A stretch of DNA of 64,000 nucleotides from Ophelia neglecta (taxonomy: Eukaryota). The stretch covers positions 96,410,001-96,474,000 of the forward strand of contig OZ260661.1 in the NCBI GenBank assembly GCA_965285935.1, written 5' to 3'. Below are positions 1-64,000 of the stretch, in pieces (positions within the stretch are counted from its first letter, which is position 1; every line of letters starts with the position of its first letter). The notes under the pieces are model-generated. The model searched no databases and was not told where the DNA came from. It saw only the letters and a list, made by a program, of their open reading frames with translations. The translations under genes and the position numbers were made by a program.

Positions 1-13335: not shown

Positions 13336-15153
13336 CCCTCCTGCATGTGTGTAGTTCCTTGTGGTTATAATTTCTACTAATAAATATTAGAAATTAGGGC
13401 CTAAGCCTGTTCTGTTCTGGGCGTGTAAGCTCTTTCCTGCCGTAATTTGTTGGGAGTATAGGCGCCCCTAACTGGTTCCATAAGTTTGTCTCCTTGCAGC
13501 CTACTCTCCTAGTTACTCTACGACCATATTTTGATCGCTTGCATAGAAAGAGAGAAACAGAGAATATGTAGATTTTTACGTAAATGACTATCCAAGAATA
13601 GGTGCATTTGGTTGTTTTTTTGGGGTTTTTTTTTGGCAGATAAATAGTGAGAAAATAACCAAGGTTTGGTCCTGTATGGATTCCTCTCCAATGGAGTTGG
13701 CTGACGACTGTAGTAGGCCTATAGGCCCATGAATTAAGATCGCGCCTTTTATTACCCAAAGAATGTAGCTAATAAAGGCACGAGCTATAGCCTAGGCCTA
13801 ATTATATATACACAATGTTTTATGCGTTATATATAGGCTAACTGGGAAACATTATATATTTGTGTCATTATTTTTTTTGCGGACCTTGGGACATTGAATG
13901 TTCAATTCACTTATATAATTGTTCGGACAATTAATAACTTCTGCCCAGTATAGGCTTAGGCCTGGACCCAATTTTTTCAGGCTGGTGCTATAGGTCGATA
14001 ATTTAAGTACGGTAGGCCTACGATGGTCTGTACAATGAATAACATGCGTAGATCTACCAGAAGGTGACGGCTATTATATAGACTCTATAATGTATCTAAT
14101 AGGCCTACATTTTATAGTGTGCTATGTCGACCAGATGTCGCGTCACTTAACGGCATTTATAAGCGGCCGGGGGGGGGGGGGGAGGGGCTACAACTTTATG
14201 TTCACAGGACGGTTCCCTGGAGCCTCGATCCAGTGGTGCGCGAGGGTATTTGATTGATACCCAATATAATTGATAGTTTCTCCGCCAGATCTCCCAATGT
14301 TACTGAGCTTTTCTTAAGCGTCTCAAGGAGATACTAAAAGTAGGCTATGTTTAGAGGTAGCAAGTTCAATTGCGTGGGAAACAGTCTAATAAAGGACATA
14401 TCATTAGAAACACGATTTTAAAATAAAAATTGAGTTTTCTTATTTGAAGATCTCTCAAAGATCTGAAGAAAAAAGTCTCCAAGAAAGCAGGGGAAAAATT
14501 GTGTCCAGGTAGCCTATGTAGATTAGGGGGGCCTAAAAAGGTAGGCCTAAGCTAGGATCCACGAAAAATTGATGTCACTGAGAGTTGGCCGGCCCTCTGA
14601 AAAATGATTTCCCTTAGTTCGTTTAAAGTAGCCTACTGTTTAACTTAGCCTATTCACAAAAACCTTTTTTACTAGATAGAACACCCCCTCCCCCCCCCCC
14701 CCCACCCCTACTCCACAGTATATAAATTATGGCTGCGATACGGAGCTGCGGTCCATCCGAAGTTGCGATAGACCTACAGGCTTGGGGAGAGATGGGGTTA
14801 TTAAATCTACATTAATTTAGGCCTAGAGTTAATATCCTGGGAGGGTGGGCCATCTCTCCCAAGGGCCTGACTCTAACCACTTCCCAATTTCTATAAAATT
14901 TTACTATTCCAGATCCAGATTTATTCTTGATAGTAGGCCTAGGAGAAGTATGAATGTGCAGGAACGTGAATTTGGCCTCCAGGGGGCTTAAAGAGCTAGC
15001 TATAAAGCGCTTCTGACAGGAGTGGTGTATTGCGACCTTGACCTCAAAGAGCAACATCCGGTCGGTTCGTAGTGACTTTGCCTAACGCACAGAAGATAGT
15101 TTCACTGATTTATCTTGTATATCACCGGTAAATCGGATACACTATTCGTCAAT

Positions 15154-18100
15154 ATGGGTTCCAAGGCGTCAATTATGTTACAAGATTCCGAAGTGGAGGA
15201 AATCCAAAGAGAAACAGGCTGTAAGTAGCTAAACTACATAGTAGTCATTACACTACAGCATTAGTTTTTTGACATCAACATTGCAGAAGAGTTCTAGATC
15301 CTTCATGCATGACATGCTGAAGTACTTTTTACCTCAGATAATACAGGATGTATGACTCTGGGTTGAAAAATTGATACACTTTCAACATGTACAATGAGCA
15401 TATACAGGCTCTGAGCATATACAACATTGACATCGACTCAAACCAATCCATTACTAAACTACAACAAGTTACAAATATTCTTTTATAAGGCAACCCCATA
15501 TTACCTTTTACCTCAAACCAAGCTTTATTTGAAGTCAAGACAAACTTACCTGGAAATAAAAAAGAACTATTTTGTTAATAAGCTTACGTAGGTTGAATAT
15601 GGACAGAGGTTATTTCTCTGATAAAATTTAGTTATACAGGCTTGGTTTACTCCTTATATATTTACTAGAAATATCATTAGATGCCAAGAACATTTCAACA
15701 AAGTATTTTATTTGTGTTTATTCTATTGTAACACAATCATTGTATTTTCACACAGGAGATCTATCATGATAACCCTTGTGGTTTTTGTAGAAATCCTGAA
15801 CAAATAGATTATCATATAATATTATATAATTTTCTTGATAGTTATTCAATTTTCTTGAGAGTTTCTTGGCTTTTTTATATGGCATTGTGTAAATGTAATT
15901 CACAAACAATATGCTACTTTCACCACATGCAGCTGATGGAAAGTTCCACGTTCTATGGTCCAAAGTCTATATAGCTCCAATATGATGCTAGATATGGACC
16001 TAGTACTATGAATGTTAGCTAGCTCCATGACTACTACTCCCCTGTGGACTTCCTACCCCTAACAGTCTAACACCAAACAATATGAATAATGTGTATAAGG
16101 CCAGCCCGGGAACTTGAGATGTCATGATTATGAAGACTCAGGTTGCACCTCTAAAGTAAAGGACATGGGCCAGCCAGTATATAGTTCTACCTGCCACTGA
16201 TTCTAGGAGCAAACCTCTGCATATAAAACCTGGTTCAGAGACTCTAGGCTGTAAAAAGAAAGACAACAAAATATCATATCAGATTTCACACATTTCTGGT
16301 GACCGTTTGTAATTGTTGTGGACGAGCATATCATCTATTGGGTTCATTGAAAAACTTGCCATAGGTGATTCCTTCAGTCATGCCATAACTGGGTCCCCCA
16401 AAAATATTTCCCCTTTTGCCTAAACTGCAATTACCAATTTTGCCAAATAAATCCCACATTAGCCATTTTCTCAATCTTATTATTAAATTTCCCACCACTG
16501 ATTTCATTTCCAAAAAAAGTGCAAAATTATTTAGCCAAATAGGCTAACATTGATATTTTTATTTAGCCTGATTTGTTGCTGTTGAGGACATGGCAAAAAG
16601 TCTACCCATAATGGGAGCCCAGCCTTGGCTTATCTTACTACTTTTACAAATGTTTATATATGCCATTCCTTTTCCAAAATGCCACACACATATACAGTTC
16701 AGTTTTGGCCAAAAATTGCTCATTTGTTCCACAACATGTGCTATTTAATTCAACACAGAGTAAAATTTCTAATTGCCAAAACATGTTTGACAAAGTCTAT
16801 TTTCTAATAAGTTTCGATGGTTTTTTTGGACTTTGAACCTTCTTTAAGTACAGTAAAACCTCCCTAAATGAACACCTCTGTAAACCAAATACCTCTGTTA
16901 ACAGAACAGTTTGTCTGGTCCCAAATTTTGTCCAGTCTATTTGATGTTAGTTTCCCCTTTGTTACGTGAACACCTATGTTACGAGAAAACACTAAACACT
17001 TTTGAGACTTTTAGTCAGACAATAAGATCCTAGTTACAGTGAGTATCCTCATAACGGAGATACTTAGTTTCAGTAGAGTAAGGTGACTCATTTAAATCCA
17101 CCTACTAGTAGGTTGAGTGAACGCCTAGATGTGAACTGAACACTTTAGGTGGTCCTAAGGGCATTCGGTTCACCAAGGTTTTACTGCACATAATGCATAG
17201 TCTTTAATGTTAATATTATTAATTTTATTTGTATATATTCTTAAAATATCAATTTGTTCTGGCTACTATCCCTACATGTATAGTATTTCAAGAAATGGTG
17301 CTACTGTGACCAGGACCAGTGGAATGTTGATTATTTTGTACTATTCTATATTCACTTGCGTTGTCCTATTCTTGTTGCCCTGTCAGATATAAACTCTGAT
17401 GAATGTGCCTAATCTTTTGTACTTCTTTTCCAGTCTCGCACAATCAGATTGTAAGACTTTATAGCAGATTTACCAGCTTAGACAAAACGAACAGTGGATA
17501 CTTAAGGTAGGAGAACAGTACCAGTCATAGATATACAAAATATGTGTTTTGAATGTTACAAAATTAAATGAAAGATTTTCAATGGGATATGACTATATTT
17601 ATATACTTGTCTAATAAAAAGGGGCATGTTTATTGTTGAACCCTGATCAAGCTCTAGCTTGCCTTGAGATCTTTATCCCGAAATGTAACATTTTTTTAAA
17701 AAATGATTTATGTTGTAATTCTATACAAATCTTTATGCGATGTGTCATGGTCACTAGTTATATAAAAATGAAAAGTAATAAAGTCTTGTTCCTGTGAAAT
17801 ACCAGTACTTCTTGTATCACAGACACCTCTATGACTTAAACTTGTTTTCAGTCGAGAAGATTTTCTACGCATCCCAGAGCTAGCTATAAATCCCCTTGGA
17901 GACAGGATTGTCCATGCTTTTTTTATGGAAAGGTATACAATTTGTCTACTAAAATATGATAATATGGGGCTGGTGACTTCACTCTCTCTGAGATATAGAT
18001 TTGATATTTTGATCCCAACTTCTGACATCTTGCAAGCATAGAAGCCATTTAAAAACTGTTGTTGGTTTTTTACTCAACTTAATATTGCCCATGGAATATT

Positions 18101-20192
18101 ATGTACATTTAATCCATATTGGTCATAAGAATGAATAACAGCTGTGAAAATCAAGGAAGATTATTCATGATGAGGTCTAACCTGGCCAGATATTACACAA
18201 TACAACGGTGTCGATCAATAAAGTCAAAGAGTATTGTTGATATGAAGAGACAATAACATGCACTGTGGTGGGTTTTGGTGAAACAGTAGACACTCCTTTG
18301 CATAAACAAATTGCAGAATGACTAATGGTGTTTTAACCCATAAAGCCTAGGTAAGCATCAGTATATGGCAAAAATGACCCCAATACAACTGCAGTGGCGG
18401 TTTGGCATTTTTTATACAACATATACATGTGGAATGAATTGTAAGATTACAAGAAATGCAAGGGCCACAGGATGCTTCCTTATTTGGTATAAAGCCACTT
18501 TCCAGCTACAAATGACTGTAGTGCCACCTGGTGTTGGACTTCTGGGGGGAAAATAAAGTGGATTTCCGTTTTTTTAGGTGTTTACATTGGGGTCATGGGG
18601 ACGCATTAGCTTCCTTCTCAGCAAAACTGCATATATGTGGTTGACTGCTTCTCTGAATGTTCTCTTTTGATTCAGTCCTAATGTTGGTGAGCTGAACTTT
18701 CGTCAGTTTATGAAAACTCTGGCAAGATTTCGTCCAGTGAAAGAGAACCGCACAAATGAAATCAACTGCCGAGAAGAAAAATTGAGATGTAAGTGTACTG
18801 GAATATTACGTATTGCTCATATTATTATTGAACTAACATCAACGGGGACCAAAGTGCGGTCCTTTTTATTATTGTTGAGTATAGCTAGCTTCGCATTCAT
18901 CATTCTATACATAAGGTTATTTTCAGAAAGTTCATGACACTAAACCATCTGTAGAATACTTTAAAATAACAAGGCTTTCTTGAACCTGGTGTCAGTCTTC
19001 ATCTTGGATATTCAATTTAAGAAAATTGCAGGTTTATGTGGCGGTGATTTTCATGGCTGATTCCTGATGCCTTGTGATTGCCAAAATTATTGCAAATAAG
19101 AAAAATATTAGGATACTTGAGAGTAACATGTACTTATTTATTGTACATTCCTTTTTACTTGTTTCAGTTGCTTTCAAGATGTATGATTTAGACGGAGATG
19201 ACAAAATATCTCGTGATGAGCTATTAGCTGTTTTACATATGATGGTTGGAGCCAACATCTCTGAGGAGCAGCTTGGAAGCATTGCTGACCGAACTATTGC
19301 AGAAGCAGATCAGGATGGTGATGGTATGATAGCCTTTAATGAATTTTCCAAGGTAAGCAAAAATTTGATTTCAGATAAAGCATATAAAAGAGGGTATGAT
19401 TGCTTGTGTTTAAACATTTCATGGCTGAAAGAAATCAAACCCATGTGCTTAATTCTTTTCTCAAATAGACAGAAAATAAATAACTAGAATACTGCTTCCT
19501 TCATGAAGTAAATCAAACCTAAAAAAAAATCAAACAAATCAAATCCAGCAATAATATGCAAAAAACAACTTCGTTTTATCACATCACATTGTAACTCTGC
19601 AACTTGGGTAAAAGATGCATGATTTTCATTTTAAAATAGACTTGTCCTTGTTAAGTGTTTATACACTTACTTTAGATTGCACTTATTCACACTTAAATAA
19701 GCCTAAGTATTTCAGGACAAAAGGTACATATCAAACACTCTCAAGTGTGCTTTTTAAACAGAATAGGCTTAATGTTTGTACCTCTGTATTAGTGCAAAAT
19801 GGTTCAAACAGCTCATAGTGGCTGAATCACAGTTTGCTAACAAAAGAATAAACATTTTCAGTGAGTGTATATGATTTTCTTGTTCAATTTTAACTGGAAG
19901 CTGTTGTTCATTAAGTTTAGTGAGACATTTAAAAACAGTGGATATTTAAAGGAGCCAACTAAAATTAAGAATCCAAAAAGTTCTCCAAGCTGAGAATGTA
20001 CATGGCTATAAGAGTACATAGTGTTACCTTGTGACTATTTGCTGTACATGTATTCATTGACTATCACAAACTCATAAATAATATTCAATAATAAATGCAG
20101 ATATTAAAGGACTACTAATAGTTATAATTTATTTGTAGGTCATGGAAAGAGTTGATGTTGAACAGAAGATGAGCATTCGATTTTTGAATTAA
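15154..20192 (+). CDS. CHP1: calcineurin B homologous protein 1, 190 aa, 6 exons
   Basis: Exons 15154-15220, 17434-17506, 17852-17932, 18676-18788, 19168-19352, 20139-20192 with consistent phases. N-myristoylation start [36 protein letters not shown]-hands [12 protein letters not shown] and [13 protein letters not shown]-terminus [18 protein letters not shown] at 22581. Confidence 0.96.
16851..17186. mobile_element. Tc1/mariner (pogo)-like MITE in CHP1 intron 1
   Basis: TIRs CAGTAAAACC / GGTTTTACTG, TA on the left flank. Confidence 0.7.
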
Positions 20193-23100
20193 GACTTCAT
20201 GAAGATATGTGGCCTTCCCATAGAAAAGTCAATTGGAAATTTAGATATGAGGTACCCCTGGTACATTAATTATTAGCAGGGCTGTCTGCCTTCCATGACA
20301 GTCTCTCTCAAGCCATTTTGTTGTAGTTTCTATCTAGACCACTGGTTATGATACTTAGGTTACTTTTCTTTAAATTAGGGGGGGGGGGGGTATATACTAT
20401 GTTTTATATGATCAAATAAGTAATTGTTAAGTCAAAATGGTTTGTCAGGTTATAACTTCTACCAATGCTTAAGTGTACAGATATTGTAAAGAGAAGGTTC
20501 AAGTAATATTTGAAAGCTTGAAGATATAAAGTAAGCTAAGCCTTTATTTTTGTATATACCGGTACATTTGAATCATAAGCTGAGTATCAAGCCCTAATTT
20601 GTTATACATCTAGCGAGGTACAATATCGTGCCACTTAACAGCACAAGTTGAATTGTTTGCCAATATGTTAAGTTTAGTGAGTTTTACATGGAGGGAGGGG
20701 GTGGGGGATTATTATATATATTTGTCTACATTTACCAAAGTTATTCTGCCAGTCAGTTTATTCAGAACAAAAGAACATTTTTAAATATTGCACTGTGGAA
20801 ATGCTGAATGACTAATGTATAGTATCCATATTGAAATGAAAGAAATTGCTATTTGTCAGTTGATAATATCCAGGGTCTGTTATTTTCAATATACACTGTA
20901 AATTACTTATACTTCATGAACTTTTTACCTGAGCCCAATATGCTTATAATGAAAGCTACAGGAAAAATTGATGTAATGTTTAGAGGGACAACGATAAGCT
21001 TTACAGACACCAAAAAGCTACGATCAATAGGGTATATGACAGCAAATTGTAAAATTCAAAAGATGAAGATAGACATATTAGAGGGTTTAAAGTAATTTTG
21101 TATTAGAGGGAATGATTTTAGAGAGTATTAAAAAAGCTGTGTATGTATAATGACAATGTAAAGCAAATATCATAGAATTGGGAGCAAACTTGTTGCCTAT
21201 TGCTTATGATACTTGTACATTATTGTTCCGGAAAAGCTAAATGCACTGTTTCTGAGGTCAGTAAGTAGAAATCATTTAGCCACTAATTATAAATCCCACG
21301 TTTCTTCTTCAACCATAGTATCAGTAAACTGCCAATGTTACAAGCTTAGCATCCACCACTGGATTTGTACAATATTAGATCTACAATATTTACCACTGAA
21401 GGATATGTTAGTGATTTATTTTTCTGAGTCATAAATATTACTGCCTTTTTTGCATATTTGTGACAAAACACGTTTACAGTATGCAATTTCTTATCATTTT
21501 TTTCTGACATTGAATGTTACTATGAACAGAATACCACATCAACCCTATAAAGTTAGCTAGATGTGAGGTCACCTTATCCAGCCTGTCTCTGGACTGTTCA
21601 ATGATGGGATGTTTCCAGCTTTATTGATATGTAATAGTTACATTTTGAGTGGATGTTAAATATTTCTCCACTGCCCTGGCAGTCTTTTTTTATTCTAAAT
21701 CTTAGCTCATACATCGAATATTGTTCTGAACAGTAGAGCCCACTAAGCGAGTGTCTCTTATTTACCAGGAGATCATTATCACATCCATTGAAGTTTAAGT
21801 CATAACATCTTTTATAGTATATTTTATGTCCACTCGAGAGTGTTTGTTCAGTCAAACCTCATTTTCCCATGTACTTGTATCACCCAGTCTTTCAAAAATA
21901 TCATGCTGGCAGCCAGATCAATTGTATGTTATACCTTGTCAGAAAAAGAGATCTTTGATTTTGACTGCTTTTTTCTCATTCTCTATTGTCTGTAAGGCAG
22001 GCTTGGCCTTTCCTGGTACATTTAGCACAGTATATGTTGGAAAATACCTGCTAAAAATGTAGCCTAATTAAAAATCCATGTACATATTTCAGAGGTCCAC
22101 TGGTTAAAACATTTTAATTTCAGGTGTCAATTGTTCTGGAGAAAATCATCAGAGAAATGTATCCAAGCCATTAAACTTAATTAAATCTTCAAGTTGGTTT
22201 ATTTTTCATGGTCTATGTGTTTGTCTGATGTGCATTTTAAGTAGATTAAATAAATATGCAATCAGACTTGGTCATGAAGGGTCTTGCAAATAACTTGCAA
22301 ATAATTTGGGTGATTTTGTTAATAACGGTAGGATCTATTTGAGGTTTTTTTTTATGCCCATATGTCTTTTTTGAATCCTATCAGTTATTTTGATGTTCCA
22401 ACAGTTATTTTGTGTGTTAAATTTAATTTTGACTATTCAGATTGTCAAATTGATCAATGAAGCTTCCAGAAAATTATGATGTAAATTAGATTCTAACCAT
22501 GTTATGAAACAAGGGTGTTGGCCAAAAATGATAAACTCAGTGTTTTGATATGAATTATAATTGTGGACCGATTGTATTACAATAAAATGTCAAAAAAAAC
22601 TTTACTCTTGCTTTTATGCTTGGATTTAGTCTAATTCATTGCAATGGTAGCTATTGGCACCTGTAGTTCACACAGGTCGTGATTTAAAGCACAGCTGTCC
22701 TCTTGGTTAACTTTGACCTTTTACTCTACCCTAGACTAGTTAACATAAATTTTCAGATAATATGTGTCTTATATATTAAATATATATTGCAGACATATTA
22801 TCTGAAAGTTTCTCAATTTTGGAAATTGGTCAGTCTAAATAATTGCAGGTTTTAATCAAAGTTGATAGACATCCGAATTTTGCAAAACAGGCAAATCAAA
22901 ATGAACTTGTGCCATTTTGCCAATAGGGCTGTATCTACATTACGCTGCTAGTGATTTTGCAGGCTCAGGTGATCACTGTCATTTTTGTGTCATTCACTAT
23001 AGAAAAAAGGCCCTGCCATACTCTTGTTGACCACTGTTTCTATAATTGCATTGAGGCTTTAAGTAAGAATGGTGGCGGTTGGTTAGCAGTTGGCAATATC

Positions 23101-23990
23101 TCAGGATCTATTAGTATCACAAATATATGCAGTATGCATTTATGGGTTGACAAATGACCATATACTCTTATAATATCACGGGTGATAGGCACACATGTAA
23201 TTTGGAGAATGTAGGTTATAAACAAGGATGTTTATATAGTATTTGTGGATGAATCATAGGGAAATCCCACAAATATAATCTGTTTGCTGATTTAGCAAGG
23301 TTCTATCTTAATAACATGTTTGAGTGGTAAGATTTGGCGCACTGATCATTGTGCCCCAAATAAACCCCTTTCATGTATAAATGATTATCACAAAAGATGC
23401 TCTAGTATAATAATCCAATCAAACAATCTGCCAATGTTGGAAGAGCACTGTAAAATTTTTTTGATTTCATATCATGCAATAAAGCTTTTTGTGCCATTGC
23501 TGTGAGAAACAGCACAATGTAGAATCACTGTATTCCTACTTAAGCACAATAATGTAAATAATATATGCTCTTATTTTTTAAGACAAATTACTGCTAGTAT
23601 GAAATATTAAACCACACACACTGATCTTCAATCACCCTTTATAAAATGCTAGTCAAACATCCAGACACCCAAGATTCATTTCACTCACACCTTTATCACA
23701 TAGCCTTGTTCAAGTTTCCATTAAAAGCTTGTTTTATACTCTGAATAAAAAATCTAATGGACTATCTTTCTTTAGTATTTGTTTATTTTTACTTATATAA
23801 AATATGTACATTTAAAGACACGACAATTAACAGCAAAAAAAGGGAGAAGTCTTACAATTTAAACACAAAACTTAGAACCAAAATATCCTTAAGGCCTGAT
23901 AAGTCAATACATGTACATGTACAGGACGAGACGAGACAGGATAAAACATCTTATCAAACTGAACTACTGTGTCTTATCTCAAGGAAGTAG

Positions 23991-26900
23991 TCACCTTCCA
24001 TCATTTAGGAGCGACTGAAAATAGTAGCTGATGCAGAACTGGGTCATGTAGCCTGTTCCCAATAACAAGGTGCTTGTTCCTTTGTTAATCCCACACAGAA
24101 CTGTCAAAACAATGTAAAAGGAGAATAAATGATTAACTAATATGATCCGCAAGAGAAACACCAACTTCAGTTAAGGGAATATTTTTGCAGCCACATTAAT
24201 GTATCAGCTGCAATTTTGACCAGCATGAGGCTTAATGTAACATTGTGTTCTGCTCCAAAAAACCTAATATTATAGGAGAATCAATTTTCACATAATCCTT
24301 TGCAAGTGGCATGTCCTGCCTTCATTGGCTGAATGGGCTGGTTGGCGTTATTAGCCAATGTATGTTGATTGGCCAAAGCTAATGTGACGCTCAATAGTGG
24401 TAGCTAGTGATAATAATGACTTTTATTCCTCCTCAAGGGAGAGTTGTACAATTAATCAAAATAACGTAGAATAATAGAGGAGAAAATTACATTAAATACA
24501 ACCTAAATAATGATAATAATATAATAATAATGATAATTAATACAATATTTTGGTCCAAAGTGTGATTAAATATGTCAAAATAAATATATGGAGCATAATA
24601 ATAAAAGCTAAGTCAATGTTGAAAATAGAACAATGCATATTCAGCACGATAATTCTGCCTTCATAAGTACAGAGCGGTCGATCATGAGCAAGGCCTATAT
24701 AGATTTAACTGCTACAGCTTAACCCGCTTGACGAACCTAGCTGTCTAATATTTGGCCACTTATATTAGGTGTGGTCACTTATATTAGGTGTGGTCTACAA
24801 TGCAGTACCGTACGATGGGGTCACAACCTGCCTAGACTCCAGGATTGCAATCCTCGCCCTGAGCATCTCGTGGACCGCTGATGCTACAGTTGCATAGCAC
24901 ATTGCTATTTCAGTGTCAAAACTTTCTCCGGTGGCGATCACATAGTGCAACCTCCGCGTGTCATAATTGAGTTGCCAGCTGGACGGAGTAACCATTGGCA
25001 CAGAGTATTGCTTCAGGGTGAGTGCATTATCCAGTTGACTTCGAGTACTGCTGAGGATTGGGCATCTGAAGAGAAAGTGAGCCTCATCTTCGGTCTCGCT
25101 AGAGCATAGGGGACATAACCGCATGTATCTCGGCTTCTTCTCGAACCTTCCAGCGTTTATCTGAAGGGGGTTTTCACCGAGCATCAGCCTAACCATCGTT
25201 CTACAGCTTGGTAGAGAGCCCTGACAGTGAGCGGCGACCCGCCACCACAGGTCAATAGATAAGGGGGCGCTAACGTTCAAGGCTCTCCCCCGGAACATCT
25301 TCAGTCTTGGGTACAGGAGGAGAGATGTTTTCCACTCGTTTGATACCATACGATTAACGGCTGATCGAACCATGGCTTTCCATTTGGGCTTTGACATCAC
25401 TCCACCTGCCAGTAGGACGTCGTCAATCTGACCTTTCAGGCCGTACTCGCAAACAGACTTGTACATCATGGCGATAGGACTATCCCCTGTTCCATTTTGA
25501 TTTGCTTCTGCTAGGTAGAGTCCATCGATGGCGACGTACTTTAACAGCCCGGGTTGCTGCGAAAGGAGGGTTCCTAGAAGACATAGTCGGTGATATCCCA
25601 GCTCGGCTTCGATGCTTCTCCAGCCCAACATAGAATAGGCTGCGGGAGTTGACAGATGCTCAGGTAGTCTCTGGAATCGCTTCCCCCAACTGAGGTGAAA
25701 TCTTTCTAGAGTATGAAGCTGCTTTGAGTTCAGTGGGACGAGCTCTAGGCCGTATAAGAGCGATGGCAGGACAACTGACTGATATAGTTTCGATGCCAGA
25801 ACAGGTTGAAGTCCATAGAAACTGGTACCGACGCCGAACAGCGCACGACATTTACTTCCTGCCTTCACTATGCGGTCATTCAGATAGCTATCTATAAATT
25901 TAGTTAAGTCAGAGATCGGTATTCCTAGGTGCTCACAACCAGGACTAGCCTTTATCACTTGGCCACAGAAGGTGATTTGCGGTGGATCCGCACTTACAGG
26001 TCTAGTATACGCATTACAATCAAATCTCATGAGCACAGTCTTATCGGGGTTGAACGTAAACCGCCACTTGTTGCTGTAGTCCGCAGCTACCTTAAGCAGC
26101 TTCTGTAGGCTGGCGAGGTGTAAGGCAACCAACGCAACGTCGTCGGCGAAAGCCGGGCTAGAGCATGGTAGGGAGAACACAGTCGAGCCCACCTCTAGTG
26201 AGTCTAAGGCCTCCAGAAGGCCAGCCGAGAAAATCTCAAAAAGTCTCATTGATAGTCTGCCTCCCTGAAATACTCCCTGACGCACATCGAACGGTTCGGA
26301 CGTTCTTCCACAGACACGCACAACACACTGAAAGTTAGTATACCAGTTCCGTAGGAGAGTCCAAACTGTGCTGTCAACACCAAGCTTGAAGAGTTTGTAA
26401 AATAAACCGTCTATCCAAACTCTGTCAAACGCCTTTCTCGTGTCTAGTAATGCTACATACACGTCGCTCCCATTAGAAGTGTTATATTTAACAGTTTCTC
26501 GCAACAACAACGATGTGTGTTTGCTGGAGCATCCTGGAAAAGCCGCACCCTGTAGACGGCCAAGCCTGTCGTTTTGCAATAACCACGGGTCTAATCTTCG
26601 TAATATCACACCTTCAAAGAGTTTGCACGCCACTGTGAGTAGGGTGATCTTACGGTAATTGTCCTTTGATAGTTTCGACTTGCTCCCTCCTTTGTGAAGT
26701 GGGATAGCGATGCCCATGAGAAAGTTCCTTGGAATCTGGCAAGATTTTATTATACTGTTAATCAAGATCGTCAATGCCACAATGATTCCCTCACCACCAT
26801 ATCTCACGTGTTCAGGACTGATGTCGTCCCAGCCACCAGCTTTCCCAAGTTTTATGCTGTTGACTACACCTTGGGTTTCCTGGCAAGACACAGGGTCTTG

Positions 26901-29900
26901 GAGAAATCGGGGAAGGTTACTACGGGCTCCTATTTCCATGTCGCATACGGCTTCCTGGACTTCTTCCTTGAAGGACTGATCGTATTCTGCTTCGTCTTTT
27001 GGGGTTGCCAGCTCGCGGAAATATGACTGCCATTCGGTTGTTATTGCCTCTGGGTCGGTGATTATTGAACCATCATCTGACATAATGGGACTGGTTCGAG
27101 CGCCCTGTGGTGCCTTCCTTCTTTTATTGACCATATAGTAGAAGTGCTTTTGGTCAATTTCTCTTGAGCGGATAATTTCAGATTCCTGTTTCAACTCGTA
27201 AGATCTCTCACTGAGTCTGCGGCGCTGTCTGTACTTCCGTTTGTCTTCTTTATATGCCTTATAGAGGGGATGGTTTTTATCACGAGGCTTACCCGCTTCC
27301 TTCCATGTCCATCTAGCAGCGAGATTGTGTTTCTTGTGGTTGGTCAGTTCTCGGGTCCAGTAAGGCTTGAGATGCACATTATGCTTTGAACGTGGCATCC
27401 TCTGCGTAGCTGTTTCCTTCATACCTGACAGAATTTCGTCCAGGAACTCGTCCAAGCATTCCCCTTTAACTCTGGCCTCGCAGCACCATTCAGTAGAGTT
27501 AGTCGAACTTACGCCGAATCTGTGAAAAAATACCAGCTAACCGAACTTGGAGGGGACTGGTGTATCTATCCGTGATATCTTCATTACTTAGCTTATTCCA
27601 TTGTACTTTCTCAGTCAGACAGAGAGAAATACGGCGCACGCCTGCAACTGCCATGTCCAGTTTCATCGGAAGATGGTCCGAGGTGTTTGGAAGGTCATCG
27701 CGCACCTGGCAATGTCTGACTTTGCTGATGATGGAGTTTGACACAATCGCGTGATCGACGTAGGATTTGTGTCCTCTCGAGTTTAAAAAGGTCCAGTTGG
27801 GTCCATCACACGATACCGACACATCATAGACCACACAATCTGCTCTCAGCAAGGACTGCATGAGAGAATAAGCCACCGGAGAAGACTTCCCCCAACCTCT
27901 ATAACCATATTCACTTCCCAAATGGACATTAAGGTCACCCATAACTACTACGGCTCCCTTGTCGTTACCCGCTAACATTAACTCTTCTAACTCACTCAAT
28001 ATATCATATATGTCAGCTATTTTACAATTCTCATACGGTAAATAGGCACCAATAAAACTGATCAATACCGCTTGCCTAGATACGCTACCACTTACATGCA
28101 TGGTTAAACCACATAATCGGTCACTTTCAAGCTTGCTGTTTGTAACACCTTGTAAAGAGTTACGCCAGAAAAGAGCTATCCCACCATGACCAATCCTGTG
28201 TCCATAATCAATACTGTCTAGCCGAGAACTAGCCTTGGCTTCCACACAAAAGTCATTACATAATTCACTTAATTTGTGCAATTCACAAGGGAACAACCAG
28301 TGTTCGCACAAAAATAATATATCACAATCATTAAGCAAATGTTTCAAATACTCAGTTTTACCACTTATTCCATGAGCATTCCATGACACGAGTCTAAGAC
28401 TAGTTGTAGACATAGTTATAACATAGTAATTATATACATAGCAGTAAAATTCTACTAGAAGATATTCAATAATAGTTGTCATTGTAGCTTTTATGGTCAT
28501 ACTCGTATGCCCTTACACCGCTATAAGGTCTATCGTATCTATCGCGGCCGAGATCACTACCAAAACGTTCATTATGCCAGTCACTGTTCTCATCTGTATA
28601 GCCATCGGGTAAGTACCTATCCCGCTGAGAGGTGACTAACCGCTCGCCTCTCGGGTTATTTCTCCTGTTGGAAGCTCGGGGAGGATCTGCGGTCCACTCA
28701 CGACATTGAATATCCTTCGGCCAAAACTCACGGTCCAAACAGACCACCGCTTGAACCTCTGGGACAATAATTTTGCAGTTCACCGTGTCTCTAAAAGTTC
28801 CCATTCTAGGCCTGATCACACGTGCAGATATGATCCGGACCTTCGCTGCGCTTGTCCATCTCCTTAATCGACCAACAATTTCACTGTCATGCTCATCATT
28901 ATCAGAGATATTAGTAATGTACAAGGCCTTTCCCTCTTGTCGACGTGATCCCGAGAGAATTGGTTCACATTGCTGATTAGTGCCCCTCGGGTTCCTGTCT
29001 CGCGCCTGAGCCCGCTTCTGCCTCTTGGACATCTGTTGCTGCCACGATCCCTCGGAAGTCAGAGCTTCGCTATACGTAAGAGCGCCTGAGGAAGTTGTAC
29101 TGGTGTTGACAGTAAGAGGTGCGGTAGGCTGATTGACAGCCTGTCCCGCCTCCTTGTCACTGCCATTAGGCTCAGTCTTGCCCGGTGTGTTGTTGGCCTG
29201 GGCGCGAACAACATCGGAATCACTGGAGGCAAGATTGCCTGTCACATTCTTGTTGGGTGTCAGATCATCAGGTGTGGTTGTTCCGCCTGTCACCACTGCG
29301 GGCGGGGAGGTACCTCCTGAGTGAATCCTTGAACTTGGCTGCGACCCTTGGTGATGTCACACAATATGGTTAGAATCACTTTTCATGTTGGCAAATCACC
29401 GGTCATCGGATTATGACGCTAACTGGCTTGGTCTACCAATGAAGGCCCGACACGTCACTAGCAATAGATTATGTGAAAACGTTAGTCTAATAGAAATTTG
29501 ATTCTCCTATAATTTAAGGTTGGTTGTAAAGTCAATGGGGGAAATAAATCGCAAACAGACCATTACTTCGTTCAAGACATGTACGTTTTTTTAAATGGCA
29601 CTGAAACTAACTGTCAGAGAGTGAATCGCTTAATACATACTGTAAAAACCTTAAATTTCGCTGCCCATAATATTTGTGGTTTTGAAACTCAACTTATTTC
29701 GTTGCCTTTTAATTTTTTTCATATAGAGCTTCATTCAATAGGTTCTCAAAGGCCCTTAATTTTCGTGAGCTATTTAATTTTGCGGTTTTGACCCTGCTCA
29801 CGAAATTAGTGAAAAAACTTGCAAAAATTAAGGGGTTTACAGTATATAGTGTGTTAGCAATAAGAACACAATAGTATGTTATTTGTTAGTACATGTACAT

Positions 29901-32900
29901 GTACATGTAGACCAAGTAAACTGACCTTTAAGTGCTGAGACATTGGATGTGAAAATGAAAACTCTTGTGAGCCACAGATAAACCATGCTATTAGACTGGC
30001 CCCATATAATCACCGGTATGGCCAGTAGTTTGCCAAAACTTGACATTATCAATCCTTTTGTTATGACATAGGCCCTGAAAGATGAACAGACAAATTAAAG
30101 TGGGCAATATTTCTGACACAAATCTCAAATATTGAGGACCAATTCAATTGAAGGGTAAAAGGTAGAAAAGAAATTCATTCCTAGTTGATTATTTAGGACC
30201 ACAAACATACAGTATATCTAATTCCTTCACTCATGAGCCAAACAGCTCAGATTGAAAGAAATGGACATTTATTAAACCAAAGTTAAGAATTACGCTAAGT
30301 CTTGTATGATAGAAAGTGAGAATTCTCCATTCACAAGAAGCTGGCTTTAAGAACCTTTCCTGTTTTGGTTGGTTTTGCTTTTTGTAACAGTAGTATACAG
30401 ACATGACCAGTGTTTCATTAGTTTTGGCCTAGTCAGAAATCTACTGTAGGAATCAAAAATTTAAGGAGTTTCAGCTTATCACTCCAGGGTTGGAGTCCTT
30501 TTTATTTCTGATAAGTATTTCAACACAAGGTTCCATCTTTATTTTGCTGGATGTTGCTTTGCATTTGGGCAATGATAATTACGTTTCTATGAAGAGGTAG
30601 TAATGGCCGAAAACACCCACCTGCCACCATGCCTTTGACATGGTTATCAATAACCTTGGTGTGAAGACAATTAAATAATTAATTGACACAATCTAGCAAT
30701 ATCACTTCACATTAATACAGTATCATAATAGAATATAAATATAAAAGGTTTCCATCAAATGTTTATCAAGAATCACATGCTGGACTTAAGGTTCCTGGGA
30801 TATAATCAAGCTAAAGTACATACCTAATGGACTTATTCTCAGAACAAATAAAGCCACTCATTAATTTACACAAAACTACTGTTGTAGCACAAAATGCAAA
30901 CCATTCTGAAAGAGAAAAATCACCATGCTTCATTATTCATAAATATATTTTTGATTACATCCATAACCGCAATCATGTGCCCACCCAGATAAACTACAGC
31001 TGAGTATATTATCGGAAACTAAATGCTATGTCTGGGCATATGCCTACAATCCATATTGACTTCTGTGATTATAGGCTTACCTTATGATTATAAGCATAGT
31101 ACAGTGGTCCCTGCGATGTGAGGCCACCCCTAAATTCAAGGAAAAGTAGCCCTACATTGCAGGTGGCCCTCCATCAAAGGTACTTTAACATGGAAAAGAT
31201 AGGACATGAGAATTTAAAAAAAAATCTCATGGCATCGCAGGAGGGGCCCTACATCGCAGGGACCACTGTATAACTACTGTATGTCCAATAATACATTACA
31301 CAGCAAGCAGACCCTGAATAAGGCACTCAGTCCATTATTATTGATATAAGAGTATAGTGTTGATTATCAGGGTGGCCAACCCACGTGGTTTATGACGTCA
31401 TTTCGCGCTAACACATAAAGCATAAAACTCGCCGAAAATGGTACCTTCAGACCTCCAAAGTGCTGTAAGTATTTTATTTTCTCACTATTTTTAATGGCAC
31501 ATAGCGCAGGAAAAGAGGGAAATTGTATTCTTCACGATGGTCCGAACACCGTTTCTGTATGTTGCCTACTTTTACCTGACATTCGAGGCAAATCTTTCAA
31601 TATAATGAAATTTTTTATGCTAACACTAAAGGCCCATTGCGGTTTATTGAATCTGATATGTTTCCGAGCTTAAACTAGTGTATGTATTCTAACCGCAACA
31701 CCAGAAAATGAATTGGTATTTATATTCTGAAGGAATTGACGAAGCGACATTGGCCACCCTGATTATATAGATGTACTTTTCCAGGTGACTTAAACTACTG
31801 TATATCGGTTTAGACATGGGTGCCCTGCCATTTAGATGTGAGAATAGGGGGAAATGATAATAATGTTTGTTGTCTATTCAAACATCAACAAATTAGAATT
31901 AAAGCATACATTTTAATTAAACTTTTAAACCATATTGAATGTTGATTACCAATGAATGCCAATGAAAACAATCGATAGAAGTCCCATTCCAAGGCAGCAT
32001 AAAATATATGATCTTCTTCCGTGTGAACTGCACTTTTGTCCCATTTCAAATATGTATCACAAAGGACAAATATCAAAAGTAGCTTCCAGGGGGCCTAGGT
32101 ATGAAATAAAGGTCATTGTGAATGAAAGTTTGCTTTTTATTGTTTTGCATAAGTGACAATGACAATTAACTCTAATTATGTTCTTGATCTCCAGCATATG
32201 GGCATGATTTCAATGGCAGTGAAGGGGTTAAAGACTATTGAATTTAATCTATGATGTAGATGAGATTCATCAATAGGTACATTCTCTCATTGTTAACTCA
32301 CATGCATGGATGAATTGTGTAACATGTGTCGATATGCTGGGGCTTTGTGTAGAACAGCATCCAGGAAAATCATCACCGAGTCATATTCAATGTACTTGTC
32401 AACGACTTTCGAACATTTTTCCTGAAAACATAGAGACGAGTGAGACAACAAAACTTAAATAGGAGGCCCCTAAGGGGACATTAATAGTGTATTATTATAT
32501 CCACCTGTTGTCCAAGTCATTTGAGTCCATGGTCCCTATGATAGTAAACATGTTTTTCAGAAAGTTCACACCAAACAAACTAAGCAAAACCTGAAAACTC
32601 AGTCATGCAGTTTCCTATAGGCCCCAATTGTATGCTAATTTGCGGTTAAAAATCATGATTTTAATTACCTAGTCTTTGATGTTTTCTATTTGCCTATAGC
32701 CAGTGCGTAATTACAGTATTTTAAATGGCATAATTGGCAATGTGGGACAGCAGACTGTGCTATATTAATTAACACATTTCTCAAAAAAAAGGGTGCAAAA
32801 TACTCCAAGGCCTAAAATGCCTTCTTGTGAAAAAAAGTACTGGTTAGCCTAGGCGTTGCCACCGCTTCAAATCGTAGAAGCAGCAAAAATAGGCGAAGGT

Positions 32901-33099
32901 GGGTTAGGACACAAGCCATTCCAAATCACTTCATATTTTTTGCTGAAAAGGATGGGTCGCAAAAATCTGCTGGCATCAAAAGAATCAGATTAGAATGTTG
33001 AACAGAACTTACACAATGACTGACTTTGATCACCCCAGCATTGAAATCTTTGAATAGTTCCTTTGCTGCTGCTCCACACTCAATACATTGATATTCCAT
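23991..33099 (-). CDS. ARV1: ARV1 homolog (ER lipid homeostasis / GPI anchor factor), 230 aa, 6 coding exons
   Basis: Exons 33013-33099, 32302-32421, 31950-32094, 30824-30905, 29926-30074, 23991-24100 with consistent phases. Arv1 homology domain MEYQCIECG...SHCEKCSKVVDKYIEYD...AYRHML, then WDFYRLF and SSFGKLLAIPVIIW. Confidence 0.94.
24795..28413 (-). CDS. LINE ORF2 (AP endonuclease + reverse transcriptase + C-terminal CCHC finger) broken by one frameshift near 27525-27530
   Basis: APE motifs SWNAHG, LCEHW, GDLN, SYVDH, SDHLP; RT motifs YRKITLL, LDTRKAFDRV, GVFQGG, AFADD; CPLC...HFLFRC. Removing one T from the T6 run fuses the two ORFs into ~1205 aa. Confidence 0.9.
28466..29350 (-). CDS. 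LINE ORF1, 5'-truncated, C-terminal RRM-like domain
   Basis: Frame stays open to the element boundary with no initiating ATG; KALYITNI...CKIIVP...FWPKDIQCREW resembles ORF1 RRM-like domains of L2/RTE-X-type LINEs. Confidence 0.75.
   Translation of the reverse strand, partial: QGSQPSSRIHSGGTSPPAVVTGGTTTPDDLTPNKNVTGNLASSDSDVVRAQANNTPGKTEPNGSDKEAGQAVNQPTAPLTVNTSTTSSGALTYSEALTSEGSWQQQMSKRQKRAQARDRNPRGTNQQCEPILSGSRRQEGKALYITNISDNDEHDSEIVGRLRRWTSAAKVRIISARVIRPRMGTFRDTVNCKIIVPEVQAVVCLDREFWPKDIQCREWTADPPRASNRRNNPRGERLVTSQRDRYLPDGYTDENSDWHNERFGSDLGRDRYDRPYSGVRAYEYDHKSYNDNYY
29640..29842. mobile_element. TA-flanked MITE in the last ARV1 intron
   Basis: TA|CTGTAAAAACCTTAAATTT ... AAAATTAAGGGGTTTACAG|TA. 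Confidence 0.75.
31102..31268. mobile_element. Tc1/mariner (pogo)-like MITE, same family as 47225-47403
   Basis: TA|CAGTGGTCCCTGCGATGT ... ACATCGCAGGGACCACTG|TA. Confidence 0.85.
31368..31761. mobile_element. hAT-like MITE with 5-bp TSD
   Basis: TIR CAGGGTGGCCAA / TTGGCCACCCTG flanked by ATTAT on both sides. Confidence 0.8.
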
Positions 33100-33534
33100 A
33101 TTTCAGGTATATGCAAGTTGATAAGCATGGGGGAATCTGAAAAAATTAAATAAAACACATGTACATATCAGCATTGATACATCAGTTTCATTAGTATTAG
33201 AGGACCAAAACTAAAACAATCAAAGTTCAAAGTGAGATATTAAAAATGAATTATTACTTTGTGACATACAAGTATATAAATGAAGCTACGAATCAAATAG
33301 GTAAAAACCAGTGGCCTCACAAACTGAAGCTTGATATTTTAACACTAAGTCAATACATATGGTCAACAGTCAGGGAACGATAGTGTTGGGAATTTTTGGA
33401 AAAATCATAACTTGATAATTGGTTAATCAATGATTCTTTGTAATTGGTTGGATTTGGATTTTTAGGGCTTAAGGACATGTGGGCCATTTTGTGTCTTGTA
33501 ATCGGTTGGCAAGGTGCTTAATAGTTATTATGGT

Positions 33535-33780
33535 ATTCTTACGTCCTTCCATGGACAACATTATATCTACACTTTTCCAAAGCCTTTGACAAGGTGGCCC
33601 ACCAGAGATTATCAGCAAAGTTTCAAAGTTATGGAATATCAGGACAGCTGGAAAGGAAAGTTAAGGGGTTGGTTTACAGTCAAGGTGCAAATAGTAGTGC
33701 TGGACAGAGTGAAATCTTCAGTCAAGCCAGCAGATAACGACGTACCCCAAGGCTCTGTCTTGAATGAGTGGTCTCACAAT
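33535..33780 (+). pseudogene. degenerate CR1-like LINE RT fragment
   Basis: Reads IYL.FSKAFDKVAHQRL...SYGI...VPQGSVL across frameshifts. Confidence 0.7.
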
Positions 33781-34530
33781 TCTGGAATTTCGTGAAAGCT
33801 GCTGGGTCGCTAAATTAAAATATAATTTTGTATCGGCATTTATAGGCCTAAGTATCTCTTGGCACAAAATTAAAAACATGCGAACTGCCAGTATTGGAAC
33901 GCAAGTCTGCAAAATTTGTGTTAAAATTGCCAACTGCTCTAATACTTGGCGGTTAGGGTTATTTCCAACCCTCGGGGTCGGCCTTTTTAACTATTCGTGA
34001 ATTGGGAATTTCACATTAAATTTCTTGTGAATCAGGATTCGACAATTGTCCGTGATTCAAGATCAAGGATTTGAATCTACTCTGACTAATGACTCAATTT
34101 TCCAATTCATGGGGAAGCAGAACATACCTTTTCCAAAATAGCATGAAAAATGCACACTTCAAACATCTGTGGGTTTCGGGATTTGCCAATTTTTCAAACT
34201 GGGAACTGGGCCCTTCTCACCTCCTCTCAATACTAATAGCTGTAGATTTTTCGGTGAGGGAGTGTGCAGCCAGCTACAGACAATATTATTTCCCAAGATG
34301 ACCAAGTTTTATACCTTTAATCCTTCCAGCTATAATTAATCACTGGGGTAGTGACACTGAAGCCGAAATTACCCCATTGCCATTACCGAATAAATCTGAA
34401 ATATTTAATATTTTGGTTCTTCAGATTTATCAAAGTGGAATAGATCTACATGCATAGCAACGTTTTCTGACCAACTTCAAGCCTCTGCTCAAAGAACCTG
34501 TAAACTTATAAAATTGATTCCAGAATCACA

Positions 34531-34830
34531 GGGGGGCCGGGGGGGGCGGGGGGGGGGGGGGGGGTTGGGGGTGCACTCATTGCTAGACATTCATACCCAT
34601 ACACGAAAAAAACGCGCTCCACATGGACAGTGAAATAGGGATATTTTAATGTTAATCCTTCCCTTATAGGGTGGTGGTGGGAGCGCTCAATTTTCCTGCT
34701 GCATAAATGGCCTGTCACCTCTTATTTGGGTGTATTTATTTGGTCCAGAACTCCGGGTTTGGGTAGTTTTCAATGTCTAGTTGTTCGAGTATGGGTTTAT
34801 AGCTAGCACGGACAACTCCCCCCCCCCCCT
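34531..34830. mobile_element. degenerate MITE with poly-G/poly-C termini
   Basis: G-run + TGCTAG..ATACCCATAC at left; GTATGGGTTTATAGCTAGCA + C-run at right. Confidence 0.5.
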
Positions 34831-34899
34831 TTGGCATTCGTCTTTCTGGTGTGCCAAGAGTAGAACAGTGTCAAGGCTTCCAATTGTTGCCTTTTACTT

Positions 34900-35000
34900 T
34901 ACCAATTTCAATTGGAAATAAGCTAGAGTACAACTCTTCCATCTGTGAAAATATGGCGGAGATGACGTTCGTGTAAACAATCATTTGATTGGACGAGCAG
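34900..35000 (-). promoter_or_regulatory. putative ARV1 promoter / 5' UTR exon
   Basis: CpG-containing patch with YY1-like CCGCCATATT (~34950-34959), CCAAT box (~34988-34992) and a GTAAAG donor at 34902. TSS cannot be fixed; further donors at ~35005 and ~35184 could mean more upstream exons. Confidence 0.4.
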
Positions 35001-35248
35001 CTTACCGTATTGTCGCTTATATAAGCGCCTGCGAAGGTGCGCTTATCAGCTAAATATGTAGCGGAAAGTGGGCACCTAATTTAATTTCAAAGACTTTTTA
35101 CTTCAAAAGTGCGTGGCATGGAACAATATAAATGAAAATTTTAACTTAAGAATGATAATGATAGCTTCACTAAGCTTTACTCACAAACAGAAGAGATATC
35201 ATGGCTAATTGATTTTCTATTGTCTAAATGGAAATTCACCGTACTTTA

Positions 35249-36133
35249 TGTAGGCAGACATTAATTACTGTAAAATGATACTACTATATACTGTGTGCAT
35301 AACCCCTAGTTTCATTAACTACTGTCACCAGCGTTATTCCCGCTGCCAATTGTGATTTCGGTATAGGCTGTTAATTAATTTGTGTGGCCATGCAATACGA
35401 TGATTGGCCAACCCTTAAGTACCGAAGCAAACTTGCATATGGTCCCGTCCAGCGTTCAGTCACTTGCCGGACTGAGACCGTCACGTTAACTTCTAACGCT
35501 GCCGTTCCCTACGGAAGCTCACGTGTAAGTTACCATCGTATTTCATTTTATTAAATACTATGTCTTATCCATTTATATAAGGTGTATCTTAAAATACTTA
35601 TTAACAGAAGTGCGATTGTATAATACGACACTGTGCCATTTCAATAATGTTAATTAAACAGTTGACCGTTACCTAAAACAAATATATTGTATTTTATTGT
35701 AGCGCAAGCTAAACCTACAGTCAGCTTTACTCTTTCGCAATTGTATCTTTACGAGTACCAGTTCTTTACTGGGTAAGTTGTGTCTAAGATAGAGAGAATC
35801 CGATAGTATAAACGTAATTCTGACAGACTATTAAACTAGCTAAAACTTTAATGTAAATCATTGAAATGGAAAATTCTGTATTATTTAGTTTTCATTACGA
35901 AGGACGAACCATGATTGTAAAATGCAGGGATATGACTTGTATGTATAAATGCGTATTACCATGTGATATTTTAATCTATTTCCTTTATTGTTACAGCGAC
36001 CAATTGTTATAAATCTTTACACCTATATAAACTGTACCAATAAACCACCTACTACATATCAAATCGCTGTCCCTTTTATGCGTGATTCCTCGGGATCACG
36101 GAAGTAAAGATAACCATAATTCTTTATACCACA
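35249..36133 (+). repeat. 5' LTR (885 bp)
   Basis: TGTAGGCAGAC...TATACCACA; CCAAT ~35403-35411, Inr-like TCAGTC 35456-35461, AATAAA 36039-36044. Confidence 0.97.
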
Positions 36134-36135
36134 AA

Positions 36136-36147
36136 TGGCGTCCCTGG
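36136..36147 (+). promoter_or_regulatory. primer binding site complementary to the tRNA-Asn 3' end
   Basis: TGGCGTCCCTGG, 2 nt after the LTR, is the reverse complement of CCAGGGACGCCA, the metazoan tRNA-Asn(GUU) 3' end as I recall it. Confidence 0.8.
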
Positions 36148-37630
36148 AGGTGGTACAGTTATAATTAGTGTGTAAAAAAAGTAACAATAGGTCTGTGCGC
36201 CCTCAGCATTTAACGACCGGAGACGATAGGCCCAGATAGGCCCAGAGATTCCTATTCCCGACCCCGGAGAGACCACTCCCTGGAGGAACACCTAGAAGAC
36301 CACTACAAAGGAGAGCCCCGGAGCTGAACTGCCAAGCTGTCACTTCATTCAGGCGGCCGGCAGCGGCACTCCCCTCTCACCTCGTGTCACCGCTCCTCGT
36401 GGCTAACATAGTGGCCAACTGTGAACCTCCTGTATACCGTTGTGCAAGACTGTATTGACATTTTGTACAGCCGTCCTCGTATAGCGCGTGACCAATGCTT
36501 CGGACATCGGACTTCCCCTGGAATTCCCGATTCTAAACCCCGCAGCAGGATATCCCCGAACTACGTCATAGGATGTCCTCAGAAAGTCTGGATCATCGCT
36601 CACTCCACAGGACTGCAGGTTGTAGATACTAATATTACTTAGCGCATGCTATTAGTTGCCATAGACAATGACTTTATTGCATGTCCTTTGCATGTAAACC
36701 CAAGTTTGACACATCAACTGTGTCACACATGATTTCCATTGTGTTGAAATTCTTTATTTTTTTAGTCGTTGTTGGTCAAAGTCTAACGTTACAGCCCTTA
36801 ATAGTGTCGTGTCCCTGACAACAACAATCAATGTGATATTAAGACAATTAGAGGCACACCTCTTCCATCACTTTCACTTGCAAAATTGAAACATATTTTT
36901 TTCTTGAATTGATATTTTTCTATAGATGTTTTTTGATAATTATTGGACATTTTTTTGACAAAAAAAAAAAACGAATTTTTACTTTGAAATTTTTAGATTA
37001 ATTATAGATTTGTTCCAAAGAAGAAAAACAAAATTGTATGTTTGAATGTTTTCTGCTCAAACTTTGATAACCCATAAGCAATTTATTTTGTAGTTTCAAA
37101 ATAAATTCTTATAATTAGGTATCATTTTACAACCTCAAGCTAGTTAATTTGATACACTACTTTGGCTGGTACTGGTGAACAGCATGTTACACCTACCGTG
37201 AATTACTGTGATTTGCTATTGATTTATTTTGCATTTGATTTGGTTTAATAAGTTGATGATTTGTTGTGTATATATGTTGGATGGTTATTGATACTTGCTT
37301 GTTACATAAGTTAGTCGCTTGAAACTTGTTGGTTAGGAAGTGTAGAATGTAACAGTCAATTTACATGTATATCCAAGGTTACTTGATAGTTATTGTGTGG
37401 TCCAAAGCATCAGAGTGCTTCTGAGGTTTCCATATTGGGGCACACTTTATCAAATGTGGCATGGGACTACAAATTTGACCTGGACCATGCATGTATAAAA
37501 CATTTTCCTATCCAACTTGGGTGCACATCGAACCCTGCTGTTTTGATTAAACTGATTTTCTCTTTGTATTGGTGACTTTAGAATCGGGTTGTCCCGCACA
37601 TTACCTTAAAGGTCGATTGATAACACTATC

Positions 37631-38785
37631 ATGTCTGACGATGAACCAAATAATGGGGCTACCGGGGAGGATAGGGACTCCATTAATAAAGAAGAGTATG
37701 TACAACTGTTAGATCAATTTAAACTTCTTAAAGCAAATTATGATGACCTAGAAATGAAATATGAGAAAGCGTCTCAACCTAAACCCTATGAGTCTTCATA
37801 CCAAAGCTATTCCAAATTTGATCACAGTGAACATAAAACAGTTTACATGTTGAGGGAAAGAAAATTAAATAAGTTGTCAGGCAAACCATTAAAACCTGGA
37901 GATCCAGATGTCATCGATTGGATACAGGATATGAGAAACTATTTGGAAAGTCAGGAATTGTCAGCAAGGGAGAAAATCACCTATTTACTTGATCACTTGG
38001 GTGGCGATGCCAAAAGAGAAATCAAATATAGACTGCAGGACATCAGATCATACCAACAGATTTTGGACATAATTAGCGAAGTCTTTGGTGACTGCCAATC
38101 GCTATCAGCTTTGCAACAACAGTTTTATACCCTGGTGCAACAAAAAGAAGAAACATTGCATTCGTTTGCTATAAAGCTCATGGCACTCATGACTAAAATA
38201 TGTACGCACACTGATATGTCACCAAGTGAAAAGGATCAAATCTTGAAAGAGAGATTCACCGAAGGACTACGCGATGAACACCTACGACGTGAACTTCGTA
38301 GACTCCAAGATGAGAATAAACGTCTGTCATTTTTTGAATTCAGAGATAGAGTTATAAAGTGGAGTTTAGATGGTCAAGGTAAAAATACTGCTAAAGTACA
38401 GTCAGTAATTACAGACCACACACTGACCCATATACTGCAGGAACAACAGAAGCAACTAGCAAAACAGACTTCACTGATGGAAAAACTTTTGAATAAGTTG
38501 GAGAGTAATCCCAGAAAACAACGGGCTTACCCGGAGCAACACCAAGACCCAAAGTCAGGTCGTAATCAAGACACTCGCACAAGACCTAAAGTCTATACCA
38601 ACAGTGGCAAAGAGAAAACCACATCACTAAAATGTTACAATTGTGGAGGCCTTGGGCATAGAAGTCCTGATTGTCCATCAGAAAAAGGAATTATGAAAAA
38701 CTATACTTATCTCGACAAGGAAAAGGGCGGAAAATACGATTCTAAATCTGCCACCCCTGATGTTACTGCAAAATCATCAAACTAA
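37631..38785 (+). CDS. gag: Gypsy Gag (PNMA-like capsid with CCHC zinc knuckle), 384 aa
   Basis: LDHLGGDAKREI and LKERFTEGLRDEHLRRELR capsid motifs; knuckle CYNCGGLGHRSPDC. Confidence 0.95.
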   Translation: MSDDEPNNGATGEDRDSINKEEYVQLLDQFKLLKANYDDLEMKYEKASQPKPYESSYQSYSKFDHSEHKTVYMLRERKLNKLSGKPLKPGDPDVIDWIQDMRNYLESQELSAREKITYLLDHLGGDAKREIKYRLQDIRSYQQILDIISEVFGDCQSLSALQQQFYTLVQQKEETLHSFAIKLMALMTKICTHTDMSPSEKDQILKERFTEGLRDEHLRRELRRLQDENKRLSFFEFRDRVIKWSLDGQGKNTAKVQSVITDHTLTHILQEQQKQLAKQTSLMEKLLNKLESNPRKQRAYPEQHQDPKSGRNQDTRTRPKVYTNSGKEKTTSLKCYNCGGLGHRSPDCPSEKGIMKNYTYLDKEKGGKYDSKSATPDVTAKSSN

Positions 38786-41700
38786 CTCCCCCCTTTGACG
38801 AGAGTCTGTCACAGGGAGGGAATATAAATGGCTCTCATGGTTTAAGTGATTTGTTGTCGAGGGCAGTAGGGTCATGTCCCACCCAAGAATTTTCAGTAGC
38901 AGGCACACCAACAACTTGTCTTTTAGACACTGGTGCCCAAATTTCTTTGATAAAAGATTGGTACTTCAAAGAACATTTTGCTGATCAAAGTGACAATATT
39001 GAATCTAACGTCACAAACTTTAAAATTACAGCTGCTAACGGTCTAGCTATCCCATATATTGGCCTGATTGCCTTAGATATTTCAGTTTGTAACCAAAACT
39101 TGGGTGAACAAGTTTTCTTTATTGAAAATGATGAAACTGGTGATTATTCTGACATACCTGTAAAAATTGGATGTAACATTTTGAAAAATGCCTCAAAATT
39201 ACCATTTGCGGCCAAGTCAAATTTTACACCATCATTTAACAAGCTGGTGTCCCTTTTTGATGAGAACACTGTGAACCACAATTCTTGTTTCGTGAGAACT
39301 GGTTCTGACCCTCTGTTACTACCTGCATGTAGTATCTCAACAGTTCGAGGTCGAACTAGAAATTTTCCAGGTGGGAGAGAATGTCACGGTTTGGTACAAC
39401 CAATAATTAGCTCATTGCCGAAAAACGTGGCAGTATTTGATACATATTGCACGAACAAAAATGGTTTCGTATCCATTCGAGTCGCTAATGTTGGGCTGGA
39501 AGATACTTGGATCCCAGCAAAGTCGCGCATAGGTACATTCCATCTAGATGTTGGGATTGTGAATAATGATGTAGACAAAGTTAACATTGAAGTGTGTAAT
39601 GATGAAATATGTGTTAGAGTCAACAGGATTAAATGTGATTCGCGCAATTCTGATACACTCCTACCAGATACTGGCGAAAGCCCGGAGTGGTTAACTGAAG
39701 CCATAGTACCAGATAGTTTGTCAACCAATGAAAGGGGAAGGGTGTTTGATATCTTGGCGAAGAATAAAGATCTTTTTCAAATGGACACTGATAATCTCAC
39801 TTTAACACCTTCAATTACACACAAAATTAATCTAGTAGATGATATTCCGGTCAAAATTCCCCATAGACATATCCCCCCTCATCTTATGTCTGAAGTAAAA
39901 GAGCACATTGAGAAACTCTTAAAACAGGACATTATCAGACCCAGTACTAGTCCATATGCTGCACCTGTAGTCTTGGTCAGAAAGAAAGATTCTTCATTAA
40001 GACTGTGTGTAGATTATAGAAAACTTAATGAAAAGACTGTAAAGGACGCCTATCCCTTACCTCGAATCGAGGAAGTCTTTAATAGCTTAAAAGGGACAAA
40101 GTATTATTCCTCATTAGACTTATCGCAAGGTTACCATCAAGTACCTGTCGAGGAGTCAGATATTCACAAGACTGCTTTCAGAGTTGGTATCGGCGGTCTA
40201 TACGAGTACTTAAGGATGCCTTTTGGTTTATGTAATAGTCCTGGAACATTCCAGCGTCTGATGGAACTTTGTTTCAATCAAGAAAATTATGAAATTCTGA
40301 TATTGTTCTTAGATGACATCCTTGTGTACTCTGCAAATTTTGATGACCACCTACAGCGCTTACAGCTTGTCTTTGACATTCTCAGAAAACATAAATTGAA
40401 ACTCAAACTAGGTAAATGTCGGTTTTTTCAGAAAGAGGCTAAATTTTTGGGACATCTAGTTTCTGAGGCCGGTATTTCCACTGATCCAGAAAAGGTTCAG
40501 GCAGTAAAAGAGTGGAAAATTCCAACAAGTGAACAAGAACTACGTTCATTTCTAGGCTTGGCGGGTTACTACCGCAAGTTTATAAAGGGTTTCGCCCAAG
40601 TAGCGTCTCCACTACACGCACTTATTGGTAAAGCCACAACAAAAGGCAAAGGAAAGAAAGTAGACAAAGAGTTAGAAAAGAAACCATTTGTATGGACGGA
40701 TGAATGCACCAAAGCTTTTACGGAGTTGAAAGAAAGGTTGACTTCTGCGCCTATTTTAGGCTACCCTGATTTCACAAAGGAATTCATCCTTGAGACAGAT
40801 GCAAGCTTAGGCGGCCTTGGGGCAGTATTAAGCCAAGAACAGAAAGGAGGCAAAGTTGTAATAGCATACGCTGCACGAACGCTAAAACCATCAGAAAGAA
40901 ACACGAAAAATTACAGCTCGATGAAGCTAGAATTTATGGCTTTGAGATGGGCAATCACCGACAAATTCAGAGACTACTTAATAGGCTGTCCCCATTTCAC
41001 CGTGTACACGGACAACAACCCTCTCTCCTACTTGAAAACGGCAAAACTTGGGGCTACCGAAACACGTTGGGCTGCTCAACTTGCTCCTTTCAATTTCACT
41101 GTTCATTACAGGTCAGGAAAAAGTAATTCCAACGCAGATTCCCTGAGTAGAATGCAGGCAAATGATGTACTGACCGATGTAACCGACAGCAGTCATCTCC
41201 CCCTTCTACCTGAAAACATAAGAACAGTTAAAGTAGAAAGTTTGACTACTTTTTGGTCTTCAGAAATCTCCAAAGACCAACTTAAAGACCTACAAGGGCA
41301 AGACCCTAATATTTCCAGATTTATGGACCTCAAGAACTCCTCCCATAAACCTACTCGTAGACTTCTTGGAAAAGAACCCCGAGAAGTTAGAAAAATGTGT
41401 GCAAAATGGGAACAATTTAGAACCAAAGATGCCATACTCTTTAGGGTCATCAACTCAAGGCTAACGGATAAATGGCAGATTGTGACCCCTTTGTCTCTCA
41501 GAGAACGGATGTTACAGTTAGTGCATGATGAATGCGGTCATCAAGGCACTGAACGAACTTATTCCTTGTTAAAGGATAGGTGTTATTGGCCAAACATGCT
41601 TTCAGACGTAGAAAAGTGGTGTGTCAAGTGTGAACGCTGTATGATTGCCAAAGGCAACCCTGTCACCCCAAATATCAAAAGTTTGATTGCTAGTCGTCCC

Positions 41701-43038
41701 TTGGACATCTTAGCCATTGATTTCACGGTTCTTGAGAAGTCGAGCAGTGGCAAGGAGAATGTACTGGTCATGACAGACATTTGCTCGAAATTTACCAAAT
41801 GTGTCCCAACTAGAGATCAAAAAGCTTTAACAGTAGCTAAAGTCCTAGTTACAGAATGGTTCCAATATTTCGGAGTTGCAAAACGACTACACTCTGACCA
41901 AGGCAGAAATTTTGAAAGCTCTGTGATAGCCGAGTTGTGCAAACTCTACAAAATCAAGAAAACCAGGACAACTCCATACCATCCCCAAGGAAACGGACAA
42001 ACCGAGAGGTATAACCGAACTATGCACAACCTACTAAAAACTCTTCCTCCAGAAAAGAAGAGTAAGTGGCCAGATTATTTACCAGAACTGAACTTTGCCT
42101 ATAACTGTACTCCTCATAAGTCTACAGGTGTGTCGCCCTACTTTCTGATGTATGGCAGAGAGCCCAGACTGCCCATAGACTTGGCACTGGCAGACCTGCA
42201 AGAGACCGACCGCGACAGTGAGTATCTGGTTGACGATTGGATCACTGAGCATCACCAGAAATTAGAATTCGCTTTGCGACATGCATCAGAGAGCACACAC
42301 AAGAAGGCCAAGGAGCGACAAAAATTGTACAATAACAAACGAAGGGTAGGCGAATTTCCACTCAGCATAGGTGCTAGAGTGTTCACAAGGAAACATGTCC
42401 TAGGCAGAAACAAAATACAGGATACGTGGAATCCAGAACCATATATAGTACTTGATAGACTAGATAACAATGTCTACACCGTTCAACAAGCAGACCGAGA
42501 GGGCTGTACAAAAAACGTGTGTAGATCAGAATTACTAGATTCAAAGCAATTATACCTTGAGATACCAGAGCCCAGTGAAAAGCCCGTTGAAAGTGATATA
42601 CAGGCAACCAATGATATTAGCTCTTCTGACGATTCGTCTGAAGATCGTGAAATAATTGATTTTGAATTATCGGTTGAACCTATTAGTGAAAATAAAGCAG
42701 GGAAGAAAATCATCCCTGTAACACCTTTAACCCCTGAACATACCGAACAGAAACAAAACGTTAAGGCTGCAGAGCTCAACTCTACCCCAATTAAAAAGGT
42801 TGCTGACATTGTAGAAACAGTAGATAATAGCGAAACAACAAACCTAGGCAACACTGAGAATGTTGAAGTAAGGCCTCAGGGTTTAAATAATATTAGAAAG
42901 TCAACTAGGGCAAATTTTGGATATCATTCAAATCCCCATAATTTACCCAAATCTGTATTGACAAACTGTGTTACCGGTACAACTAGATTTCTCTACATAC
43001 CTGGCCAAAAAGGCTATGTGGTGGAAACCCTAGTATGA
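38761..43038 (+). CDS. pol: Gypsy Pol (protease, RT, RNase H, integrase) in the -1 frame relative to gag
   Basis: LLDTGA protease, LCVDYRKLN and FLDD RT, ETDAS RNase H, H-x4-H...C-x2-C plus IDF / HSDQG / TER integrase. The frame is open from 38761, overlapping the gag end by 25 nt. Confidence 0.96.
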   Translation, partial: CYCKIIKLTPPFDESLSQGGNINGSHGLSDLLSRAVGSCPTQEFSVAGTPTTCLLDTGAQISLIKDWYFKEHFADQSDNIESNVTNFKITAANGLAIPYIGLIALDISVCNQNLGEQVFFIENDETGDYSDIPVKIGCNILKNASKLPFAAKSNFTPSFNKLVSLFDENTVNHNSCFVRTGSDPLLLPACSISTVRGRTRNFPGGRECHGLVQPIISSLPKNVAVFDTYCTNKNGFVSIRVANVGLEDTWIPAKSRIGTFHLDVGIVNNDVDKVNIEVCNDEICVRVNRIKCDSRNSDTLLPDTGESPEWLTEAIVPDSLSTNERGRVFDILAKNKDLFQMDTDNLTLTPSITHKINLVDDIPVKIPHRHIPPHLMSEVKEHIEKLLKQDIIRPSTSPYAAPVVLVRKKDSSLRLCVDYRKLNEKTVKDAYPLPRIEEVFNSLKGTKYYSSLDLSQGYHQVPVEESDIHKTAFRVGIGGLYEYLRMPFGLCNSPGTFQRLMELCFNQENYEILILFLDDILVYSANFDDHLQRLQLVFDILRKHKLKLKLGKCRFFQKEAKFLGHLVSEAGISTDPEKVQAVKEWKIPTSEQELRSFLGLAGYYRKFIKGFAQVASPLHALIGKATTKGKGKKVDKELEKKPFVWTDECTKAFTELKERLTSAPILGYPDFTKEFILETDASLGGLGAVLSQEQKGGKVVIAYAARTLKPSERNTKNYSSMKLEFMALRWAITDKFRDYLIGCPHFTVYTDNNPLSYLKTAKLGATETRWAAQLAPFNFTVHYRSGKSNSNADSLSRMQANDVLTDVTDSSHLPLLPENIRTVKVESLTTFWSSEISKDQLKDLQGQDPNISRFMDLKNSSHKPTRRLLGKEPREVRKMCAKWEQFRTKDAILFRVINSRLTDKWQIVTPLSLRERMLQLVHDECGHQGTERTYSLLKDRCYWPNMLSDVEKWCVKCERCMIAKGNPVTPNIKSLIASRPLDILAIDFTVLEKSSSGKENVLVMTDICSKFTKCVPTRDQKALTVAKVLVTEWFQYFGVAKRLHSDQGRNFESSVIAELCKLYKIKKTRTTPYHPQGNGQTERYNRTMHNLLKTLPPEKKSKWPDYLPELNFAYNCTPHKSTGVSPYFLMYGREPRLPIDLALADLQETDRDSEYLVDDWITEHHQKLEFALRHASESTHKKAKERQKLYNNKRRVGEFPLSIGARVFTRKHVLGRNKIQDTWNPEPYIVLDRLDNNVYTVQQADREGCTKNVCRSELLDSKQLYLEIPEPSEKPVESDIQATNDISSSDDSSEDREIIDFELSVEPISENKAGKKIIPVTPLTPEHTEQKQNVKAAELNSTPIKKVADIVETVDNSETTNLGNTENVEVRPQGLNNIRKSTRANFGYHSNPHNLPKSVLTNCVTGTTRFLYIPGQKGYVVETLV

Positions 43039-43352
43039 GTTATGAAGTTAACAATCTGCGCAGACGATTAGGGGTATTAGTAAAACTTGTGTTGTTACAC
43101 CACTCCAAAGGAAGTGTATACAGACAAGAATGTATTATTAAACTGGTATTACGTTGAATGAAATTATGCTAGCATTGTAAATATTTTTATACATGTATTT
43201 TTCTATATAAATATATAAAAATAACAAAACAAAAAGAAAAACCTACAGGGATTTGTTTTACAGAGATGATTACTTAATATGTTCTATCCATTTTAAAACC
43301 TCTAAATCATAATATACGGTTGTTGTGGACATCAACGCTTAGCAGGGAAGTT

Positions 43353-44237
43353 TGTAGGCAGACATTAATTACTGTAAAATGATACTACTATATACTGTGT
43401 GCATAACCCCTAGTTTCATTAACTACTGTCACCAGCGTTATTCCCGCTGCCAATTGTGATTTCGGTATAGGCTGTTAATTAATTTGTGTGGCCATGCAAT
43501 ACGATGATTGGCCAACCCTTAAGTACCGAAGCAAACTTGCATATGGTCCCGTCCAGCGTTCAGTCACTTGCCGGACTGAGACCGTCACGTTAACTTCTAA
43601 CGCTGCCGTTCCCTACGGAAGCTCACGTGTAAGTTACCATCGTATTTCATTTTATTAAATACTATGTCTTATCCATTTATATAAGGTGTATCTTAAAATA
43701 CTTATTAACAGAAGTGCGATTGTATAATACGACACTGTGCCATTTCAATAATGTTAATTAAACAGTTGACCGTTACCTAAAACAAATATATTGTATTTTA
43801 TTGTAGCGCAAGCTAAACCTACAGTCAGCTTTACTCTTTCGCAATTGTATCTTTACGAGTACCAGTTCTTTACTGGGTAAGTTGTGTCTAAGATAGAGAG
43901 AATCCGATAGTATAAACGTAATTCTGACAGACTATTAAACTAGCTAAAACTTTAATGTAAATCATTGAAATGGAAAATTCTGTATTATTTAGTTTTCATT
44001 ACGAAGGACGAACCATGATTGTAAAATGCAGGGATATGACTTGTATGTATAAATGCGTATTACCATGTGATATTTTAATCTATTTCCTTTATTGTTACAG
44101 CGACCAATTGTTATAAATCTTTACACCTATATAAACTGTACCAATAAACCACCTACTACATATCAAATCGCTGTCCCTTTTATGCGTGATTCCTCGGGAT
44201 CACGGAAGTAAAGATAACCATAATTCTTTATACCACA
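43353..44237 (+). repeat. 3' LTR (885 bp)
   Basis: Same length as the 5' LTR; no differences seen in the stretches compared by eye. Confidence 0.97.
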
Positions 44238-45099
44238 TTTATATAATACAATAATTCTTGTAATATTGTCACTTCTACTTGTAACGTTAGTTGGGTTAGC
44301 ACCCCAATGAAATATCGAATACTTGAACACTAACTGCCATATAACCATGGCCACCACATCAGCTTTCAATTCCTGTGTTAGATCTGACCTGACCCCTGAC
44401 AACTATTTTTTTGCATAATATAGATCATGTGCCTGATTGGCTAATAATTGACCTGATCCATCCTATTATAAGGAATGGAAAAATCTTGACATTTTAAAAG
44501 GTGCTCTATAGTTCCCAATAAGTTTTGCGGCATGATCAACTGGTAATACAAAAAGAACATTGCATAAAGAAAAGATATATTATTTAGGGTTTTCAATTAT
44601 TTTGAAGAAAATCTCACATAAAAGGGAAACATTGCTATAAATTCCATCATATATAAATTTCGTATATATTATAAATGCTAATTTTGGCTGGGGGAGGCTC
44701 AGGGTGTGTATATGTGATAATTTACATTAAAAGTTTAAGGGATTTGTTTCCAAAAATATGACCATAGGGATTAAATAGCCTTAATATATTCCTGGGTCAT
44801 TGTAAATATTCCAAAGCAGCTTTTTTGGTCAATTTTTTTTTCATGATTTATATCTCTTTCTCCAGCATGGATGCCAGCCAAGTCTTTCTAGTTTCAGATA
44901 GCTCCTTGAGTGGCTTGTGGACAGTGTGGATTTCACAGATGAACACATGGGGACCAATGCCATTTATAAAGATATCTCTTTTTTTGGATTTGTTTCTACA
45001 TCAGACCCTTCTACAGAAACTGTCTAAGTTGGGTACATGTCGGAGAGATGTGCCAGATTTTTTTTTTCCTTTCTTGGAGGCCACAGCTTGGGAGCTAGA

Positions 45100-45330
45100 G
45101 TGCTCCTGAGAGGGGTATCAGTGAGTCATTTTGGAGCAATGCCATAATTGGAGTACCTTCATGTTCCATAAAGAGACAGACCAATCCCGTTTCTGCTATA
45201 TGTGAATGATTTGCATGATGTTGTTTCATCTCCCTGTAAACTGTTCAATGATGACTCTTATGTGTACTGTTAAGTCTGTGTCAAGGTTTTAAATCAATTG
45301 TTAGACCTACCCAAGCTCCAAAACTATGCA
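45100..45330 (+). pseudogene. highly degenerate CR1-like LINE RT fragment
   Basis: PIPFLLYVNDLHDVVSSPCKLFNDD resembles RT motif GPxLFLLYVNDL...LFADD. Confidence 0.6.
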
Positions 45331-46681
45331 TTTGCCTAAAAGATATTAGCCAAAATGATCCATCTGTTAGCAGAATTTGGAACTTCAGGGTCAACCATCT
45401 ATGACAATACAAAACAAAAACTTCATTTGGCTTTCATTTGAAATGATTCCATCAAAAGGTAATAAGTATGGCACGATAACATTAAATTTCAGCAATAAAG
45501 CTGCCCCTTGTGTCAAAATTTGGAAGCTTAAGGGCATTCATGGATTACAAAATTAATCTTGAAATCACATGCCTCAATTTAGAATTAGTTTGCATTAATA
45601 CCTCCAACAAGGCAAAAGCATAATAAATACTAAAAGCTCCCTCCGGTAGCCAAATATTGAACTTCAAGAACCATCATGCATAACAATACAAATCTCCAGG
45701 ATCAAACACTTTACTTGGCTTTGGTTGGACATGAATCCATCAAACTGTTTAAAAGGTACGAGTAAAAACATCAAATAAAATAAATAAATGTTCCCCCAGG
45801 TGTCAAAATGTGGAACCTCGGGGTTAGGAAAATTGAATCAGTTCTCCCCCTATTGGTAGTCAGTATGAGGCAAAAATGAAAATTCAACATAGCACTTATT
45901 GCGCGAACACGAAGCATCTACTGCGGTGGCGTTGGATGATGCAGTTGGGGCAAAACATAATATCACCAATATTCCATACGGGGAAATAATGAGCCATTCT
46001 GTTACAATCACAAGTTTGCTTTATTCAACAAATAGACATAACATCTTAAGTGGATCCTACCATTGTAATGTGGAAGCCCACAGTCATAGACAACAATATA
46101 CATATGCAGATAGACACCGAAAGACTTAGAAAGGAACATGCATGTGAAACAGAGCTGTTAAGAGCTCGTCCATAGTTTGAAGAATCTAAATTATTCAGTA
46201 TCTGAATAGGAATTATAACTTTTAAATATTATACCAAATATAATATGTACAGATAGCAAGAACACTTGATTGTTGATTTAAGGAGGGAGGATAACACATA
46301 TTTATGGGAAGGAACAATTTAAATGCCCACACGTCCATATAACTGGTTCCTATTGTAAAATTGGTTATATTTTTTAGTGATTCAAGGTTTCCTCTACATC
46401 TACTGCAATACCATAAATCTGCTCTAATTTTACGGTTTTATCTCAAGGATTATGACTGAGTACATGGCATGTCATAAATGCCTCTTGTGTGTAAGTCACA
46501 GGGTACAACACAGTTGGAACCTTGACTAGTAACAAAGCATAAGTAAATCCAAAGATTCCATTTGGCCTTATTCTATCCCACCTCATCTCATAAATAATCA
46601 TACACACATACATGTACATATATACAAAGGTTGCAATATCTAGAATGCCAATTTCCTAAGCCGGTGAAGACCATCGGAGGA

Positions 46682-54006
<7,325 letters not shown>

Positions 54007-55054
54007 TTAATTAAAAAGGAAATACATTTATTTTCTAGATTGCATCAAAAGAAATTGACACTGTTAACTGACTGTTTAGTGAACTCCAATGTAGTAAATT
54101 GTCCAGAAAACCTACAGCACACGCATGCAATTATTATTATAATTATAAGAGTGTGGCTGGGAGCAAGCCAACGGATGCTTGAAGGAGCTTGAGAATTCAG
54201 CCTCCATATTGCAGACTGGCAGGTCATTCCACTCTCTGATGTCTGCTTTGAAACCTGATTTAAATGTATAATGTAGGACCTCACACTTAATAATCCAATT
54301 TTACGCCTTTTATACCAAGTGGTGTGTTCCTACCTGGTTGTTTTTAATTGTCTTCAAGGCCCAGACTAATAGGACAGTGGCCGAACTAGAGAGTTAATCA
54401 ACTGGCATTTAACTAAACTGTTTTCTTCAACTAAGATTATCAACGAATGAAGAGTCATTCAATTAGCGAGTCTATGAGGAGGGCAACTGCTGCCATCATG
54501 CTGAAGCAGCACCCCTCAAACAGCACCCAAACAAGTACCTGTGCTTCACTTGGTATCCTTCAATTAAAGTAAAAAACGTTGATTTGCTTAATAAAGCCTG
54601 TCCATGTTTATACAAATTTTAAGAGCCTTACTTACCTTATGATTTAAATATGTGAACAAAACAATGTTTAAAATAGGAATTGTAGACTGTGAGATGTTGC
54701 GACCCTGCCTAGAGTGACACTAATATATTAACCTTCCAAGTAGGAAAAACAACATACCTGGGTATAATTGGAAGTTCTGCCTTAGGTAAATAAGGCTTAA
54801 GAAAATTGACTGAAGACGAGGAGCAGTGTCTAATCGAATACACTTCAGCTGTTCAGTATCAGGGCGTTCATATACAATGTTGGCAACAAAATTATGGTAG
54901 GCCTAGAGTGTTCTGCAATTCTGGTGGTTTCTCATGAACTGTACTCTTCTCGTCTCCATTATACTAGTGAATACACATGCCTATTTTCTGGCTTCTTTAT
55001 TCATAATCTGACGAAACCCACTGAATAGAAGAAACGGTTAATTCATGAACTCAC

Positions 55055-55465
55055 CTTTCACGGCTGGAGAGCCACGTTAATATAAAATTATGCTAAATAT
55101 TGTGTCTAAATTAACAGCAGGGCCCGGTCAACGTAAACAGCGGAAGCGTTGACTATGCCACGTTTGCTTCCCACAATGCTTTGATTGACGTCACACTCAA
55201 GGAGTTCCCTACCGTCAGGACAATTAGGGATTCCCCGCTGTCACTTTACTGTTGACAATAGAGCGAGGGCGGCTAAATTACACTTGTCTTCCTTACGTAA
55301 TAGATGAATCCCTAACGAAGTAACTGGTAGTCACGCAGTAGTGATCAGGTGATCAACAGATCAAGGACACAAGCCTTTCCAGTAATGTCAGATTGATATG
55401 TCCGTGCCCCTCCTCTCGGTCCCTGGCAAGGTGGCTTAAGTCGACTTGAACTGAATAGTTAGACG
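55055..55465. promoter_or_regulatory. bidirectional promoter shared by SEC23 (-) and SELENOL (+)
   Basis: About 400 bp between the SEC23 exon-1 donor and the SelL ATG. TGCCACGT 55156-55163, TTCCCACAATGC (ZNF143/Staf-like) 55168-55179, TGACGTCA 55186-55193, GGGATTCCCC 55227-55236, TTACGTAA 55293-55300. Confidence 0.7.
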
Positions 55466-58400
55466 ATGTCACGGAAAAGAAAGTAATTATATCAGCATTG
55501 ATCTTCTTGTAATAATCTGCCCTTTTATTTTAAATGTCGCGATATTTTTCAACGTTAAATTGTCTGATAATTGGATCTTTGAGCTGTAAATTTATGTTAT
55601 TGAAATACACAAGATCATCTGAAATGGTCTCTCAGGCCTTTCCCTCTGAGTATGTAGCTGGTTACTTGATTGATGACTTGATTCTCCTGACCACTCATCT
55701 GTCAGCGTTAAAGTCTAGCAACCATAATCTTCCAGAACCGTGATTTAAATCTGCTTATTTGATACAGTCTTCAGCAGTGCCTATTTGTGAGGAGAACTTA
55801 GTGTCATCTCCAAATTTTTAGTTGTCTGAAAACTTGGCACCACCTGGACGAATCATTCGGAAAACCACTCTGGTTCTTTCCTCTTAGGGCTTTTCCAGAA
55901 TTTATCCTCAGAGGGGGGGGGGGAGGGATGCACCAGCTGTTTTTTGTCCTTTGGGTTGGGGGGGGGGGGGGGGGGATTTGCCCTCCATGTCTGGGGGCAG
56001 GTGGTTCTCATGGATGCCACCTGTCCAGAAAAGGCTGGGTCCTGGGATAAAAAATGTACAGGGGTCTGTGACATTATTGTTTTTCAAAAGGTATATTTCT
56101 GCGCCAATCTACAAACAATGAACAAATAGGGTACTACACCCAGATTTAAAAAAAAAAGAGATAATCCTCTAAAGTGGGCCTAATTTGGAATATTACTGCA
56201 TGTATCTTATTAAGCCTGAGAATGTAGCAGTCCTTATATCAAGGCCACTATGATACAGAAAAATAGACCACACATGCCCCCCTGTTCAGGGAAGACTGGC
56301 ATCTGGTTGAATTTAATTAATTGTCTCTATTGGCATGCCTACCACAAGATATAAAAAATTTAACCAAATGAGTCATTGCACTTTGGTGTACACAGTTATC
56401 TAACCTGCCAACCAAATATATACTACAATCCCCACTGCAGACGTTTTTAAATACTTTTCTTGTTTGGTTAGAAATCAGGACCCTGTTGAAGAGCCTTTTG
56501 AAACAAAGAGAATTGCAGAAGAAGATGAGGAAGAAAAGAATGTTGTCTTAGGAATGAGATCTCTGATAGAAAATGCATCGAAGGTATTGTTAGAGGCTAG
56601 GAAACTGATCAAAGGTATGCATGTGTTGCTTTTATTTATATTCAATTCATTGAGCTCATGCATACAATTACTGGTATGAAATTTCAACATATTTTAACTA
56701 GTTGAACTATGCACACCATTACTGGTATGTAATTTCAACTTATATTATTATTTGTACATACTATTACTGTTATGCAATTTAGCATATTATTATTTAAATT
56801 GTTTCAATATCACTGAATATTTTCCAAGTAGTTTCCACTTGTTTTTGACTGTTAATTGTTCTTTATACCATATTGACTGCAGCTTACAATGTGAGGTGAG
56901 ATTCCTGGCTGAAATGTTTGCCCTGATTTGTATATTGGCTTTTTGCAATTAATTTAATCCCTACTGGTTTATAATTTCGTGCCAAAAGATATGTAGGCTG
57001 TATACAGATCTATATACAGGTGAATACAGTATTTTTGATGTTTAATTTTGTGACAGAGTGCTTTTTTGTTATGCCCCAGTCACACAGACAGTAGGGCTGA
57101 AATCGGCACCCAATTGGCCCTAATGATATTTCTTTTCCCTCTGTTTTAATTGGTTGTCATGTTGTCATAAGTGATTTCATTTCTTGCTTTTAGTGTGACC
57201 GGGTATCGGTGGTGAATAATTGTATAATCGGTAAAATCATTTGGGTGCCATGCATTATGGGCGGGTGCTTTTGATATAGCCATATAGTTGAGAGCAGGTT
57301 TTTTTTTAATAGTTTAGGGATTACTGGGGTATTACTAAATATTGATATTACTATACTTATTTTTACTGTCTTTTAGAATACTCGTATGATGAATTTGTGT
57401 CCACAAAAATTGGTTGCTTGGGGAAACTGATTGCTTTATATTCAAAATGGTTTTCTGAGTAAGTATGATTAGTGAAACTTAGTTTTGTAAAATCTAACTT
57501 TATTTCCATCCTTTTATATTTGGTAGTAATACATCACTAGTGCTGATCCATTTTCCATTAACAGCTCAAATGTGATGACTAGGAAAGACATGGAAGACTT
57601 GGTGAAGAAACATTTCCGGTTTGTAAACAGACTATGGATATCATCCTGAATACAACCGATCTTAAATATCAAAGCAAGCTGTAATATTGAATTTAAAATT
57701 GTTGTGAGCTTATGTATCAGTAAATGATATATTATTATTGAAGTCTCAGAGTTCTTTTGAAAAATTCTATACTTTTGGACTGCTTTTTACAGGAGTATGA
57801 ACATTCAAGAACACTTTGAGGAATTACTAGAATTTGAGGTATGCAACTTTGTACTTGAGTTTGAACAAAGATATTCAAACCGGATTGATATCAATGCCTA
57901 TGTAAGAGGCATATGCTGTACTAATGACGTCATCCTCTTCTAGTGTGCAGTGAATGGGGATGGAAGTGGATGACATTTTTAGCTCTGCAAATTTTATTTA
58001 ATCCATTAGGCTCATATTTGTATTTAGTATATACATCTAGTATTATTATTTACATTCTCTCCCCATATAGACTGATTACACTTCCTTTTTGATGGAGGTT
58101 GATAAGGGGCTAAGTGGAATTTTGTCCTCCGAACCTCTTGTAGTAGGAAATGAAGGACCTCTGGATTACGCTTTGCACAGTGTGAGTGAAAACAAGACTG
58201 TCACTCTCAGAGATATGCTTGATGGAAAGACATTAATCCTGGTCTTACTGCGCCACTTTGCCTGACTCCCCTGACGGGACCATATAACAGAACTCCAAGC
58301 TGTCCAGGTGAGAACATAGATGCCCTGCTCTTCAAACATAAAAAAAGGAAAAAATTGGTCTGATAGTAAAAGGACCTATTAAAGGTTGTGAGTTGTAATA

Positions 58401-59936
58401 ATCAGTCTTAATATTTTCAAATCAATACAGAGAAAGATTGAGGCAGCTGAAGGAGAGGTCATAGTTATATCATTTGGTGTGAAAGAAATGGCACTGAAAT
58501 GGTTGGAAGAAACAGAATGTAATTATAAGTTGCTGCTAGATCCTGAGAGAAAGGTTAGTTTCATACAACATCTGTTTAAAAAGAAAGACAATTTTTCTAA
58601 ATAATTTTGCTTATTATCTAGAAACACTAAACAAGAGATGATTAAATGCTACCAGTAATTGTTTACTAACAATGTGTTTTAAATGGGTAAATAATATATG
58701 TGTATTGGAATGCGAGCTCCGAATATTTACATCTACATGCATGAGTCTGTTCATGACAAGCATTTAATTAATAGGTTGATTTCATTACCATAATATGGAC
58801 CCTGTTTCCAGAACGACAGAAACACAACCCAGTCATATTAGGCATGTAGGCTGAAAACCAGTTCATGTATTATAATTATATAACTGACAATTGTAATGCA
58901 TTGGGTATGTTTTCTATCCATTACAGGTGTATTGTGCACTTGGCTTAAAAAGATCTGCCGCCAAGGTATGTGGGCCCAACACACTCATTAAAAGTGTTTG
59001 GTCAGATACCGGATATTTCCTTTGAACTAAATTCTAGAATAATTAAATCCTTTAAGTTCTTTCAGTTGTTCTGACAATTGTACAAATATTTGTTAAAGAC
59101 ATGGAGTGTGGAGAGTATAACTTATTATGGAGAACAGATAAGGGCGTCACGTCAGCTACCAAAAGTTTATGCCGGTGTTGAGGACGATCCTCATCAGGTA
59201 CATTGTTCATTTATAAATTAAAGTTTACTGTGTGTTATTTTGCCAATTTTGGAGAGAAATGAAAAATTGGAAAATTACCAGAATATGTATAAACTCTACC
59301 AACTGCAATCCTTGGATAAGGAAAAAATTTAACTGGTGCAATAGATGACCGGTGTTTAAGATACTTTGTTTCAAACAAAATGTATCTCAAGATAACACTT
59401 GGTCAGCATCATCAATAAAAAAGAGAACAGTGAAAGAGTTACATAGATATTGATACATTATTCCAAGCTTTCACATAGGTGGCAATTAGCAATACTGCTG
59501 GAATTAGAAGTACTTTGATTTGTTCAATAAGACAAATTTAGCTTCATTAATAAAACTGTACAATGTGATGTACATATTTCTCTTTTATGATACAGATGGG
59601 TGGAGATTTTATCATCAATTCATCAGGAAAGCTGGTATTTTCATACTGCAGTAAAATCCCCCAGGACAGACCAACCATCGATACCCTGCTGGATGTTTTA
59701 AAGGTGTTGTAATTAAGGAAATAAATTTGCAATTGAAATGGTAAAAAAAAACTTAAGTGCGGTGACAATGTTTCATATTATCAGCTCTGAAAATAAACAT
59801 GGAGGGAGTGACCATGATGCACACATAGTCTAAAGGAATAGGTATTATTGCTTGTCTACCATACAGTGAGTGTTTGTAATTTTGCACTATATTTGATGAT
59901 TTTTTCATGATTTATTTTTAGATGCCAAATGCCTGA
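55466..59936 (+). CDS. SELENOL: selenoprotein L (thioredoxin/AhpC-like fold, UxxU motif), ~320 aa, 11 exons
   Basis: Exons 55466-55482, 56472-56614, 57377-57458, 57565-57618, 57793-57838, 58071-58307, 58431-58553, 58927-58965, 59099-59197, 59596-59703, 59922-59936 with consistent phases. LVLLRHFA-U-LP-U-RDH with TGA at 58263 and 58272; downstream VISFG, LLLDPER, DDPHQMGGDF, DRP. First and last exons are less certain. Confidence 0.92.
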
Positions 59937-59959
59937 CCAACTGACAATATCATGTGTGC

Positions 59960-60052
59960 CTGGTAATATGGATAGCTCTACTTAATGAAAACCTTGAATA
60001 AAACCAATTGGAATTCATGGTTAGATGGCTTTGTGGATAATCCATTTGCTGG
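59960..60052 (+). promoter_or_regulatory. eukaryotic SECIS element in the SELENOL 3' UTR
   Basis: ATGA 59985-59988 and AGAT 60023-60026 form the core; helix II AACC-T-TGAAT / ATTCA-T-GGTT; unpaired AAAA 60000-60003 plus apical CCAATTGG mini-stem; helix I TCTAC/GTGGA and ATGGAT/ATCCAT. Confidence 0.92.
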
Positions 60053-60478
60053 ACTTATGCATGGTATAGAAGTTGTACAGACGGAATCTTGCTCATCTTG
60101 AAGGATTTCCAGGACTTGATGCAACTTATTTAATGATGGACTAGACAGATAATATTTTGATGAAAGTCTGATTCTTTGGATATTTCATTTAAAGAAGAGG
60201 ACATCAGTTTGTGGCTTATGTGATAGAAGCCTATGCTCAAATATATGTTGAAATTACATGCGTGGTATGTCATAAAATATGTAACTATAACTTGTAATAA
60301 TGGAATAATAAAATTCAGGTTAGATCGCATTAATTTTATAATTATTGAAAGTTTAATGCCGATGGCAGAATATATTAGAATGAGTGGACTAAGTTGGCTT
60401 TAACATATTTTTGTTAGGATTGGCCCAATAGCATGTGGCTTATCTAGTGGACTCTCCCAGAATAAGGTCATTTAGATC

Positions 60479-62073
60479 TTATTCTTTTACATTGGGTTTT
60501 TCATCTTCTGGTATTGTGGGAAGCTGATTGGATTATACTCAGTAAAAATGTTTTAATGACCCTTTGATTGTTGTCTAATTTCGTGCCAAAAGATATGTAG
60601 GCCTATGTATACAAATACGAATTGAACATAAACGAGTTTAATTTCTAGACAGAGTAATGCTTCACCAAATTTATGTGTAAAAACCTGCGCAAACATTTTT
60701 ATTGTTAAATTATAGGTATAAGTTACGTCCCCTTTTGCCGCTTGACCTGCCTGGGCTATAACATTTAGGATCATACAAAATATTTTGAATATTAAGTCTT
60801 CATCAAGAATCCCCAAGACAACTATGAATTTGACCCTTGTCCTGTTTAATACTGTGAAGTCAAATTGAGGAAATAAAGGACTTCAACACAACATGCTTGT
60901 TGAACAGTGCTACATACACATGAAAATGTTTTGTTCTCTAAAAAGTCAAATGTTTTGTGTTATACATTTATAGATCTATAGGACATTCAATTTGACCTTT
61001 ACCTATTTTTCTAGTTCAAACCTGCAATATTTGTTCATTCATCCAATCAGTTATGCATTAATCAGGGTTGCCAAGTTCTAGACGCAGCTTTGTGGGGGAT
61101 TGGCATTTTTTGAGATCCCATGTGGTCAAACATAGAAGGCTAGCCTTTAGTGGCCATGGCCAAGAAGTAATGCAACGTCCATTTAAACGGAAAACAATTG
61201 CGTTTCCAGGAAACATACCACAGGAATTACAGTTTCACCACCCTATCTAATTTTGTACCCAAAATGAGGCAAAAGATTTAATTCATACTGCTTAAAAATG
61301 TAGGATACCAGCAGCCAGATGACATCTGAAGTAAAGGCATTTTCAAAGCCCCTTTTGCGAGTTTTAATTCATTGTTGAAAGTGCACAAGGTTTTATTTCC
61401 TAATATAAGGTGATTATTTTATCCTAATATAAGGTGGTTTTTAAACAAAAGGAAGTAAATATATCAACAAAAAACTTTGTTTATTCAAGGGAAATAAGTG
61501 TGCAAAATATTCATAATTGTTGGTGGTTATATATGCTCAGCCATCAATTAATAAATTGATAAGATCCGGCCAAGGAGCTAGTAAAGTAATTCCTTGGGGA
61601 GGTGAATAATTTTAAGTGTGAACAATTATGAAATGCCATTGGGGACCAACTGTCAGTATATTATGACACTGGATTCTGGATTAAAAAAGCTCAAAATCTT
61701 GAAAAAATGTCTTTAGTCATTTATTGTATTAAACATATGCTACATTGGGGTTTAGGGTTAGCATCTTTTGTCCTAATGTTAAAGTTAATTATGACTACGG
61801 GGCCTCGGGGGGGGGGGGGGGGCTTCTCGAAATTTTAATAAATAGTCACCAAAGGGGGGTAGACTATGAAGACCATTTTAGGAGACATGCTCAGCACGGA
61901 AAATATATGATTTAAAGTAATAAAGTAGATACATATCACTGAATAAAATGAAGAAACACAGACTACCCGAGACCGACACGCACTTTTTGTTGACCCACCA
62001 GGGTATGGTTGATCGGATTTGATCCCCTGTGTTCACTTAAGTTAAAAGGGCAGAGGGAGTTAGTGTTCTGCAT
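60479..62073 (-). CDS. putative unannotated 65-aa micro-protein, 4 exons, divergent from GTF2A1
   Basis: Exons 61967-62073, 61309-61325, 60727-60755, 60479-60523 join in frame (198 nt): MQNTNSLCPFNLSEHRGSNPINHTLVGQQKVRVGLGCHLAAAQAGQAAKGDLPTIPEDEKPNVKE. Middle intron starts GTATCCT. No homology recognised; some splice sites are weak. Confidence 0.5.
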
Positions 62074-62089
62074 GTGTTGACAAGTATCA

Positions 62090-62230
62090 AAATCCACGTG
62101 CTCGTGTTGATGCCTTAGCTCTCGTATATAGTCACGTGCAACGGGAGAGGCTGTGCCTGACGTGACGTCAGTGTAGCCATTGGTATGACCCCCCGCTGCA
62201 GTGAGAAGCAGCTGGCAGACTATAAAAGCG
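62090..62230. promoter_or_regulatory. GTF2A1 core promoter, likely bidirectional
   Basis: TATAAAAG 62221-62228, ATTGG 62179-62183, TGACGTGACGTCA 62158-62170, E-boxes CACGTG at 62095 and 62133, TATATA 62125-62130; CpG-rich. Confidence 0.7.
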
Positions 62231-62322
62231 AGCGAGGAGCACAGATCGCCGGCTTTCCCGAGCCCGCCACGACACGCAAATACGGGAGTTAATCGCCTCT
62301 TAAGAGGCACCATAACATAGAG

Positions 62323-63910
62323 ATGGCAGGCCAAAATCAAGTGGTGAGTCTGCCTGCCGTAAATGAAAATTATAAGTGTTCAAAATATTAGCAGGTTCTT
62401 GTTAATTTGGTCCATACAATGCTTCATGTACAGCCTATTGCGACTGATGGAAGTGACAAGCATAAAGCTAATGTACTGGTTGTGTTGTATTTGGTGCTCC
62501 CGTTTACCAGCGTTGCGCACGAAGACCACCACTGACTGACTATACATGGATTTGGTTTTAATAGGGTAAACCCGGCCTAGGTCTGGGCCTAGTAAGATAT
62601 AGTTACTTTAACAGTTTAAGAGGTTGGGGCTTGGGGGCATTGACACTTTAAAATCGATTTAGTTTTGTAAGGCTATGCGAAGAAAGACCGTATCTAAATA
62701 TAATAGGAGATGAAAATGACAATGTGTAGCTTTAAATTTAAGCTGATGGATTGAATTTCATCATCGTCTCACCAAATAGTGAACACCTCAATTGTAAATT
62801 ATTTGCTCATTTTAATTGTATGGCATCCTTTGTATTTTGCATCTGTTTTTAACTATGGGCTAGTAACATGCTTGTAACACAAGCTGAAACACATTGTAAT
62901 AATTAATGTGGTCTAGGTACTAGCAAAGGCCATGCTTCAGGGCACAGCTTGTTTTCCTCCATGCAACTACTGAATTATGTCCGTCAAAATATGCCAGGGC
63001 ACCCATTATTTAGATTGGCGGGAATTTACTGGTTTTTCCAAAAATCTGCCTGGCCAAAAAATATGGTGTTTCAAGATAAGAAAAGCAGAACGATTTTAGT
63101 ATCAAGTGAACCATATAACACTGTATTGCAAAAGCACTGCTTTTAAGTCCAGAACGAGAGGTTGCACTAACTAAAACCTAAACCTGTTACAACTTTCTAA
63201 AGCTCTGTGAAAGTAAGAACTAGATTAGTGCTGAAGCTTCTTTGTGTTTCCACCTCACTGCGGAGGTGGATCTAACATGTGACAGGGCGCCCATTAACAG
63301 AGTGCAACAATTATACTGTATATAAAAGCTGCCAAACAGTTTATACTTGCTTTGAATGATACATAAATGATTACATAGCAAATGATAAGTAGCCCTTAAC
63401 ACACCAAGCGCATTTTAACCATTAACATGAATGAGTCCCCCCCCCCCCTCAGAGGATTCCTTCATATAAAAGCAAATGTAAAATTATCCTTTTGTGAGGC
63501 CATCCTGATATTAAGCAATACAAATTAATAATTTCCCTGTTTCTCAGGCATCTTTTAGGCATTTTACAAATTAAACAGCATTGGGATTTATTTTCAAAAC
63601 CTGTCTCAGAACAATGGTCCAGTCTATTCTTTACTGTATATTTCTCCAGCACACTTATTTGTTACCCCAACAAAGTCCGGTTGTGATACATTAAAGTTAT
63701 CTATATGCTGCCGGCTCTTACAGTAGGCAGCAGGAGGGCATGCTCTTCTAAATGCCTTGAAAAAATGTCCCATTTATTGCTAATCAGAATTTTAATCATT
63801 ATTTACAGCCAAAAATATACAATGGTGTTGTAGAAGATGTCATAAATAATGTGAGAGAATCATTCCTGGATGAAGGTGTGGATGAACAAGTATTACAGGA
63901 ACTTAAACAG
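62323..63910 (+). CDS. GTF2A1: TFIIA large subunit (alpha/beta precursor), first two coding exons; gene continues beyond the window
   Basis: Exons 62323-62343 (MAGQNQV) and 63809-63910 (PKIYNGVVEDVINNVRESFLDEGVDEQVLQELKQ) match the conserved TFIIA alpha N-terminus. Confidence 0.93.
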
Positions 63911-64000
63911 GTAAGACTGAAAACTACTATATCCAATTTGTTGCTCTTCAGCATGCTCTGCATTGCATTGCATTGTGCTCTGCATTGCAACTTTCTGAAT

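Follow-up and report, generated by a model that had tools for sequence, protein, structure and literature searches.

The LTR of a young Ty3/Gypsy retrotransposon of Ophelia neglecta contains two true introns: copies lacking them to the base occur in the same genome, and LTRs with and without introns were found in all sister families examined. In many of these families, a hairpin predicted at the last splice junction would be completed only by splicing. We tentatively suggest that splicing acts unequally at the 5′ and 3′ ends of the genomic RNA and that this hairpin helps to return the intron to new copies during reverse transcription.

The element lies within the 64,000 nucleotides analyzed here (the window), and its features are listed in Table 1. 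Its LTRs are direct repeats with TG...CA ends, 885 nt each and 100% identical between the 5′ and 3′ copies, and together with the TSD and the gag-pol order they identify it as a young Ty3/Gypsy LTR retrotransposon. Pfam matches within pol are RVT_1 (406-565), RT_RNaseH (645-777), and rve (978-1075). Gmr1 elements carry the integrase before RT, an order not found in the window element, and its RNase H, rve integrase, and true LTRs set it apart from Penelope-like elements. Named RT relatives are fish and frog elements at ~50 to 58% identity, with other relatives at up to 67%. The candidate primer-binding site is putatively of the tRNA-Asn type. The leader contains no GT(A/G)AG donor and no strong acceptor; in 13 elements, comprising sister elements and the window element (36134-37630), leaders span 1.0 to 2.6 kb and hold 20 to 49 ATGs before gag, again with no strong acceptor. 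Elsewhere in the window, a LINE-type element on the minus strand (24795-29356) has a 296-aa frame, an endonuclease frame, and an RT frame, separate and overlapping, and is flanked by 92-nt inverted arms (24285-24376 and 29388-29479). Tandem arrays occupy 813-3125 (unit of ~450 nt), 12874-13346 (~51 nt), and 50398-50760 (~23 nt).

Table 1. Features of the intron-bearing Ty3/Gypsy element, in window coordinates
Feature	Position	Strand	Remark
Ty3/Gypsy retrotransposon holding the intron-bearing LTR	35249-44237	+	
Left TSD, TTTA	35245..35248	+	right copy 44238-44241
5′ LTR, 885 nt, TG...CA	35249..36133	+	same sequence as 3′ LTR
Candidate initiator	35456..35465	+	putative start site
Exon 1, no ATG, GC 0.56	35457..35524	+	putative 5′ end
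Intron 1, 178 nt, GT..AG	35525..35702	+	absent to the base in L025, L026, L027, L029, L032, L033
Exon 2, 70 nt, no ATG	35703..35772	+	
Predicted 5-bp hairpin CCAGT/ACTGG	35758..35772	+	ends exactly at donor 2
Intron 2, 224 nt, GT..AG	35773..35996	+	absent to the base in L025, L026, L027, L029, L032, L033, L022
Exon 3, up to putative cleavage region	35997..36065	+	putative 3′ end, from AATAAA
Poly(A) signal AATAAA	36039..36044	+	43 nt after acceptor 2
Candidate primer-binding site TGGCGTCCCTGG	36136..36147	+	TGG start, expected place
Leader, 1497 nt, 22 ATGs	36134..37630	+	
gag, PNMA-type capsid and CCHC zinc knuckle, open frame	37631..38785	+	Pfam PNMA, zf-CCHC
pol frame, 1425 aa, open; order RT, RNase H, integrase	38761..43038	+	Pfam
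Candidate polypurine tract	43341..43350	+	5′ of 3′ LTR, expected place
3′ LTR	43353..44237	+	introns 43629-43806 and 43877-44100, same two as 5′ LTR

A first-pass annotation had described the LTR as a spliced non-coding unit of three exons, present in both LTRs, with a 70-nt middle exon and no ATG in any exon. Its motif positions are all correct (TCAGTC at 35456-35461, GTAAGT at 35525 and 35773, acceptors ending at 35702 and 35996, AATAAA at 36039-36044, and TATATAA at 36024), and so are the middle exon and the presence of the unit at both ends. The three exons and both exon junctions are free of ATG, and the introns hold 10. CCAAT was said to precede the initiator-like TCAGTC; a forward CCAAT does occur at 35346, but the CAAT box nearest the initiator is reversed (ATTGG, 35403-35407). 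Splice motifs alone are weak evidence for introns, because two GTAAGT also arise in 106 of 2,000 dinucleotide shuffles of the window LTR. Across 11 family copies, no other long part of the LTR has changed as little as intron 2 (35773-35996), in which 48 of 2,458 positions differ; in the same, non-independent copies, 59 of 747 positions differ in exon 2 and 62 of 2,250 in U3. Intron 2 may contain a functional element.

The introns were instead recognized from copies that lack them. Searching the same genome with the window LTR gave at least 52 matches; 40 of 41 candidates were scored, so the counts that follow are lower bounds. Several matches consist of LTR positions 1-276, 455-524, and 748-885 lying end to end, and the intron-less copies break exactly at LTR 276/455 and 524/749, with microhomology of 0 and 1 nt. 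With duplicated loci counted once, and with two loci and one truncated duplicate ending before the first donor left out, 23 insertions are informative. Four have lost both introns (L025, L026/L027, L029, and the old L032/L033 group), and one, L022, has lost intron 2 with intron 1 present. The remaining 18 keep their introns, as the first-pass annotation had supposed of the element, together with the GTAAGT donors and the acceptors, apart from one change in one donor. L026 and L027 are the two LTRs of one full-length element whose inner part, together with the leader, is 98% identical and unspliced. In L029, ~70 nt flanked by a ~9-nt repeat are inserted in the hairpin before junction 2. Two further candidates were set aside: the two LTR-like matches at L032, considered as an element, proved to be a segmental duplication, and the deletion in L113 is not GT-AG.

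Intron loss is the classic proof of movement through RNA. In a tree built from exon columns, the intron-less copies are scattered; forcing them into a single clade is rejected (p-AU 0.0006), and grouping L025 with L026/L027 alone gave a p-AU of 0.047. Because the intron-less copies do not form one clade and the losses are exact, splicing followed by reverse transcription took place repeatedly. Judged by their GT..AG ends, donor consensus, and pyrimidine-rich acceptors, the two LTR introns, which the first-pass annotation had proposed, are true U2-type spliceosomal introns. Their exact removal from RNA is seen indirectly, in retro-copies of several origins that lack them to the base, and spliced RNA is evidently reverse-transcribed, as indicated by 5 of 23 insertions. 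The same annotation had named a search for intron-less LTR copies as a check on its reading, and these copies answer it; taken as a whole, its interpretation is supported in part.

Is the trait restricted to this family? From 150 RT matches we took 20 elements, 17 of which gave an LTR pair directly; the other three were nested or tandem. Both intron-bearing and GT-AG-exact intron-less LTRs were present in 11 of 11 families examined, with RT 49 to 100% identical: the window family and ten sister families (L051/L053, L059, L061, L063, L067, L071, L073, L075, L085, and L087). The introns of L073, L063, and L071 were predicted from the layout before their searches. Intron lengths across the clade are 125 to 435 nt, L067, L071, and L075 have two introns as in the window, and the same layout was seen in L055, L065, L069, and L077. 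Intron 2 of the window LTR sits at the position of the clade-wide intron. Splice-site conservation, also named beforehand as a check, is found at two levels: copies within the family keep the sites themselves, and sister families keep the layout. In an RT/RNase H tree of elements from this genome only, the intron families form one branch (SH-aLRT 100), and the layout was not seen by eye in three elements outside that branch (L079, L081, and L083).

In the sister families, too, intron-less copies do not form one clade in L067 (p<1e-50) or L075 (p=0.012), and three L067-family insertions may form a small intron-less sub-lineage (80/77 support). Three LTRs of the L075 family, from two insertions, lack intron 1 and keep intron 2, the opposite of L022. 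Because some full-length elements lack the intron and have open gag and pol frames (L053 and the C31 element), and given the possible L067 sub-lineage, the intron is not strictly needed. One element of the L059 family, L091/L092 (G000:C1:147683841-147691954), combines an intron-less 5′ LTR with an intron-bearing 3′ LTR, enclosed by a single TSD (GAAG), and these LTRs show 2 further differences in 330 shared bases; the two forms met in one event or through later conversion, and the element does not separate the models discussed below. Several structural oddities were also recorded. Two insertions interrupt the intron-less 3′ LTR of L148 (G000:C14:118458-124034): one of 3.6 kb, with inverted ends, within a few bases of junction 1, and one of 1.5 kb adjoining junction 2. 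In that element, junction 2 also contains 4 additional bases in both LTRs. The L075 family includes tandem elements sharing an LTR (G000:C12:53421601-53438170 and L116). CCGC-Y-AGGTG-like motifs, which we presume to resemble the CTCF site, recur in U3 of L063, L065, L067, L069, L071, L085, and L087.

The only LTR stretch with blastn similarity between the window family and its sister families is the 15 to 25 nt before the last donor, which reads CC, a short loop region, GG, and then GT. Past the last acceptor, the first 3 to 9 bases can form Watson-Crick pairs with the bases 5′ of this CC in 9 of 13 families; the unspliced state gives at most 2 such pairs. The pairing is kept with lineage-specific sequences: AAT/ATT, AAAGT/ACTTT (L071), AAAACC/GGTTTT (L087), and ACAC/GTGT (L075). 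The L071 pairing is present in the natural intron-less copies L229 and L230, and for the arms of L087 and L075 the best partner is the exon start of the same family (9 and 6 pairs). Conservation is uneven along the last exon in the L071 family: its initial 6 nt vary at 1 of 66 positions, and the remainder at 177 of 840. The pooled test of junction pairing, which was post hoc, gave p=0.003; over a 70-nt span the signal is weaker, only 5 of 13 last junctions falling in the top 10% of control 18-mers.

The splice-completed helix was not found in the window family, L065, or L085. In the window family, pairing past the junction amounts to 0 pairs, no better than at 31 of 35 decoy AG sites, and no junction helix emerged from the family alignment or against controls, only from a single fold of L025 (z −0.17). 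Its 5-bp stem ends at the donor, so that the base of the stem remains at the junction after splicing. On these predicted structures, a hairpin completed only by splicing appears to be conserved, and spliced R would thus be a working part of the replication cycle. When the LTR and leader were searched for structured RNA, snoRNA included, a single Rfam match resulted, below threshold (E=0.46). A layout in which the intron tail copies the preceding exon was absent, the best local matches being 9 to 10 nt with a mismatch.

AATAAA lies downstream of a splice donor in both window LTRs, in putative R. Of 12 families scanned for this signal, 9 have it 27 to 138 nt past the last acceptor (measured from the first acceptor in L075). 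In L073 and L087, the acceptor reads ATTAAAG; because ATTAAA overlaps the acceptor and no common hexamer occurs later in the LTR, splicing would remove the poly(A) signal. This ATTAAA is kept in 11 of 12 L073-family LTRs, and one older L087-type copy has ATTAAG. The group L159-L170, together with L087, has an unusual AAG last acceptor containing ATTAAA, and its gag ATG is only 36 to 45 nt past the LTR. The first-pass annotation had also inferred that splicing yields a separate mRNA, for which we found no support: the AG sites close to the start of gag have poor scores, and within the final 100 nt of the leader the best AG ranks 17 of 72 in the window element and comes first in 1 of 13 long leaders. 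A spliced gag mRNA joining the LTR donor to an acceptor near gag was therefore rejected. The stretch 37250-38250 is whole in 5 of 5 close copies.

Some mechanism is needed to explain why a clade of LTRs keeps its introns across families whose RTs are only about half identical. The simplest way for a spliced R to coexist with an intron that is passed on would be unequal splicing at the 5′ and 3′ ends of the genomic RNA, and this is the account we lean toward, while holding it as somewhat short of probable. The cap-near 5′ R would be mostly spliced and the 3′ R mostly unspliced. On the spliced 5′ R, reverse transcriptase would copy U5 and the last exon, meet a hairpin with its base at the last splice junction or just 3′ of it, and pause. 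The paused RT would then jump early to the unspliced 3′ R, and the intron would be copied back into both new LTRs; read-through of the junction, or a spliced 3′ R, would yield an intron-less LTR. In L073 and L087, splicing would also leave the 5′ LTR without its one standard poly(A) signal. L022, which lost intron 2 only, has the pattern expected of a jump inside exon 2. The L075 copies lacking only intron 1 do not fit, and the window family, L065, and L085 show no splice-completed helix. Early jumps would also have to be the rule, and in retroviruses they are a minority event. Hairpin pausing itself can trigger strand transfer in retroviruses, according to the accessible text of PMC6088434.

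A realistic competitor, similar to the reading in the first-pass annotation and given a good minority of our confidence, is that unspliced RNA is preferentially copied. Spliced transcripts from the 5′ LTR would mostly be polyadenylated there as a short non-coding RNA, U1 bound to unspliced donors would allow read-through and packaging, strong-stop DNA would be made from unspliced 5′ R, and intron-less copies would be leaks. Only one condition is required, the AATAAA past the last acceptor in 9 of 12 families is suitably placed, the stem before the donor could damp splicing, and the L075 pattern (intron 1 lost, intron 2 kept) fits. Precedents exist in foamy virus, where a donor in R and U1 suppress 5′ polyadenylation (PMC3694450, in part), and in maize, whose LTRs make spliced three-exon RNAs contained in the LTR (PMC13192763, in part). 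However, a hairpin formed only after splicing, with pairing kept across lineages, has no role under this model, which also accords poorly with an ATTAAA inside the intron in L073 and L087. About one-fifth of insertions derive from spliced RNA, and no LINE-copied short LTR RNA was found among the at least 52 matches in this genome.

Alternatively, but improbably, the introns may serve ordinary expression through intron-mediated enhancement, export, or removal of upstream ATGs. Both ends would then be partly spliced, loss would be a passive leak, and intron-less lineages would fade through lower expression. The ATG-free exons beside introns with 10 ATGs, the single-intron losses in both directions (L022 and the L075 family), and the open frames of some intron-less elements are all consistent with such a role. 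It leaves the junction hairpin and the poly(A) signal in the acceptor unexplained, and 22 ATGs are present in any case in the 1.5-kb leader that follows the LTR.

Our preferred account, with unequally spliced ends, places the introns in R. Exact intron loss alone does not, because U3 is also copied from RNA. TATATAA followed by AATAAA is a common short-R layout, and transcription might start after the TATATAA at 36024, as the first-pass annotation had considered; the introns would then lie in U3 and be spliced only as 3′-UTR introns of genomic RNA, a placement also compatible with exact loss. We regard this as very unlikely. TATATAA is changed in all six older readable copies (L017-L021 and L029) and was not found in L032/L033, while the upstream CAGTC-A/T motif (35457) survives in 26 of the 27 family copies that can be read, as well as in L228, the nearest other family. 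Furthermore, L228 has a TATA box ~30 nt upstream of that motif, and L077 has one upstream of its donor. These observations favor introns in R, with transcription probably starting near 35460. A 5-bp hairpin, CAGTC/GACTG, at the putative RNA 5′ end (35457-35474) keeps its pairing in almost all 22 family rows and is also present in L228.

It is hardly credible that the intron-less copies arose by DNA deletion or assembly error, or that the introns were recently inserted: one other junction examined, L112, was indeed a microhomology deletion and was rejected as a splice product, but the copies in question show two separate GT-AG-exact losses within one copy with 0 to 1 nt of microhomology, have several origins, recur in eleven families and in both LTRs of whole elements with TSDs, and include an intron-1-less junction also present, at single-copy depth, in Logan contigs of two runs, perhaps from the same sample. 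Sequencing runs X1-X3 behave as genomic DNA, with flank depth of ~8 to 15 and LTR depth of ~160 to 1,000.

Parts of this arrangement have parallels in known systems. In the accessible text of PMC13192763, maize LTR retrotransposons, mostly Ty3 or unclassified, produce spliced non-coding RNAs contained in the LTR, often of three exons with a short middle exon, much like the unit described here. Those are plant elements with introns averaging ~1.3 kb and were shown by RNA, whereas ours are animal elements, known from genome sequence, with introns of 125 to 435 nt, intron-less retro-copies, a clade-wide position, and a junction hairpin; the terms "intronless" and "intron loss" do not occur in the portion of that text available. 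In foamy virus, the major donor is in R, U1 suppresses 5′ polyadenylation, and RNA structure releases the signal at the 3′ end (PMC3694450, in part). The window LTR likewise has a donor upstream of the poly(A) signal at both ends and predicted RNA structure at the donor. Foamy virus R has a donor only, whereas the window LTR encloses entire introns, acceptors included, which progeny can lose. Penelope-like elements retain a 5′-UTR intron in their pseudo-LTR for a reason stated as unknown in the part of PMC8557442 consulted, and so also keep a spliceosomal intron in a terminal repeat through RNA-based copying, but they have another RT class and copying mechanism; the window element is of the integrase-bearing LTR type and presumably tRNA-primed. 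The HIV-1 TAR and poly(A) hairpins in R have been proposed to steer RT and strand transfer (PMC6088434 and PMC12789967, in part). Those hairpins are independent of splicing, and the role of the hairpin in the window clade is putative.

Our literature search, mostly of open-access main texts, found no report of introns in animal Ty3/Gypsy LTRs with intron-less copies, of a splice-completed hairpin, or of such an intron-keeping mechanism. The main text of PMC8556966, on annelid LTR elements, contains neither "intron" nor "splic", and the accessible parts of PMC4558846, PMC12786077, and PMC1636488 do not bear on LTR introns. Spliced LTR transcripts were already known, from maize; the predicted splice-completed pairing at the last junction is new here, and both it and the clade-wide LTR intron go beyond the first-pass annotation.

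For annotation, a single family here yields LTRs of 885, 670, and 483 nt, which length-based tools could split. Each insertion records whether spliced or unspliced R was copied, spliced in about 1 in 5 in the window family, so that splice state, strand-transfer point, and control of the 5′ poly(A) signal become countable without an engineered marker. It is conceivable, if rather unlikely, that the whole Gypsy clade uses its LTR intron as a splice-dependent switch, in which splicing of the 5′ R completes the hairpin, with the added effect in some families of removing the 5′ poly(A) signal, and the hairpin leads to an early jump to the unspliced 3′ R that rebuilds the intron in each round. If true, such a switch would be a way both to resolve the asymmetry between 5′ and 3′ LTRs and to keep the intron through reverse transcription.

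What the first reader, a model, noticed from the sequence alone, without database searches (positions are those of the whole stretch)
58240..58290. Hidden two-selenocysteine gene: UxxU selenoprotein L invisible to the ORF track
Seen: CGC CAC TTT GCC TGA CTC CCC TGA CGG GAC CAT in mid-exon; five further in-phase exons continue a thioredoxin-like fold, and a canonical SECIS follows. Known: SelL has a UxxU motif forming a diselenide bond and is restricted to aquatic organisms. Inference: U179 and U182 are both recoded by one SECIS; standard pipelines would truncate or split this gene.
Basis: partly seen in the sequence, partly recalled or inferred. Interest (0 to 1): 0.8.

Follow-up and report, generated by a model that had tools for sequence, protein, structure and literature searches.

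The report
Two-selenocysteine selenoprotein L gene
This is a real, intact selenoprotein L gene in an animal genome: two "stop" codons three positions apart are read as selenocysteine with the help of one RNA hairpin after the gene. The family has been known since 2007, so the gene is correctly spotted but ordinary.

Summary
Exon 58071-58307 (+) is open in one frame except for two in-frame TGA codons, at 58263-65 and 58272-74, giving the motif RHFA-U-L-P-U-RDH. Five further phase-0 exons with GT/AG borders follow and end at TGA 59934-36. The only Rfam match at gathering level in the 64 kb window is a SECIS element at 59977-60037 (+), 41 nt after that stop.

Five independent relatives carry the same motif: two metatranscriptome cDNAs and two genomic contigs, one of which shares the SEC23 head-to-head synteny and the intron positions checked. 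Both TGAs are invariant, while the codons around and between them differ synonymously. The window's exons tile a relative's uninterrupted cDNA reading frame without gaps. Over the 134 codons after the second TGA, differences at codon positions 1/2/3 are 44/20/84.

The downstream part is an AhpC-TSA_2 (Prx-like) domain. The upstream part of a relative is nearest to ESM Atlas clusters named "selenoprotein L". The genome also has a tRNA-Sec and a SepSecS gene.

Verdict: a genuine SelL (SELENOL) orthologue, already a known kind. I obtained no RNA or protein evidence from this organism. The scan also noted another UxxU selenoprotein elsewhere in this genome.

The parts
55466..55482 (+). Tentative first coding exon (ATG plus 14 nt, donor GT at 55483). 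It gives the reading frame that makes Sec residues 179 and 182.
   Evidence: Sequence only: ATG, phase-compatible donor AA|GTAATT, and position in the GC-richer intergenic stretch between SEC23 (minus strand) and this gene. Inference; no homology support.
56472..56614 (+). Coding exon B (N-terminal region, weakly conserved)
   Evidence: Open frame with AG/GT borders. Weak resemblance to the equivalent part of relatives (one search shows it for L009; one search did not align the window's exon well).
57377..57458 (+). Coding exon C
   Evidence: tblastn with the relative's N-terminal piece, E 7e-5. Tiles P0003 columns 65-90.
57565..57618 (+). Coding exon D
   Evidence: tblastn HSP 57569-57622. 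Tiles P0003 columns 92-108. Borders AG/GT.
57793..57838 (+). Coding exon E (ends ...EELLEFE)
   Evidence: Borders. 60% identity to P0003 at the matching place.
58071..58307 (+). Coding exon F, carrying the redox motif RHFA-U-L-P-U-RDH
   Evidence: 51% identity over 63 residues to the cDNA relative, E 1e-15. Representative search hits P0002/3/7/8.
58263..58265 (+). First in-frame TGA, read as selenocysteine (U179 in the model)
   Evidence: In phase 0. TGA is invariant in five lineages while the neighbouring codons change synonymously.
58272..58274 (+). Second in-frame TGA, read as selenocysteine (U182)
   Evidence: Same as for the first TGA.
58431..58553 (+). Coding exon G (start of the AhpC-TSA_2 domain)
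   Evidence: Pfam AhpC-TSA E 0.003 and AhpC-TSA_2 E 0.028 on the 41-residue exon alone. tblastn E 1e-14.
58927..58965 (+). Coding exon H (13 codons)
   Evidence: Tiles the cDNA relative at columns 53-65. L009 has the same intron positions.
59099..59197 (+). Coding exon I
   Evidence: tblastn E 9e-16. 17 of 33 codons differ only synonymously from L007.
59596..59703 (+). Coding exon J (MGGDFII... strand-turn-strand and C-terminal helix)
   Evidence: tblastn E 5e-12. 67% identity to L007.
59922..59936 (+). Last coding segment (4 codons) and the true stop, TGA 59934-59936. The 3' UTR continues from here.
   Evidence: Acceptor AG and frame. Relatives end within a few residues of this point.
59977..60037 (+). 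SECIS element: AUGA core at 59985-88, unpaired AAAA, apical mini-stem CCAAUUGG (type II form), GA on the 3' side
   Evidence: Rfam SECIS_1 at 36.2 bits against a gathering score of 35. Relatives have a SECIS at the equivalent 3' UTR position: L013 41.3 bits, L012 28.2, L009 28.0, L007 20.9. The basal helix shows compensatory changes.

Best explanation
The window carries an intact, multi-exon selenoprotein L (SelL/SELENOL) gene on the + strand, about 11 coding exons from 55.5/56.5 kb to 60.0 kb and about 320 codons.

Shown:
- Two in-frame UGA codons separated by Leu-Pro (RHFA-U-L-P-U-RDH) sit just upstream of an AhpC-TSA_2 / peroxiredoxin-like (thioredoxin-superfamily) domain.
- The reading frame downstream of them is under purifying selection.
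- A single type-II SECIS hairpin lies in the 3' UTR.
- The genome has a tRNA-Sec(TCA) and a SepSecS gene.

Inferred from established knowledge of eukaryotic Sec decoding and of SelL (Shchedrina et al. 2007, cited as ref. 59 in PMC3316567):
- The SECIS recruits SBP2 and eEFSec with Sec-tRNA, which recodes both UGAs. They lie about 469 and 460 nt upstream of the SECIS in the spliced mRNA.
- The third UGA, at 59934, is only about 50 nt from the SECIS core and acts as the stop.
- The two selenocysteines occupy the CxxC position of the fold and cycle between a diselenide and two selenols as a redox centre.

The physiological substrate is unknown for the whole family.
For: - Sequence and frame.
- SECIS: the only gathering-level Rfam hit in the window.
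- Representative search with the 64-residue piece before the first TGA: four relatives (P0002, P0003, P0007, P0008) all end exactly at ...LLRHFA.
- Their contigs continue TGA-Leu-Pro-TGA-Arg-[Asp/Ser]-His. Both TGAs are invariant, with synonymous variation at Arg, Phe, Ala, Leu and Pro codons around and between them.
- Uninterrupted cDNA contigs L007/L008 and L012 keep the TGA segment and read on for 134-137 codons.
- The window's exons tile that frame without gaps at 55-67% identity.
- After the second TGA, codon-position differences are 44/20/84, and 49 of 134 codons differ only synonymously.
- PF13911 scores 58.6 bits on the relative's downstream piece.
- L009 shows the same downstream intron positions (exons F-J read) and the same SEC23 head-to-head synteny.
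- SECIS elements occur in the relatives' 3' UTRs, with compensatory pairs in the basal helix.
- The Atlas clusters nearest to P0003 are named 'selenoprotein L', scores 0.97.
- tRNA-Sec scores 77.9 bits with anticodon TCA; a multi-exon SepSecS gene is present.
Against:
- The SECIS score is only just over the gathering threshold (36.2 against 35), and its fold is not unusually stable on its own (z = -1.28).
- The first exon and start codon are a guess.
- The link to the name SelL rests on defining features and on language-model similarity of a relative, not on a residue alignment to a named SelL.
- The partial AlphaFold model was of low confidence (pLDDT 53.6), so the fold claim rests on Pfam.
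Confidence: 0.93

Rival explanations
1. The two TGAs are genuine stops. The gene makes a ~178-residue protein ending in RHFA, and the downstream exons are untranslated or a decaying remnant.
For: Automatic gene callers give exactly this product for relatives. There is no expression evidence for this organism.
Against: The 134 codons after the second TGA align without gaps to a distant relative, with a 44/20/84 codon-position bias and no stops. They form a PF13911 domain. A SECIS follows in five lineages. The Leu and Pro codons between the TGAs vary only synonymously.
Confidence: 0.03
2. The TGA-containing stretch is removed from the mature mRNA by an alternative splice, so an ordinary Cys-free or shortened protein is made.
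For: None found. It is only that splicing in this species could not be checked. Public annotations often 'skip' Sec exons, but that is an annotation artefact (10.1101/2024.10.30.620813).
Against: Intron-free cDNA contigs of two relatives retain the whole segment, including both TGAs. Removing it would delete the redox motif and the strand before it. The exon has ordinary AG/GT borders at 58070/58308.
Confidence: 0.02
3. It is a selenoprotein of a different Prx-like family (SelU/PRXL2A-type or another AhpC-TSA_2 protein), not SelL proper.
For: PF13911 is shared by several Prx-like families. The genome has other PF13911 loci, one with an in-frame TGA.
Against: SelU-type proteins have a single Sec, whereas this gene has UxxU. 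The Atlas clusters nearest to the relative's N-terminal part are 'selenoprotein L' from chordates at 0.97. UxxU plus one 3' UTR SECIS is the published definition of SelL (PMC3316567, PMC3473315, PMC13134290).
Confidence: 0.02

Closest known systems
Selenoprotein L (SelL / SELENOL) of fishes and marine invertebrates (Shchedrina et al. 2007, PNAS 104:13919, cited in PMC3316567; invertebrate members in PMC3473315)
   Same: Two Sec residues two positions apart (UxxU) next to a peroxiredoxin-like thioredoxin-fold domain. One SECIS in the 3' UTR serves both UGAs. Found in an animal genome with full Sec machinery. Routinely mis-annotated by standard pipelines.
   Different: Nothing of substance was found. 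What could be specific to this locus is the gene's head-to-head position with SEC23, also seen in L009, and a ~175-residue N-terminal part without a Pfam family. I could not check whether either is general for SelL.
Bacterial SelL (marine bacteria)
   Same: UxxU motif in a Prx-like protein, with a single SECIS for both Sec residues (my knowledge of the 2007 paper; PMC2398784 reports UxxU Prx-like 2 sequences in ocean metagenomes).
   Different: The bacterial SECIS lies inside the coding region just after the UGAs. Here the SECIS is a eukaryotic kink-turn type in the 3' UTR, and the gene has introns.
SelU / PRXL2A (FAM213A) family, also PF13911
   Same: AhpC-TSA_2 domain. A selenoprotein in many aquatic animals, with the redox motif at the same structural place.
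   Different: SelU has one Sec (CxxU-type), not UxxU, and lacks the N-terminal extension seen here. The genome's other PF13911 loci are separate genes.
Selenoprotein P
   Same: The other animal selenoprotein family with more than one Sec codon (PMC3316567).
   Different: It has many Sec codons, two SECIS elements, and a Sec-rich tail used for transport rather than a UxxU redox centre.

Membership tests
Selenoprotein L (SELENOL) | Two in-frame UGA codons separated by exactly two codons (UxxU) | tested here: met
   TGAs at 58263-65 and 58272-74, both phase 0 in an otherwise open exon. The same arrangement occurs in five relatives.
Selenoprotein L (SELENOL) | Peroxiredoxin-like / thioredoxin-superfamily domain directly following the motif | tested here: met
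   PF13911 AhpC-TSA_2 scores 58.6 bits (cut-off 27) on the relative's piece, starting 10 residues after the second Sec. The window's exon G alone gives AhpC-TSA E 0.003. The window's exons tile that domain.
Selenoprotein L (SELENOL) | UxxU occupies the CxxC redox position of the fold | tested here: inconclusive
   The motif follows a hydrophobic strand (LILVLL) and precedes a predicted helix, as CxxC does. However, the AlphaFold model of the downstream piece was of low confidence (pLDDT 53.6), PDB sequence searches were not significant, and a read-through protein could not be submitted.
Selenoprotein L (SELENOL) | A single eukaryotic SECIS in the 3' UTR | tested here: met
   One SECIS_1 match at 59977-60037 +, 41 nt after the stop, and no other at E <= 10 in 55000-64000. 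Relatives have one at the same place.
Selenoprotein L (SELENOL) | Sequence kinship with proteins named selenoprotein L | tested here: met
   This is indirect. P0003, 51% identical to the window's exon F, has two chordate clusters named 'selenoprotein L' as its nearest ESM Atlas clusters, with score 0.97 and 216-218 of 256 features shared. There was no residue alignment to a named SelL.
Selenoprotein L (SELENOL) | Host has Sec-decoding machinery | tested here: met
   tRNA-Sec at G000:C9:47360617-47360702 scores 77.9 bits and ARAGORN calls it SeC(TCA). A SepSecS gene spans seven exon matches at G000:C1:146.49 Mb.
Selenoprotein L (SELENOL) | Both Sec residues are inserted and can form a diselenide | not testable with these tools
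   Needs 75Se labelling or mass spectrometry. Shown for zebrafish SelL in the 2007 paper (my knowledge; the paper is not held in the library).
SelU / PRXL2A | Single Sec in the redox motif | tested here: not met
   Two Sec codons are present.
Bacterial SelL | SECIS within the coding region immediately downstream of the UGAs | tested here: not met
   The gene is spliced and the SECIS is a eukaryotic SECIS_1 in the 3' UTR, about 469 nt downstream in the mRNA.

The most novel reading that the evidence does not exclude
The ~175-residue N-terminal part of SelL has no Pfam family but is conserved across the relatives found here. It could be an uncharacterised domain that sets the protein's partner or substrate. 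The conserved head-to-head pairing with SEC23, seen in the window and in L009, could reflect a shared bidirectional promoter that links SelL to the early secretory pathway. Neither idea is excluded and neither is supported beyond synteny in two genomes.
Probability: 0.07. Interest if true: 0.45.

Novelty: already known. Interest (0 to 1): 0.2.

Why it matters
The gene is a textbook case of stop-codon recoding, with two UGAs read as selenocysteine through one SECIS. Its practical value is for annotation. Every automatic gene call recovered for relatives was cut at the first UGA or split into two ORFs. A dedicated study reports SELENOL among the worst-annotated selenoproteins in public databases (10.1101/2024.10.30.620813). 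Annotating it correctly matters for selenoproteome counts and for studies of selenium use in aquatic animals. It opens no new biological question.

Tried and rejected
- **Word-index protein search:** the 64-residue pre-UGA piece found no candidates. That search is limited to candidate proteins of 35-112 residues.
- **PF13911 search of the own genome:** it listed six other loci but not this one, because the domain is cut into short exons here. This is not evidence against the gene.
- **PDB sequence and profile searches:** nothing significant. The best match was a weak, collinear hit to an archaeal peroxiredoxin-like protein at E 0.14.
- **AlphaFold on the downstream piece with a shallow alignment:** pLDDT was 53.6. 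The order of secondary-structure elements fits a Trx/Prx fold, but the model is too poor for a fold search, so none was run.
- **Consensus folding of five SECIS elements:** MAFFT/RNAalifold recovered the basal helix with compensatory changes but misaligned the upper helix.
- **Original SelL paper:** PMC1955791 is not held in the library.
- **P0007:** it has no contig on record.
- I did not build or search the spliced or read-through protein of the window. All window searches were done exon by exon, by reference.

Full report
**Observation**

The quoted sequence is present at 58251-58283 on the + strand. Read from 58071, the base after an acceptor AG, the exon gives 79 codons. Its only interruptions are TGA at 58263-65 and TGA at 58272-74, and the motif reads ...LILVLLRHFA-U-L-P-U-RDHITELQAVQ. 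The other two frames are full of stops. A script confirmed that these are the only two in-phase TGAs in the exon, and that this exon and the five that follow have AG/GT borders and lengths divisible by three. Those five exons are 58431-58553, 58927-58965, 59099-59197, 59596-59703 and 59922-59936, ending in TGA 59934-36. No long ORF on the opposite strand competes with this model.

**SECIS**

An Rfam scan of 55000-64000 at E <= 10, and of the whole window at gathering thresholds, gives one real match. It is SECIS_1 at 59977-60037 on the + strand, 36.2 bits against a gathering score of 35, 41 nt after the stop. It has the AUGA core (59985-88), an unpaired A-run, an apical mini-stem (CCAAUUGG, the type II form) and the 3' GA. 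Its thermodynamic stability alone is unremarkable (z = -1.28), which is usual for SECIS elements. By exon lengths, the SECIS starts about 469 nt after the first UGA in the spliced mRNA. No second SECIS was found.

**Relatives**

The word-index protein search found nothing for the 64-residue piece before the first TGA, because it only sees candidates of similar length. The exhaustive representative search with the same piece found four true relatives: P0002 (E 1.5e-11), P0003 (4.6e-9), P0007 (5e-5) and P0008 (9e-4). The four other hits were long repeat-containing proteins matched in several stretches, which I did not take for relatives. All four relatives end at exactly the residue aligned to the window's Ala178...LLRHFA. 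They are therefore gene calls cut off at a stop at the same place.

Their contigs show what follows.

- L007 and L008 are intron-free metatranscriptome contigs. The frame continues TGA-CTA-CCG-TGA and then runs for 137 more codons to a stop. The gene caller had split the message into a 188-residue and a 121-residue "gene".
- L012, another cDNA-like contig, reads ...FLRHFA-U-L-P-U-RDH plus 134 codons.
- L009 and L010/L011 are genomic contigs from two further organisms with the same motif in an exon.

Across the five lineages both TGAs are invariant. The codons around and between them change synonymously: Arg CGC/AGG/AGA/CGA, Phe TTT/TTC, Ala GCC/GCT, Leu CTC/CTA/CTT and Pro CCC/CCG/CCA. That is the signature of translation through both UGAs.

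**The downstream frame is translated**

The window's exon pieces tile the uninterrupted reading frame of L007 end to end, without gap or overlap, at 55-67% identity. tblastn gives collinear HSPs with E-values from 1e-14 to 5e-12 for the larger exons. Over the 134 codons after the second TGA, nucleotide differences fall 44/20/84 on codon positions 1/2/3, and 49 codons differ only synonymously. L009 has the same intron positions for exons F to J, and SEC23 lies head-to-head upstream, as in the window (SEC23 first coding exon at 53479-53994 on the minus strand).

**Family**

The relative's downstream piece is a clear AhpC-TSA_2 domain (PF13911, 58.6 bits, cut-off 27), starting 10 residues after the second Sec. 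The window's 41-residue exon G alone gives AhpC-TSA E 0.003. The ESM Atlas places the downstream piece among AhpC-TSA_2 clusters. It places the upstream part of P0003 nearest to two chordate clusters automatically named "selenoprotein L", with score 0.97 and 216-218 of 256 features shared. Their representatives are 161 residues long, a length that would fit truncation at the first Sec, which I did not check.

The N-terminal ~175 residues have no Pfam family. The start codon is inference only.

**Sec machinery**

The genome has a tRNA-Sec at C9:47360617-47360702 (77.9 bits; ARAGORN calls it SeC with anticodon TCA). It also has a multi-exon SepSecS gene on C1 at 146.49 Mb. The scan's notes mention other candidate selenoproteins in this genome; I did not test them.

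**Mechanism**

Shown:

- the UxxU codons, and purifying selection on the frame downstream of them;
- the Prx-like domain;
- one 3' UTR SECIS, conserved in position in the relatives, with compensatory changes in its basal helix;
- the presence of tRNA-Sec and SepSecS.

Inferred from established knowledge:

- SBP2 binds the SECIS kink-turn, and eEFSec delivers Sec-tRNA to both UGAs.
- The terminal UGA lies about 50 nt from the SECIS core, at or below the minimal spacing reported for recoding (Martin, Harney and Berry 1996, listed as ref. 60 in PMC3316567), and so terminates translation.
- The two selenols form a reversible diselenide at the CxxC position of the fold, as shown for zebrafish SelL (Shchedrina et al. 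2007, ref. 59 in PMC3316567).

**Comparison with what is known**

SelL is described as a two-Sec protein served by a single SECIS. Among vertebrates it is confined to non-tetrapods, chiefly fishes (PMC3316567, PMC13134290). It is present in sponge, placozoan, cnidarian, annelid, amphioxus and Ciona (PMC3473315, PMC2874816). Every defining feature that could be tested was met. The exact equivalence of UxxU to CxxC could not be shown structurally, because the AlphaFold model was poor (pLDDT 53.6) and PDB sequence searches were not significant.

It also agrees with a study that finds fewer than 1% of SELENOL genes well annotated in Ensembl (10.1101/2024.10.30.620813).

**Limits**

All searches of the window were exon by exon, by reference.
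- The organism was not identified.

**Verdict**

This is a genuine SelL orthologue. It is a known kind of gene, of interest mainly as an annotation correction.

Noticed in passing
window 53479-53994 (-) and L009 902-2876 (-): The first coding exon of a SEC23 homologue lies head-to-head with the SelL gene, with about 1.5-2.5 kb between the coding starts. A genomic contig from another organism has the same arrangement, so the gene pair is conserved and may share a bidirectional promoter.
   Followed up: partly
G000:C8:65202622-65203005 (L001): This is the best PF13911 match in the genome (43 bits). It contains an in-frame TGA and a TAG. It could be a SelU-type selenoprotein exon or two exons read across an intron. 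No SECIS was found at gathering level within the 3.4 kb fetched.
   Followed up: partly
G000:C2:9288314-9596589: More than 40 near-identical 81-nt matches fall just under the tRNA-Sec cut-off (43.6 bits) and are spaced a few kb apart. This looks like a large tandem array of a long-variable-arm tRNA gene (Ser/Leu type), not tRNA-Sec.
   Followed up: no
window 56965-57010 and 60575-60625: The same ~25-nt string (…atttcgtgccaaaagatatgtaggc…) occurs in a SelL intron and again downstream of the gene. It is probably part of a dispersed repeat.
   Followed up: no
window 55915-55985 and about 61800-61830: Long G-runs (poly-G of 10-25 nt) lie in the first intron region and downstream. The second sits inside a weak chance match to an archaeal snoRNA model.
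   Followed up: no
P0007 (156 aa) and ESM Atlas cluster rank 3: A 156-residue 'hypothetical protein' cluster, mostly from Nematoda, is as close to the SelL N-terminal part (0.95) as the named chordate clusters are. P0007 has the same length and is cut at RHFA. This hints at SelL in some nematodes, a phylum usually described as selenoprotein-poor.
   Followed up: no
same genome, other pieces (scan notes s1-733617, s1-733655): Earlier first-stage notes report a SelW/Rdx-like gene with a UxxU motif and a type II SECIS elsewhere in this genome. PMC3473315 mentions a two-Sec SelW in amphioxus.
   Followed up: no
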